From Candidatus Hydrogenedentota bacterium (GTDB lineage Bacteria; Hydrogenedentota; Hydrogenedentia; Hydrogenedentales; JAEUWI01), in contig JAXMOL010000035.1 of NCBI GenBank assembly GCA_034669905.1, positions 1-64,000 on the forward strand: DNA of 64,000 nucleotides, read 5' to 3'. This document shows positions 1 through 64,000 of the stretch, piece by piece (position 1 is the stretch's first letter; each line of letters opens with the position of its first letter). Made by a program: the position numbers and the translations under genes. Under the pieces are notes generated by a model, which was not told the DNA's origin, did not search any database, and saw nothing but the letters and a program-made list of their open reading frames with translations.

Positions 1-2
1 CC

Positions 3-245
3 GGGGACTGCACCGACGTGATGTTGGCGCAAGAACGTGGTAGACGTCTTGGCGGAACCGAATTCGGCGATTACGCCAGGAGCACCAGGAAGTCGGGGCT
101 GTACCCCCTCTTCCAGGTGTCTCTTGAGTCGGAATTAAGAGGGGGACGGCCCCGACGTCCGGGTGGGTGTGGGTAGGAGACGTAATTGCTTTGGCCCTCG
201 CGTGGTTTGTGTTGGGCTTGAGTTTTTTGCGTCGGTGCAGTCCCC
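3..245. repeat. Cluster of four REP-like 16-mers in alternating orientation
   Basis: ggggactgcaccgacg (3-18) is the exact reverse complement of 230-245. Related copies at 92-107 (reverse) and 142-157 (forward) form an inner inverted pair. Confidence 0.7.
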
Positions 246-280
246 AAAAAAATCGCCCTTCCGCCAGGGGCGGAAGGGCG
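246..280 (-). terminator. Rho-independent terminator of the macroglobulin gene
   Basis: 12-bp perfect stem cgcccttccgcc/ggcggaagggcg (254-280) with a 3-nt loop, followed on the minus strand by a T7 tract (A246-A252). Confidence 0.85.
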
Positions 281-297
281 TCGGGCATCGCCGGGTG

Positions 298-3200
298 CTA
301 TTTCACTTCGAGGGTGACGGGCGCGGAGGTGGCTTCCATTTCGGTGTTGTAGTAGGCGTAGACCTTGGAGGGTGGGGTCTGGGCCTTGAGGGGGAACTTC
401 GCCCGGAGTCCGTAGGAAAAGGTCAGGGTGGCGTTGCCCTGGATTTCCTCGAAATAGAGGATGATCTGGCGGCCTGCCACTTCATAACGACTGATGGGTC
501 CTTCGGTGACGAGTTTCTCCAGGTCACTTCGTTCTACCTGGAAGCCGGGGGGCACGCCGAGGTCGACGATGGTCATCTCGGTCTGTCCGGGCAGGTTGTT
601 CTTCACCGTGACCGTGGCGGTGACCACGTCATTCACCGCGAGTTTGGTCTTGTCGTAGGCCACGTCGATGGTGAAGGGTTCGGGACCGGGCTTCCGATTT
701 GTCCAGGGCGCGTAGTGCCGTCCCACGACCTGATAGAGGAGGGAGCCCTCCCCACTGAACTCGATGCGCACGTCGTTGTTGCCGAGCTTCGTCTGGTCGC
801 CCGCATCAATGAGGCGCATGACGTCGGCGTTTTCTTCCGTCACCTGAAACTCACTCACCACCGTGTCGTTGACCCGGACGCGGACCGTGGCGTTCACGTC
901 GCTGGTCTGGTGCTGGAGGGAAAGGGTGAGGGCTTTCAGCGCGAGGATGGTGGACTGGGTTGAGCCCCAGTGTCCGCTGGCCTGCTTTTTCTGGATGAGC
1001 CAGGTGAGGGCTTCCGTGGTGGTGTCGTGGAATTTTCCGGCCTTCATGAAGGCGATGGTGGCCAGGGCCGTGGCTTCCACATCGGCGGCGTCGCCATGGG
1101 TGAAGGTCACCGTGGCCGTCCCCTTCCAGTGGGTGGTTTTGTCTTCCTTTACGGCCAGTCCGTGAAGTTTCTCCAGCACGCGTTGGGTCGTGGCATCGCT
1201 TTTATCCCACGAGACGAGGGCATTGGCGACCAGGGCAAGGGTGTAGGCGTCCTCGGCTTTCTGCCAGTGCTGTTTGAGGTATTGGATGGCCCGGTCGATG
1301 CTCGGGTCGCCCTTGCCCCCAGTGAGGAGGGCATCGGTGATATAGGCGGTGACCAATACGTCGCTGCCCTGGATGTTGCCCCACGATTCGGCGTGGAGAT
1401 AATTTTCGTCGGGCTTCCAGCTACCGTCCGATTCCTGGAGGCTGAGGAGCCAGGCATGGGTTCGCGCCACGACGTCAGGATCCACTTCGTGGACTTTCGC
1501 CATGTCGTAGAATTCCTTGAGGCCATAGGCCGTGAGGATCTTGTTGGCGGGCGCTTCGCCAAACCAGGAGAAGCCGCCGCCGGGCACTTCATAGGTCAGG
1601 AGTCGCTGATAGCCCGCGTTGATGAAGCCTTCGGCCTTAAGCTGAAGCTCGGGATTAATCTGCTCCGTCTCCTGCATGTACTGGACGATGAGGATGTTGG
1701 GGTAGGTGGTGGAGCTGGTTTGCTCGAAGCAGCCCGAGGGCATCTGGAGCATGCTGTCGAGGCCATCGACAATCTGGCTGAAGACGCCGGGGTAAACCCG
1801 CACGAGAATTTTCTGCGCGCCTTCCACGCTGCCGTCGGGGATGGTGATGGTGTGTTCGACCGTGGCGGACAGGCGGTCACTCACGCTCACTTCGACTTTC
1901 TCGCCATCGGGGGCCACTTCCACCTCACGGCGGATGGCGTCTTGCATGGTTTTGCCGTGAGCGAAGACGGTGAGCTTATGGTGTCCCAGTTCCTTCACCT
2001 GGATGGGGAAATAGAGGGCGCGCACTTCCCCGGGGTTCATGGTTACCGTGACTTCCGCGTCGCCTTCCAACTCAAACCAGGTGTCGGTCTCAAAGACCAG
2101 GCGCACGTCCTGGGCGGTGTCGAGGTAGTTGTAGAGGACCACGGGGATGGAGACCCGGTCGTTTTGCGTGAGGAAGACGGGCAGGTCAATGTCCACGAAG
2201 AATTCCTGGAAGACCCGCAGGGGCGTTTCCGTGCTGCCCAGGGCACCGGCCGCGTTGGAGGCCATGGTGGTCATGCGCCACGTGGTGATGCTGTCGGCCA
2301 GCCCCACCGCCATGGTGGCCTGTCCCCGGCTGTCGGTGATGAGGGCCGGCTCGAAGAGGAGGGTCTCGGGGAAATATTCCCGGATGCGCACCGTCGGTGC
2401 TCCCCCATCGCTCTCGGCGGTCCCTTCCGTTTCGGCGATGGAACCCAAGGCCGCGACTCCCATGGCCATTTCGGGCACGGCGGCGGCCATGGGAAGGGCA
2501 TCCTCCATCATTTCATTCTTGAAGAGCATGCGACGTCCCCGTTGGGGGAAGCCTCCGCCAAAGCCACCCCGCCCCGCGAAGCGTTGTTGCAGCCAGGGGG
2601 TCTCTTGGGTGAGGTCGTCGGCGGTGCCATCCATACCATCGGGGCCCACCGAGTGCATCTGGAACCAGCCGCCCGTGTTCTCCAACTGACCGAAGTCGAA
2701 TTGGTAGCGGTTGCCCCAGGGATCCTTCAGTTCGCGGGCGGCAATATATTTCTGGCGCAGGAGGGCCGAAAGCATATCGCCAGGCACCTTCCAATCGTGT
2801 TTCTCCAGGTAACGCCGTACCACGGCCTGCACTTTTTCATAGTCCTGGGTGAAGCGCTCGGCCAGGGCCGTCTCCGCGGCGTCCCGTTTGCCCGTGAAGC
2901 TGTTTTGGTGGATGGGCGGCGCCGGAGGGGCTTCGGCGGAAGCGAGCAGCACCTTGGCAGCCTCCTGTTGCCGGGCGTCCCAAAGGATGGGCTCGGGCCG
3001 GGGCTGGGGGTCGACAGGGTGCTTGATGAGGGTGTCCAGGTGGTAGCCATGGATCTCATAGCGGGGCTTCATGATCTCCTGTTCCAGCGTGAAGAAGACC
3101 TTCTCCAGACCGGGGTGGAGTTCCTGCAGGGCGAAGACGCTTTCATCCACGATGGAGACCCCGAGGGCCGCCGCCGTGGGACGGCCGTTCTTGTCCGTCA

Positions 3201-5205
3201 CGGAAAAGTGGAGGGTCGCTTCCTCGCCGGGACGGTAGGTGTCGTGGTCCATGGAGATGGTGAGCTGGAGCTGATCCGCCGGGTTAATGTAGAGGAGCCG
3301 CGTGTCGCGGATGAGGTCTGTCGTGGGCGAGAACATGTAGGCGTGGAGCACCACACTGCCCATGAGTCCGGGGTCCAGATCGAGGTCCAGGCTTGCCCGC
3401 CCGTCTTTCAGGGTTCCGCTGCGGGTCATGACCGTCTGGCCTTCGCGGACCAGGTCGAAGTAGACATTGCCGCGCTGTTTGGTGGCGATGACTTCCGCGT
3501 GGAGGGTGCCTCCCGCCGGGTAGAGGGTTTGATCGGTGCGTACCAGGAGGGATTGTTCACCGGGTTCGGAGGAAAGGGTCGCGGTGTGTTTCAGGGTGTG
3601 GCCCTGGGTGTCTTTCACGTCGAGTTGCAGGGTGGTCTCCCCCGCCTTGGGCGTAATGCGGAAGGTTCCCACGCCCAGTGCATTGGTCTGGGTGCGGAGT
3701 TTCCCATGGTCTATGGTGCTGGTCACGACAGCGCCTTCCACCGGGCTGCCATCGGGACGGGCCACGAGGACATAGATGTCGTTTTCGATCCCTGGTGCCA
3801 GTTGGCCCCCTTCGGCGATGGCGTGGACCTGGATGTCCGCAGCGGCCACGGATTTCATGACGCTCTTCATTTCCACGTGGTCGGCGGTGTCGGTGATTTC
3901 GACTTCCAGCCGCACCGAGGCCTGGCCCTGTTCCAGCTCGGTGCCCACGAAATGCCGGGGCAGAGGCAGGCTGAACGACCAGTGGCCTTGCTCGTCCAGG
4001 GTGCCTTCCAACTCACTGAAGGTGTCAAAGTTCACGACGAAGGTGGAGGCCTTCACCGTTACCGTGCCCCCTGCCACCGGTTTGCCGAAGAAGTAGTCGG
4101 ACTGAATCTCCCCTTTCAGTGTGTCGCCCGGGCGGTAGAAGGCCCGATCCGTGGAGACTTCGATGGCGAACTTTGGAAGGACATAGCGATCGACGGTGAC
4201 CACTTTCTCGCTCTGGTCATCCCCGAGGATGGCGCGAACCGTGTAGCTGCCGAGGTTCACTTCCGTGGCCAGTTGGAAGCGGGTGGCCGCAATGCCGAAG
4301 GCGTCGGTGTCGTGACGTTCTTTGAAGACCTTGTTGCCCTTGCCGTCCATGACTTCAAAGGTGAGTTCCTGATCGGCAGCGGGTTTGAGATTGCCCGCGT
4401 TGAGGGAGAGGGCGCGGAGTTCGATGAACTGTCCCGGCTGGTATTGGGGCTTGTCCGTGCTGAGGAGGATCTTGTTTTTCTTCTTCACTGTGACGGGCTG
4501 CGCGAGTTTGTCCTCGCCGAAGCCGTCAGCGGCCAGTCGGATTTCCAGGGTGCAGTTGCCCCAGTATTTGGGCCACACGTCGAAGGAGGCATCGAGACTG
4601 CCGTCTTCGTTGGTGGTGCCCTCGAAGACCGGGAAGCGCTCCGTGTCACGGACGAGGGTGATTTCGGCGTCTGCGTTGGGCACGGGCGCGCCGGTGGCGT
4701 GGTTGAGGGCCACGAGCTGGACGGCGGCCTTACTGCCCACCAGCATATCGGGGAAGCCCACGAGACGGGTTTCCAGCTGGGGCAGGGTGTCGATAAGGAG
4801 AAAGCCCCCCTCCTCCTCGCTGCTGCCCGAGCCGAAGGTGTAGGTCACCACGCTGTCCGCATAGTGCTCGGCGTTGAGCTGTCCGCTCAGGGGGAGGGAC
4901 ACCGCATTTTCACCGGGCTGGAGCGAAAGCCGCTGGGAACCGCTCAGGCGATGTTGGCCTGCCAGGCTCTGGACGGCGACCCGGAAAAGCTCATTGGCCA
5001 CCGTGTTGCGGGGGTTGTGGATGACGGCGTGGGCCACCATCTGATTGCCGTCGGGGCGAATTTCGAAACGGTCGCGGTCGACCCGTGTGGCGGGGGCCTT
5101 TTCCTGTGCCAGAACGGGCAGGACGCCTTCCCGGGCCATCCACGTGCCCGCCAGGGCGACGAGGATGAATGTCGTGGTCCATAGGGCTAAGCTCTTTACT
5201 TGCAT
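298..5205 (-). CDS. Alpha-2-macroglobulin-family thioester-containing secreted protein (about 1635 aa)
   Basis: MG-domain motifs (TDKPQYQPG, YVLPKF), REYFPET, thioester GCFEQ (1720-1731) and C-terminal VYAYYN. Start reassigned to ATG 5205 (MQVKS), which has a GGAGG RBS and a hydrophobic signal sequence. Confidence 0.95.
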   Translation of the reverse strand: MQVKSLALWTTTFILVALAGTWMAREGVLPVLAQEKAPATRVDRDRFEIRPDGNQMVAHAVIHNPRNTVANELFRVAVQSLAGQHRLSGSQRLSLQPGENAVSLPLSGQLNAEHYADSVVTYTFGSGSSEEEGGFLLIDTLPQLETRLVGFPDMLVGSKAAVQLVALNHATGAPVPNADAEITLVRDTERFPVFEGTTNEDGSLDASFDVWPKYWGNCTLEIRLAADGFGEDKLAQPVTVKKKNKILLSTDKPQYQPGQFIELRALSLNAGNLKPAADQELTFEVMDGKGNKVFKERHDTDAFGIAATRFQLATEVNLGSYTVRAILGDDQSEKVVTVDRYVLPKFAIEVSTDRAFYRPGDTLKGEIQSDYFFGKPVAGGTVTVKASTFVVNFDTFSELEGTLDEQGHWSFSLPLPRHFVGTELEQGQASVRLEVEITDTADHVEMKSVMKSVAAADIQVHAIAEGGQLAPGIENDIYVLVARPDGSPVEGAVVTSTIDHGKLRTQTNALGVGTFRITPKAGETTLQLDVKDTQGHTLKHTATLSSEPGEQSLLVRTDQTLYPAGGTLHAEVIATKQRGNVYFDLVREGQTVMTRSGTLKDGRASLDLDLDPGLMGSVVLHAYMFSPTTDLIRDTRLLYINPADQLQLTISMDHDTYRPGEEATLHFSVTDKNGRPTAAALGVSIVDESVFALQELHPGLEKVFFTLEQEIMKPRYEIHGYHLDTLIKHPVDPQPRPEPILWDARQQEAAKVLLASAEAPPAPPIHQNSFTGKRDAAETALAERFTQDYEKVQAVVRRYLEKHDWKVPGDMLSALLRQKYIAARELKDPWGNRYQFDFGQLENTGGWFQMHSVGPDGMDGTADDLTQETPWLQQRFAGRGGFGGGFPQRGRRMLFKNEMMEDALPMAAAVPEMAMGVAALGSIAETEGTAESDGGAPTVRIREYFPETLLFEPALITDSRGQATMAVGLADSITTWRMTTMASNAAGALGSTETPLRVFQEFFVDIDLPVFLTQNDRVSIPVVLYNYLDTAQDVRLVFETDTWFELEGDAEVTVTMNPGEVRALYFPIQVKELGHHKLTVFAHGKTMQDAIRREVEVAPDGEKVEVSVSDRLSATVEHTITIPDGSVEGAQKILVRVYPGVFSQIVDGLDSMLQMPSGCFEQTSSTTYPNILIVQYMQETEQINPELQLKAEGFINAGYQRLLTYEVPGGGFSWFGEAPANKILTAYGLKEFYDMAKVHEVDPDVVARTHAWLLSLQESDGSWKPDENYLHAESWGNIQGSDVLVTAYITDALLTGGKGDPSIDRAIQYLKQHWQKAEDAYTLALVANALVSWDKSDATTQRVLEKLHGLAVKEDKTTHWKGTATVTFTHGDAADVEATALATIAFMKAGKFHDTTTEALTWLIQKKQASGHWGSTQSTILALKALTLSLQHQTSDVNATVRVRVNDTVVSEFQVTEENADVMRLIDAGDQTKLGNNDVRIEFSGEGSLLYQVVGRHYAPWTNRKPGPEPFTIDVAYDKTKLAVNDVVTATVTVKNNLPGQTEMTIVDLGVPPGFQVERSDLEKLVTEGPISRYEVAGRQIILYFEEIQGNATLTFSYGLRAKFPLKAQTPPSKVYAYYNTEMEATSAPVTLEVK

Positions 5206-5388
5206 GGGGTTGCCTCCATGAGCGGCGAGGCGCTCGGTGGTCTTTTTCGGTCTCGTAGCGGCTTTTTCGGTGTGCGCGGGGCTGGTTTGGCCGACCGGTA
5301 TACTTGGTGCTGCCCTTCGCGCTATCCTATTGGACACCATCGGGGGACGGTGGTTCGGAGAAATCGAAGTCCCAGTTCACAGGGGAAT

Positions 5389-5595
5389 GTGTTGTTAACG
5401 GTTCAGATAGTGCTTGCCTTCGCGCTGGGAACGGCCTTGCTCGTGCCGGCCTGGAAGATCGTCGGTCGATTGCGCCGGGACGAAGCGGATGATCAGGATA
5501 AGACCGTGTTCATTTTTCTGGTGATGGGCCTGTTCTTTGTGGCCGCCTTCCTGCGCTGGTGGTTGGTGCCCTGGATAGCCATTACCTTTGGCTAG
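5389..5595 (+). CDS. Small membrane protein with two predicted TM helices (about 68 aa)
   Basis: GTG 5389 after AGGGG; two hydrophobic segments separated by RRDEADDQD. Confidence 0.55.
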   Translation: MLLTVQIVLAFALGTALLVPAWKIVGRLRRDEADDQDKTVFIFLVMGLFFVAAFLRWWLVPWIAITFG

Positions 5596-5630
5596 GGCTG
5601 CCGACGGTGTCTCCGCGATGTTCTATGGGA

Positions 5631-5833
5631 CGGGCTTTCAGCCCTCTAAGGATGGTTCACCCCGACATGGGGCTTCGCCCCATGCGGGTATATTGTCGGG
5701 CCGTTGGCCCTCAACTGAGGATAGTTGCACTGCAGGGCTGACTTTTTTTCAGCGCCAACGGCGCGCTTCCTATCAGCCTGGGGTGAAGCCCCAGGAATAC
5801 GGGTACGAAGAAAGAGACAGGGCTGAAAGCCCG
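5631..5833. repeat. REPIN-like nested inverted-repeat element
   Basis: 15-bp perfect IR cgggctttcagccct (5631-5645)/agggctgaaagcccg (5819-5833). Internal hairpins at 5666-5684 and 5777-5795, plus a ccgttggc/gccaacgg pair. Confidence 0.75.
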
Positions 5834-5937
5834 AGCCATTTTACATCGGGACAAAAGGCTTTCATTTAAACCCAAACCACCAGGTATTGGTCAAGGCAAA
5901 CGAAACGCAGCCAATCCGTTTACCGGGAGTTCGTTCT

Positions 5938-7158
5938 ATGATCCGTTTATTGGGGAAGTGTATTGCCGGGCTGATCCTTGGGCTGCAGGTCGCCGGGGCC
6001 GGGCCTGCCTTTGAGTTGACCGTCGTGGAGCCGGCCGCCACGAGTTACGCCACCTTCCAGAGTCACAACCAGAAGGTGGTGGCCAATGAACGGGGTTATT
6101 TCATGACCCTGATTCGGACGCGGGATGAACCCTTCCTGGCGCAGAATTGGCGTCTCCTCCATAGCGCGGATGAGGGCAAGCACTTTGACGTAATCTACGA
6201 CGCCACCCATGCTACCAATCCCCCACCGATTGAGACGGATAGCAATAACAATATTTATCTGGCTCGGACGGATTATACGGATGGGAACGGCTATCTCTAT
6301 TTCTTCGAAGCGGCGAAGGATTACCAGGACCCGCGGATTACGATCATCCCTGGTGGAGCGGCGGGCAAGGTGGCCTTGTTGCTGGATGAAGCCCACGATT
6401 GTCTCTACTACGCGTCCCACAATAACCGTTTTTATAGACTCGGGCTGGACGGCACCGTGCACGAGAACTTCGAAATTGTGCGGGGCGGCCCCCATGCGGG
6501 ACTCCAGTATCCCCTCTTGCGCCAGGACGATGGGGGTGCGATTCATTATGCGTGGACGTCGCAGCAGAATGGCGTCTATATGTATTGGGACATCCACCAC
6601 ATGCTTCGTCCGCCGGGCAAGAGCAGCTGGCAGAACCTGGATGGCACGGCCCTGACCCTGCCGGTGGTGGCCGATGATACAGGGGCGGCCACGCGAATCA
6701 GTCTGGAGGATGAGTATGAATCCTTTACGTGGTTGTCGAGTTTCACGCTGAAAGGGGGCAAGGCCCATTTCCTTTACCTGACCCAGAGCCAGCCACCCCG
6801 TCAGAATTATGTGCGGCGGGACAGCGCCACCGGCGTGGAAGAAGTGCGGACCCGGCTGGACGGGCTCTATCTGCTGAGCGGGCTCCTGGTGGCACCCGAT
6901 GCCACGGCCGAATCGCCGTTGTATCTGGTGAGCGGCTACCAGGGGCAACTGAAGGCCCGTGTGTCCCATGACAATGGCGACACCTGGCAGTCCTATGCCG
7001 AACACGAGGGTGTGTTCAACCTGTATTCCCTCGGCGGTTGCAACACGGTGACGGACGACGGCTATATTGTGGGGAGTTTTACCGACCAGAAAGCCGGTGA
7101 TGGCCTGTTGTCCCGGGAGTCAGTGGTGTATTTCTATCGGTTGAAGGTAGGAGAGTGA
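5938..7158 (+). CDS. Secreted BNR/Asp-box (sialidase-like fold) protein
   Basis: Signal peptide from ATG 5938 and Asp-box motifs HSADEGKHF and VSHDNGDTW. Confidence 0.7.
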   Translation: MIRLLGKCIAGLILGLQVAGAGPAFELTVVEPAATSYATFQSHNQKVVANERGYFMTLIRTRDEPFLAQNWRLLHSADEGKHFDVIYDATHATNPPPIETDSNNNIYLARTDYTDGNGYLYFFEAAKDYQDPRITIIPGGAAGKVALLLDEAHDCLYYASHNNRFYRLGLDGTVHENFEIVRGGPHAGLQYPLLRQDDGGAIHYAWTSQQNGVYMYWDIHHMLRPPGKSSWQNLDGTALTLPVVADDTGAATRISLEDEYESFTWLSSFTLKGGKAHFLYLTQSQPPRQNYVRRDSATGVEEVRTRLDGLYLLSGLLVAPDATAESPLYLVSGYQGQLKARVSHDNGDTWQSYAEHEGVFNLYSLGGCNTVTDDGYIVGSFTDQKAGDGLLSRESVVYFYRLKVGE

Positions 7159-7236
7159 GGGGTGTTGGATGGTGCCACTTGGGCAGGATCTAATGTGTTG
7201 CAAGAACGTTTATTGGTTGCAGGCAAGCGTTTTCTT

Positions 7237-7455
7237 CCGTGCCACGCGACGTCGAGCCCTGCGAGACTTCGTGTGCATGGAGCACGGAATTCCAGGGGGC
7301 ATAGTGGATGATCTTAATCGGGCGTCCCTTGATCCCGTGAGCTCGGACGCCCTCTCGCAATGAATCTTGAAGCGGGTAAGTTACCGTTGCTCCACGCACA
7401 CGAATCCTCGTTTTACTCGGCATCGCCCTCCTGCGGCGCGTCTACGACGTGGCAC
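7237..7455. repeat. Inverted pair of about 50-bp repeats (family A) forming a long hairpin
   Basis: 7268-7284 pairs with 7388-7404 (1 mismatch) and gtgccacg 7239-7246 pairs with cgtggcac 7448-7455. Inner stem 7320-7327/7345-7352. A third copy lies at 13851-13897. Confidence 0.75.
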
Positions 7456-7564
7456 AAGTGGGTCTTCCCTCACATCGGCCACCATTGAAGCCCGATGCGT
7501 GGTCACGTAAACTACCCCCCACGGCCCGTGGGGTCGATTTTCCAACCCGAAGAACCCATTTTTC

Positions 7565-8488
7565 ATGATTCGATTCATACTCAAACGCCTGGCCACCTTT
7601 ATCCCCGTGTTGCTGGCGATCATTACCATCACCTTCTGCATGGTGCGGATAGCGCCGGGGGGGCCTTTTTCGGAGGAACGTAAGGTCCCGGAAGAGGTCT
7701 TGCGTCAGTTGGAGAAGACCTACAATCTGGATGCTCCCCTCTACCGCCAATATTTCGATTACATCGGGGGCGTGTTGCAGGGGGATCTGGGACCTTCCTT
7801 TAAGAAACCGAGCCGCACGGTGCGGGAATGGGTGGTGCTCCGCCTGCCCGTATCCCTCGAGCTGGGGGCCTATGCCCTCCTGGTGGCCCTGTGTATCGGC
7901 CTTCCCGCCGGCATTATTGCGGCGAGCCGTCCCAACTCCGCGCAGGACTACGTCCCCATGTCCATGGCGATGGCGGGCATCTGTATTCCCAATTTCGTGC
8001 TGGGTCCCCTGCTGGTGCTCGTCTTTTCGCTGTGGCTGGGCTGGCTGCCGGTAACGGGTTGGGATACGCCCGCGGAAAAAATTTTGCCCTCGCTGACGCT
8101 CGGGGCCGTCTACGCGGCGTACGTGGCCCGTTTGACCCGGGGCGGCATGTTGGAAGTCATGGGACAGGACTATATCCGCACGGCCCGGGCCAAGGGATTG
8201 AGCGAGACGGCGGTGGTGTTGAAACACGGCGTGCGCGGTGGGTTGTTGCCCGTCGTGGCGTACCTGGGACCCGCGACGGCCGCGCTGCTGACAGGCTCTT
8301 TTGTGATTGAGAAGATTTTTCAGATACCCGGACTAGGCCGTGAGTTTGTGGAAGCCGCCTTTAACCGGGATTACACCATGATTATGGGGACTGTGCTGGT
8401 CTATGCGACCCTGGTGCTCGTGCTGAATCTCGTGGCCGATGTGGTGCATGCGTGGCTCGATCCGCGGGTGCGGATGGCGATGAAATGA
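7565..8488 (+). CDS. oppB: Oligopeptide ABC transporter permease
   Basis: APGGPF, GDLGPSF and EAA-like loop DYIRTARAKGLSE; FNRDYTMIMG. Confidence 0.93.
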   Translation: MIRFILKRLATFIPVLLAIITITFCMVRIAPGGPFSEERKVPEEVLRQLEKTYNLDAPLYRQYFDYIGGVLQGDLGPSFKKPSRTVREWVVLRLPVSLELGAYALLVALCIGLPAGIIAASRPNSAQDYVPMSMAMAGICIPNFVLGPLLVLVFSLWLGWLPVTGWDTPAEKILPSLTLGAVYAAYVARLTRGGMLEVMGQDYIRTARAKGLSETAVVLKHGVRGGLLPVVAYLGPATAALLTGSFVIEKIFQIPGLGREFVEAAFNRDYTMIMGTVLVYATLVLVLNLVADVVHAWLDPRVRMAMK

Positions 8489-9378
8489 GCGAGGCCTCTC
8501 TCCTGGAACAGGCCGAATCGGGCACCTCCCTCTGGCAGGATGCCTGGCACCGGCTGCAAAAAAATAAGTTGGCTGTCGCCAGTGCCGTGGTGCTGATACT
8601 GGTCGTGGTGATTACATTGTTGGGGCCGTGGATCATTGCCCTGACACAAGGTTACAGCTACCGCGACCAGGATACGGCCCTGGGCGCATCGCCCCCCTCG
8701 GCGGCCCACTGGTTTGGCACCGACACCTTGGGCCGGGACCTGTTGGTCCGCACCCTCTATGGTGGCCGTATTTCCCTCATGGTGGGACTGGTGGCCACGT
8801 GTGTCTCGATGATTATCGGCGTGTCCTACGGGGCCATCGCGGGCTTTGCCGGTGGCCGGACGGACCAGGCCATGATGCGGGTGGTGGATGTGCTCTACGC
8901 CCTGCCCTTTACCATCTTTGTGATCATATTGATGGTGCTTTTCGGGCGAAATATCTTCCTGCTCTTCTTCGCCATTGGTGCGGTGGAGTGGTTGACCATG
9001 GCGCGTATCGTGCGCAGCCAGGTGATCTCCCTGCGGGAGAAAGAATTTATCGAAGCGACCCAGGTGATGGGCTTTCGCCGCCGTCAGATTATTTTCCAAC
9101 ACATCATCCCCAACTCCCTGGGGCCGGTCATTGTCTACGTGACGCTCACGGTGCCCCAGGTCATGTTGCTGGAGGCCTTCCTGAGTTTCCTTGGACTCGG
9201 GGTCCAGCCGCCCATGAGCAGCTGGGGCGTGTTGATCGAAGACGGCGTCCGCACCATGGAAGAGTATCCCTGGATGCTACTGTTCCCGAGTCTGGCCCTG
9301 TCGGCCACCCTGTTCGCGTTGAACTTCCTCGGCGACGGCCTCCGGGACGCCCTCGACCCCAAAGCCTCGAAGGATTAG
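8485..9378 (+). CDS. oppC: Oligopeptide ABC transporter permease
   Basis: ATGA overlap with oppB; HWFGTDTLGRD, EAFLSFLGLG and GDGLRDALDP. Confidence 0.93.
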   Translation: MSEASLLEQAESGTSLWQDAWHRLQKNKLAVASAVVLILVVVITLLGPWIIALTQGYSYRDQDTALGASPPSAAHWFGTDTLGRDLLVRTLYGGRISLMVGLVATCVSMIIGVSYGAIAGFAGGRTDQAMMRVVDVLYALPFTIFVIILMVLFGRNIFLLFFAIGAVEWLTMARIVRSQVISLREKEFIEATQVMGFRRRQIIFQHIIPNSLGPVIVYVTLTVPQVMLLEAFLSFLGLGVQPPMSSWGVLIEDGVRTMEEYPWMLLFPSLALSATLFALNFLGDGLRDALDPKASKD

Positions 9379-9482
9379 ATCGTTGGCCGCGAAAGAACAC
9401 AAAGAAACCGAGCGCTCGTTACGACGGTCTTCCGTCGTAATGCCTACCGTTCCGCTCCCGCGGAACTTGGGACGCGCGTGAT

Positions 9483-10490
9483 ATGCCCTTGCTTGAGGTA
9501 GACAATCTCCAAACCGCCTTCCACACGCGCGATGGCATTGTCCGTGCGGTGAATGGCGTCTCCTACGCGATTGAACCCGGTGAAACCCTGGGCATCGTGG
9601 GCGAATCCGGCTCAGGTAAATCGGTGTCCCAGTATTCGCTGTTGGGCCTCTTGCCCACCCCGCCCGCCAAAATAGAATCGGGCACCGCCCGCTTTGAAGG
9701 CACCGATTTGTTGTCGGCCAGCCCCGCCGAATTGCGGAAGATTCGCGGCGGCCGCATTGCCATGATTTTCCAGGACCCCATGACCGCGTTAAACCCTTTC
9801 ATGCGCGTGGGGAAACAGCTTTCCGAACCCTTGCTGCTTCATGGTGATGTGGACAACGCCACCGCGCGCAAGGAAGCGATTCAGGCCCTGAGTGACGTGG
9901 GCATTCAGGATGCCGAGGTGGCCCTCAACCGCTTTCCCCATGAGTTTTCCGGGGGGATGCGTCAGCGCATTATGATCGCCATGGCCCTCATCACCCGGCC
10001 CGCGCTCTTGATTGCCGACGAGCCAACGACGGCGTTGGATGTAACCGTGCAGGCCCAAATCTTATCGCTCATCAAAAAGCGCCAGGAAGAGTTGGGCATG
10101 GCGGTCGTCATGATTACCCATGATCTGGGCGTGATAGCGGCGACCTGTGACCGGGTGCTGGTTATGTATGCCGGGCAGGTGGTCGAATCGGCTACCCGGA
10201 CGGAATTGTTTCGCCAGTCGGCCCATCCTTATACGCAGGCGCTTATGGCCTCTATGCCGGCCCTGCACCACGAAGGAGAAGCCCTTTACACCATACCGGG
10301 ATTGCCACCCGACATGACCCGGCCCATTCCCGGCTGTGCCTTTGCGCCCCGTTGCGCCCATGCCGAGCCGGCCTGTCAGGAAACCGCACCGACGCTGCAG
10401 GCCCTCTCCCCCGAACACGGCACGGCCTGTTTGCGCATTCAATCGGGGAGTCTCACCCGGGAGCAACTGCACGCGGAGACCCAGGTATGA
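9483..10490 (+). CDS. oppD: Oligopeptide ABC transporter ATP-binding subunit
   Basis: Walker A GESGSGKS, signature FSGGMRQR, DEPTTALD and C-terminal GCAFAPRC. Confidence 0.93.
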   Translation: MPLLEVDNLQTAFHTRDGIVRAVNGVSYAIEPGETLGIVGESGSGKSVSQYSLLGLLPTPPAKIESGTARFEGTDLLSASPAELRKIRGGRIAMIFQDPMTALNPFMRVGKQLSEPLLLHGDVDNATARKEAIQALSDVGIQDAEVALNRFPHEFSGGMRQRIMIAMALITRPALLIADEPTTALDVTVQAQILSLIKKRQEELGMAVVMITHDLGVIAATCDRVLVMYAGQVVESATRTELFRQSAHPYTQALMASMPALHHEGEALYTIPGLPPDMTRPIPGCAFAPRCAHAEPACQETAPTLQALSPEHGTACLRIQSGSLTREQLHAETQV

Positions 10491-11488
10491 ATGATTCGCT
10501 GCTGACGGTCAACGACGTGAAGACCCACTTCCAGGTGAAGAGCGGTCCTTTTTATAAGCGCCAACACGGTGTGCTGCGGGCGGTGGATGGCGTCAGCCTT
10601 TCCCTGCGCGAGGGCGAGATTCTCGGGCTCGTGGGGGAATCCGGTTGTGGTAAGTCGACCCTGGCCCGGACCATCATGCGCCTGCTGCCCATTACATCCG
10701 GGGCGGTAACCTTCAATGGCAAAGATCTCACAAACTATGAGCGGGAAGCCCTGCGCCGCGTCCGGCCCGAATTTCAGATGATCTTTCAGGATCCTTACGC
10801 GTCCCTGAATCCGCGTAAGACGGTCTATGACACCCTGGCTGAGCCCCTCCTTACCCATGACATCGTGCCGCGGAGCGAAGTGGCGACTGAAGTGGGCCGC
10901 CTCATGGAGACCGTGGGACTGGCGAAACGCTTTGTCCGCAAATACCCCCACGAATTCTCCGGGGGACAACGCCAGCGCATCGCCATCGCCCGTGCCCTGG
11001 CCCTGCGGCCCCGGCTCATCATTGCCGACGAGCCCGTGTCCGCCCTGGATGTATCGGTCCAGGCCCAAATTCTGAATCTCCTCCGCACGCTCTGTAAGGA
11101 AGAGCAACTCGCTATGATTCTCATTTCCCATGATCTGGGGGTCGTGCGCCACATGGTACACCGCATCGCCGTCATGTACTTGGGGAAAATCGTGGAGCAG
11201 GGGCCCGCCTCGGAAGTCTTTGAGCAGCCGCGCCACCCCTACACCCGTGCCCTCCTGGCCGCCATACTGCGGCCCACGGCCGACGCGGCGGCGACCTTGA
11301 CGGATCTCATGCTCAAGGGGGACCCGCCTTCTCCGGTCAATCCCCCGTCGGGCTGTGCCTTTCACCCCCGCTGCCCCTGGGCGGCGGCCGAATGCGCGGG
11401 TGAAATACCGCCGCTGATAGCCTGTGGCGAAGGACACGAGGCGGCCTGTATACGTCTCGATGCGATCGGCCAGACCGTTCCTAAATGA
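10487..11488 (+). CDS. oppF: Oligopeptide ABC transporter ATP-binding subunit
   Basis: ATGA overlap with oppD (start MNDSLL); GESGCGKST, FSGGQRQR, DEPVSALD and GCAFHPRC. Confidence 0.93.
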   Translation: MNDSLLTVNDVKTHFQVKSGPFYKRQHGVLRAVDGVSLSLREGEILGLVGESGCGKSTLARTIMRLLPITSGAVTFNGKDLTNYEREALRRVRPEFQMIFQDPYASLNPRKTVYDTLAEPLLTHDIVPRSEVATEVGRLMETVGLAKRFVRKYPHEFSGGQRQRIAIARALALRPRLIIADEPVSALDVSVQAQILNLLRTLCKEEQLAMILISHDLGVVRHMVHRIAVMYLGKIVEQGPASEVFEQPRHPYTRALLAAILRPTADAAATLTDLMLKGDPPSPVNPPSGCAFHPRCPWAAAECAGEIPPLIACGEGHEAACIRLDAIGQTVPK

Positions 11489-11587
11489 CGCTGGACAAAT
11501 CGGCGCTTTGGAGCGATACTATCCTTAGAGCGTGTCCAGATGGTGTCTGTGCAACGCGCTGTGTCGGTGGACCGAAAGGAGGTCACC

Positions 11588-12031
11588 ATGGCACCCCAAC
11601 CCTTTATCTATTTCCTTAAGTGGGTCTCCCACTACCACAAGGCCCTGCAGGCACACTATGCCCGGGCCAGTCACCAGCGTCACAATCCGGACGTCAACGC
11701 CTTGTTGGCCTTTCTCGCACATAACGAAGGGGCCTTGGCCCGCGTGATCGAGGCCTACGAGCATGACGCGCCCGATACCCTGCTGAACGCCTGGTTCAAG
11801 ATCTCCCCCAGCCTCGTGCACGTCGTGCGCCCCGATACCTTGAAGTTCGACCCGGATGCGGGCCTGGCGGAGGTGGTGGATCAGGTGCTCAAGGTGGACG
11901 AAGGGCTTGTCGAGGTCTATGAGATGTTACTTCGTCAGGCCAACTCAGAAGATCTGCGTCTGGCGCTGGAAGACCTGATCAGTGAAGAGCAACGGGAAGC
12001 CATCCGCCTGATGGCGTGTGAATTGGTTTAG
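11588..12031 (+). CDS. Hypothetical protein, probable ferritin-like four-helix bundle
   Basis: AAGGAGG RBS before ATG 11588; two helical hairpins, but the diiron ExxH motifs are degenerate. Confidence 0.55.
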   Translation: MAPQPFIYFLKWVSHYHKALQAHYARASHQRHNPDVNALLAFLAHNEGALARVIEAYEHDAPDTLLNAWFKISPSLVHVVRPDTLKFDPDAGLAEVVDQVLKVDEGLVEVYEMLLRQANSEDLRLALEDLISEEQREAIRLMACELV

Positions 12032-12093
12032 ACCGTTTACCCGGCTGCGTCCAGCTGCTGAAGCGTCGGGACGACGCGTGATAGACTGGGCGC

Positions 12094-12801
12094 ATGTTTG
12101 GTGAACGGTTAAATCAGGTTCGTTCCTGGCTGGTCCATGGTTACACGGCCAGTGGCGGTGTACTGGGCTTCTTTGCCCTGTTGGCCGCTGTCGACGGGTC
12201 ACCCCGACAGGCTTTTCTGTTGTTGATGGTGGCCTTCTTTATCGACGTGACCGATGGGCTCCTCGCGCGGTGGGCCCGGGTACAGATCCATTTGCCCCGC
12301 TTCAGCGGGGCGCGGATGGACGATGCGGTCGACGTTTTCACCTATATCTACGTGCCGCTTTTTATTGTCGTGAATGAGGGACTCCTCCCCCATCCGGCGT
12401 GGATCGTACCGCCCCTGCTGGCGGGCCTCTATGCCTACGGGCAGTGTGATATGAAGACCGAGGACCACTACTTTCTCGGATTTCCTTCCTATTGGAACGT
12501 CGTGGCCCTCTACCTCTTCTGGCTCCAGCCCACCCCCCTCACCACCGTGGTCTGTGTGCTCATTCCCACGGTATTGACTGTTCTCCCCACCCGCTACCTC
12601 TATCCCAGCCGAAACGCCTTTCTCTGGAAAACCAATTTTGTCTTGGGGGGACTGTGGCTGGTGCTTGTCTGTGTGCTGCTGCTTCAAGAGATGCCCGACC
12701 GGCGTCTGGTGCTGCTGAGTCTGGCGTACCCGGCCCTCTATATGGGCCTGAGTTTTTATGCGGATGGACGGGTTCGGCTGCGGGAGAGATATCGCGGATA
12801 G
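12094..12801 (+). CDS. pcs: Phosphatidylcholine synthase-like CDP-alcohol phosphatidyltransferase
   Basis: VHGYTASG, CDP-AP motif DVTDGLLAR...GARMDDAVD and KTEDHYFLGFPSYWNVV. Confidence 0.8.
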   Translation: MFGERLNQVRSWLVHGYTASGGVLGFFALLAAVDGSPRQAFLLLMVAFFIDVTDGLLARWARVQIHLPRFSGARMDDAVDVFTYIYVPLFIVVNEGLLPHPAWIVPPLLAGLYAYGQCDMKTEDHYFLGFPSYWNVVALYLFWLQPTPLTTVVCVLIPTVLTVLPTRYLYPSRNAFLWKTNFVLGGLWLVLVCVLLLQEMPDRRLVLLSLAYPALYMGLSFYADGRVRLRERYRG

Positions 12802-12808
12802 CGCGTCC

Positions 12809-13531
12809 TTAGCCGAGGAGGCTCAGAACGACCATGCGGCCAGCGAGGACGGTGATGAGCCCCTTGAAAAGGAGGATGAAGAGGCGTTCCGAGACGCGGC
12901 CCAGAAGGAGTTTCCCGCAGGCCGTGCCCACGGTGACGGCCACCACCATGCCGGCAAAGAGGGCGGCGTGTTCGACGAGTTGCACGCCGAGCAGGCTGAA
13001 GACCCCCACTTTCAGCAGATGGGTTACGGCCTGGCCGCCCGCCTTGGTGGCGATGATGGTCTCTTTCTTCAGGCCTTCCTTGAGGAAGAAGGGCGCCAGC
13101 AAGGGGCCCGTAGCCCCGACAATCAGCGAGAGTGCGGTGGAGATGCCACCGAGCCAGAAAAATTTTCCCGGCACCGCCGGGGCGGATTTAAATTTGGGCA
13201 ACCACGTCATGAAGAGAATGAAAACTCCCATGGCGAGTTGGTAGCCGGCGTCGGGCAGTTTCAGCACCAGGCGAGCGCCCAGGATGACCCCCACTATACT
13301 GCCCGCGGTCATGGGCAGCAGGATGGTCCAGGCGACGTGGCGCCAGTTTATCGCGAGCCGCACGCTATTGCTGACGAGTTGGACGGCGCCATGGAGGGGA
13401 ATGAGGACCGCCGGTGGAAAGTAGGCGGCCATGATGGTCAGAAGGAGGATGCCGCCCCCCATGCCGAGAAATCCGGAAAGGGTGGCTGTCAGAAAAGCCG
13501 CGGTGATAAGAATGATGCTCTGAGAATCCAT
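12809..13531 (-). CDS. Sulfite exporter TauE/SafE family membrane protein
   Basis: Start reassigned to MDSQSII; SGFLGMGGG, GATGPLLAPF and multiple TM segments. Confidence 0.85.
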   Translation of the reverse strand: MDSQSIILITAAFLTATLSGFLGMGGGILLLTIMAAYFPPAVLIPLHGAVQLVSNSVRLAINWRHVAWTILLPMTAGSIVGVILGARLVLKLPDAGYQLAMGVFILFMTWLPKFKSAPAVPGKFFWLGGISTALSLIVGATGPLLAPFFLKEGLKKETIIATKAGGQAVTHLLKVGVFSLLGVQLVEHAALFAGMVVAVTVGTACGKLLLGRVSERLFILLFKGLITVLAGRMVVLSLLG

Positions 13532-13633
13532 AGGGCCTGTTGGGGTTGGGGTGCTTAGTATACCGGGCCATGGGAACGGTTTCACGATCACACCCTTTGC
13601 TTGCGTGTTGAGTGCTTTGGATACGCGGGGGGT

Positions 13634-13697
13634 GCCACCCACCTGCGGCGCGTCGTGGACCCTCAAGCGGAGGAGCGAAGCGGGGGAAGCTTGTGGG
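13634..13697 (+). repeat. Dispersed 64-bp repeat, family B copy 1
   Basis: 56/64 identical to the reverse complement of 26902-26965. Confidence 0.85.
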
Positions 13698-13850
13698 TGA
13701 ACACGGATAGACCCAGTTGTTGTTCTCCATGCCCAACAAGCCGCACCACAAGACTGAACACAAGGCGGACTGTCGAACACCCCATCCCCTGCCACCACGT
13801 GATAAACAGGACGCCCGAGTTTGGCGCCTTCCCAATGGCTAAAACTTACT

Positions 13851-13897
13851 GTGCTCCACGCACACGACCTCGTTTCACTCGCCATCGCGTGGCACGG
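13851..13897 (+). repeat. Dispersed repeat, family A copy 3
   Basis: gtgctccacgcacacga...tcgcgtggcacgg matches 7385-7455 and the reverse complement of 7237-7287. Confidence 0.8.
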
Positions 13898-14094
13898 GAG
13901 GTTCTGTTATATTTTGTGTCTGGAAGACCAATTGGTGGCGCGGGAGTGCGCCGACGGTTCACCAGTTTCCCCAAGTGGTGATGGGATGACCTCACCCCCC
14001 TACGCCGCCGTGCTTGTCCCCCGGCCCCGAAATACCGTAGCATGTCCGTTTCCGGGTTACCCCTTTAACCAATTCCATGCAACAGGAAACGACT

Positions 14095-15219
14095 ATGAAA
14101 ACAAAATTTCACGCCCTGGCCACCGCGGCCGCGTTGGTCCTTAGCGGTGCTTCGGCATCTGCAGCTGAGCAATCCTTCGATACCATCAAACTGCCCGATG
14201 GCTTCTCCATCAGCGTCTTCGCCGACACCGTACCCGGTGTACGTACCCTGGCCGTGGGTGACAAGGGCACGGTCTTTGTCGGCACGCGCGGGCCGGGAAA
14301 GGTCTATGGCCTCGTCGATACGGATGGCGACCACGTGGCGGACAAGACCTATGTGGTGGCCGAAGGCCTGAAAGTCCCCAACGGCGTGTTGTTCCGCGAC
14401 GGCTCGCTGTATGTGGGCGAGATCAGCCGCATCCTGCGCTACGACGACATTGAAAACAAGCTCGAGAATCCGCCCGAGCCCGTGGTCGTGACCGACGCCC
14501 TGCCGACCGAAAGTGCCCACGGTTCCAAGTACCTGGCCTTTGGCCCTGACGATCGCCTCTATTTCGGCATTGGTGCGCCCTGTGACCACTGCGACCCCAC
14601 GACGGATTTTGAAGACGACCGGCTCGGTACCATCACTTCGATGAAGGCCGACGGTTCCGATATCAAGCCCTATGTGAGCGGCGTGCGTAACTCGGTAGGC
14701 CTGGCCTGGAGCCCCGTCGACGGCACCCTGTATTTCACCGACAACGGCCGTGATGGCCTGGGTGATGACGCGCCGGACTGCGAATTGAATCGCGTCACGG
14801 AAGCGGGCCAGCATTTCGGCAACCCCTACTTCCACGCGGGCACCGTGCCCGATCCCGAGCATGCCGAAGGCAAAAACGTGGACGACTACGTGAAGCCGGT
14901 TCAGAATCTCGGACCCCACGTGACGCCCATGGGGCTCACCTTCTACACGGGTGACCAGTTTCCGGCGGAATATAAGAATAGCCTCTTCGTGACCCTCAAG
15001 GGCTCTTCCGCACGTACGGTAAAAATCGGCTACTGCATCAAGCAGGTCGTGCTCGATGATGCCGGCAATGTGGCTGCTTACAAAGACTTCGCCAGTGGCT
15101 GGACCTATCGCGGCGAATCCCTCGGACGCCCCGTCGATGTAAAAGTAGCGAACGACGGCAGCCTGTTGATGTCCGACGAACAGAACGGTTCCGTCTATCG
15201 GATTGCCTACACCAAGTAA
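14095..15219 (+). CDS. PQQ-dependent sugar/sorbosone dehydrogenase family protein, paralog 1
   Basis: Signal peptide; IKLPDGFSISVFA, GVRNSVG, DNGRD and GRPVDV. Confidence 0.88.
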   Translation: MKTKFHALATAAALVLSGASASAAEQSFDTIKLPDGFSISVFADTVPGVRTLAVGDKGTVFVGTRGPGKVYGLVDTDGDHVADKTYVVAEGLKVPNGVLFRDGSLYVGEISRILRYDDIENKLENPPEPVVVTDALPTESAHGSKYLAFGPDDRLYFGIGAPCDHCDPTTDFEDDRLGTITSMKADGSDIKPYVSGVRNSVGLAWSPVDGTLYFTDNGRDGLGDDAPDCELNRVTEAGQHFGNPYFHAGTVPDPEHAEGKNVDDYVKPVQNLGPHVTPMGLTFYTGDQFPAEYKNSLFVTLKGSSARTVKIGYCIKQVVLDDAGNVAAYKDFASGWTYRGESLGRPVDVKVANDGSLLMSDEQNGSVYRIAYTK

Positions 15220-15239
15220 TACCTCCCACGAATCTACAG

Positions 15240-15274
15240 CGGTGGCGTGTCACGATGATGCGCCACCGTTTTTT
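15240..15274 (+). terminator. Rho-independent terminator between the two dehydrogenase paralogs
   Basis: cggtggcgtgtca/tgatgcgccaccg stem followed by T6. Confidence 0.75.
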
Positions 15275-15354
15275 CTTGTCCGCCAGCGGACCAATCACGT
15301 AGCATGGAGGCGTTGTGTCTTGACCGTCCTGTCCTCCACCCAAAGGAGTCTTTC

Positions 15355-16476
15355 ATGAAAAAAATGCTGCAAGGGATCGCAACCACGGCGTGTGCCCTGT
15401 GTGCCACCACTGCGATGGCCGCCGATCTCCCACTCGATCGAATCAAGCTGCCCGAAGGATTCACCATCAGCGTCTTTGCCGACAACGTGCCCGGTGCCCG
15501 CTCGATGGCCCTGGGGGATAAGGGCACCCTGTTTGTGGGGTCCCAGCGTGCGGGCATGGTTCATGCCGTCCAGGATACGGACGGTGACCAGAAGGCCGAT
15601 AAAGTTATCGTGATCGATGAAGGATTGTGGTGGCCCAATGGGGTGGCCTTCAAAGATGGCGCGCTCTATGTGGCCGAGATCAACCGCATCCTTCGCTACG
15701 ATGATATTGAGAATTCTCTGGAAGCGCCCCCCGAGCCGGTCGTGCTGGTAGACGACTTGCCCAAAGAGCAGCACCACGGTTGGAAGTACCTGAGCTTCGG
15801 TCCCGATGGCAAACTCTACTTTGGTCTGGGTGTGCCCTGTAACGATTGCGATGCGGTGGTGGAACACGATGATCCCCGCTTTGGCACCATCATGCGGATG
15901 AATGCCGACGGTACCGACGTGGAGCCCTATGTGCATGGCGTGCGCAACAGCGTGGGCCTCGCGTGGCACCCGGAAAACGGCGATCTTTATTTCACCGACA
16001 ATGGCCGGGACATGATGGGCGACGACCTGCCCGATTGCGAGTTGAACCGGGTCACCGAAGCGGGCCAGCACTTTGGCTTTCCCTACATTCATGGTGGCGA
16101 CGTGCCCGACCCCAATCATGGCAAGGGCAAGAACCCCGACGACTATGTGAAGCCCATTGAGAAGATGGGACCCCACGTGGCGCCGCTGGGCCTGAAATTC
16201 TATACAGGCGATCAGTTTCCGGCGGAGTACAAACACCGCCTCTTTATCGCCCAGCACGGTTCCTGGAATCGCACCGTGAAAATTGGCTACCGCGTGATGC
16301 AGGTCAAGTTGGACGACGCGGGCAATTCGGCAGGCTATGAAGAGTTCGCCACCGGATGGCTCCACCGGGGCGAGCCCTGGGGACGGCCCGTAGACGTGCG
16401 CGTGGCACCCGACGGGGCGTTACTCGTGTCGGATGACAAGGCCAACGTCATTTACCGGATCGCCTACACGGGCTGA
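15355..16476 (+). CDS. PQQ-dependent sugar/sorbosone dehydrogenase family protein, paralog 2
   Basis: AAGGAG RBS and signal peptide; HHGWKY, GVPCN, GVRNSVG and HGSWNR. Confidence 0.9.
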   Translation: MKKMLQGIATTACALCATTAMAADLPLDRIKLPEGFTISVFADNVPGARSMALGDKGTLFVGSQRAGMVHAVQDTDGDQKADKVIVIDEGLWWPNGVAFKDGALYVAEINRILRYDDIENSLEAPPEPVVLVDDLPKEQHHGWKYLSFGPDGKLYFGLGVPCNDCDAVVEHDDPRFGTIMRMNADGTDVEPYVHGVRNSVGLAWHPENGDLYFTDNGRDMMGDDLPDCELNRVTEAGQHFGFPYIHGGDVPDPNHGKGKNPDDYVKPIEKMGPHVAPLGLKFYTGDQFPAEYKHRLFIAQHGSWNRTVKIGYRVMQVKLDDAGNSAGYEEFATGWLHRGEPWGRPVDVRVAPDGALLVSDDKANVIYRIAYTG

Positions 16477-16505
16477 ATGAAGCCCCTGTAATAACAGGAA
16501 TACCC

Positions 16506-16546
16506 GCAACGCGCGTCTTCACACGAAGATGCGCGTTGCTGTATTT
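16506..16546 (+). terminator. Hairpin, probable terminator after paralog 2
   Basis: 15-bp stem gcaacgcgcgtcttc/gaagatgcgcgttgc with a weak T-rich tail. Confidence 0.6.
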
Positions 16547-16619
16547 GGGGGGTGAGATGAGGGGGCTCAAGGGCGGCTTTAGGACGGCCGAGTTCGAAAG
16601 TTGGACCACGGGTGCCACC

Positions 16620-16700
16620 CAGATGGCTGTGGCTGTCCCAGGGTTTGTGGGGTTGGCCCGGCGCTTTCGTCTCAAACGACGGGACAGCCACTGCCGTCTG
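16620..16700. repeat. 20-bp inverted repeat with GGGACAGCC core (REP-like)
   Basis: cagatggctgtggctgtccc (16620-16639) versus gggacagccactgccgtctg (16681-16700), 2 mismatches; preceded by gggtgccacc. Confidence 0.65.
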
Positions 16701-16795
16701 TGTTTACGGGGGTGGGAGGCATTGTTGTGGCGGCTATCTGGTTGGCTTCGCTACCTGGCGACGTGAGGCGCGGCAGTCCCTGGGTTTTATGCCCC

Positions 16796-16836
16796 AAAAG
16801 AAAACGGGCACGAAGACCGTGGGGTCTTCGTGCCCG
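16796..16836 (-). terminator. Rho-independent terminator of the DUF1800-DUF1501 operon
   Basis: 14-bp perfect stem cgggcacgaagacc/ggtcttcgtgcccg with a T-rich tail on the minus strand. Confidence 0.8.
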
Positions 16837-16856
16837 GGAATGGGTAGCTGTTTGCC

Positions 16857-18086
16857 CTATACGTTTATCAGCTTCATCTTGTCGAAGCTTTCGTCCAATA
16901 CCGTCGTGGGATCGGCGTGGAGCCAGTCGTCGAGGAGGGTGGTGTAGATCCGGCGGAAGTCGGTGCTGTATTTGAGGTCGCCCCGGTCGAGGTCGTCGAG
17001 TCGGGGGGTGGTGCCGTGGACGCCGCCCTGCACTGCGTTCCCCAGGAGGAACATGGGGGCTGCGGTGCCGTGGTCCGTACCGCCACTGCCGTTTTCATTG
17101 ACGCGCCGTCCGAATTCCGAAAAGACCATGGTGGTCACGCGGTCGGCCGTGCCATCTTTTTCGAGTTGTTTCTGGAACTTCGCCAGGGCACCGGCCACGC
17201 CACCGAGGAGTTGCTCGTGCTTTCCGGCCTGTCCGGCGTGGGTGTCGAAGCCACTTGTGGAGACGTAGTAGATGCGCGTGGCCAGTCCCCCGCGGATGAG
17301 ACCCGCCACCGTGTCGAGCTGGTTGACCCGTGCGCCCCGGCCCCCCCGTTGCGGCATGGCAATCTTGCCTTTGTCGGCGGCCATCCGCACTTCGCTGGAG
17401 CTTTCAATGGCGGCCGTGGTGGTGTGGCGGAGGAAGTCGAGGGTGCTGTTCTTGGGGGCCTTGCCGCCGTTGACCGCCTCAAAGGCGCTTTCTGAGTCGT
17501 TACCGGAACCGGGATTCCAACCGAAGCGGGCGGGATTGTCTGTGGCGATGCCATAGCCCAGCGAGCTGCCAAAGGCCTGGGGCCGTTCGGCGTCGAGGGC
17601 GAGGCCGACCTGGGGCTGTGCCGTGCCGCTGCAGTTGTTGTCGAAGTAGCGGCCAATCCAGCCGTCGCCGAGGTATTCATCAGAGTCGCTCGCCGTGTGC
17701 CAGATTTCCATGGAGCGAAAGTGGGAGCGGTCGGGATTGGGATAGCCCACGCCCTGGATGACGGCCAGGTTGCCCTGATCGTAATAGGGCATGAGGGCCT
17801 TCATGGCATCGTTCATGCCGAGTTGGTCATTAAGCTTCAGCAGGCGATTCTGCTTCAGGCCAATCTTGGGCCGGGCCTTGTAGTAGAGGTCGTCTTCGAA
17901 GGGCGTGATGGTGTTGAGGCCATCATTGCCGCCGCCGAGCTGCACCACGACCAGCACGCGGTCATCGTTGAAGCCCTGGATAACCTGCGCCGGGTCGGCA
18001 TAGGCGTCGGTCAGAAACTTGGGGGCCAGACCGAGGCCGGAGAAGACGGCCATGTGTTGCATGAAACTACGACGAGACAGTGACAT
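16857..18086 (-). CDS. DUF1501 family Tat-exported protein
   Basis: SRRSF Tat motif; QLGGGNDGLN, NPDRSHF, GFDTH, SEFGRR and GTDHG. Confidence 0.92.
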   Translation of the reverse strand: MSLSRRSFMQHMAVFSGLGLAPKFLTDAYADPAQVIQGFNDDRVLVVVQLGGGNDGLNTITPFEDDLYYKARPKIGLKQNRLLKLNDQLGMNDAMKALMPYYDQGNLAVIQGVGYPNPDRSHFRSMEIWHTASDSDEYLGDGWIGRYFDNNCSGTAQPQVGLALDAERPQAFGSSLGYGIATDNPARFGWNPGSGNDSESAFEAVNGGKAPKNSTLDFLRHTTTAAIESSSEVRMAADKGKIAMPQRGGRGARVNQLDTVAGLIRGGLATRIYYVSTSGFDTHAGQAGKHEQLLGGVAGALAKFQKQLEKDGTADRVTTMVFSEFGRRVNENGSGGTDHGTAAPMFLLGNAVQGGVHGTTPRLDDLDRGDLKYSTDFRRIYTTLLDDWLHADPTTVLDESFDKMKLINV

Positions 18087-18152
18087 GAAAAAGCTCCTTG
18101 ATTGCGCGGGGCGCTATGGGTTCGGCATACGCCGTGTGGTATTCCAAACAGG

Positions 18153-19826
18153 TTAGCAGAGTTGGTATTCCGCCATGCTGGTAAGCAGGTGCAGCAACTG
18201 TTGCTGCCTGGCCGGGTTCAAGTCCCGGGGCGTCATCGCCGTGTGGGGGTCCGAGGTGCCGAGGGCCGTCAGCAAGGCCTTCTTTTGCTCTATGGCGATG
18301 GGCACGTCCAACAGGGTCTGGGCGGTCATGGTAACGCACTCGCCCGCCGTCGCGAAGTTCAGGGAGGCAAAGACCCCTTCCAGCGGATTGTGCTCGGGAG
18401 GGGCTTCCACGCCGAGCTCCTTCAGGAGGGCCCGCTTTTGCGCGGGGTTACCGTTGCGGAATATTTTCATCTTCGCCTGGCGCTCTTCCTTGCTGAAGGT
18501 CTTCATCTTGGCCCGCACCTGATCCCGCACGGCCGTGTCGGGCCGCGCTGCCGGTTTGGCGGCCATTGTCTGATCCGCCATCATGGTGTCGCCCTGGCCC
18601 GCCATCATCATGGCGTCTCCCCCACCCACCATCATCTGATTGTGGCCGCGCTGGGAGGCCTGCACGAGTTGGGCGGGCAGGTTGTAGCGGAGCAGCAGGG
18701 TGTTGGCGTTAATCCACGCCTGGTTCCCGTCCCAGCCCTTGACGTTGGGCGGATGCAGGATGTTTTGTCCCAGCGAGGCGGTGGCCTGGGCCAGGTTCTG
18801 GGGCGGCACGGTGTCGAGGTGCAGGTCATGGGTCAGCTTCACGACCAACTGGGTCGGGCTCTTGATCTGGGTGGCCCGCACGCCGTCGGCGTAAAAGGCT
18901 TCCGAAAGAAAGAGCTGCCGTAAGACCGGCTTGAGCTCAAAGTTATTGTCTCGGAAGGTCTGGGCCAGACCGGCTACCGCTGCGGCATCCACTTCTTCAG
19001 CCGCGAAATAGCGCCAGAGTTTCGTACAGATAAAGGTGCTCAGGGCGGGTTGTTCGAACAAAAGGTCGATGGCTTCCCAGCCGTCGAAGGTGCCCGTTTT
19101 CCCGAGGATGGTTTTTTCGCCCATGTCATGATTGGCGAGGACAAAGCGAAACTCCCGCCCATCGGAACTCCACCCGGTGAAGGCCCGGGCCAGTTGCTTG
19201 ATATCGTCTTCCGTATACTGGCCCTGACCCAGCGTAAAGAGCTCCATCAACTCCCGCGCCCAGTTTTCATTGGGCTTCTTCTTCGTGCTGCGGTCATTGT
19301 CCAGATAGCGGAGCATGGCCCGTGACTGACCGACTTCGGTCACCAGGGTCTTGAAGTTGCCGGTACCTTGTGTGCGAAAGGTCTCGTTCAATTCGAAATT
19401 GTGTTCCGAAGACTTTACCTTCTGGGCGGACGTGGCGAAATGACCGTGCCAGAAGAGGGCCATCTTCTCCTCCAGGGGGCGGGGCGTGGTACGCATACGT
19501 TGGAGCCACCAGCCGCGCAAGGTCTGAACGGCCTTCCGCTCTTCCCGCTGCCACTTCTGGTTAAGTTCCCGCCGTTCTTCTTCGCTGAGTCCTTTGCGTT
19601 GGGCGCTGCGCTCTTTATTGGTCAGGGCCGACACGAGGAAATCAGGTTCTGGAAAGGCAAAGGGAATCGTCTCAAAATGGACCATATAGTCCACTGCCGC
19701 CTCGGGGCTCATGCCCGCCAACTGCTGGGCCAATGCGTGGGGCACACCAAATCCGGCGCGGTTCAGCAAGTGCCGTGCGGCCGATAGATTCCACACGGCG
19801 GGGTCAATAGGCTTCAGGGATCCCAT
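18153..19826 (-). CDS. DUF1800 family protein
   Basis: HLLNRAGFG, LFWHGHFATS, NENWARELMELFTLG and PPNVKGW; canonical partner of DUF1501. Confidence 0.92.
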   Translation of the reverse strand: MGSLKPIDPAVWNLSAARHLLNRAGFGVPHALAQQLAGMSPEAAVDYMVHFETIPFAFPEPDFLVSALTNKERSAQRKGLSEEERRELNQKWQREERKAVQTLRGWWLQRMRTTPRPLEEKMALFWHGHFATSAQKVKSSEHNFELNETFRTQGTGNFKTLVTEVGQSRAMLRYLDNDRSTKKKPNENWARELMELFTLGQGQYTEDDIKQLARAFTGWSSDGREFRFVLANHDMGEKTILGKTGTFDGWEAIDLLFEQPALSTFICTKLWRYFAAEEVDAAAVAGLAQTFRDNNFELKPVLRQLFLSEAFYADGVRATQIKSPTQLVVKLTHDLHLDTVPPQNLAQATASLGQNILHPPNVKGWDGNQAWINANTLLLRYNLPAQLVQASQRGHNQMMVGGGDAMMMAGQGDTMMADQTMAAKPAARPDTAVRDQVRAKMKTFSKEERQAKMKIFRNGNPAQKRALLKELGVEAPPEHNPLEGVFASLNFATAGECVTMTAQTLLDVPIAIEQKKALLTALGTSDPHTAMTPRDLNPARQQQLLHLLTSMAEYQLC

Positions 19827-19916
19827 CCTGCACTCCTTTGTTTCGGGGGTCTTCCCGGGGGGGACAGCGTCTCAATGACCACTTTAACACGAGAACGGCC
19901 GTGGGGTTCCCGGTTT

Positions 19917-19972
19917 GGAAGTTTGAAGGGAGAAGTTTGAATTAAGAATTTAGAATTTAGAATTGGGAACTT
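19917..19972. repeat. Degenerate heptamer tandem array (nGAAnnn)x8
   Basis: ggaagtt tgaaggg agaagtt tgaatta agaattt agaattt agaattg ggaactt. Confidence 0.8.
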
Positions 19973-20145
19973 TTTCAAGTTGGCGCGGCAGGCTGTCGAG
20001 CTGGGAAGGGTGCCACCTTCAAAGAGGGGAGCGCAGCGAGCGGCTTTGTGGGTGATGGGATCTAACGGCAGTCTGGCGGCCCGCCGGCAAATGCCCCCTA
20101 TGGCGCACCGCGGCCATCTTGATGCCCTTAGGGACTAGGGGCCGC

Positions 20146-21846
20146 TTAGCGGGCGATATTAATCAGGGTGTCCAGCATGCGGTCCGTGACGGTGATAATC
20201 CGGGCGGAAGCGTCGAAGGCCTTCTGGATTTCGATAAGGCTGGTGACCTCTTCATCGAGGTTTACGCCGGAAACCTCCTGCCGACGGAGCTCCAGGTCTT
20301 CGACGACGGCCAGCTGTACGTTGCGCTGGTCCAGGTTGGCGCTGGCGTTGGTGCCCAGACGAACGACCGTGGATTCAAAATAGTCGTTGATGGTCTCCGT
20401 GTCGTTGGAGAGGATTTTGCGGTTTCGCAGGGAGGCCATCTCCAGTGCCAGGCTGTTGTCGCCGGTTTCAAGCACGTTGAGGCTCGAGCCCGAGCTCAAG
20501 AGGGCCGCATTGTCGATAAGATGACCGCTTACACGGATATCCCGGGCACTGCTGCCGGTGAAGAGTCCGTTGAGTCCCAAGGCAGGCAGGGCGCCCGCCG
20601 TGTCATTGGCAAAGGTAAAGCTATTGCCCGCGTTGGGCGTAATGGTGAGGATGCCATCCGTCACCGAGGCGCTGGCATTGGCCGAGCCGTTGATGGCGGT
20701 GGCAATATCGTTGAGACTGGTGGCGGCGGCCGTCACCGGGATGGTGACCGTCTCCACCACATTGTTGGAAGCGTCATAGAGCACCAGATCGAAACTGCCA
20801 TCGTTTACCGTAAAGGGCAGGTCGGCACTGTCGAGCGCCACGGACGGGTCGCTCACGGCGTTGGTGGTGGAAAGGGGAATGGCAATGTTCTCGAGCCCGT
20901 TTCCCTGGCTGTGGAGGGCATTGAGTCCTTCGATCAGGGCACTGGCCAAGGTATCGTTTCGCTCTACGAGGTCCTGCAGGATTACGTCCCGCTGGCGAAG
21001 GACCCCGGCCAGTTCGCCGTCGAAAACCTGCACTTCCAGACCACTGCCGGCAAATTGGATACGCAGGAAATCGGGCCGATCGGGGTTGATGGAGGCGTCG
21101 GGCGTCGTTTCCAGCGGATTGATGCGGTTGCCATTGACCAGCTCTTCCCCACCCAGGAGGACGTCTACCTGACCGTCATCCCGTTCCCGATAGGCAATAT
21201 CGACCAATCGGGAGAGGTCATCCAGGAGCACATCCCGGTCATCCCGCAAGTCGTTGGCCTGATTTCCCGCGGATTCGAACGTCTTAATGGCATAGTTCAA
21301 ATCTGCGATTTGCTGCGAAATAGCGTTAATTTCGGGCACGATACCGCGCACATCCTCATTGGCCGAGGTGCGGAGTTCTTCCAGGTCGGAGGCATACTCC
21401 CGGAGCGAGGTGGTGAGGGACTGGGCCTCCGTAATGGTGGCGACCCGAGTGGGGATATCTTCCACGTTATTGGCAAAGTCGTTCAAGGAATCGAAGAAGA
21501 CGTTCAGATTTTCTGAAAAGCCGTTGTCACCCGGTTCCTGAAACAAGTCTTCGATGCGAGAGAAAAAGGCCGTCTGAATATCGGCGTTCCCGAGGGAGGA
21601 CACCTGATCGCGGTAAGAGATATCGAGGAATTCGTCGCGAAGGCGTTCGACACCGGAAATGAAGGGACCCCGTCCCAGGAAACCATAGCTTCGCTCGAGG
21701 GGTACGCGGGTGGCGATACTGGCCCGTTGCCGCGAAAACCCGACCTTATTGGACGAAGCGATATTGTGGCCCACCACATCCAATTGGATCTGGGCGGTGT
21801 TCAGGCCGGCTCGGCCAATATCCAGACTGCTGAATAAGGTGCCCAC
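20146..21846 (-). CDS. flgK: Flagellar hook-associated protein FlgK
   Basis: GTG 21846 after CAGGAG; SLDIGRAGL...VVGHNIA, SRQR, ANDLRDDRD and VSGVNLDEE. Confidence 0.93.
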   Translation of the reverse strand: MGTLFSSLDIGRAGLNTAQIQLDVVGHNIASSNKVGFSRQRASIATRVPLERSYGFLGRGPFISGVERLRDEFLDISYRDQVSSLGNADIQTAFFSRIEDLFQEPGDNGFSENLNVFFDSLNDFANNVEDIPTRVATITEAQSLTTSLREYASDLEELRTSANEDVRGIVPEINAISQQIADLNYAIKTFESAGNQANDLRDDRDVLLDDLSRLVDIAYRERDDGQVDVLLGGEELVNGNRINPLETTPDASINPDRPDFLRIQFAGSGLEVQVFDGELAGVLRQRDVILQDLVERNDTLASALIEGLNALHSQGNGLENIAIPLSTTNAVSDPSVALDSADLPFTVNDGSFDLVLYDASNNVVETVTIPVTAAATSLNDIATAINGSANASASVTDGILTITPNAGNSFTFANDTAGALPALGLNGLFTGSSARDIRVSGHLIDNAALLSSGSSLNVLETGDNSLALEMASLRNRKILSNDTETINDYFESTVVRLGTNASANLDQRNVQLAVVEDLELRRQEVSGVNLDEEVTSLIEIQKAFDASARIITVTDRMLDTLINIAR

Positions 21847-21913
21847 GACAATCTCCTGAGTAAAGTATAGCGCAACGAGGGATATGGGATAGTAAAAGCA
21901 AGTGTTGTTCCAT

Positions 21914-21940
21914 ATATCGGCGAAATGGAAGGCCACCTGA
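21914..21940 (-). promoter_or_regulatory. Putative sigma28 (FliA) promoter of flgK
   Basis: Minus strand TCAG-N15-GCCGATAT. Confidence 0.6.
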
Positions 21941-22024
21941 ATGGGGCATTTCGTACGTACTCGATACGATATATTGTGGCCGAACAGGGAACAATCTACC
22001 GGTAGTAGGCACAAATTTCCTGCC

Positions 22025-22052
22025 TAAAGGTGCTGCTCCGAACTGCCGATAG
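22025..22052 (+). promoter_or_regulatory. Putative sigma28 (FliA) promoter of flgM
   Basis: TAAA-N16-GCCGATAG, about 50 bp upstream of the ATG. Confidence 0.7.
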
Positions 22053-22105
22053 TAAGTGCAGTTGAAGTAATCAACGTTTAACACCAACGAATACGGAGCA
22101 GTCTC

Positions 22106-22399
22106 ATGACCGGACTCACAGGAATCGGGAACTTGAATGAGCTGCAGGTTGCGCGGCCCCTCAAGGGCGCTCGGAACCTGTCAGCCGGAAACGCCCCAGG
22201 CACCAAATCGGATGGGGTGCAGATTAGCGCCGCCGGACAAGAAGCCGCAGAGGTTGCCCGCTTCGTCCGCGAATCCGAGCAGGCCGACGAAATCCGCCAG
22301 GAACGGGTGGAAGCCGCCAAGCAGCGCCTCGAACAGGGCCGCGAGCGGGTCGAAGAAGTGGTGAACATCGTGGCAGACGCCCTCGTCGGCTATCTGTAG
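22106..22399 (+). CDS. flgM: Anti-sigma28 factor FlgM
   Basis: 97 aa; DGVQIS and IRQERVEAAKQRLEQG motifs; GGAG RBS, sigma28-type promoter and adjacency to flgK. Confidence 0.75.
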   Translation: MTGLTGIGNLNELQVARPLKGARNLSAGNAPGTKSDGVQISAAGQEAAEVARFVRESEQADEIRQERVEAAKQRLEQGRERVEEVVNIVADALVGYL

Positions 22400-22584
22400 A
22401 CGACCACAGGCGATACATCGAATTGCAGGCGCCCCCGGATAGATGTCCGAGGGCGCGTTTTCGTGTTTGGGGGCGTTCGGGGAGGGGGACGGCCAAGAGA
22501 ATCATTGAATCAAGGACGGATGGGGCAGATCCCGGGCCCGTGTCGGCGCGCATGATAGCGTGCCAACCAGAAAGAACGGGTCTT

Positions 22585-25020
22585 CTATCGGTATCGAAAG
22601 CCAAAGACGTTGCCCGCAAAGTTGGACACGACCACATGATGACCGACCTGCACCGGGGAAGCCTTGATGGGCGTGCCGGTATTGTATTCCCACACTTTTT
22701 CCCCGCTCGCCAGCGACAGCCAATAAACATAGCCATCGTCACCACCAAGCACGACGTGATCGCCGACAATCAGCGGCGTGGAACCGTTGCGCAACTCCTG
22801 ACTGGGGCCGAGGGTAGTATCGTTCACTGCACGGGTGCCAAAGGTCCACTGTCGCTCGCCCGTCTGTCGGTCAAAGCACAGAATCTGTCCGCCGTTGGTG
22901 ACCAATACGTGGGAGTCCGCTATGACCGGAGTGCCGACGTAGTTCAAAGAGCCGCCGCTTGGCGCGGACCACCATTGCTCTCCCGTTACGGGGTCCAACT
23001 TGCGCAGGCGGCTCCGGTGGTGCACATAGACACCGTCGTCCATCGCGACGGGCGCCGTCGTTCCCCGCTCTCGGGCCACGGGATCGGGATAGTCCTTCAG
23101 CGCCTTGCTCCAGAGTACGGCACCGGATTCCTGATTCAGGGCAACCACCTTATATTCGTCTTCGAAGTATACCCGGCCCTCCCGTGGCGCAAGTCCCGCC
23201 AGGGGGTAGGGCACCCGGTTTAAGTCGTTATAGTTGGTCCAGCGCTTGGAGCCGTCCGTTGTTGAGAGGGCCGCAAGCACATGAGAGCCCGCCGCGAAGA
23301 GCGTGTCGTCCGCCAAGGTCAGCGGGGCGAGAAAGGTGCGCCAGTAGTAGCGCTGTTCCTCGTGAAAGGGGGTATCGGCATACGCGTCGGCCTGCCAGCG
23401 AATCCCGCCGTCGGCAACGTTGAGGGCGTGGATGCCCCCCTGACCGTCCACCGCGAAGAGGGTCGTCCCATCACTACACATTGCCGCGTTGATGCTTCGG
23501 GGTAGCCGGGTGCGCCACACCACCGCGCCTGTCGCGCCATCCAGGCACACGACGCCCGCCTGCGTTGCGCCGACCTGTCCGTCGCTGATACCGAAATAGA
23601 CCTTGTTGCCAATCGTCAGCGGGGTCGTTCGATGGGGTTGGTCGGCCTCCATGGAAACAATCCAGTCTAATGCCATGGTGGAAGAAGCGGTTTCCTCACG
23701 GCTGACGGCAAAAGTTGCTCCGGCGGTCCACGTGCTGTCGTTGTTTACCACGACGTCCACCGCATAGTTCCCCGGTTTCAACCCGGCGTCCAACCGCCCG
23801 TGCCAGGTCCAGTCGTCCACTTTCGCCAGGGTAACGCTGTCCGTCTCCTGGTTATCGGGGTTAAATATCATGGCGTGCACGGCCTTCGCTTCCATCGCCG
23901 TGTCATAAACCAAGGCCCGCACTTCAAGACCCGCATTCGATACGGTGCCGGTTGGCTGGAGCACTACAGCGCGCTTCTCTTGTTCCAGCACCCGTGACTG
24001 GGAAGAAAGTTTTCCCTGGGCAACGGTCATCACCCGGGTGCGCTTCGTGAAGGCACCCCAGTCCGAAGGACGCATAGGGCTGCTGACCACAAAGGGTACG
24101 CCATCGACGTCAAAGTTGTGGTGGGTGTGCCAATGTCCGAAGAGAAAGGCCACAACGTTGTGCGCATCCACCGCCGTGCGGATTTCTGCACTAATCTGGT
24201 CCGGCGTGTGTGCCAGGAGCACGATGGGCGTCCCCGCCGGCAGATCCGCCATGTCCCGCTTCCACCACCCCATCTGCCGTTCGTTCTCGGCTTCGGAGAG
24301 GTAGCCCTCCGATACGAGGGCGATAAAATGGACGCCGCCATAGTTCCAGGCGTAGGCGTAGGGACCGAAGGCATCCACCCAGTTCCCCATTTTGGGCCGT
24401 TCCATTTCCACGAGGGCATCATGGCCGCCGAAGATGCGATACACTGGCCGCTTCAGGGCGTCGAATTGCTCGTTGAAGAACTGCAAGTCATCCGGCGCGC
24501 CGTGGGTCGTAATGTCGCCACAGATAGCGTAGAAGGCTACGTCGTGGTGCTCCGCCCAACTTTCCATGGCCGCCAGGTCGCCGCTGATCTGCGCCACAGC
24601 GTCTCGTGGATTGCCAAACTGAAAGTCGGCAGTATGATAGAAGGAGAAGGTGTCTTTTGCGCTCCGTGGGTCCTCGGCCAAGCCAAAATCCACCGTGTTG
24701 CTCGCCACGGAAACCGGGTGGAAGAAATCGTTCGTCGGCATGTATCCGTTGGGATTGATGACGAAGACCGTGTTGGGGATGTTCGTCGTCGTTTCCAGGG
24801 CGTAGCGGCCTTCCGTGTCGGTGCGTACGATCTTGTCGCCATCGGAAACCTGCACATTGGGGATGCCTGGTTCATCCGTTTCTCGCTGGCCGTTGTGGTT
24901 GCGGTCGTCAAACACGGTGCCGCTGATGGTGACATCGGCCATGGCGGTGCCTGCAAGAAAGAGGCAGGCGGTTGTTACCCCGCCCAATAGGGCCCGCGTG
25001 TGTCTGGCGATATTTTGCAT
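22585..25020 (-). CDS. Secreted calcineurin-like metallophosphoesterase fused to a PQQ/BamB-like beta-propeller
   Basis: Signal peptide and N-terminal GTVFDDRNHNG...TDTEGRY domain; ADFQ/GDIT/GGHD/GHWH motifs; C-terminal tryptophan-docking repeats. Confidence 0.82.
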   Translation of the reverse strand: MQNIARHTRALLGGVTTACLFLAGTAMADVTISGTVFDDRNHNGQRETDEPGIPNVQVSDGDKIVRTDTEGRYALETTTNIPNTVFVINPNGYMPTNDFFHPVSVASNTVDFGLAEDPRSAKDTFSFYHTADFQFGNPRDAVAQISGDLAAMESWAEHHDVAFYAICGDITTHGAPDDLQFFNEQFDALKRPVYRIFGGHDALVEMERPKMGNWVDAFGPYAYAWNYGGVHFIALVSEGYLSEAENERQMGWWKRDMADLPAGTPIVLLAHTPDQISAEIRTAVDAHNVVAFLFGHWHTHHNFDVDGVPFVVSSPMRPSDWGAFTKRTRVMTVAQGKLSSQSRVLEQEKRAVVLQPTGTVSNAGLEVRALVYDTAMEAKAVHAMIFNPDNQETDSVTLAKVDDWTWHGRLDAGLKPGNYAVDVVVNNDSTWTAGATFAVSREETASSTMALDWIVSMEADQPHRTTPLTIGNKVYFGISDGQVGATQAGVVCLDGATGAVVWRTRLPRSINAAMCSDGTTLFAVDGQGGIHALNVADGGIRWQADAYADTPFHEEQRYYWRTFLAPLTLADDTLFAAGSHVLAALSTTDGSKRWTNYNDLNRVPYPLAGLAPREGRVYFEDEYKVVALNQESGAVLWSKALKDYPDPVARERGTTAPVAMDDGVYVHHRSRLRKLDPVTGEQWWSAPSGGSLNYVGTPVIADSHVLVTNGGQILCFDRQTGERQWTFGTRAVNDTTLGPSQELRNGSTPLIVGDHVVLGGDDGYVYWLSLASGEKVWEYNTGTPIKASPVQVGHHVVVSNFAGNVFGFRYR

Positions 25021-25314
25021 GATTTGGGGAACTCCGTTTCAGGGGACTTCGTACCTTCTGGAAGAGGACGTGATGTCCCTCAAAGGACTTTCGGACACTA
25101 TTGAAAACGATACGGTATCGTATCGGGCGATACAAGGTTTTTGTCTTCAACGATGTTGAGATGCCAAGCACCTTAACGTCGGAAAGGTGTCTTTGAAATT
25201 TGGCTGAAACGGTGTACCCGTTGCCTGCCCCACTGCGGAGCCCCTCAAGGTCGCGCAGAAACAACAATGGCGCCGAGGTCACGGGGACCTTGGCGCCATT
25301 GGATGCTGTACTGT

Positions 25315-26586
25315 TTAGGCCATTTTGGGGCCGGGGTTGGGCACTTCGCCGACGGGGTATTTCTCGTCGAAGGAGATGACCTCGGGCACGATGCTGAGAT
25401 CGGAGTTGAGGGCCTCGTCCCAGGTGAGCTCCATGCCGGTGTAGGCGGACATGCGGCCCATGATGGCGGTCATGGTGCTTTCGGCACAACGGACGCCTTC
25501 ATTGATGTAGGGGGCGTCACCGCGTACAGCGGCGAGGAGGTTCATGTGTTCCTGGACGTAGGGGTTAATGTCGTCTTTGCCCATGTCCCGGCAGGAGCTG
25601 GAGCCCTTGGTGCCGATGACGTGTTCCGAGACGCGCTGGGTGCATTCGCGGGCCCAGTGACGGCACATGCTGGTCATGTGGACGCCGTTGGGGTAGACGA
25701 AGTCGCAGGAGAAGTGATCCCAGAGATCGCCGTAGACTTCGGGATCTTTCTCCAGGTGTTTCCATACGCGACCGCCAGAGGCGTAGACCGACGCGGGCGG
25801 TCCGCCCATGACCCAGTTGATGATGTCGATGTTGTGGATGTGCTGTTCCACAATGTTGTCGCCCATGACCCAGCAGTGGGCATACCAGTTCCGAAGACGA
25901 TTCTCCAGATCCGACTGGCCGGGTTCGCGCTTGCGGGTGAAGGGCAGGGTACCGTTCCAGTAGGCCTGGGCGGAGAGCACTTCACCAATGGCGCCATCCT
26001 GAATCTTCTTGATGGTGTCCACATAGGATTTCTGGTGACGGCGCTGGGTACCGGTGACGATGCAGAGCTTTTTCTCTTCGGCCTTCTTGGAAGCCGCGAT
26101 GAACTGACGGATACCGACAGGGTCGACGGCGACGGGCTTCTCGGTGAAGATGTGCTTGCCAGCTTCCACGATGGCTTCGATGTGTTTCGGCCGGATGTAG
26201 GGCGTGGTGGCGTGGATGATGATGTCCACGTCGGTCTTGAGGATTTCCTTGTAGGAATCCACGCCGACGAACTGCATCTCGGGGCTCACGTCGCACTGGG
26301 ACTTCACCTGGGGGTTGCCGTGCTCGCTGATCTTCTTCAGGGAAGCGGCCAACTGGTAGTCCAGGATGTCGGCCATGGCGACGAGCTTGACGTTGGTGTT
26401 GCCTTCGAGGCAGTTGATGGCGGCCCCGGTGCCGCGACCACCACAACCGATGAGACCGACTTTGATGGTCTCACCGTTCGTCGCGGCCACGCCGGATTTC
26501 GAGCTGAGGATGGCGGCGCTGGTGGCCACTGCCGTGGCTTTCGCGAAGTTACGGCGGGATACGCCCGCGTTTGGTTGATCTGACAT
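25315..26586 (-). CDS. Tat-exported Gfo/Idh/MocA family oxidoreductase
   Basis: Start MSDQPN after GGAGAGG; SRRNF Tat motif, IGCGGRG, EKPVA, GTQRRH and EQHIHNID. Confidence 0.9.
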   Translation of the reverse strand: MSDQPNAGVSRRNFAKATAVATSAAILSSKSGVAATNGETIKVGLIGCGGRGTGAAINCLEGNTNVKLVAMADILDYQLAASLKKISEHGNPQVKSQCDVSPEMQFVGVDSYKEILKTDVDIIIHATTPYIRPKHIEAIVEAGKHIFTEKPVAVDPVGIRQFIAASKKAEEKKLCIVTGTQRRHQKSYVDTIKKIQDGAIGEVLSAQAYWNGTLPFTRKREPGQSDLENRLRNWYAHCWVMGDNIVEQHIHNIDIINWVMGGPPASVYASGGRVWKHLEKDPEVYGDLWDHFSCDFVYPNGVHMTSMCRHWARECTQRVSEHVIGTKGSSSCRDMGKDDINPYVQEHMNLLAAVRGDAPYINEGVRCAESTMTAIMGRMSAYTGMELTWDEALNSDLSIVPEVISFDEKYPVGEVPNPGPKMA

Positions 26587-26794
26587 TCGTCCTCTCCTGT
26601 TCTTGGGTCGTGTACTAATGGAAGGGCGCCCGACAAAGGCATGACCTTCATTCCAAATCCGTCTCACCCGGTGTACGGTGGGTGACGGTGCGTCTCCGTG
26701 GTCCGGAGCTCGTGCACGGGTAGGTGCCTGGATATCCGGCGGGATACAGCCGGGACCAGCATAGCATATTTTCTTCGAAAATCAATGTTGGTAA

Positions 26795-26836
26795 TGAAGG
26801 GCGAAGTTTGAAGGGTGAAAGGTGAAGTGTGAATTG
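26795..26836. repeat. Degenerate heptamer tandem array (nGAAnnn)x6
   Basis: tgaaggg cgaagtt tgaaggg tgaaagg tgaagtg tgaattg. Confidence 0.75.
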
Positions 26837-26901
26837 AATTGGAATCGGGGATCGGCCTTATGGAGCGCTGGCGGCCCGCCGGCATATTTCTTGTCCCCCC
26901 C

Positions 26902-26965
26902 CCCACAAGCTGCCCCCACTTCGCTACGCTGCTTGCGGGTACACGACGCGCCGCAGGCGGGTGGC
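26902..26965 (-). repeat. Dispersed 64-bp repeat, family B copy 2
   Basis: Reverse complement is 56/64 identical to 13634-13697. Confidence 0.85.
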
Positions 26966-26990
26966 TCTCTGTCATCTCTGTTTTCCCAAG

Positions 26991-27028
26991 AAAAAACCGG
27001 AACCCTGCTCGGTGCAGGATTCCGGTTT
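26991..27028 (-). terminator. Rho-independent terminator of the acylase gene
   Basis: aaaccggaaccctgc/gcaggattccggttt stem with T6 on the minus strand. Confidence 0.75.
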
Positions 27029-27057
27029 GGCCGTGCCGATTAGTTAGGCGGTAAGAC

Positions 27058-29190
27058 TCAGGCCCCGTTGGTTTTCAGGGTCAGCTGGGAGATGACATTC
27101 TTCATCAGGGCGTCCTTGGTGCGGTAGACGGGTTTGAACTTACGCTCCGAAAAGAGTTCCTCGCCCTGGTCCATATAGTGGGGCGACTTCGGATCGCTGC
27201 TCTGTCCCCAGGGGATGCAGCTATAGGATTCGATGCCGTCTTTGTGCATGAACATGAGCAGCATGGCCATCGAGCCCTTGTGGGCCACATATTCGCCCGA
27301 GCCCTTTTCCGTTTCCTTGACGCCGAGGCTCAGCAAGGTGCGGAGCCGTTCGTCCCCTTCCCCTTCGCCATAGTCCACACCGGAAGTCGGAAAGAGCTGG
27401 TCTCCCCGACCGACCTTCATGATTTCGCCCCAGGCCTTTTCGGTGGTGCCATAGAGGGCGGTCATGGTTTCCCGGGCCTTTTCCAGTGCCTTCACCAGGG
27501 CGAAGTACTCTTCCACCGTGAGGGAAAGGCCCTTGTTAACCTTGGACGGGTCCACGACCTTGAAGGCCTCCAGGCGGAAGTAGCGCATGAGCGTGGCGGC
27601 CGTGCTGTCCTTGTGGTAGCGGCCGTCCCACGCGAGGAGGCGGTCCATGTCGGCCTTGAACGCGGCTTCCTGCAACTGTTGGGTCGCCGGGCCCAGGCAC
27701 ATCTTGCGGAGAGCTTCGAGCCAGTGCGCGGCATAGGGGTCGGTGATGTCGAAGGCCAGGTCGATGGCTTCTTCTTTGGTCAGGCTGTCGTCGGTGGCGA
27801 GTACCTGGAGGGCCCGATCGCCCCGGCTGTTCTTCAGGTCCCACTGCACGTGGTAGATGTAGTCGGGATATTTCTCCGGCTGGAGGGGGGAATCTTCCAT
27901 CATGTAGGCCGGGCTGATATTGCAATTTTGCATGTAGCCCTGGGCCGGATTCTTAATCTGCACGAGGTCTTCGGCCGGGTGGATGCCGAGCCATTTGGTC
28001 TTGGACGTATTCCCGGGAACAGGCGAATTCCAATCCCAACCCTCGGGGCGGATGGGCGTGCGGCCCGTGCGGATGTAGGCAATATTGCCATCCCGGTCGG
28101 CCGACATGAGGTTCTGTTCCATGTACTGGTTCATGGCGAGGGCGTCCATGAGTTCATGAACGTTCTTTGCCTGAAGGGCCTTGTAGCTCTGCTCCAGAAG
28201 GGCCATCTGGTCCAGGTACGGCGTGGCGCCCACCAGGATGGTTTGCTTCTCGAGATCGGGCTGGGAGAAGGCCGGTCCCAGGTGGGTGGTGTAGGTGGGC
28301 ATGGTGATGGGGTCGCCGTCTTTGACCGGGATGCTGACCTGTCCCACCGTGGCGTCCATCCATTCGCCGTCGTATTCATACTGCATGGGGTTGTCGGGAT
28401 TGAGCTTCATGGCGTAGACGTCGGCCGTGTCTGGTCCACCGGTGGTGGGTGCCCAGCCGAAGTGTTTGGTATGGCCGTAGCCCAGCATATAGGTGCCCAC
28501 AAGGAAATAGCCGTGCTGCTCGGTGAGGACATCGCCATAGACGTTGGCCTCATAGAAGACCGACATGCCCTGCCAGGTGAGGTGGGGGTCGGTCAGCAGG
28601 ATGGCACAATTCTCCGCGCTGCGCTGGGGCGATACGGCCCATTCGTTCGAACCCCAGCCCAGGGTATTGCCGTCCTGGCTCATTTCGTCCCGGATGGCGC
28701 CCAGGGGCCAATTGAGGATCATGGCGCGCATGATGGCCAGGGAATGCCAGGGCTTCAGTTCCAGCGCAAAGGGCGAGGTCTTGTTGTGGTCCTTTTCATA
28801 GGCCTGGACCCCCCGGACGAAGCCATCCCCCATTTTCTGGAGGGCTTCCGGCGCGTTGGGCCAATAGGCTTCGGAGCGCGTGGCATTGCCCACCATCTGC
28901 ATGACGTAGTCCGATTGGACGTAGTCTTTGCCCAGCACTTCGGACATGCGGCCGATCGCGGTGCGGACGTTGAGATAGATGTCGTCATGGCGATCTGCCG
29001 CCTGGGCGTAGCCGAGGCCATAGGCCGCATCGGCATCGGTGCCACCGTAGATATAGGGCACGCTGTAGGTGTCCCGGTAGATCTTTACCGAGCCGGGTTG
29101 CTCTTGTCCTTGGGCGACCTCCGGTGCGAGGATGCCCAGCCCCACGACGAGTCCCGCAAGGGTAACTGCGGATATGCCGTGTTTCAACAT
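27058..29190 (-). CDS. Penicillin acylase family Ntn hydrolase (AHL/cephalosporin acylase-like)
   Basis: Signal peptide; RDTYSVPYI, GYAQAADR, nucleophile motif GSNEWAV, DPHL, QNCN and GQSSDPKSPHYMDQ. Confidence 0.9.
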   Translation of the reverse strand: MLKHGISAVTLAGLVVGLGILAPEVAQGQEQPGSVKIYRDTYSVPYIYGGTDADAAYGLGYAQAADRHDDIYLNVRTAIGRMSEVLGKDYVQSDYVMQMVGNATRSEAYWPNAPEALQKMGDGFVRGVQAYEKDHNKTSPFALELKPWHSLAIMRAMILNWPLGAIRDEMSQDGNTLGWGSNEWAVSPQRSAENCAILLTDPHLTWQGMSVFYEANVYGDVLTEQHGYFLVGTYMLGYGHTKHFGWAPTTGGPDTADVYAMKLNPDNPMQYEYDGEWMDATVGQVSIPVKDGDPITMPTYTTHLGPAFSQPDLEKQTILVGATPYLDQMALLEQSYKALQAKNVHELMDALAMNQYMEQNLMSADRDGNIAYIRTGRTPIRPEGWDWNSPVPGNTSKTKWLGIHPAEDLVQIKNPAQGYMQNCNISPAYMMEDSPLQPEKYPDYIYHVQWDLKNSRGDRALQVLATDDSLTKEEAIDLAFDITDPYAAHWLEALRKMCLGPATQQLQEAAFKADMDRLLAWDGRYHKDSTAATLMRYFRLEAFKVVDPSKVNKGLSLTVEEYFALVKALEKARETMTALYGTTEKAWGEIMKVGRGDQLFPTSGVDYGEGEGDERLRTLLSLGVKETEKGSGEYVAHKGSMAMLLMFMHKDGIESYSCIPWGQSSDPKSPHYMDQGEELFSERKFKPVYRTKDALMKNVISQLTLKTNGA

Positions 29191-29247
29191 GATACTTCTC
29201 CTGTTGTTTAGGTGTTGTGTAGCAGGCCTGGTGTGGTGCCTGAGAAT

Positions 29248-29282
29248 TGAAAAGGGAATTTAGAAGTTAGAATAGTGAATTC
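29248..29282. repeat. Degenerate heptamer tandem array (nGAAnnn)x5
   Basis: tgaaaag ggaattt agaagtt agaatag tgaattc. Confidence 0.65.
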
Positions 29283-29534
29283 TCTAGATTGGCCCTTTGG
29301 AATTGGCGAAATCAAGGATTTCCTCAGGGATTGATTCAAGCAGACGGAATAGTAACTCTACGGTGAGGGCGTCGATAGATATCCGATAGAACGCCCCTCC
29401 CGGGAGGGGAATTGCCTGGCCGGTTTGGTGACTAGAGTTCGCGAATTACGTACCCTCAACATTGGTTTACACCATTCGGACTCGCCTGACTGCCCAAGGG
29501 CCGGTGATAGGATTCAAGGGACGTGTCGTGCGGT

Positions 29535-29570
29535 GTCCTTTAGGTCGTTTTCGTCCTTTCGGTCCTTTGG
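29535..29570. repeat. Nonamer tandem array (GTCSTTTnn)x4
   Basis: gtcctttag gtcgttttc gtcctttcg gtcctttgg. Confidence 0.7.
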
Positions 29571-29638
29571 AAATGGTGAACGCGTCGAAGGGGAGCCGCC
29601 TGCCCCCCTATGGCGCGCTGACGGCCCGCCACTATCTA

Positions 29639-30007
29639 TCAGGAATCACCGGCACTGACGGGATACCCCGCTTTTTTCCAGGCACCGAAGCCGCCGGCCA
29701 TGGAAATGACGCGGGTGTAGCCCATGCGCTGAAGTGATTCGGCCGCCAGGGCGGAGCGGGCCCCTCCGCCGCAATAGAGGACGATGGGGGTTTTGGTATC
29801 GGGCACCGCCTCTTCAATGTCGCGTTCCAAGACGCCCCTCCCGATGTGGGTGGCCCCGGTGATGTGGGCCGTCACCCACTCCCGGTCTTCTCGCACGTCA
29901 ATCAGGCGGAACGCATCCCCTGTTTCCAATCGTTGCTTAACTTCGTCGACGTTTTCTTCCTGGACGTGTGCTTTCACGCGGGTTACTAAATCAGCAAATT
30001 GGCTCAT
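29639..30007 (-). CDS. Single-domain rhodanese/sulfurtransferase
   Basis: Start MSQFADL after GGAGG; LIDVRE, active-site YCGGGARS and MAGGFGAW. Confidence 0.9.
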   Translation of the reverse strand: MSQFADLVTRVKAHVQEENVDEVKQRLETGDAFRLIDVREDREWVTAHITGATHIGRGVLERDIEEAVPDTKTPIVLYCGGGARSALAAESLQRMGYTRVISMAGGFGAWKKAGYPVSAGDS

Positions 30008-30258
30008 CGTACATCCTCCAATAACTGGACCGGCTTCGTCGGAAGTCAGTTTCCGATGTCGCGAACGGCATCTTACGTTGCCCCATGATCCTACTCTCCC
30101 CGTGGTACCGGCTTCCACCAGCGCGCCTACTGGACATTTCCGGGGCCGTTGGGGTCCAATAGCCGTTGGTGCCTTACCGGGAGGATGAGGGCACTGGACC
30201 GCCAATAACCGTGAGAAGGAATTCGTTTGTGGAACAGTTTGTCGGGAACGTACGTCGA

Positions 30259-32766
30259 ATGATCGTGTGGAGTGTGGCCCTGCTGGCCGTCCTGTGCAGC
30301 CTGGGGTTCTCCCCCGCTCATGCTGCCATGGAATGGGGGGCGGTGCCGCCCCTGCCCACCCCCAGTTCGGGCCATTTTGTGGGCCAGCATAACGGCGCGC
30401 TCATCGTGGCCGGTGGCTCCAACTTCACCGTGTCTCCTTTCCAGGGGGGCGAAAAAGAATGGCTCGATCGCATTTGGGTCCTAGAGGCCGGTGCCAGCGA
30501 ATGGATTGATGGCGGTACCCTCCCCCACCCCCGGGCCTATGGCGGCACCGTGTCCCGGGATTCCGGTGTGTGGCTTTTGGGGGGCACGGACGGCGTACGC
30601 TGTTTTGATGATGTGCTTGAAGTGCGCTGGGAAAAAGGTGCCATTCAGGTGGTGCCGGTAGCAGGCCCCGCGGGTACCCTTCCGGCCCCTTCGGCTTTTG
30701 GCGGGGCGGCCCAGGTGGGCGCGTATCTCTATGTGGCGGGCGGGCAATCCGATCCCAAGGCCACGGCGGCCCAGGCCGATGTCTGGCAATGGGATACGAA
30801 GTCCCCTGACGCCGGCTGGACAACCCTGCCGACCTTGCCGGGCCCCTCTCGCATGTTGCCCGTGGTGGTAGGGCGCGATGAGGGACTCTATGTCATCAGT
30901 GGCGCGTCCTTGTTTGCAAAAGACGACGGTAGCACGGGGCGGGTCTTTCTAAACGACGCATACCGCTATACCGAAGGCAGCGGCTGGAAAAACCTGACCG
31001 GCCCCCCTGTGCCCGTGTTGGCGGCACCGGCCGTGGCCTGGGGGCAGGCCCATATCCTCGTGGTCAGTGGCGATGACGGCAGTCTCTTCGAGCAGTCTGC
31101 CGAATTGAAAGACGAACATCCCGGATTCCCCGATACGGTGTGGGCCTATCACACGATTACGGACACGTGGGTGGAGCAGGGCACGGCCCCGGCGGCCTAT
31201 GTGACGACCCAGGCCACCGTGTGGAACGGGGCCATGGTCATTCCCGGAGGGGAAGATCGGCCGGGACACCGGGGCACCATGGTCATGTCGGGCAAGCCAA
31301 CCAATGAAAAGAAGGGGTTCAGTCCCCTCGACTACGGCACGATTGCGCTTTATTTTGCCCTGTTGGTGGGTATGGGCGTGTACTTCTCCCGGCGCGAGAC
31401 GGACACGGAAGCCTTCTTCCTGGGCGGGCGCAAGATTCCCTGGTGGGCTGTGGGTATCAGTATCTTCGGTACTTCCCTCAGCTCCATTACCTACGTGGCC
31501 ATACCTGCCAGCGCCTACTCGGGCAACTGGCTGGGCATGTTGAGTAACCTCGGCATCGTCCTTGTTGCTCCCTTCGTGGTCTACTACTTCATCCCCCACT
31601 TCCGCAAAGAATCCATCGCCACGGCCTATGAATACCTGGAGCAGCGCTTCAACGTGGCAGCGCGCATCTATGGCAGTCTGATCTTTATCCTTTTCCAGCT
31701 GGGCCGTATGGCCATTGTCCTCTACATCCCCGCCATTGCCCTGTCGGCCGCCACGGGGATGAACATTCCCCTGTGCATCCTGGCCATGGGTATCCTGGCC
31801 ACGGTCTATACCGTGCTGGGTGGTATCGAGGCGGTGATTTGGACCGACGTGATCCAGGCCTTCGTCCTCCTCTTCGGCGCCCTGTTGGCCCTGTATCTCG
31901 TGGTGACGGGCGTGGAAGGGGGGGCAGGTGCCGTCATCGCGTCGGCGCAGGAATACGACAAATTTCACATGTTTAACTGGTCCTGGGATATCACCACCAA
32001 CGCGGTCTGGGTTTGTGTGGTGGGGCAGTTTTTCACCATGCTCTACCCCTACACGGCGGACCAGACGACGGTGCAGCGCTATCTGAGTACGGCGAATCTT
32101 CGCGATGCGCAGCGCGCCGTATGGACCAACGCCGTCATGACCATTCCGGTCTCGCTCATCTTTTTCGGGCTGGGTACGGCGCTGTGGGCCTTCTTCCAGA
32201 GCCACCCCGGTGATCTGGATCCCAACCTGAAGAACGACGCTATTCTGCCCCTCTTTATCATGGCGGAATTTCCCGTGGGCATGAAGGGCATTATCATCGC
32301 GGGGATTTTCGCCGCCGCCATGTCTTCCCTCGACAGCAGCATGAACAGCCTCGCGTCGGTCCTGATTAACGACTACTACCGGCGCTTCAAGGCCGAAGTG
32401 AATGAGGTGACAGCCTTGCGCCTGGCCCGGGTTATCACCGTTTTGCTGGGCGCCTTCGGCACGGGCGTAGCCCTGTTCCTGGCGACACGGGAGTCCACCT
32501 CGCTCTTCAATACCTACCTCACCTTGCTGGGGCTGGCCGGTGGCGGACTGGCGGGGGTTGTGGCCCTGGGTATGCTGACCAAGCGGGCCCATGGCTGGGG
32601 GGCCATCACGGGTGCGATCGTCAGCAGCGCGTGCGTCTTCCTGGTGTATTACCAGGCCTGGACACACTCGTACATGTTCGGTGCAGTCGGTTTCTTGGTG
32701 GCCTTTGGCGTTGGCTATGGGTTGAGCGTCGTGTTTCCCGCGGCATCGAAGACGGCGGCGGACTGA
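30259..32766 (+). CDS. Kelch-repeat (NanM-like) domain fused to a sodium:solute symporter (SiaT-like)
   Basis: Signal peptide, Kelch repeats (LIVAGGSNF, IPGGEDRPG), then SSS from about 31318 (FFLGGRKIPWW, AVIWTDVIQ, DQTTVQRY, AAMSSLDS). Start codon is uncertain. Confidence 0.88.
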   Translation: MIVWSVALLAVLCSLGFSPAHAAMEWGAVPPLPTPSSGHFVGQHNGALIVAGGSNFTVSPFQGGEKEWLDRIWVLEAGASEWIDGGTLPHPRAYGGTVSRDSGVWLLGGTDGVRCFDDVLEVRWEKGAIQVVPVAGPAGTLPAPSAFGGAAQVGAYLYVAGGQSDPKATAAQADVWQWDTKSPDAGWTTLPTLPGPSRMLPVVVGRDEGLYVISGASLFAKDDGSTGRVFLNDAYRYTEGSGWKNLTGPPVPVLAAPAVAWGQAHILVVSGDDGSLFEQSAELKDEHPGFPDTVWAYHTITDTWVEQGTAPAAYVTTQATVWNGAMVIPGGEDRPGHRGTMVMSGKPTNEKKGFSPLDYGTIALYFALLVGMGVYFSRRETDTEAFFLGGRKIPWWAVGISIFGTSLSSITYVAIPASAYSGNWLGMLSNLGIVLVAPFVVYYFIPHFRKESIATAYEYLEQRFNVAARIYGSLIFILFQLGRMAIVLYIPAIALSAATGMNIPLCILAMGILATVYTVLGGIEAVIWTDVIQAFVLLFGALLALYLVVTGVEGGAGAVIASAQEYDKFHMFNWSWDITTNAVWVCVVGQFFTMLYPYTADQTTVQRYLSTANLRDAQRAVWTNAVMTIPVSLIFFGLGTALWAFFQSHPGDLDPNLKNDAILPLFIMAEFPVGMKGIIIAGIFAAAMSSLDSSMNSLASVLINDYYRRFKAEVNEVTALRLARVITVLLGAFGTGVALFLATRESTSLFNTYLTLLGLAGGGLAGVVALGMLTKRAHGWGAITGAIVSSACVFLVYYQAWTHSYMFGAVGFLVAFGVGYGLSVVFPAASKTAAD

Positions 32767-32789
32767 ACTATGGGGGCGAAGTGAATGGC

Positions 32790-33083
32790 GTTGGCGGTGC
32801 GGTGTGCGTGTCTGGGTTGGGGAGCAAGCTCCCCCGGGGAAAGCAGCAGCAAGCTGCCGCACTCCAGAGGGCGGTGTTGCTTAGTCGGCATGAGAATCAC
32901 GTATTAAATGTTTTCAACAGCCACGAAGTGGCGACAGATTGTAGCCTGGGGTGGAGCGAGGAACGAGCGGAACCCCAGGTCCTGGTCCGTAATCATTTTT
33001 GAACCCCGAAGGGGTGGCACCCGCGTCGCCGTGGGCGATGTTGGCGGTGTGGTGTGCGTGTCTGGGTTGGGGAGCAAGCTCCC
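32790..33083. repeat. Two 44-bp direct repeats enclosing additional REP-like palindromes
   Basis: 32790-32833 and 33040-33083 differ by 1 nt and end in gggagcaagctccc. Internal palindromes at 32843-32860 and 32945-32979. Confidence 0.85.
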
Positions 33084-33216
33084 GCACGATAGAGAGTGGG
33101 CTCTTAATCGTTTGGACCACTCTCCTCTGGGGTACCTTTTCGGGCGTTGAAGTAGAATTGCACTTTCCCGTTTCGAATGGGGTATACTGGGGCGAACCCT
33201 GAAAAAGAAAGAACCT

Positions 33217-34431
33217 ATGAAATTCGAAGAATTTGAAGAACTGGACCCGCGGTGTTTGCGCGTATTGCAGCAAATGGGTATCGAAAACCCCACCCCCGTC
33301 CAGGAGCAAGCATTTCCCATTGCCGTGAAGGGAAAAGACTTGATAGCCACGGCACAGACGGGCACAGGGAAAACCCTGGGTTTTGCCCTTCCCACCCTTT
33401 CGCGTCTGGCAAAGGAAAAAGAGAGCCGCAACCGGATGCTTATTCTGGTGCCCACCCGTGAGTTGGCCGTTCAGGTCGCCTCGGTGGTGTCGGAGCTCTG
33501 CAAGGCCCTCCACATGCGCACGGCCCTGATTTATGGCGGGGTGGGCTTCGGCTCCCAGATATCCTCCCTGAAGAAGGGTTCCGATGTGATTGTGGCCACC
33601 CCCGGTCGTCTCCTGGACCATATGGGCCGGGGCACGGTGCAGTTCAACGAACTGGAAGTGCTCATTTTTGATGAGGCGGACCGGATGCTCGATATGGGCT
33701 TCCTCCCCGATATCAACCGCATTCTGGCCCGGGTGCCCCAAGATCGGCAGACCCTCATGTTTTCCGCCACCTTTGCACCGGAACTGCAGCGCTTGACCCG
33801 GAGCATGATGCGGGATCCCGAGCGTATCGAAGTGGGCGCTATCTCCATGCCCGTCGATGCGGTGCGCCAGCTGGTGGTCCCCGTCCGGCAGGAAGATAAG
33901 TCCCGCATGCTGGTCGAAATCCTCCGGGAAGAAAAGATTGATACGGCCATCGTGTTCCTGCGCACCAAAATTCGCACGGAACGGGTGACGAAATTGTTGA
34001 AGAAAGAGGGCTTTCGGGCTGCAGCGATTCATGGGGATTTGTCCCAGAAGCTGCGTCAACGTTCGTTGGACGGATTTCGGGATGGTCGGTATGACATTCT
34101 GGTGGCGACCGACGTAGCGGCCCGTGGCCTGGATATTGATGACATCAGTCATGTGATCAATTATGACGTGCCCGAGAATGCGGATGACTATGTACACCGG
34201 ATTGGTCGCACGGCCCGTGCGGAGCGTGAAGGGGATGCGATCACCTTCGTAACTCCTACGGACCACACGGCTTTGGGCAGTATAGAGCAGACGATTGGGC
34301 GGAATATTGAGCGCAAGCAGTATGAGGGTGCGCCGAATGTTTTGACCCTGTGGCGTCCTGCCGGTGAGAAGCGCAAAGTTGGCCCGGGCGGCCGGGTGCG
34401 GCGGGCCCGTAGCCTGATGCGGCGCCGGTAA
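33217..34431 (+). CDS. DEAD-box RNA helicase (RhlE-like)
   Basis: AQTGTGKT, PTRELA, TPGRL, DEAD, SAT, ARGLD and HRIGRTAR. Confidence 0.93.
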   Translation: MKFEEFEELDPRCLRVLQQMGIENPTPVQEQAFPIAVKGKDLIATAQTGTGKTLGFALPTLSRLAKEKESRNRMLILVPTRELAVQVASVVSELCKALHMRTALIYGGVGFGSQISSLKKGSDVIVATPGRLLDHMGRGTVQFNELEVLIFDEADRMLDMGFLPDINRILARVPQDRQTLMFSATFAPELQRLTRSMMRDPERIEVGAISMPVDAVRQLVVPVRQEDKSRMLVEILREEKIDTAIVFLRTKIRTERVTKLLKKEGFRAAAIHGDLSQKLRQRSLDGFRDGRYDILVATDVAARGLDIDDISHVINYDVPENADDYVHRIGRTARAEREGDAITFVTPTDHTALGSIEQTIGRNIERKQYEGAPNVLTLWRPAGEKRKVGPGGRVRRARSLMRRR

Positions 34432-34435
34432 ACTG

Positions 34436-34464
34436 TTGACAACTTGCCGTAAAAACGCTATGGT
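34436..34464 (+). promoter_or_regulatory. Putative sigma70 promoter P1 upstream of mreB
   Basis: TTGACA-N17-TATGGT. Confidence 0.55.
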
Positions 34465-34536
34465 GGAACCCGGAGCGTCCAAGCGGGGATTGTCTCAGTA
34501 ACTGTTGGAAGTCGCAATCCATTCTCTCGTTTAGGA

Positions 34537-34565
34537 TTGGATTTGCGGTTTCGTTCTGCTATAAT
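34537..34565 (+). promoter_or_regulatory. Putative sigma70 promoter P2 (extended -10) upstream of mreB
   Basis: TTGGAT-N17-TATAAT with TGn. Confidence 0.6.
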
Positions 34566-34688
34566 GCGCCGGGTGATGCGTGCTCCTCTCTAAGTCCCTC
34601 AATTGTATTGTCTTAGAGATTTTTATATCCCCGTTGGAGTTCCCCGTGGCACCGGCACCTTCGAAGTTGCTTTACGAGAGGGAATGAA

Positions 34689-35717
34689 TTGTTCGGATTC
34701 CTGTCTAAAATTCCAGGCCTGTTCTCCCATGACATGGCCATTGATCTTGGTACCGCAAATACCCTGGTTTACGTTAAAGGCCAGGGCATCGTCTTATGTG
34801 AGCCCTCCGTGGTGGCCATTAACACCAAAACGGGGAAATCCCGTGCGGTGGGTAATGAAGCCAAAAACATGATTGGCCGTACGCCGGGCAACATTGTGGC
34901 GATTCGCCCCATGAAAGACGGTGTGATCGCGGATTTCGAGATCACCCAGGAGATGCTGCGGCATTTCATCCAGAAAGTGCATAACCGCAACCGCCTGGTA
35001 TGGCCCCGCGTGGCCATCAGTGTGCCTTCGGGTATCACCGAAGTGGAGCGGCGTGCGGTGATTGATAGTGCCATGAAGGCCGGTGCGAAAAAGGTCTACA
35101 TCATCGAAGAGCCCATGGCGGCTGCGATTGGTGCCGGCCTGCCCGTCCATGAGCCCCAGGGCTGCATGGTGGTGGACATCGGTGGTGGCACGACCGAGGT
35201 GGCCGTGATTTCGCTGGGCGGCATTGTCTTTGCCAAATCCGTCCGTGTGGCGGGTGACGACATGGACCAGGCCATTATCCAGCACCTGAAACGCACCTAC
35301 AATATGGTGGTGGGTGAGCGGACGGCCGAAGACATCAAGATTGCCATCGGCTCGGCCTTTCCCCTGAAAGACGAGTTGGAAATGCAGGTCAAGGGCCGGG
35401 ATCAGGTCATGGGCTTGCCGAAGATTATTACGATTACATCCGAAGAAATCCGGGAATCCCTCCGGGAACCCGTCAGTGCCATGGTCGATGCCGTGCGCGT
35501 TACGCTGGAGCGTACGCCCCCGGAATTGTCGGCCGATATTGTGGATCGGGGTGTGGTGTTGGCCGGCGGTGGTGCCAACCTGCGCGGACTCGATCAGTTA
35601 CTGGCAAAAGAGACGGGTCTCCACGTGACCGTATCCGAAGATCCCTTGACGGCGGTCGTGTTGGGCACGGGGAAATTCCTGGAAGAACTGAAGAACTATC
35701 CCGACGAAGAAATGTAA
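34689..35717 (+). CDS. mreB: Rod shape-determining protein MreB
   Basis: TTG start; [28 protein letters not shown] and ERTPPEL. Confidence 0.97.
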
Positions 35718-35786
35718 ACGCACCGCACGGATTCCCTTGCAGCAGGTGCACCCCGTCGGTAACCGGTTCTGAGCAGAGGCGCTGGC

Positions 35787-36728
35787 TTGGCTATTACCCG
35801 AATCATGGCAGAACACCGCGCCGAGGTAATTCTGGGGACCTTGTCGTTTCTGTCCCTGGTCTCGCTGTTGAGTGGCACGTCCGCCACCTTCATTCAGCGG
35901 GGCCTGACCCGCGTGGTCAGTATCTCCAGTTATCCCTTCCTGGCGGCCCGCACGAGCCTGGAAGAAGGCGTGGGCTATACCTTCGACTTTGTGGGGCGCT
36001 ATGACGACCTGCGCGAAGAGGCCGAAGAAAATAAGTTGCTGCGCAGCCGCCTTCAGACCATCCTTGCCCGGGAAGAAGAGCTGGCGGCCGAAAACCGGCG
36101 GCTCCGTGACGTCCTCGATTTTGCCCGCGCCGAAGCCCGCCTGACCCAGACCCCGGTGCGGATCATCGAAAACCTTCGGGGCATGCTCACCATTGACCGG
36201 GGCCGCATCCACGGCATCGAAGCCCGGATGGCCGTCATCACCGAGCAGGGCGTGGTCGGCATCGTGACCGAGGTCCACGATATTACCGCGAGTGTCGCGA
36301 CCCTCCATCACCGCGATTGCCGCATTGCGGCCATGGTCCATCGAAACCGCATCCGCGCCTACGACGGGGTGGTCAAGGCCAACGGCACCGACTACAACTA
36401 CATTTGTTCCATGGATTTTATCGACATGAAAAACGACGTCCGTCCCGGCGATATCGTGGTCACGAGCCCGGAGAGCGATTTTCCCGCCGGGTTGCCGGTG
36501 GGCACGGTGAGCGTGGTGCACGAGACGGCGGGTGCCCTGTGGCGCTGGGCCGAAATTGAGCCCGCGGTGGATCCTTACGTGCTGGACGAGGCCATGGTGG
36601 TGACCCGCTATGTGCCCGAATCCACTTTCCTGGCGGGGGGCGTGCACCGGGACACCTACCGGGAGGCGACCTCCCTGGCCCCCACCATGCCCGACGAACG
36701 TCCGATTCAGGAGCGATTGGCCCCATGA
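35787..36728 (+). CDS. mreC: Rod shape-determining protein MreC
   Basis: N-terminal TM, coiled coil ENRRLRDVL, TIDRG and GDIVVTS...FPAGLPVG; operon position. Start may be 35805. Confidence 0.9.
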   Translation: MAITRIMAEHRAEVILGTLSFLSLVSLLSGTSATFIQRGLTRVVSISSYPFLAARTSLEEGVGYTFDFVGRYDDLREEAEENKLLRSRLQTILAREEELAAENRRLRDVLDFARAEARLTQTPVRIIENLRGMLTIDRGRIHGIEARMAVITEQGVVGIVTEVHDITASVATLHHRDCRIAAMVHRNRIRAYDGVVKANGTDYNYICSMDFIDMKNDVRPGDIVVTSPESDFPAGLPVGTVSVVHETAGALWRWAEIEPAVDPYVLDEAMVVTRYVPESTFLAGGVHRDTYREATSLAPTMPDERPIQERLAP

Positions 36729-36786
36729 TTTTCCCCATGCTACCGCACGTGCCGCATTACCACGCCAGGGGCCGGGGCACCGTGTC

Positions 36787-37293
36787 ATGTTAAGAAACAT
36801 TGCGTGGGTGGTGGTGGTGGTCTGTGCGGCCCTGGTGCAGACAACGTGGCCGGATTTCCTGAAGATACAGGGCGTGACCCCCGAATTGGTGCTCATGTTG
36901 GTGGTCTATTTTGCCATCGCGGCCGGAGAAGAGCGGGCCATGTTTACCGGGGCGCTGGGTGGCATTTATCAAGATGTGGCGAGTAAGGCCGCGTTGGGGC
37001 ATAATATATTGTGCCTCGTAATCGTGGGCTATGCCGTAGGTCGCATTTCGACCCGGCTGGTCACCGATCACCCGGCGGTAAAGGCCGGCCTGGTCTTATT
37101 GGCGGGCGTGGCCCAGGGGGTGCTCCACACCCTCATCGATTACGTGCAGTATCCAGATACACCGGTAATAACGACCATTGTCAGTGTGGTGGTCCCGGCT
37201 GCTTTCTACACGGCCGTGATTACCCCCTTTGTGTTCGTCGCCCTCGATTGGGTTTTCGGTGAGCGCAAACTACCCCAGGGGAGCGTGACGTGA
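36787..37293 (+). CDS. mreD: Rod shape-determining protein MreD
   Basis: Start MLRNIAW; hydrophobic, with PEL...GIYQD...LG; lies between mreC and mrdA. Confidence 0.88.
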   Translation: MLRNIAWVVVVVCAALVQTTWPDFLKIQGVTPELVLMLVVYFAIAAGEERAMFTGALGGIYQDVASKAALGHNILCLVIVGYAVGRISTRLVTDHPAVKAGLVLLAGVAQGVLHTLIDYVQYPDTPVITTIVSVVVPAAFYTAVITPFVFVALDWVFGERKLPQGSVT

Positions 37294-39242
37294 TTACGAT
37301 CAATAACGAGCCCAAGCGGTATGAGGGCGTGGAAAACCGGGTCCAGATTATGGCCCTCGTCCTGGCCCTTGTTTTTGCCATTCCCTGCCTGCGGCTGTGG
37401 AAACTCCAGGTGATTGAGCAGAGCGTCTATCAGTCCGTCGCGGACGATCAACGCATCTCGGAAACCACGCTGGAGTCGGATCGCGGGGTCATCTATGGGC
37501 GGGGCGATGTCATTCTGGCCAACAACCGGGCCAGTGTGAGCATTGTGTTTACGCCCGGGGAATGCCCGGAAGTGCGGCGGGAAGAGACCTGTATCCGCCT
37601 GGCCAGCCTGCTCCGACTCGACACCAATGCGGTGATGGAGAAGGTCCGGAAGAATGCCGGGGATCCCTTTCAGCAGATCGTCATCAAGTCCGACGTGACG
37701 CGATCGGAGTTGTTCCGGGTAGAAGAAAACAGCCTGGACCTGCCCGGCGTAGCCCCGATTGTGCGGCCCCAACGCCGCTATCTCTATCGGGAAACGGGCG
37801 GTCAGTTGCTGGGCTATCTGGGCGAAATCAGCAAGAAGCAGTTGAACGACCCCTATTGGGAAGAGCGGGATTACCGGCAGGGCGACGTCATCGGCCTGGG
37901 TGGACTCGAAGCCCAGTATGAGCACCAGCTTCAGGGTGAAGATGGGTATTTGCTGGTGACCAAGTATGCGTCGGGCCGGCCCCAGCTGCGCACCGACCGG
38001 GGTGGCATGCCGGTATTGGCGAAGACTGACAGCGCCGGCAACGTGGCAACCATCGAGGGGGAAGGCCGGGAGCCCCGTGCGGGCGACCCCCTGTACCTGA
38101 CCCTCGATATTGAATTGCAGGCCAAGTGTGAGTCACTGCTGAAGGGGGAAGTGGGTGCCATTGTGGTGCTGGAGGCCGAGACCGGTGCGGTGTTGGCCAT
38201 GGCGAGTGTGCCGACCTACGATCCCAGTGTCTTTGTGTCCCACGATCCCACGGGCGAGCGCAGTCGCCTCTTGAATGCGGGCGATCCGAAGCCCATGCTG
38301 CATCGGGCCTATCGGGAGCAGTATCCCCCGGGCTCGGTGTTCAAGGTGATGCTGGCGGCGGCGGCCCTGGAAGAAGGGGTCGTTACGCCCGCGTCGACCT
38401 TCTATTGCAATGGTCGGTTTCGGGTCCCGGGTAGTAGCCGGATTGCGCATTGTTGGAAGCGTTCCGGTCATGGTCAGGTAGCGGTGAAAGAGGCCCTGGC
38501 CTATTCATGCGACGTCTATTTTTATAATGTGGGGCTCGATCTGGGGGTGGACAAAATCCAGGAATGGGCCCACCGCATGGGGATGGGCGTCAATACCGGG
38601 ATCGACTTGCCGAATGAAACCAAGGGACTGATTCCGGGTAAGGAATGGAAGGCGGCGCTCTTTAAGGATAAGCCGGTCTGGGACCAGAACTGGTATCCCG
38701 GTGATACCGTGAATGTAAGTATTGGCCAGGGAAGCGCGGCCACGACGCCCCTGCAGAATGCGGTGATGATGGCGGCCATTGTGAATGGCGGCTATCGGGT
38801 AACCCCCCACCTCAACCGGGACGCGCTGTTGCCGCCGAGCGAGCGTTTTCTCAGTGATTCGACCATTGAACGCATCTGGGGTGGCATGCGGATGTGTGTG
38901 GAGAAGGCCCCGCCCGATTATCCCAGTGGCACAGGCTGGCGCGCGGGCGTCGAGGGTATTGGTATTCTTGGTAAGACGGGTTCAGCCCAGATTATGAACC
39001 TGTCGCACCACGAGAAATACAAGACGGAAGAAGACATCCCCTACGAGTTTCGTGACCACGCCTGGTTTGTGGCCGGGGTCATTGACCATGAACCGAAAGT
39101 GGCCATCTGTATCCTGGTGGAGCACGGTCACCATGGCAGCACAGCGGCCAGTGTATTGGCCAAGCCGCTCATCGAGTATATGTACCGGGAGCGTAACGTG
39201 GAAGACGTGCAAATAGCCCACGCCAGTTCGGAGGGGGCATGA
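37290..39242 (+). CDS. mrdA: Penicillin-binding protein 2
   Basis: N-terminal TM; SVFK, SCD and KTG motifs; overlaps mreD and rodA. Confidence 0.93.
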   Translation: MITINNEPKRYEGVENRVQIMALVLALVFAIPCLRLWKLQVIEQSVYQSVADDQRISETTLESDRGVIYGRGDVILANNRASVSIVFTPGECPEVRREETCIRLASLLRLDTNAVMEKVRKNAGDPFQQIVIKSDVTRSELFRVEENSLDLPGVAPIVRPQRRYLYRETGGQLLGYLGEISKKQLNDPYWEERDYRQGDVIGLGGLEAQYEHQLQGEDGYLLVTKYASGRPQLRTDRGGMPVLAKTDSAGNVATIEGEGREPRAGDPLYLTLDIELQAKCESLLKGEVGAIVVLEAETGAVLAMASVPTYDPSVFVSHDPTGERSRLLNAGDPKPMLHRAYREQYPPGSVFKVMLAAAALEEGVVTPASTFYCNGRFRVPGSSRIAHCWKRSGHGQVAVKEALAYSCDVYFYNVGLDLGVDKIQEWAHRMGMGVNTGIDLPNETKGLIPGKEWKAALFKDKPVWDQNWYPGDTVNVSIGQGSAATTPLQNAVMMAAIVNGGYRVTPHLNRDALLPPSERFLSDSTIERIWGGMRMCVEKAPPDYPSGTGWRAGVEGIGILGKTGSAQIMNLSHHEKYKTEEDIPYEFRDHAWFVAGVIDHEPKVAICILVEHGHHGSTAASVLAKPLIEYMYRERNVEDVQIAHASSEGA

Positions 39243-40480
39243 GCCGTAGCGCCCAGGATTATCAGGCGGAAGACGCCATTGTACGGGCAATTAATTTCCG
39301 CAACCTGCGTCGGATTGACTGGTTGTTACCCATTTTTGTGCTGAGCCTGGCGGGTATTGGCTGGGTCACCATGTACAGCGCGAGTGCCCACACGGGGGGC
39401 AACCAGCACGAGAAGCAGGTGCTGTTCTTTATTGCGGGTGCCGTCATTGCCGCAGGCATTATCTGCATCGATTACCGTGCGCTGGTGGCCTTTGCCCCGG
39501 TGATGTATGGGGGCGTCATTCTGTTGCTGATGGCGGTCTTGCAGTTTGGTCCGGAGATCAAGGGTAGCCAACGGTGGCTGGATTTGGGACTCTTTCGCAT
39601 CCAGCCCTCGGAGATTACCAAACTGGTGATGGTCTATTTTCTGGCCTGGTACCTCCACACCCTCGGTCCGAAGATTCGGAAACTGCACTGGTTTGTGCTC
39701 ACCTTTGTGTTGACCGGGGTGCCCATGTTGCTTATCTTGAAGCAGCCGGATTTGGGCACGGCGGCCTGTCTGGGCCCCCTGGTGATCGTCATGCTCTTCG
39801 TGGCCGGATGTCGTTTGTGGCACGTGGGGCTGGTGGTGCTGGTGGGCTTGTCGGTGGTGCCCTTTGCCTGGTTTCAGATCCATGACTTTAACCCGAGTCC
39901 CAAGAGCTGGGAGCAGGACAAGCAGAAAGCCGAGTTCTATGAGAACAAGGAATGGTATGATCTGCACTGGCACCAGAAGATGCGAATCTATACCTTTGTG
40001 CACCCCGATTTCGCGCCCCGGGGCAGCAACTGGCAGGCCTACCAGAGTTTCGTAACGGTGGGCAGTGGTGGTCTGGCGGGCAAGGGTTTCAAGCAGGGCA
40101 CCAACACCCGGCTGAACTATCTGCCCGAACACCGGACCGACTTTATCTTCTCCCACTATGCCGAAGAGCGGGGCTTTATCGGCTGCGTGGTGGTGATAGG
40201 CCTCTTTCTGGCCTTCTTACTCCGCGGGCTCATGTATGCCCGCGATTGTCCCGAAATGATGGGAACCCTATTGGCTGCAGGTGTAGTCACGGTACTGGGG
40301 TTCCATATATTTTTCAATATTTCAATTACCATTGGCCTGATGCCGGTAACCGGCATGCCCCTCCCCTTTCTAAGCTACGGTGGTACCTTCTATCTGACCA
40401 CCATGGCCTGCGTTGGCATCTTACTGAATGTACCGATGCGCCGACGCATGTTTCTGGAAGAGGGGATGTTTGGGGGCTAG
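39239..40480 (+). CDS. rodA: SEDS glycosyltransferase RodA
   Basis: GSQRWL, IQPSE, KQPDLGT, LPEHRTDFIFS and GMPLPFLSYGG. Confidence 0.93.
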   Translation: MSRSAQDYQAEDAIVRAINFRNLRRIDWLLPIFVLSLAGIGWVTMYSASAHTGGNQHEKQVLFFIAGAVIAAGIICIDYRALVAFAPVMYGGVILLLMAVLQFGPEIKGSQRWLDLGLFRIQPSEITKLVMVYFLAWYLHTLGPKIRKLHWFVLTFVLTGVPMLLILKQPDLGTAACLGPLVIVMLFVAGCRLWHVGLVVLVGLSVVPFAWFQIHDFNPSPKSWEQDKQKAEFYENKEWYDLHWHQKMRIYTFVHPDFAPRGSNWQAYQSFVTVGSGGLAGKGFKQGTNTRLNYLPEHRTDFIFSHYAEERGFIGCVVVIGLFLAFLLRGLMYARDCPEMMGTLLAAGVVTVLGFHIFFNISITIGLMPVTGMPLPFLSYGGTFYLTTMACVGILLNVPMRRRMFLEEGMFGG

Positions 40481-40520
40481 GCGTTTTGCGCCCGGGCGGT
40501 GGAACGAGAGAAAGACTTTT

Positions 40521-42041
40521 ATGAGAGAAATTGTAATTAACGCGGGATCCCATGAGACCCGCATTGCCGAAATCGAGGGCAAGCGCCTCGTGGAGCTCCA
40601 GGTGGAGCGGCAAGACAGCCCCAGTATTGTGGGCAACATCTACAAAGGACGGGTGGACTCGGTGGTACCGGGTATCCAGGCCGCCTTTATCGACATTGGC
40701 CAGGAGAAAAATGGCTTCCTCTACGTGTCGGATATTGCCGGTGCCGAAGGTACGGGCGACATGATGCTGGAGGAAGGTAAGCCCCGGGCGAAGACCCGTG
40801 CCCGCCGTGCCCGCCAGCAACCCATCGAGACCATGCTGAAGAAAAATCAGCACATCATGGTGCAGGTGGTCAAGGATCGGTTGGGCACCAAGGGGGCGCG
40901 CATCACCAATTTTATTACCATCCCGGGTCGCTATACGGTGCTCATGCCGACCGTAAGCACCCTGGGGGTATCCCGGAAGATTGAGTCCGATGAAGAGCGC
41001 GATCGGCTGAAGAAAATTCTGCGTCAGGTGCGGCCCAAGGGGATGGGACTTATTACCCGCACCGCGGGCGAAGGCCGGACCAAGGCCGACTTTCAGTCTG
41101 ATGCCAAGTACCATTCCAAGGTGTGGGAGACGATAAAGACCAAGTATGAGCGGATGAAGGGCCCGGGCCTGATCCGGGAAGATCTCAGCCCCATTCTCCG
41201 CGCGGTACGGGATCGTTTCACGGCCGACATCGATCGTCTTACGGTGGATGACGAAGAGCAGCACGATCGCATCCTGGCCTTCCTGGAAAACCTGGCACCC
41301 CAGTTGAAGAAGAATGTGCGCCTCTATAAGCACCGTCGCCCCATTTTTGACAAGATGGGCATCGAGACCGAAATTACCAAGGCCCTGCGCCGTCAGGTGT
41401 ATCTGCCCAGCGGTGGCCACATCTGTATTGACCAGACCGAGGCCCTGATTGCCATTGACGTGAATACGGGTAAGTTTACGGGCAAGAAGCAGCTCGAAGA
41501 CACCGTTTTCCAGACCAACATGGAGTCGGCGGAAGAAATAGCGCGCCAGATGCGTTTGCGGGATATGGGTGGTATTATCGCCATCGACTTTATCGATATG
41601 TCCCAGGAGAAGAACCGACGCAAACTGCTCCGCGCGTTGCGGGAAGCCCTCCTGGCCGATCGGGCAAAGACCACCGTATCCGAAATCAATGAACTGGGCA
41701 TGGTGGAGATGACCCGGAAGCGGGTGAAACACAATCTTGTGAAAGCCCTCTCCCAGCCCTGTCCCTACTGTGAAGGCAGTGGCCAGGTCCGCTCGGTGAC
41801 GACCATGACCTTCGATACCCTGCGAAAACTGCAAAGCCTCTTTATCACGAGCAAAGAAAAGCGTATCGTGCTGCAGGTCCACCCCGATGTGGCGCGCCGC
41901 CTGCGCAATGAGAACAAGTCCATGTTGGACGAAATAGCCGAACGTTTCGAGCGGGAAATCGAGGTGGAATCGGTTTCCGATTTCCATATTCACGATGTGA
42001 AGGTCTTGCGCGCTCGCAACCGGGAAGCCATCGGAGACTAG
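40521..42041 (+). CDS. rng: Rne/Rng family ribonuclease (RNase G-like)
   Basis: Start MREIVINA; GNIYKGRV, IDVNTG, RLRDMGGIIAIDF and CPYCEG. Confidence 0.9.
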   Translation: MREIVINAGSHETRIAEIEGKRLVELQVERQDSPSIVGNIYKGRVDSVVPGIQAAFIDIGQEKNGFLYVSDIAGAEGTGDMMLEEGKPRAKTRARRARQQPIETMLKKNQHIMVQVVKDRLGTKGARITNFITIPGRYTVLMPTVSTLGVSRKIESDEERDRLKKILRQVRPKGMGLITRTAGEGRTKADFQSDAKYHSKVWETIKTKYERMKGPGLIREDLSPILRAVRDRFTADIDRLTVDDEEQHDRILAFLENLAPQLKKNVRLYKHRRPIFDKMGIETEITKALRRQVYLPSGGHICIDQTEALIAIDVNTGKFTGKKQLEDTVFQTNMESAEEIARQMRLRDMGGIIAIDFIDMSQEKNRRKLLRALREALLADRAKTTVSEINELGMVEMTRKRVKHNLVKALSQPCPYCEGSGQVRSVTTMTFDTLRKLQSLFITSKEKRIVLQVHPDVARRLRNENKSMLDEIAERFEREIEVESVSDFHIHDVKVLRARNREAIGD

Positions 42042-42206
42042 GCTGAGACGCTGTCCGCGGTGTCTCTTTCGTGGAAATTGGCGCGCGGCTGTGATAAAAC
42101 TAATACTATCCCCGGGAGGAATTGTGCACAGGGTGTGCAGTTCCCCCGGGGGTGTGCAACCCTCCAGCGATTTGCGCCGGGGAAGCCCGTTGATGAGGAA
42201 CGAACC

Positions 42207-43202
42207 TTGAGTCCAGTACCGGCGGAAACAACGACCGAGACGGCCCGTGCAGAAGGTTTTGAACCTATCCATATGGATTCTCTGCGCCTGGACACCAGCC
42301 CGCCCTTTGCCCTCTATTTTCGTGCCGGGGCAGACCAGCCCTATGTGCTCTACTGCGAGAAGAAGACCGAATTCACCAAAGAAGCCAAGCGGCGGCTGCT
42401 TCAGAACCGGGTCCAAGAGCTCTTTATTTCCACCACGGACCGGACGACCTACAGCCGCTATCTCGCGGAAAATCTGGCGGCGATCCTGCAGGATCCGAAG
42501 CTGACTGTACGCGAGAAGTCCGCCATCCTCTATGATTCGGCGCAGGCGGTGGTCGAGGGGGTGCTGAAAGAGCCGGAGAAGCGGGAGCATATCGAGCAGG
42601 GAAAGGCCATCGTGCAGCGCACCGTGGCGTTTATGCGCTCTGAGGAGTTTCTCCTGGAGCACCTGCTGCGGACGATATCCTGTGACTATTACCTGTACAC
42701 CCACAGCGTCAACGTGGTGGCCTACTCCATCGCATTGGCCATGCGGGCGGGCTACACCGATGGGGCGACACTCCGGGAGGTGGCCAATGGTGCCCTGCTC
42801 CACGATGTGGGTGAGACGGTGCTGAACCGCAAGACGGCGAACAAGGCCGGTGCCCTCACGGCGAATGAGTGGCTGGAAGTGAAGCGCCACCCCGAGGAAG
42901 GCTACAAACTGCTGGAAAAAACGGGTGCCCTGGGCGAGATTGCCCTGGATATCGTGTTGCACCACCATGAGAAGCTGGATGGTACGGGCTATCCCGAGGG
43001 GCTGGAAGGGGAGGATATCTCGGTATTTGTCCGTATCGTGACGATTGCCGATATATTTGATGCCCTGACCACCGAGCGCCACCACCAGAAAGCGCGGACG
43101 ACCTTCGAGGCCCTGAAGCTGATGGGTGATTCCATGACCGACGAGCTGGACAACGGGTTATTTCGCCACTTTGTGGGCCTGATGGGGCTCAGCCCGGCCT
43201 GA
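42207..43202 (+). CDS. HD-GYP domain protein (c-di-GMP phosphodiesterase family)
   Basis: HSVNV, LLHDVG, HHEKLDGTGYP and ADIFDAL. Start uncertain (TTG 42207 after GAGG, or ATG 42273). Confidence 0.85.
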   Translation: MSPVPAETTTETARAEGFEPIHMDSLRLDTSPPFALYFRAGADQPYVLYCEKKTEFTKEAKRRLLQNRVQELFISTTDRTTYSRYLAENLAAILQDPKLTVREKSAILYDSAQAVVEGVLKEPEKREHIEQGKAIVQRTVAFMRSEEFLLEHLLRTISCDYYLYTHSVNVVAYSIALAMRAGYTDGATLREVANGALLHDVGETVLNRKTANKAGALTANEWLEVKRHPEEGYKLLEKTGALGEIALDIVLHHHEKLDGTGYPEGLEGEDISVFVRIVTIADIFDALTTERHHQKARTTFEALKLMGDSMTDELDNGLFRHFVGLMGLSPA

Positions 43203-43251
43203 CGGGAACGGATGGCGGAACCGCTCCCTGTAGCGCGGTATTCGATCGTAT

Positions 43252-43279
43252 TTGACACGCTTTGCCGTTTTTTGATACT
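43252..43279 (+). promoter_or_regulatory. Putative sigma70 promoter of rpoBC
   Basis: TTGACA-N16-GATACT, about 125 bp upstream of the rpoB ATG. Confidence 0.55.
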
Positions 43280-43403
43280 CTGGTTTGCTGCATTCCCTTA
43301 GGGGATAGATCTGTCTTTGGCAGCGCGTCTTCCGATGGTTTCCTCCTGTCGGCTGGATGCGTATCGCCTTGCCAGTAAAAACCTTAGACAAAGGAGTCTC
43401 TGC

Positions 43404-46400
43404 ATGGCCGTAGCTCCCCGCAACGAGCGACCTTCTCTGGGCACCATTCCAGATATCTACGAGCTTCCCGATCTTATCGAGATTCAGACCAAGTCTTACG
43501 GCGAATTCCTCCAGTGGGATGTGCCGCCGGACGAGCGCCTGGGGCGCGGTCTGCAAGAAGTGTTTCTGGATGTATTCCCCATCGAGGCACCGAACAAGCT
43601 GACCCGATTGGAGTTTGTTCACTACTCCTTTGCTCCCCCCAAGTATACCGTACAAGAGTGCCAGGAGCGCGGCATGACCTATTCCGCGTCTCTCAAGGCG
43701 CTGTTGCGCCTTGTGCGGAATGAAGAGGTCGGTTCCGGTGCCAACAAGGAACTCCGGGAAAAAATGATGCTGGAGCAGGAGGTTTTCCTCGGCGAGCTTC
43801 CCATCATGACCGCCACGGGTACCTTTATCATCAATGGTGCCGAGCGTGTCATTGTGAGCCAGCTTCACAAGTCCCCGGGTGTATCCTTTGAGCGCAAGGT
43901 CCACCAGAATGGTAAGCCCCTCCTCTCGGCCCGGGTTATTCCCTACCGGGGTGCCTGGCTCGAATTTGAGTATGACATCAGCGACTATCTCTGGTTGACC
44001 ATTGACCGTCGTTCCAAGCTGCCGGCCACGACCTTCCTCAAGGCCTTCGGCTACATTGAGCCCGAAGAGATCCTGCAGCTCTTTTATCGTACCGAAGAGA
44101 TGACCTTCGGTCGGACCAAGGTCAAGATCGGCGACGCGTCGATGGATCCCGAAGAGGCCGTGGGCCATTGGGTAGGGTCCGACGTGATCGATCCGGAAAC
44201 GGGCGAAGTCCTGGCGGATGCGGCTTCCGAGCTGACGCTGACCACGCTGGAGCGGGTCATGGCGTCGCAGGTCCAGGAGATCCAAATCCTGAACCGTGAA
44301 GACGTGGCCAAAGACGCGACCATCGTGATGACCCTGTCGCAAGACAAGACGCAAACGCAGGAAGACGCCCTGCGCGAAATCTATGCCCGCATTCGTCCCG
44401 GTGATCCGGCGACGGACGCGACGTGTCGCACCTTCTTCCAGCGCTTGTTCTTTGACCCCAGCCGCTACGACTTTGCGCCGGTGGGTCGTTACAAGATCAA
44501 CCGGAAACTGGGTCTCCAGATTGAGCAGGAAATTAAGACGCTCACCAAGGAAGACGTGGTTGCGACCCTGCAGTATCTGGTGAAGCTTCGCTCCGGTGAA
44601 GGCGTGCTGGATGACATCGATCACCTGGGTAACCGCCGGGTGCGTGCCGTGGGTGAGCTCCTCTCCAACCAGGTCCGCATTGGCCTGGTGCGCATGGAGC
44701 GTACGGTGCGCGAGCGCATGAACTTCCAGGAGGAAGATCAGCTTTCGCCCCAGACCCTGGTAAACCCGAAGCCCGTAAGCGCGGTGATCAAAGACTTCTT
44801 TGGTCGGAGCCAGCTTTCGCACTTCATGGACCAAATTAACCCCCTCGCGGAATTGACCCACAAACGTCGTCTGAGTGCCCTCGGACCGGGTGGTTTGAGC
44901 CGTGAGCGTGCCGGTTTCGAAGTGCGTGACGTGCACCCCACCCACTACGGCCGTATTTGCCCGATTGAGACTCCGGAAGGGCCAAACATTGGTCTGATGG
45001 CGTCGCTGTCGACCTACTCGCGGATCAACCAGTATGGTTTCCTCGAAACGCCCTACCGCAAGGTGGAAAACGGCAAGGTGCTTGATGAGGTCGAGATGCT
45101 CTCGGCCTATGACGAAGACAACTACGTTATTGCCCAGGCGAACGCGCCCCTTGATAAGCGCAATCGCTTTGAGCGCCGCACCGTGCTGTGCCGTCACCGT
45201 GGTGACTTCCCGCAGGCCTCGCCCGATGGCGTGGATTACATGGATATCTCCACCAAGCAGTTGGTGAGTGTGGCCGCCGCGTTGATTCCGTTCCTGGAAC
45301 ACGATGACGCCAACCGCGCGCTGATGGGCTCCAACATGCAGCGCCAGGCGGTGCCCCTGTTGAAGACTGACTCGCCCTATGTGGGTACGGGTCTGGAACA
45401 CGTAACGGCCCGGAACTCCGGCACCGTGGTACGCGCAGAGCGTGCCGGTGTGGTGGAGTACGCCGATGGTGAAGTGATTCGTATTCGCACGAAGAAGAAC
45501 AAGAAGGATAACCCCTTCCGTTCCGACGAAGACGTATACGAGTTGAAAAAGTATGTACGTTCCAACCAGAACACCTGCATTACCCAGCGCCCGATTGTTT
45601 CCAAGGGCGACAAGGTGGAAGCGGGTCAGCTGATCGGCGACGGTCCGGCGACGGACAACGGCGAATTGGCCCTGGGTCGTAACGTGCTGGTGGCCTTCCT
45701 GCCTTGGGAAGGGTACAACTTCGAGGATGCCATCATCCTGAGTGAAGAGCTGGTGAAAGAAGATGTCTTCACCTCCATTCACATTCAGGTGTATGAACTG
45801 GAAGCCCGGGACACCAAGCTGGGACCGGAAGAAATCACGCGCGACATTCCGAATGTGAGTGAAGACGCGCTGAAGAATCTGGACGAAAGCGGTATTGCCT
45901 GCATCGGCTCCAAAGTGGGCCCCGGCGATATCCTGGTGGGTAAGGTGACGCCCAAGGGCGAGACCGAGCTGGCACCGGAAGAAAAATTGTTGCGCGCCAT
46001 CTTTGGTGAAAAGGCCGAAGACGTACGCGACGCTTCGCTGACCATGCCCCCCGGCTCCAATGGCGTCGTGGTGGATGTGAAGGTCTGCAGCCGGAAGGAC
46101 AAGGCCACCGATGCCCAGTCCAAGAAGGCCCTGCTGGCGGAAGTGAACAAGGTCAAGCGTCAATACGACGACCGCATTGCGGAAATTCGTGCCACCTTCG
46201 TGGACATGGTACGTGATGACCTGGTTGGCCTGAAGATTCTGGAAGACGTTTACGACCACAAGACGGAAGAGCTGGTGCTTGAAAAGGCCAAGCGTATCCG
46301 TATGGCCCACCTGGACAAGGGCGACTACAGCGTGCTGGCCCGTCTTCGGATTGAAGACAAGAAGACCCAGCAGCAGCTGACCCGCCTGGTCAACATGGCG

Positions 46401-47258
46401 GCCATGGAAGAAGCGAAGCTGATTGCTTTCCGCGACAGCCAGATCGAGCGCATGCGCAAGGGCGACGAACTGCCCCCGGGTGTGATTAAGCTCGTCAAGG
46501 TCTTCGTGGCCAAGAAGCGCCGCATGTCGGTCGGTGACAAGATGGCCGGTCGCCACGGTAACAAGGGTGTGGTGTCGCGGGTTGTGCCCGTCGAAGATAT
46601 GCCGTTCCTTCCCGATGGCACGCCGGTGCAGATTCTCTTGAATCCGCTGGGTGTACCGTCCCGAATGAACGTGGGACAGCTGCTGGAGACCCACCTGGGT
46701 TGGGCAGCCAAGGCCCTCGGCATGAAGATCGCCACGCCGGTGTTCAACGGCGCGACGGAAGAAAACATTGTCGAGTTCCTGAACAAGGCGGGCCTGCCGG
46801 CTTCCGGTAAGATTCGCCTGCGGGATGGCCGCTCCGGTGCGGAGATGGATCAGGAAACCTGTGTGGGTCAGATTTACATGCTGAAGCTGAACCACCTGGT
46901 GGACGACAAGATTCACGCCCGGGCGATTGGACCGTACTCGCTGGTGACGCAGCAGCCGCTGGGTGGTAAAGCCCAGTTTGGTGGCCAGCGTTTTGGTGAG
47001 ATGGAAGTGTGGGCCCTTCAGGCCTACGGTGCCGCGTACACCTTGCAGGAGCTACTGACCTTCAAGGCGGACGATATACAGGGCCGCACGAAGGCTTATG
47101 AAGCAATCGTAAAAGGCGAACGTGAAGTGGAGCCGGGTACCCCGGAATCCTTCAACGTGCTTGTGCGCGAAATACAGAGTTTGTGTCTGGATGTGATCAA
47201 GCTGGTTAAGGTTGATGGCACCACGGAAATCGAAGACGAAGAACCTCTGGAGGACTAA
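43404..47258 (+). CDS. rpoB: RNA polymerase beta subunit
   Basis: [41 protein letters not shown] and GGQRFGEME. Confidence 0.99.
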
Positions 47259-47262
47259 GACG

Positions 47263-50200
47263 TTGGCCAAATATATAGCTACGACTGGTGAACGATTTGA
47301 CGCGCTGGCCATCCGAATGGCTTCCCCAGAGGAGATCCTCAAGTGGTCTCGTGGTGAGGTTAAAAAGCCGGAAACCATCAACTATCGAACCTTCAAGCCC
47401 GAAAAAGACGGCTTGTTCTGCGAACGTATCTTCGGTCCGGTAAAGGACTGGGAATGCGGTTGCGGTAAATACAAAAAAGTAAAACACCGCGGTATCACCT
47501 GTGATCGTTGCGGTGTGGAAATCACCGAATCCAAGGTGCGTCGTGAGCGCATGGGCAGCATCAAGCTGGCCGTGCCGGTTACGCACATCTGGTTCTTCAA
47601 GACGACGCCGAGCTGCATCGGCAACCTGCTGGATCTGTCCATTCGGGCACTGGAGCGGGTGATCTATTTCGAGAACTACGTGGTCATCGATCCCGGTGAT
47701 ACGGGCCTCGATAAGATGCAGACCCTGACGGAAGATCAGTATCAGGATGCGCGGTCGGAATACGGAGACCGTTTCATCGCCAAGATGGGTGCCGAAGGTG
47801 TCCAGCAGTTGCTGGAAGAGATCGACGTGGACGTGCTCAGCGAAGAGCTGCATGCTCAGTTTGCAAGCACGACCTCGGCCCAGGGCCGCGCCAAGGCCAT
47901 TAAGCGCCTCAAGGTGGTGGAAGCCCTCCGTAAGTCGGGCAACAACCCCGCCTGGATGGTGCTGGATGTCATTCCGGTTATTCCGCCGGACCTGCGTCCC
48001 CTGGTACCCCTGGAAGGCGGTCGTTACGCCACCAGTGACCTTAACGACCTTTACCGTCGTGTGATCAACCGGAACAACCGTCTGAAGCGCCTGATTGACC
48101 TGCGCGCGCCGGAAGTCATCCTGCGTAACGAAAAGCGCATGCTTCAGGAAGCGGTCGACGCCCTTTTCGACAACGGCCGTCATGGTCGTACCGTGTTGGG
48201 TGCCGGCAACCGTCCCCTCAAGTCCCTCAGTGACATGCTGAAGGGTAAGCAGGGCCGATTCCGTCAGAACCTCCTCGGTAAGCGGGTGGACTATTCCGGT
48301 CGTTCCGTTATCGTGGTGGGCCCCGAGCTCAAGCTGCACCAGTGCGGCTTGCCGAAGTACATGGTACTGGAGCTCTTCGAACCCTTCATTATTCACCAGC
48401 TGAAAGAGCGGGGAATTTCCTCGACGATTAAGGCGGCCAAGCGTGCAATTGCGCAGGGCCGCACGGAAGTCTGGGATATTCTGGAAGATGTTATCCAGGA
48501 TCACCCGGTACTGTTGAACCGTGCGCCCACCCTTCACCGACTGGGCATTCAGGCCTTCCAGCCAGTGCTCATCGAAGGTAAGGCCATTCGGGTACACCCC
48601 CTCGTATGTCGTGCGTTCAACGCCGACTTCGATGGTGACCAGATGGCCGTGCACGTGCCGCTGATGCCGGCCGCCCAGTTGGAAGCCCATCTGCTGATGA
48701 TGTCTTCCTCCAACATCTTCTCGCCGTCGGATGGCTCCCCCATCGTGACGCCATCGCAGGATATCGTTCTCGGTATCGCATGGCTGACCCGGATCCGTCC
48801 GGGCGCCAAGGGCGAGTGGAAGGCCGAGTGGACGTCTGAAGACGGCAAGCTGCTCCAGCCGGGCAAGGTATTCATGGATTCGGCGTCGGTGGTGCTGGCC
48901 CACGAAATGGGTCAGGTCGACACGCACGCCGCGATCAAGGTGGATACGGCAGACGGTATCGTAGATACGTCGGTTGGCCGGGTGTTGCTCTGCGAAGGGT
49001 TGCCCGATGAAATCACCATCCAGGACGTGAACAAAGAGCAGGATCAGGGCAGCATTGGCGACATCATTGCCGCCTGCTATAACAAGCATGGTCATAAGAA
49101 GACTTTTGAGCTGCTTGACGACCTGAAGCGTACGGGTTTCAAATACGCCACCCTCTCCGGGGTATCCGTGGCCATCGTGGACATGGTAATTCCGGAAGAG
49201 AAGACGGCCCTCATCGAGAAGGCCCAGGCGGAAGTGGAACGTATCGACGATATGTATCAGAACGGTCTCATTACCGAGGGCGAACGGTACAACAAGATCA
49301 TCGACGAATGGACCACCACGACGGAAGAAGTGTCGACCGTCATGTTGAAGCAGATGGAAGAGAACGAACAGGGTTTCAGCGGTATTCACCTGATGTACCG
49401 TTCCAAAGCCCGTGGTAGTAAGTCTCAGATTCGTCAGCTGGCTGCCATGCGTGGTCTGATGGCCAAGCCGTCAGGCGATATTATTGAATCCCCCATCACG
49501 TCTAACTTCCGTGAAGGTCTGACCGTGGTGGAATACTTCATCTCCTCCCACGGTGCCCGTAAGGGACTGGCCGATACGGCCCTTAAGACGGCGGACGCCG
49601 GGTATCTCACCCGCCGTCTGGTCGACGTGGCCCAGGACGTGAGCATCGAAGAGGAAGATTGCGGTACGCTGAATGGTGTGTGGATGGAGCCGTTGATGGA
49701 TGGCTCCGACATTATCGCGCCGTTGGATGAGCGTATTGTGGGTCGTTTCCCCCTTGACGACGTGCGGATTCCCGGACGGGACGAGCCCCTGGCCTACGCG
49801 GACCAGGAGATCACGCAGGAAATCGCCGAGTCGATCATTGCGGTGGGTCTGCCGGGCATCATGATCCGTTCGGTGCTGACCTGTCAGTCCAAACGGGGCG
49901 TATGCTCGTACTGCTACGGCCGTAACCTCGCGACCGGCAAGGTCGTTGAGATGGGCGAAGCCGTGGGTATCATCGCGGCCCAGTCCATCGGTGAACCGGG
50001 CACCCAGCTGACCATGCGTACCTTCCACATTGGTGGTGCGGCCAGTCGTCAGGTGGAGAGCACGGAAATCAAGATGAGCGATAACGGTACGGTCGAGTTT
50101 AACAACGTCCGTACCGCCGTCAACCGCGAAGGCAAGACCGTGGTGGTAAACCGCGGTGGTGAAGTTCGCCTCGTGGGTAATGACAAGAAAGAAATCCACC

Positions 50201-51378
50201 GTTTCGCCATGCCGACCGGTTGCGTACTGCACGCCGAAGACGGGCAGAAGCTGCGTAAGGGTCAGGTGATTTATCAGTGGGACCCCTACAATATCTCCAT
50301 CATGGCCGAGCAATCCGGTCGTGTGAAGCTGGATGGTATGGTAGAAGGCGTGACGGTGCGCGTCGACGTCAACCCGGATACGGGGCTGGAAGAACGCGTT
50401 ATCACGGAACACAAGCAGGACCTTCACCCGCAGATTACGATTCTGAGCCCCGAAGGCGAAGTCTTGTCCTTTGCGACGATTCCTGCCGAAACCCACGTGG
50501 TGGTGTCGGATGGCGACCAGTTGCTTGCCGGTGACTTGTTGGCCAAGACCCCCCGTCAGTTCAGCAAGACGAAAGACATCACCGGTGGTCTGCCCCGTGT
50601 TGCCGAGCTTTTCGAAGCCCGTCAGCCCAAGTCCCCGGCCGTTATCAGTCACATTGACGGTATGGTCGAGTTGGGTGGTGCCTCCAAGGGTATGCGTAAG
50701 GTCAAGGTGTTGCCGCCGGTTGGTAAGGAACGGGAATACACGATTCCGCCGGGCAAGCACCTTAACGTGCAGACCGGTGACCGGGTATATGCCGGACAGC
50801 GCCTGACTGACGGTCCGATTATCCCGCAGGATATCCTGGCCGTTCAGGGTGAAGACGCGCTTCGCCGCTACCTCCTCGACGAGGTGCAGCAGGTGTATCG
50901 TCTTCAGGGTGTGCGGACCAACGATAAGCACATCGAAGTAATTATTCGCCAGATGCTGCGTAAGGTTCGGATTAAAGACGATCCGGGTGATACGTCCTTC
51001 CTGGCCCACCAGGAAGTGGACAAGATCCGCTTTGCCGAGGTCAACGAGCAGACGCAGCGGCGTGACGGACGTCCGGCGGAAGCGGAGCCGGTGCTGCAGG
51101 GTATTACCAAGGCAGCGCTGAGCACCGAGAGCTTTATCGCGGCGGCTTCTTTCCAGCAGACGACCCGTGTGTTGACGGAAGCGGCGTTGAGTGGCAAGCG
51201 GGACGAGCTTTCCGGCCTGAAGGAAAACGTGATCATTGGTCACCTGATTCCGGCCGGTACGGGCAGCCCCCACTACCAGGATACGCACCCGATGCGGAAA
51301 GACAAGGCGCTGGGCGATTTCTCCGACGAGCTCGAGATCGAGTCCTTCGACGAAGCCGCGAGCGAGGAGCCGGTATAG
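47263..51378 (+). CDS. rpoC: RNA polymerase beta-prime subunit
   Basis: TTG start after GGAGGA; both Zn sites, NADFDGD and TMRTFHIGG followed by an SI3-type insertion. Confidence 0.99.
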
Positions 51379-51416
51379 GCCTCGTGCCCGTATCGAGACC
51401 ATAATGATGCCAATAT

Positions 51417-51444
51417 GGGGTGGCCCGCAGATGCGGGCCGCCCC
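51417..51444 (+). terminator. GC-rich hairpin after rpoC, possible terminator
   Basis: ggggtggcccgca/tgcgggccgcccc stem with a weak U-tract. Confidence 0.45.
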
Positions 51445-51541
51445 TTGGCGTGTGCTGCAGACCATTGGCGGGCACCCCCTGCCTGTGCTATGCTTTCCGG
51501 TGTTTGTGATTGAACCCCAAGTCAACAGGTGGGATTACACT

Positions 51542-52498
51542 ATGCTTCTGCGAATGCGAATTTGGGCTGGATTGCTGTTGGCCTTGGCCCCGGTCCTGGG
51601 GACGTCCGCCGAGACCGTGGATGCCATCGTGGCCACGGTGGATACGGAAGTTATTCTCCGCAGTGACATCATGGCGGAGATCCGCCCGGTCCTGGCTGGT
51701 ATGACCGCTTCCGAAGTAGAATCGGAAGGAGAGGCGGTCTTTGACGAGGCCCTCGAGCAGGCCATCGAGCAGAAGATTCTCTATCGCGAAGGTATCCTGA
51801 ACGACATCAAGATTACCGATGAGCAGGTGGAAGAGCGGATCAAGGGTATTCGGGAGCGCTATGCGTCGGAAGAGGCCTTCCTCGATGCACTCCGGGATGC
51901 CGGTGAAACGATGAGTGACTTCCGGGAACGTATCCGCAAGCAGACCATCGCCCTTTCCATGGGCCTCAGCAAGCGGCGCTATCTGGAGCGGGATGCCGTC
52001 ATTTCCGAGGCGGAACTGGCGCAGTATTATCAAGACAACGAAGACCGCTTCCAGAAGCCCGAGCGCGTCAAGCTCTATCGTATTTTCCTGCGGACAGACG
52101 GCACGGAAGCCGGGCGTGCCAAAACGCTCGCCCGTCTCGAAACCTTGCGGGAAGAGCTCGCCCTGGGTGCGGATTTCAGCGCCCTGGCCAAGGAGCACTC
52201 GGAAGGACCTTTCGCGGCAGAAGGTGGGTTCGCCGGGTGGATTGAGCGGGGCGACTTGCAGCAGCAGCTGGAAGAAGTTACCTTTGGTCTCAATGCCGGG
52301 GACGTGAGCCCCATCATCGAAACGGAAACGGGTATGATGCTGTTGTTGGCGGCGGAGAAGGTGGAGGCGGGATTGGCCAGCTTTGACGAGGCCCGCACGG
52401 AAATTGAGCCGATTCTTCGCGAAGATTACGGCACCGAACGCTACAAACGATGGATGGCCGAGTTGCGAAAACGAAGCCGTGTCCGCACGTACCAGTAG
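51542..52498 (+). CDS. SurA/PpiC-type peptidyl-prolyl isomerase chaperone
   Basis: Signal peptide, VDAIVATVDTEVIL and parvulin motif DFSALAKEHS...EGG. Confidence 0.85.
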   Translation: MLLRMRIWAGLLLALAPVLGTSAETVDAIVATVDTEVILRSDIMAEIRPVLAGMTASEVESEGEAVFDEALEQAIEQKILYREGILNDIKITDEQVEERIKGIRERYASEEAFLDALRDAGETMSDFRERIRKQTIALSMGLSKRRYLERDAVISEAELAQYYQDNEDRFQKPERVKLYRIFLRTDGTEAGRAKTLARLETLREELALGADFSALAKEHSEGPFAAEGGFAGWIERGDLQQQLEEVTFGLNAGDVSPIIETETGMMLLLAAEKVEAGLASFDEARTEIEPILREDYGTERYKRWMAELRKRSRVRTYQ

Positions 52499-52520
52499 AG
52501 ACCGGGGCTTGTCCCCTGGG

Positions 52521-53309
52521 ATGTCGGCGGGTGAACGCCCTGCCTCCCTCCTGCCGGTAGTGCCTGGAAACCTTGTACTACGGGCGTGCCGGATGACATT
52601 CTGGGTGCTCTATGACCATCTGGGCCATTTTATCGTGCTGAACCTGCTGACGGTGGTGTTGGTGATGGCGCTGGGATTGCTCTTCGACGGCCTTGGATGG
52701 TCGCCCATCCTGATGGTGGGGCCGGTCGTACTCTTGCTGTTTGTGCTGTCCGGCGGTCAGGGCCACCTTGTGAATACGCTATTGTCCGGTCAGCCCTTCG
52801 ACTATCGAACGTTTTTAACAGGCCTTCGCCGATTCGGCGTGCCCCTGGCCTTGTCTGGCCTGGCGGTGGGCGGGGCCATCGCGCTCTGCGGTCTGGGTGT
52901 TTATTTTTATGGGGCCGTGCTTGCGGTCCGCGCGCCTTGGGTCGGCCTGGCATTGGCCCAGCTCTGTGCGTGCACGGGGGTGGGACTCGCCATGGTCGCC
53001 TTTCATGTGGTCCCGGCGGTGCTGGCCCACCACGGTGCCCTGTGGCCCGCGTGGCGCAGCAGTGTGAAGATTGTGCTGCGGCACCCCGTGGGGAGCACGG
53101 TATTGTTGATGGCGGCCTTGTTGGCGGTGGTTGTGGCCGTGACGCCACCCGGTTTTGTGTTGTTGTCAACGCTCCCGCTGGTGACACTGGCGTGTTGCGC
53201 GTATGAACTGTATGCGCGTGCTTATGCCGCGACCGAGACCGTCTGTGATGAAGCAGACGAATATCTAAATCGTGGGTTCAGAGATTTTCTGTGCCCCTGG
53301 AAGGAATAG
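52521..53309 (+). CDS. Membrane protein, possibly DUF624-like
   Basis: YDHLGHFIVLNLL, about six TM segments, C-terminal RGFRDFLCPW. Start uncertain. Confidence 0.6.
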   Translation: MSAGERPASLLPVVPGNLVLRACRMTFWVLYDHLGHFIVLNLLTVVLVMALGLLFDGLGWSPILMVGPVVLLLFVLSGGQGHLVNTLLSGQPFDYRTFLTGLRRFGVPLALSGLAVGGAIALCGLGVYFYGAVLAVRAPWVGLALAQLCACTGVGLAMVAFHVVPAVLAHHGALWPAWRSSVKIVLRHPVGSTVLLMAALLAVVVAVTPPGFVLLSTLPLVTLACCAYELYARAYAATETVCDEADEYLNRGFRDFLCPWKE

Positions 53310-54662
<1,353 letters not shown>

Positions 54663-54686
54663 CAGGAGTCCGCGGGGCATGTTTAC

Positions 54687-54995
54687 ATGCCCGATGCTAT
54701 GAAACGCACGGAACAGACATGGTATTGGCTGACGCTGGCGCTGGTAACAGCGCTGGCGTTGGCCTATGTTCTTAAACGGGACCTTCAGGGCCGCTATGCC
54801 GATTATCGCCGCACAGTGGAGACGGTGGAGGTGCAGCGGGACGAGGTGGCGCGTTTGCGGGAGACGGTGGCCAATGAGGAGGCCCGTGCCCACGGGATGG
54901 ATCAAAATCCGGTGGAGCAAGAGGCGACGATTCGTCGCGTGAAACGATTGGTGCGCGAAGGAGAGATTATCTTTCGCGTTGAAGAGCGCCGTTAA
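54687..54995 (+). CDS. ftsB: Septum formation initiator FtsB/DivIC family protein
   Basis: TM plus coiled coil and C-terminal LVREGEIIF; directly downstream of eno. Confidence 0.72.
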   Translation: MPDAMKRTEQTWYWLTLALVTALALAYVLKRDLQGRYADYRRTVETVEVQRDEVARLRETVANEEARAHGMDQNPVEQEATIRRVKRLVREGEIIFRVEERR

Positions 54996-55052
54996 CCGGC
55001 CACCCGTAGTCAGTGGGAAGCGCTGCGGACTACCCATAGGAATATAGTTCTT

Positions 55053-56024
55053 CTGAGTCATGAAATTCAGCTAGAGAACCAGGAAGAAGCCCTTAAGCTC
55101 CTGGGTCAAAATGGCGAACTCCGCAAACACCTTCAGGACGCCATGCAAGTGCGTATCGTGGATCGTGGTGCCAATGTGGCCATCATAGGCGAGGACAAGA
55201 ACGCCCGCTTTATCGCTGGACTCTTGAGCGAGTTGCTGGTATCGGTACGCCGTGGCCACACGCCGACGGTGGAGGAAATACGGGGCATCCTGGAAAACGC
55301 GACGCCGACAGACGACGCGCCCAAGCTGTTTGATTCGACCCGCACGCCGAGCGTCATCCGCCGTGATCTGCGGGTGCGCCCCCGCACGTCGGGGCAGGAA
55401 GACTACCTGGCCGCCATCGAAGCCCACGAAATGACCTTCGTGATCGGACCGGCGGGCACGGGTAAGACCTACCTCGCCATGGCCGCAGCCCTCTCGGCCC
55501 TGCTGAGCAAGCGGGTGCAGCGGCTGATTCTGACGCGGCCGGCCGTGGAAGCCGGTGAGAGTCTGGGCTTCTTGCCCGGCGATCTGGAAGAAAAGATCAG
55601 CCCCTACCTGCGGCCCCTCTATGACGCCCTCTATTCGATGGCGGATATGGAGCAGATACGGCGGTTGGTGGAAGAAGAGCGCATTGAAGTGGCCCCCCTG
55701 GCCTTCATGCGGGGCCGTACGTTGGACCAGGCCTATGTGGTGCTGGATGAGGCGCAGAACACGACCACCGAGCAGATGATGATGTTTCTGACCCGTCTGG
55801 GCCAGGGCTCCCGGGCCATCATCACGGGCGATGTGACCCAGTGTGATCTGCCCCGGGGCACCCGCTCCGGCCTTGCTGAGGCCTCCCGCATCCTGAAACA
55901 GGTACCCGAAATCGGGATGGTCCATCTCAACAAGAAAGACATTGTGCGCAATCCCATCGTGCAGCGTATTATCGACGCGTATGATGAGGACAAGGCCCGT
56001 CTCGAGACGGTTGTAGACGGCTGA
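55053..56024 (+). CDS. phoH: PhoH-like ATPase with N-terminal KH-like region
   Basis: GPAGTGKT, GFLPG, LAFMRGRT, DEAQN and GDVTQCDL. The frame is open upstream of ATG 55143; the CTG 55053 start is inferred. Confidence 0.9.
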   Translation: MSHEIQLENQEEALKLLGQNGELRKHLQDAMQVRIVDRGANVAIIGEDKNARFIAGLLSELLVSVRRGHTPTVEEIRGILENATPTDDAPKLFDSTRTPSVIRRDLRVRPRTSGQEDYLAAIEAHEMTFVIGPAGTGKTYLAMAAALSALLSKRVQRLILTRPAVEAGESLGFLPGDLEEKISPYLRPLYDALYSMADMEQIRRLVEEERIEVAPLAFMRGRTLDQAYVVLDEAQNTTTEQMMMFLTRLGQGSRAIITGDVTQCDLPRGTRSGLAEASRILKQVPEIGMVHLNKKDIVRNPIVQRIIDAYDEDKARLETVVDG

Positions 56025-58510
56025 TGCGGGGGCGTTCGTCCCATAAGAAGGGCCGTCCGGGGCTGTTTGGTCCGCGACTCAGCGGTCGTGCTGCCGTCAG
56101 TCGGAAAGCGCGGCTCATCCACCGTACGGCCATCGCTACGGCGTTTCTGGTCATGGTGATCTGCATTACCCGCACCTCCCACCGGGACCCCGTCCTCGAT
56201 GTGCTGGAGAGCGAGATCGACACCCAGCTCTCCAGCCGGGAAATCCGCGCGGCCTTCGATTTTGAGACCGTTGATCTGGAGCTGACCCAACGCGCCCAGG
56301 AAGCGGCCGAAAGTGCGGTGCCCGATTTTTACCGGGTCGACAGCCAGCGGGTGGCCCAGCAGTTGGCGGCCCTGGATGAGCAAATCGCCTGGATCGAAGC
56401 CCAGCGTCCGGCTGTCAGCGCCATGATCATGAATACGCTGGCCACGCTGACGACCCCCGAAGCGGTGGACGATACGGTGACCAAGGCGGTGCATCAGTTT
56501 GCCAAGGGGCTGCTCAGTGGGGAAGACACCAAGACGGTGTTGGATGAGCACGTGCTGGCCAATTGGCTCATGCCCGACAAATCCTCCCTCCCCGCCGTGG
56601 TCGTGGAAGCGGGTACCGCCTCCGATGAGTTGTCTGAATCGGTGCCCACGGTGCGGCTCGTACCCGACAGTCCTGAGGCCCTGACCTACCAACAGAGCGA
56701 TCAACTGGCCCAACTGACCCGAAAGGGGCTTGAGGCCGTGTTGCGGGTAGGGATTCGTCAACAGACCCTGTTACCCCAGGATCGCAGCCGAACCATCGCC
56801 CTGTTGCGGGATGCACCGGATACGGAGGGGGAACTCTCCACCGAAACGCGCTATGACGAAGTGATGGACCCCATCGGGGCCCGGGACTATCTGGACACGT
56901 GGCTCCTGGCCGAGGCGGAAAAGCTTGCTGCCGCCGAATCGGCGAATGCCCTGGTCGATCGGGCCTCCCCCGTCGCGGCGGCCTTCATTACCGACACGCT
57001 GCGTTTTGACAGTGTGGAAACCGATGGGGCCCGCGCGCGGGTTCGCTCGGCGGTGGAGCCGGTGTTGAAACACATTCTGGCCTCCGAAAAGATTCAGGAT
57101 GGCGGCAGTCGCTGGACTGCCCAGACCCGTTCCGATGCGCGGACCTACCTGGGGCTTATCCGGGGCGAGACCCACCCGCTGGCCCGCCTCATCAGTGCGG
57201 GTATCGCCCACGCGATTCTCGTGGGCCTGGTGATGCTTTGCCTCTACCGCTCTATTGGCCTGTTTCGCGGAGAACGGACGGCCGATGGGCGAACCCTTTT
57301 CCAGCTGGCCCTGTTGTTGATGTGTGGGCTGTTGATTCTGAGCCGCGTGGCCCTCTATTTCGAGCCTACCGGCTTTCTGGTGCCGGTGGCCGCCTGTGGG
57401 ATTCTTTACGCCATTCTGGTCAACGTAGGCCTCGCGGCGGTGGTGAGTATTCTCACGGCGACGCTGGTTTCGGCCCAGTATGGCTACGACTGGCGTCTCT
57501 TGACCGTCGGTACGGCCATGTCGATGGCCGGGGTCTTCAGTATTTTCCGGGTACGTCGACGAAGTGACATGGCGGGAGCTTCCATTACGGCCACGTTGGT
57601 CGGTGTCATTATGATGGTGGCGGTGATTCTGGCGACCGATTCCCTGGTAGACGAAGCGACGGCCCGCCGTCTCTTCTTGATTGTATTGAACGGGGTTATC
57701 TGCCTCCTGGCCATTCCCGCCGTGCTTTCGCCCCTGGAACGGCTTTTTGGCATTACGACCGACATCCAGTTGCTGGAGTACTCCGACTTTAACAATGAGT
57801 TGCTCGGACGGCTTGCGGTGGAAGCGCCGGGCACGAGTGCCCACAGCCGCATGCTCGGCGATCTGGCCGAAGCCGCGGCCGACGCCATCGGGGCCAACGG
57901 CCTGCTGGCCCGTGTTTCGGCCCTCTACCACGATATTGGCAAGATGCGCCGTTCGGAGTATTTCTCCGAGAATCAGACGGGCTACAACGTCCACGACGAA
58001 TTGTCGCCCCGGATGAGTGCCCGGGCCATTGCTGCCCACGTCATCCAGGGTGCGGAACTGGCCAGGGAATACCACCTGCCCAAGCCGATTATTGATGGGA
58101 TTCTGGAACACCATGGCACCTGCCTCATCGGATATTTCTATCAGCAGGCCCTGAAAGAGCAGAAGCACGACGACGTTTCCGAAGACGACTTTCGTTATCC
58201 CGGTCCCAAGCCCCAGCGCCCCGAGACGGCCATTCTGATGATTTGCGATGCGGTGGAGTCGGGCGTGCGCTCTATCAAGAATCCCAACGAAGAGCGGGTC
58301 CGTGATTTCGTCGACAAGATTGTGGCGGCCCGATCGGCCGATCGGCAGTTTGATGACTGCAACCTGACCCTGAAACAGCTGGACACCATCGCCGAGGTGG
58401 TCGCCCAGCGCACCCTTTCCAACCTGCACACCCGCGTGGCCTATCCGGCGACCCGGGCGGAGGATGATGTGGATAATATAATTCCCATGGCAGGAAACTC
58501 CGAATCATGA
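56024..58510 (+). CDS. 7TM-HD (HDIG) phosphohydrolase, PgpH-like c-di-AMP phosphodiesterase family
   Basis: Extracellular domain, TM block, EAPGTSAHS, YHDIGK, FSENQ, HHGT and FRYPGPKP. Confidence 0.88.
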   Translation: MRGRSSHKKGRPGLFGPRLSGRAAVSRKARLIHRTAIATAFLVMVICITRTSHRDPVLDVLESEIDTQLSSREIRAAFDFETVDLELTQRAQEAAESAVPDFYRVDSQRVAQQLAALDEQIAWIEAQRPAVSAMIMNTLATLTTPEAVDDTVTKAVHQFAKGLLSGEDTKTVLDEHVLANWLMPDKSSLPAVVVEAGTASDELSESVPTVRLVPDSPEALTYQQSDQLAQLTRKGLEAVLRVGIRQQTLLPQDRSRTIALLRDAPDTEGELSTETRYDEVMDPIGARDYLDTWLLAEAEKLAAAESANALVDRASPVAAAFITDTLRFDSVETDGARARVRSAVEPVLKHILASEKIQDGGSRWTAQTRSDARTYLGLIRGETHPLARLISAGIAHAILVGLVMLCLYRSIGLFRGERTADGRTLFQLALLLMCGLLILSRVALYFEPTGFLVPVAACGILYAILVNVGLAAVVSILTATLVSAQYGYDWRLLTVGTAMSMAGVFSIFRVRRRSDMAGASITATLVGVIMMVAVILATDSLVDEATARRLFLIVLNGVICLLAIPAVLSPLERLFGITTDIQLLEYSDFNNELLGRLAVEAPGTSAHSRMLGDLAEAAADAIGANGLLARVSALYHDIGKMRRSEYFSENQTGYNVHDELSPRMSARAIAAHVIQGAELAREYHLPKPIIDGILEHHGTCLIGYFYQQALKEQKHDDVSEDDFRYPGPKPQRPETAILMICDAVESGVRSIKNPNEERVRDFVDKIVAARSADRQFDDCNLTLKQLDTIAEVVAQRTLSNLHTRVAYPATRAEDDVDNIIPMAGNSES

Positions 58511-58968
58511 TCGAGGTGCGCGTGACGCGGGAATCGCAGGAAACCGGCCTGTTTCGGCGCGATGTGCTGCATCGCCTGGCCACCCGGATTTGCGCGGAGG
58601 AACTGGAAGGTGCAGCGGATGTGGAAGTCAGTGTATTATTCTGCGATGACGAACGTATTCGCACCCTCAACAGGGACTACCGCAATAAGGATGCTGCGAC
58701 CGATGTCCTCTCCTTTGAGCAGCCGGAAGCCCCGGTTCCCGGTCCCCGGCTTCTGGGCGATATCGTCATTTCACTGGAGACGGTGGTGGGCCGCAATGGC
58801 AGCGATCGTGCCGCCATGCGGAATGATGTGCGGCTCCTGTTTTGCCACGGGATGTTACACTTACTCGGATACGATCATGCGACGTCGGAAACCCGTCGTA
58901 TCATGAACGAAAAGCAGGCCCACTACTTGGGCGTGCGGATGGAAGCCGCCTGGCGCACGGACCCGTAA
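58507..58968 (+). CDS. ybeY: rRNA maturation endoribonuclease YbeY
   Basis: LNRDYRNKD, TDVLSF, LGDIVIS and HGMLHLLGYDH. Confidence 0.95.
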   Translation: MIEVRVTRESQETGLFRRDVLHRLATRICAEELEGAADVEVSVLFCDDERIRTLNRDYRNKDAATDVLSFEQPEAPVPGPRLLGDIVISLETVVGRNGSDRAAMRNDVRLLFCHGMLHLLGYDHATSETRRIMNEKQAHYLGVRMEAAWRTDP

Positions 58969-59001
58969 CGCGTTTACGCAGCGGGTCGCAGTGATCAGGA
59001 G

Positions 59002-60825
59002 GTGGAGCGCAGAAGCGCATTGGAAGAAGACAGTAGTAGTTCATCACGATGGACTCAACGAACCCTCATTATTTGTTGCTGGATCGGTGCATTCCTGGCG
59101 CTCAGCGGCCTGGGGCGTGATGCGGGTGCCGATGCCCCGGATCCCACGTTGGATATGGAAAACGTGGCGGTCGTGTTCACACCGGTGCTGGCCGAATTCC
59201 AGACCTTGGACGGCAATGACGATGGTTTTCTCTCGCAAGAGGAAATCCAGGCGGTTTACCCGGGCCTCAGCGCGATTCAACTGGAATCGATTGACGCCGA
59301 TGGCGATGGACTTCTGGCATTGGCGGAAGTGCAATCTCCTGTGTGGTCGAGCCTTGTCCCGTCGGTACGGGGCGGGTTTACGGGGCTGGATAGCGACGGC
59401 AACGGGCAACTGACCCTTTCTGAGCTTCAGACACGGTACCCGGTCGCTTCGGCGGCCTTTCTGGGCCACCTCGATGTAGACGAAAACGGTGTGCTGACCC
59501 TGTCCGAGTTGACGGTGGAAAGCGACGCGCCCCCCTTTCGCCCGGTGCTCCTGGTTGCCGTCGTGGTGTTGTTGGCCTTTTCCGCCTTTTTCTCTGCCTC
59601 CGAAGTGGCCTACTTTTCCCTGAGCCCCCTGCACATACGGGCTATCGGGGAGCGCACCGGCTTACTCGACCGCGAAGTGTCGCGCTTGTTGTCGCACCCC
59701 GGTGAATTGCTGACCTCGATCCTGATGGGCAATTCCATCGTCAATGTATTGCTGGGTGTAACACTGGCCCTTCCGGTGGAGCAGTTGTTTGAACTCATGC
59801 TTCCCCCGGCGTTTTCCTACCTCGCGGCCGTGGCCGCCTGTACGGCTATCCTGGTTATCGTCGGTGAGATCGTGCCCAAGCTGATGGTGGTGCGCAACAA
59901 CGAGTTGTATGCCCGTTGGGCGTCCTTTCCGTTGCGATTCTGCAGTGCCCTGCTCCTGCCCCTGCGCCACGGGGTGCTGTGGTTGATTGGGTTTCTGTTT
60001 CGCGTCACGGGGTTCAGCGACATGCGTCCGGCACCCTTCATGACGGATCAGGAGTTTGCCTCCCTCTTGTCAGAGGGCGAGGCAACGGGTGCCATCGAGA
60101 AGGATGAACGGGAAATGATCCAGGGCATCCTGAAGGTGAGCGAGTCGATGGTGCGGGAGATCTTGATCCCCCGGCCCGACATCGTGGCGCTGAATCAGGA
60201 AGCCAACGTGGAAGAAGCGCTCGCCCTGTTTATCGAACACGAATTCGCCCGCATACCGGTTTACGGTGAAAACCTGGATCAGATCACCGGGATACTGTAT
60301 GCCAAGGATCTGTTGTCCCACGTGGACCAGGGCGATATGAACGTGCCCATTACGCCCTTGCTCCGTCCGGCCCACTATGTGCCCGAGACCATGACCATTT
60401 CCGATTTTATGAAATCGGTGCAGCGGCTGCGAACCCATCTCGCCATCGTGGTGGATGAGTTTGGCGGCACCGAGGGACTGGTTACCCTCCACGATGCCCT
60501 GCGTGAAATTGTCGGGGAACTGGAAGTGGAAGACGAGACGGAAGAGCCGGCGGTGGTGCAACTGGAAAAAGATTTGTACGAAGTGGACGGTAGTTTTTCG
60601 CTGGACGAGCTGGAGGCCCTTACGGGGGTTCCGGTCAATGATGATGAGCACGCCACGGTGGCCGGATTCCTGATGGAGCAGAGTGACAAGGTGTTGGAAG
60701 TGGGTGACCATATACGCCACGAAGGCGTGCGCTACACGGTGGAAGCCGTGGAGGGCAAGCGTGTTTCCCGCCTTCAGATTCGTGTGGGTCGCCGCAAGAA
60801 CAAACGTTCCGGAGGGGCCGCCTGA
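59002..60825 (+). CDS. CNNM/CorB (DUF21-CBS-CorC) protein with an N-terminal four-EF-hand domain
   Basis: Hydrophobic N-terminus, four 12-residue EF loops, FFSASEVA, GEIVPK, CBS pair and VVDEFGG. Start may be TTG 59020. Confidence 0.9.
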   Translation: MERRSALEEDSSSSSRWTQRTLIICCWIGAFLALSGLGRDAGADAPDPTLDMENVAVVFTPVLAEFQTLDGNDDGFLSQEEIQAVYPGLSAIQLESIDADGDGLLALAEVQSPVWSSLVPSVRGGFTGLDSDGNGQLTLSELQTRYPVASAAFLGHLDVDENGVLTLSELTVESDAPPFRPVLLVAVVVLLAFSAFFSASEVAYFSLSPLHIRAIGERTGLLDREVSRLLSHPGELLTSILMGNSIVNVLLGVTLALPVEQLFELMLPPAFSYLAAVAACTAILVIVGEIVPKLMVVRNNELYARWASFPLRFCSALLLPLRHGVLWLIGFLFRVTGFSDMRPAPFMTDQEFASLLSEGEATGAIEKDEREMIQGILKVSESMVREILIPRPDIVALNQEANVEEALALFIEHEFARIPVYGENLDQITGILYAKDLLSHVDQGDMNVPITPLLRPAHYVPETMTISDFMKSVQRLRTHLAIVVDEFGGTEGLVTLHDALREIVGELEVEDETEEPAVVQLEKDLYEVDGSFSLDELEALTGVPVNDDEHATVAGFLMEQSDKVLEVGDHIRHEGVRYTVEAVEGKRVSRLQIRVGRRKNKRSGGAA

Positions 60826-62057
60826 TGTGGGTTGCCATTTCTCTATTCACACTGGGTATTTTGCTCAACGCTTTTTTTGCGGGCTATGAAACGGGCTTTG
60901 TCGCCAGTAATCGTATCCGGGTGCGCCACATGGTGGAGTCGGAAAACGATGCCCGAGCGACCCTGTTGCTCCACTATCTCACCCACCCGGAGCGGATGAT
61001 TACCGTCGTGCTGGTGGGTACCAACATGGCCTTGGTCATGGGGACCATTGCCCTGACCCGGGAAGTAGGCCCCCTGTGGAGCACGATTATTGCCACGCCC
61101 CTCTTCCTGGTGTTTGGCGAAGTACTTCCCAAGAGTGCCTTTCGCCTCCACCCCACCCGTTTCTCCCTGGCCCTGTTACCCCTGATTCGCTTTTTCGATC
61201 TGGTATTGGCACCCGTGGTGGTGCCCGTGTCCTGGCTATCGGCCAAACTGGTGTCCATGGTGGAGGGGGAAATGAAGGCGGAGGAGTCGCTCATGAACAC
61301 CGTGGAAGACATGCGCGTGTTGGTGGACGAGAGTGCGCACCGGGGGACGATTGAAGAAGAGGAAAAGGCGATGATCCACTCGGTCATCGATCTCCAAACC
61401 AAGTTGGCGAAAGAAGTGATGGTACCCCGCATCAATATGGTGGCCCTGCCCGAGACGGCGAGCCGCAGCGAATTGATTGCGAAGCTCGTGGAAAGCGGTT
61501 ATACCCGCCTCCCCGTCTACCGGGAGTCCATCGATGAAATCGTCGGTGTGGTCAATGCCTTTGATGTGCTGCGGGCACGGGAATCCTGCGAAACCATCGA
61601 GGGTTTTATCCAGGACGTACTCCATATCCCCGATACCATGAAGCTCGACGATCTGTTGGAGCGGATGCGGGAACACGGCAGTTCCATCGCGGTGGTAACC
61701 GATGAGTATGGTGGGACCGATGGGATTATCACGCAGGAAGATGTGTTAGAAGAGATCTTTGGCGAGTTTCACGACGAGTACGACAAAGACGAGACGTCCA
61801 TCCGCGAAGTGAGCCCAGGGGCCTTTGTGGTCGATGCCCACATGGAATTGGAAGTGGCGGCGGAAGTGATGGGGGTGGAGCTCGATGACGATGAGGTGGA
61901 GACGGTGGGCGGCTGGGTAATGCACCAGGTGGGTCGCATCCCGGCGACGGGCGAAGTGATACGTGACGACCCTTTCAAGATCACGATTCTGGAAGGCAGC
62001 GCCAACAGCATTTCGCGTCTGCGTATCGAGATCAAGGAAAAGCCGCCCGAGGACTAA
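60825..62057 (+). CDS. CNNM/CorB (DUF21-CBS-CorC) family protein
   Basis: TGATG coupling to the previous gene; FFAGYETG, GEVLPK, VMVPR and DEYGG. Confidence 0.9.
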   Translation: MWVAISLFTLGILLNAFFAGYETGFVASNRIRVRHMVESENDARATLLLHYLTHPERMITVVLVGTNMALVMGTIALTREVGPLWSTIIATPLFLVFGEVLPKSAFRLHPTRFSLALLPLIRFFDLVLAPVVVPVSWLSAKLVSMVEGEMKAEESLMNTVEDMRVLVDESAHRGTIEEEEKAMIHSVIDLQTKLAKEVMVPRINMVALPETASRSELIAKLVESGYTRLPVYRESIDEIVGVVNAFDVLRARESCETIEGFIQDVLHIPDTMKLDDLLERMREHGSSIAVVTDEYGGTDGIITQEDVLEEIFGEFHDEYDKDETSIREVSPGAFVVDAHMELEVAAEVMGVELDDDEVETVGGWVMHQVGRIPATGEVIRDDPFKITILEGSANSISRLRIEIKEKPPED

Positions 62058-62182
62058 ACCGGGTGGGGTGGGCGTAAATTAGAAAACGGGGGAAGCAGTG
62101 CGTAGAATATGGCGTGGTTTCCATTGGGTTGCGGTTTCAACCTTCCGCCAATCCCCGGGATAGTTCCCCAAGAAAGCGGTAC

Positions 62183-62920
62183 ATGAAACGAGCGAAAAAC
62201 GACGCCGAATACAACAGTCTTGCCAGCTTCATGCGGGTGTACTTCAAGCAGGTTCAGCGCTATGTGACGACCGGTGTCATGGTGTGGGTGCCCCTGTTCA
62301 TTACCATCTGGGTTGCCTGGCTTTTCGTTTCCAAAATTGCCCTGGCCATCCGCGTTTCCATGGGCCACGTGGAAAACTACGTGCGCAACGTGGGCGAGCG
62401 CGTCCCTTCCCTCGACTTTCTCCAGCACTTTCGCTTCGACTCCGATTTCGCGTCCATGGGCACGGGCTTGCTGCTGGCGGTTCTGCTCTTTTTGTGCACG
62501 GGCTTTCTCACCCGCTACCTCGTTGGACGGAAAATTATCGCCACGGGCGAAATGCTCGTGGGCAAGATCCCGCTTATCAGCCGGGTCTATCTTGCGGTGC
62601 AACAGATTCGCGATGTATTTGTAAACCGGGAAGGGGCCGTCTTTCAACAGGTCGTCCTCCTCGAATATCCCCGCAAAGGCATTACCGCCGTGGGCTTTGT
62701 GACGTCCGATGAGCAGGGCATCGTGCAACAGACATCGGGCCGTGTCCTTTCTGCTGTCTTCGTGCCCACGACGCCCAACCCCACCTCGGGCTTTCTCTTG
62801 TATCTCCCCCCCGAGGAGTTGACGCCCATGGATATGAGCGTTGAAGATGCGATGAAGCTGATCGTGTCGGGTGGTGCCTATATCCCGGGCCATTCCAAGG
62901 TCGAAGAGTCCCCCAGCTAA
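62183..62920 (+). CDS. DUF502 family membrane protein
   Basis: KIPLISRVY, VVLLEYPR, VFVPTTPNPTSGF and AMKLIVSGG. Confidence 0.88.
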   Translation: MKRAKNDAEYNSLASFMRVYFKQVQRYVTTGVMVWVPLFITIWVAWLFVSKIALAIRVSMGHVENYVRNVGERVPSLDFLQHFRFDSDFASMGTGLLLAVLLFLCTGFLTRYLVGRKIIATGEMLVGKIPLISRVYLAVQQIRDVFVNREGAVFQQVVLLEYPRKGITAVGFVTSDEQGIVQQTSGRVLSAVFVPTTPNPTSGFLLYLPPEELTPMDMSVEDAMKLIVSGGAYIPGHSKVEESPS

Positions 62921-62981
62921 CGGGTGCGGCGGTACGCCCTCGGGTCCGTCCACTGATATTTCAACCGCAGGAGAATTATTC

Positions 62982-64000
62982 GTGCGTCCTATCTGTTTTT
63001 CAGCCCCGAAGCAATGCAATCCCTGGCCTTGGGTCCGACGCGGTGTTCAACGGGCTCTCCCTGCCGTGTTGCTGCTGGCAACGGCGGTGACAGGGCTCTC
63101 CGGATGCGGGAGTAACGGGTCGGCCCCCCAGGACAACGTGTTGCGTATCAATATCAATGCGGAAGTGAAGGACCTCGACCCCCATCTGGTGACGGGTGTG
63201 CCGGAACACCGCGTTAACGGGGCCCTCTTCGAAGGGCTGGTGGATCTTGATTCGGCCACGCTGGCGCCCATACCCGGTGCGGCGAAATCGTGGGAAGTCT
63301 CGGAAGACAAGCGGACCTATACCTTCCACCTGCGGGAAGACGGCAAGTGGTCCAACGGCGAACCGGTAACGGCCCAGGACTTTTACTACAGTTACCAGCG
63401 GATGCTGACGCCTACCCTGGCGGCGGATTATTCGTATCTGCTGCACTGCATCAAGAATGCCAAGGCCTACAACGAAGGCACGTTGACGGACTTCCATGAA
63501 GTGGGCGTGAAGGTCGTTGATCCGCATACGCTGGTGATCACCCTGGAAAACCCCACGCCCTATTTCCTTTCCATGCAGATGCACCAGGCGTGGTACCCCG
63601 TGCACCAGGCGACGATTGAGGCCCACGGGGAAATGGATCAGCGGAATACCCGCTGGACCCGCGCCGGCAATCACGTCGGTAATGGCCCCTTTCGCCTGAC
63701 CGACTGGCGCCCCAATGAAGTGATCGAGGTGGTGCGCAATGAACACTATTGGGACCACGAGAACGTGCGTCTGGCGGGTATCCATTTTTATCCCATTGAC
63801 GACCTGCAGACCGAGGAGCGGAGTTTTCGTACGGGTAAGATCCAGATGACCGGGGAGGTGCCGCTGGACAAGCTGGCGGCCTATCGCAACGATAACCCGG
63901 AGGTATTGCACATCGACCCCTATCTCGGGGTCTATTTCTATCGTCTGAATACGACGAAGCCGCCTTTCGACGATGTACGCGTACGTCAGGCCTTGTCACT
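62982..64000 (+). CDS. oppA: Oligopeptide ABC transporter substrate-binding lipoprotein (partial, runs off the window)
   Basis: Not in the ORF track; translated by eye from GTG 62982 after AGGAG. Lipobox LSGC, DLDPH, ALFEGLV and SWEVSEDKRTYTFHLREDGKWSNGEPVTAQDF. Confidence 0.9.
   Translation, partial: MRPICFSAPKQCNPWPWVRRGVQRALPAVLLLATAVTGLSGCGSNGSAPQDNVLRININAEVKDLDPHLVTGVPEHRVNGALFEGLVDLDSATLAPIPGAAKSWEVSEDKRTYTFHLREDGKWSNGEPVTAQDFYYSYQRMLTPTLAADYSYLLHCIKNAKAYNEGTLTDFHEVGVKVVDPHTLVITLENPTPYFLSMQMHQAWYPVHQATIEAHGEMDQRNTRWTRAGNHVGNGPFRLTDWRPNEVIEVVRNEHYWDHENVRLAGIHFYPIDDLQTEERSFRTGKIQMTGEVPLDKLAAYRNDNPEVLHIDPYLGVYFYRLNTTKPPFDDVRVRQALS

Follow-up and report, generated by a model that had tools for sequence, protein, structure and literature searches.

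Bacterial alpha-macroglobulins have been described in two classes (PMC3328433). They are thought to derive from animal genes by gene transfer (PMC3328433, PMC9156758), the solved bacterial proteins differ in structure from their animal counterparts (PMC9156758), and in the passages cited here a 2026 review names no homologues other than E. coli-type ones from Gram-negative bacteria (PMC12939704). Members of the YfaS/MagD class often have no CxEQ thioester motif and are encoded in a lipoprotein operon (PMC3328433). The thioester of bacterial A2M is shielded by two Tyr of the thioester domain together with a Tyr and a Met of the last domain; in eukaryotic A2M the last domain supplies every shielding residue, three Tyr and one Met (PMC4498604). 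Among the animal proteins, A2ML1 inhibits proteases as a monomer. Its His1084 gives reactivity with glycerol and conjugation via a serine of the protease, and this His permits inhibition of a protease with blocked amines (PMC7864068). In C3, C4B and A2ML1 the His at this position is the one that forms the acyl-imidazole (PMC7864068). CD109 is also a protease inhibitor (PMC12927315). No description of a prokaryotic alpha-macroglobulin that bears this His or is of animal type was found in the literature searched. Such proteins may be mentioned by Budd et al. (2004) or Kantyka et al. (2010). Databases already label members of the family described below alpha-2-macroglobulin or CD109 antigen.

The window analysed here is a stretch of 64,000 nucleotides. 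As shown in Table 1, a single open reading frame on its minus strand holds both a thioester motif, GCFEQ, and a His-x-Glu motif. Met46 was taken as the likely start because the closest homologues are 1633-1651 aa long and a signal-peptide-like stretch, judged by eye, comes next. The whole protein contains two Cys only, Cys263 and Cys1204. The hairpin next to the stop codon comes from a scan that found 10 such structures versus 6.3 in shuffled sequences and was not significant overall. The 423-aa product of a divergently oriented gene (5887-7158, plus strand) begins with a signal-like stretch and matches no Pfam family, and an oligopeptide ABC transporter cluster (7565-11488) is located downstream of this gene. 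A tandem pair of genes for similar secreted proteins (14077-15219 and 15304-16476, plus strand) is, by eye, sugar-dehydrogenase beta-propeller-like.

Table 1. Predicted features of the alpha-macroglobulin gene in the window, and GCGEQ-lineage genes at other loci (aa, residues of the 1680-codon frame)
Feature	Position	Strand	Basis
Animal-type alpha-macroglobulin gene (predicted)	298..5340	-	longest ORF 1680 aa; likely start Met46 (5203-5205), giving 1635 aa
Probable Sec signal peptide, aa 46-78, without lipobox Cys	5107..5205	-	by-eye reading; hydrophobic N-termini of homologues
Extra N-terminal beta-sandwich, aa 80-185	4786..5103	-	confident beta fold in model; column conservation 0.19
Macroglobulin ring MG1-MG6a and linker, aa 186-815 (approximate boundaries)	2896..4785	-	Pfam MG2, MG3, MG4, A2M_BRD; model
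GspG-pseudopilin-like folded insert before bait, aa 816-912	2605..2895	-	Pfam T2SSG E 9.2e-6 (segment search)
Bait region, aa 913-983	2392..2604	-	low complexity, Ala/Gly/Pro-rich, Arg sites
MG6b and MG7, aa 984-1140	1921..2391	-	Pfam A2M 5.5e-21; model
CUB domain, split by the inserted thioester domain	about 1783-1920 and 703-915	-	
Thioester domain, aa 1187-1475	916..1782	-	Pfam TED_complement; model; C3d superposition
Thioester motif GCFEQ, aa 1203-1207 (Cys1204, Gln1207)	1720..1734	-	invariant 121/121
His1316-Ala-Glu1318, specificity position	1387..1395	-	gap-free alignments
MG8 domain, C-terminal end of protein	301..684	-	Pfam A2M_recep
Terminator-like hairpin, 12 pairs then T run, directly 3' of stop codon	254..280	-	consensus match
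GCGEQ-lineage genes (proteins P0266-P0386)	L032:6181-10848, L033:6298-10623, L035:8179-12639	-	
GCGEQ-lineage gene (proteins P0266-P0386)	L034:6747-11261	+	

Pfam matches of the protein are MG2, MG3, MG4, A2M_BRD, A2M, TED_complement (1.4e-57) and A2M_recep. The features of the alpha-macroglobulin superfamily, namely MG domains, a CUB domain with an inserted thioester domain, MG8 and an intact CxEQ, are present. The ESM Atlas search returned TED_complement clusters only, and the NCBIfam search only sub-threshold squalene-cyclase matches (common barrel fold). AlphaFold models reached a pLDDT of 83.8 for aa 80-1140 and 86.8 for aa 1141-1680. The C-terminal model resembled native A2ML1, CD109 and C3 (TMq 0.64-0.68) more than C3b (0.46-0.49). 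With the ring model, animal alpha-macroglobulins and complement reached a TMq of 0.49-0.56, and E. coli and Salmonella A2M one of 0.36-0.39. Insect TEP1 is like the bacterial protein in having no complement-only domains, and TEP1r was the top match of the C-terminal model by Z (37.0), although its ring fits poorly (TMq 0.37) and its sequence score is lower.

The N-terminal beta-sandwich matched no Pfam family at E 0.01. The bait region has a pLDDT below 50 over aa 925-983 and a column conservation of 0.23. Both flanking motifs were found in 73 of 121 sequences, and in these the bait has a median length of 78 aa (45-170). C345C has no Pfam match in the protein; MG8 is the C-terminal end, and the tail after the MG8 motif is at most 30 residues in 174/174 full-length sequences with that motif. 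The anaphylatoxin domain of complement is Cys-rich. Such a domain is absent from this protein, which has the bait and the GspG-like insert instead and only the two Cys.

The original prediction reported an intact GCFEQ at 1720-1731 and an HAE motif 112 codons downstream. The thioester motif is indeed intact, while 1720-1731 spans CFEQ only; HAE lies in the same frame, with His1316 112 codons from Cys1204, exactly where it had been placed. The animal-like motifs GYQRLLTY (1591-1614) and GFSWFG (1558-1575) of that prediction were also located. In the HMMER alignments the stretch from the conserved Trp to the His is free of gaps, and His1316 is aligned with the His of CD109, the His of C4B and the Asp of C4A. 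It is likewise aligned, with no gap in the loop, with the Asn that human A2M had been said to carry. C3 was outside the five matches aligned at the residue level. His1316 and Glu1318 would be equivalent to His1126 and Glu1128 of C3 (numbering of PMC6983669) transitively, through C4B, and to this extent the predicted correspondence with the hydroxyl-directing His of C3, C4B and A2ML1 was borne out. The modelled thioester domain was superposed on C3d (1c3d), as had been suggested, with a Z of 31.7 and an rmsd of 2.2 Å over 276 residues. In a set of 121 sequences, made up of the query and the best 120 of 5757 homologues, 120 keep the His and 119 the Glu, and the residue between them varies. The TED_complement match, the gap-free alignment of the His and the conservation of His and Glu together indicate that the pair of motifs is not due to chance.

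By analogy with the animal proteins, hydroxyl reactivity of the bacterial protein is a fair prediction from the position of this His. C4B is hydroxyl-reactive yet has no Glu at +2 in the alignment, and CD109 has His-x-Glu at the specificity site, so His-x-Glu is not diagnostic of complement. Since A2ML1 and CD109, both protease inhibitors, carry the His, it predicts the chemistry and not the target.

Against solved structures the whole protein scored 7e-69 for A2M, 1.5e-68 for CD109, 4.8e-68 for A2ML1, 1.6e-54 for TEP1, 9.5e-43 for C3 and 8e-10 for YfhM. The order of the groups was unchanged with a 79-sequence profile (A2M/CD109/A2ML1 before C3). Met1589, Tyr1629, Tyr1663 and Tyr1664 of MG8 are invariant (46/46), and their aligned counterparts in C4 and in A2M receptor-binding domains are likewise Met and Tyr. 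We take these aligned residues to be the ones that form the thioester-shielding pocket, and the set is a candidate pocket of the animal type. The first thioester-domain Tyr of YfhM (15/15), which precedes the thioester proline, is Met in 121/121 sequences of the GCFEQ family; the second pocket-Tyr position is Ser in the query and Phe (82), Ser (30) or Tyr (4) among the 121 sequences.

Like YfhM/ECAM and Salmonella A2M, the protein is bacterial, has a CxEQ thioester and belongs to the superfamily. It differs from that class in having no Pfam match to bMG3, bMG5, bMG6 or bMG10 and no lipobox (no N-terminal Cys), and its gene does not adjoin PBP1C, a frequent neighbour of the genes for these lipoproteins. 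In the 10 YfhM-type rows aligned, the loop is shorter and without His. From the YfaS/MagD class it differs in its intact motif and its stand-alone gene. Judged from the sequence scores and the models, the GCFEQ family is animal-type, not YfhM-type. It fits neither bacterial class and is A2ML1/CD109-like down to the putative catalytic His and the candidate shielding pocket. A second A2M gene in the same genome (contig C13, L049:4689-10481, minus strand) is YfhM-type and encodes a protein of about 1930 aa with bMG3/5/6/10 domains; the genome's only match to the PBP1C C-terminal domain is on contig C72, not beside it.

A2ML1 and CD109 (PDB 7q1y, 8s3o and 9fx3) are among the best sequence and fold matches of the bacterial protein. 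They share with it the order MG ring, bait, CUB, thioester domain and MG8, the His of the specificity site (CD109 also the Glu at +2) and the Met/Tyr residues of MG8. The bacterial protein differs from them in having GCFEQ rather than GCGEQ, almost no Cys and no GPI-type tail, and in adding the N-terminal beta domain and the folded insert before the bait. Human A2M has the highest sequence score, but Asn at the site; it is a tetramer. C3 and C4B share the fold of the thioester domain, the His aligned with C4B and the His-x-Glu reported for C3; the bacterial protein, in contrast, has a long variable bait and neither C345C nor a Cys-rich anaphylatoxin, and scores lower with them than with the inhibitors.

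With moderate confidence, we propose that the protein is a secreted, stand-alone alpha-macroglobulin of animal type which acts as a covalent protease trap like A2ML1 and CD109 and reacts with both hydroxyls and amines. It would be exported by its signal peptide, and the Met/Tyr pocket of MG8 would shield the thioester between Cys1204 and Gln1207. A foreign protease would cut the floppy region that we regard as the bait from its variability and low model confidence, and the body of CUB, thioester domain and MG8 would open. As in C4B, C3 and A2ML1, His1316 would then attack the thioester to form an acyl-imidazole, with Glu1318 as a helper. The intermediate would bond Ser, Thr, Tyr or glycan hydroxyls as well as lysines of the adjacent protease, and the range of the trap may thereby be widened to lysine-poor proteases. 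The domain order, the closest solved relatives, which are protease inhibitors, the gap-free alignment of the His, the direct precedent of A2ML1 and its His1084, the variable low-complexity bait, the lack of C345C, the two Cys, the native-like C-terminal model and the lack of a neighbour gene shared beyond close relatives in 20 loci all argue for such a trap. Other points argue against it. The authors of the A2ML1 study allow that hydroxyl reactivity is neutral or serves membrane deposition, and His put into A2M gave no clear rise in non-amine conjugation of the tested protease (PMC7864068). Insect TEP1, whose C-terminal part is the top match by Z, is an opsonin also without C345C and anaphylatoxin (PMC5489563). 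A YfhM-type trap is already present in the genome, and the GspG-like insert, which has no counterpart in A2ML1 or CD109, may give the protein another role.

The original prediction had gone from the His to an opsonin-like covalent tag for hydroxylated surfaces, such as the glycans of a competitor, prey or phage. Such a tag would switch on close to its target and coat the glycans there for attack or capture. The step from the His to an opsonin does not follow, because the same His (and Glu) is found in the inhibitors A2ML1 and CD109, the bait is long and variable instead of a conserved convertase site, and C345C and a Cys-rich anaphylatoxin are absent. The folded insert does lie near what we take to be the place of complement's anaphylatoxin, and the protein is predicted to be secreted and is unanchored, both of which count for a tag. 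So do the His-x-Glu as in C3 (PMC6983669), the membrane deposition kept open for A2ML1 (PMC7864068) and the example of TEP1, the top match of the C-terminal model by Z, from which the complement-only domains appear dispensable for opsonin action (PMC5489563). The 95.7% complete genome, however, has no MACPF match, and no partner gene is conserved at the 20 loci compared. We know of no bacterial receptor or effector that would read a tag of this kind. Our results give no pointer to the tagging of surfaces, even though TEP1 is an opsonin without those domains, and we consider the opsonin-like tag quite improbable; the family alone is no demonstration of a bacterial opsonin. A search for Sushi domains gave zero matches anywhere, controls included.

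The His, which the original prediction expected to be conserved in homologues, is nearly invariant in the close set but not in the wider family. A wider set was taken from the best 150 of 5537 representatives at 50% identity; 6 were already in the close set and 2 were fragments without the thioester, leaving 142 aligned. By a strict column count these have His (64), Ala (23), a gap (15), Asn (14), Asp (7), Arg (6) and others; a lenient count gives His in 70/142. The exchange of His for Ala, Asn, Asp or Arg across the family, as among C4A, C4B and A2M, suggests tuning of the nucleophile preference. In a sub-group of 51/142 (P0139, P0146, P0183 and relatives) the loop reads x-Glu-Gly-Ala-Ile/Thr-Asn, with Ala (23), Asn (9), His (7), Arg (5) or another residue as x. 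These proteins form a series of natural variants of the specificity site. With His, Asn, Ala, Asp and Arg all occurring naturally at the site, the family offers a test of what decides between hydroxyl and amine preference, and the nearly Cys-free bacterial proteins may serve as models for acyl-imidazole thioester chemistry.

A quick tree (LG+G4, loop columns dropped) was built from 77 thioester domains, namely the query, 52 of the 142 wider representatives, 14 of 121 GCGEQ-lineage sequences and 10 of 15 YfhM-type sequences, with no animal rows. The YfhM-type rows were split from the rest (SH-aLRT 99); E. coli YfhM drew a long-branch warning. The His state was scattered, with 13 changes among 67 rows after removal of the two longest rows, in a tree that is blind to gain versus loss of the His and has an uncertain loop alignment in its most divergent rows. 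A single clade of the 27 His-bearing family members was rejected (AU p 0.00027, test chosen after the first tree).

This scatter bears on the possibility that the His is structural or neutral and that the protein, like E. coli ECAM or human A2M, is a trap that reacts with amines. The lack of a single His-bearing clade would fit such a trap, as would the absence of His at the aligned column in 78/142 distant representatives that keep the thioester. The A2M experiment mentioned above, in which His alone brought no clear change in conjugation, also fits (PMC7864068). Against a neutral residue stand the near invariance of His and Glu in the close set, in a loop whose middle residue varies, and the His in 119/121 sequences of the distant GCGEQ lineage (query and best 120 of 4079). 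We regard a neutral His as improbable.

The GspG-like insert gave weak PDB matches to GspG (best E 0.0043) and has a long helix with a pLDDT of about 90. GspG chains were absent from the matches listed for the 1061-residue model, which contains the insert within a larger chain. Among full-length representatives, the insert is present in 30/33 of the HxExW type and 25/33 of the EGAIN type, and in 0/114 GCGEQ-lineage proteins. A coupling of the insert to the His was rejected, as the insert is equally common where the His is absent. Another possibility is protease-triggered covalent self-anchoring, in which the hydroxyl-reactive thioester would, once the protein is cleaved, link it to the envelope or biofilm polysaccharide of its own cell as a shield or glue, and the pilin-like insert might dock it to a pilus or secretion machine. 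The high frequency of the insert in the HxExW type and the hydroxyl reactivity predicted by the His suit this explanation, and no lipid or C-terminal anchor was seen. The best-matching read sets were four runs of one study of surface biofilm on plastic, which may be the source sample; RNA read sets were absent from the read-set matches listed. The independence of insert and His counts against self-anchoring, as does the lack of conserved matrix or pilus genes near the 20 loci, and we think it unlikely.

The distribution of the family is patchy. Strong GCFEQ-family matches were found in 20/135 Hydrogenedentota genomes, including 7/8 others of the genus, and the named sources among the best 120 of 5757 homologues include Armatimonadota, Poribacteria, WOR-3, Chloroflexi, Eremiobacterota and Firmicutes. 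At the 20 loci, some of them duplicates, no neighbour gene is conserved beyond close relatives. The oligopeptide ABC cluster recurs only in two close relatives, at three loci, and further genes in common are confined to small groups.

A different protein, with GCGEQ, is carried by 4/135 genomes and has 33-36% identity to the query. One protein of this lineage scored 1.6e-120 against CD109, a much closer match than that of the GCFEQ protein (1.5e-68), and 2.4e-91 against C3; these E values are similarity scores, not phylogeny. Its named sources among the best 120 of 4079 relatives include Planctomycetota, Omnitrophica and Methanosarcinales archaea. At +2 from the His the lineage has Glu (86) or Asp (30), followed by Met-x-Gly-Gly as in CD109 and C4. 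Macroglobulins of animal type that bear the His are thus present in two lineages of prokaryotes. No animal-named proteins were among the best 120 of 5757 (GCFEQ) or the best 120 of 4079 (GCGEQ) matches. We suggest, tentatively and with more doubt than confidence, that animal A2M, TEP and complement C3 have their prokaryotic sisters or their source in these two large lineages of free-living bacteria and archaea and not in YfhM, that both lineages already had the His-x-Glu machinery and the MG8 pocket, that hydroxyl-reactive tagging would thus predate animals, and that the His switch was flipped many times in bacteria. Both lineages bring new taxa to the question of the origin of complement C3.

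Several proteins carry additional domains. P0266 of the GCGEQ lineage has a C-terminal part made up of TSP3-like repeats plus a dockerin-like domain, and a PF13385 domain is added in many of its relatives. P0044, a GCFEQ-family member, is fused to DUF4159, which is N-terminal there, and at least 9 similar proteins of 1800-1850 aa were seen. In two genomes of the phylum the gene is apparently split in two frames (L025, G100:C89; L044:8914-13814, G126:C2) by a frameshift or an assembly error.
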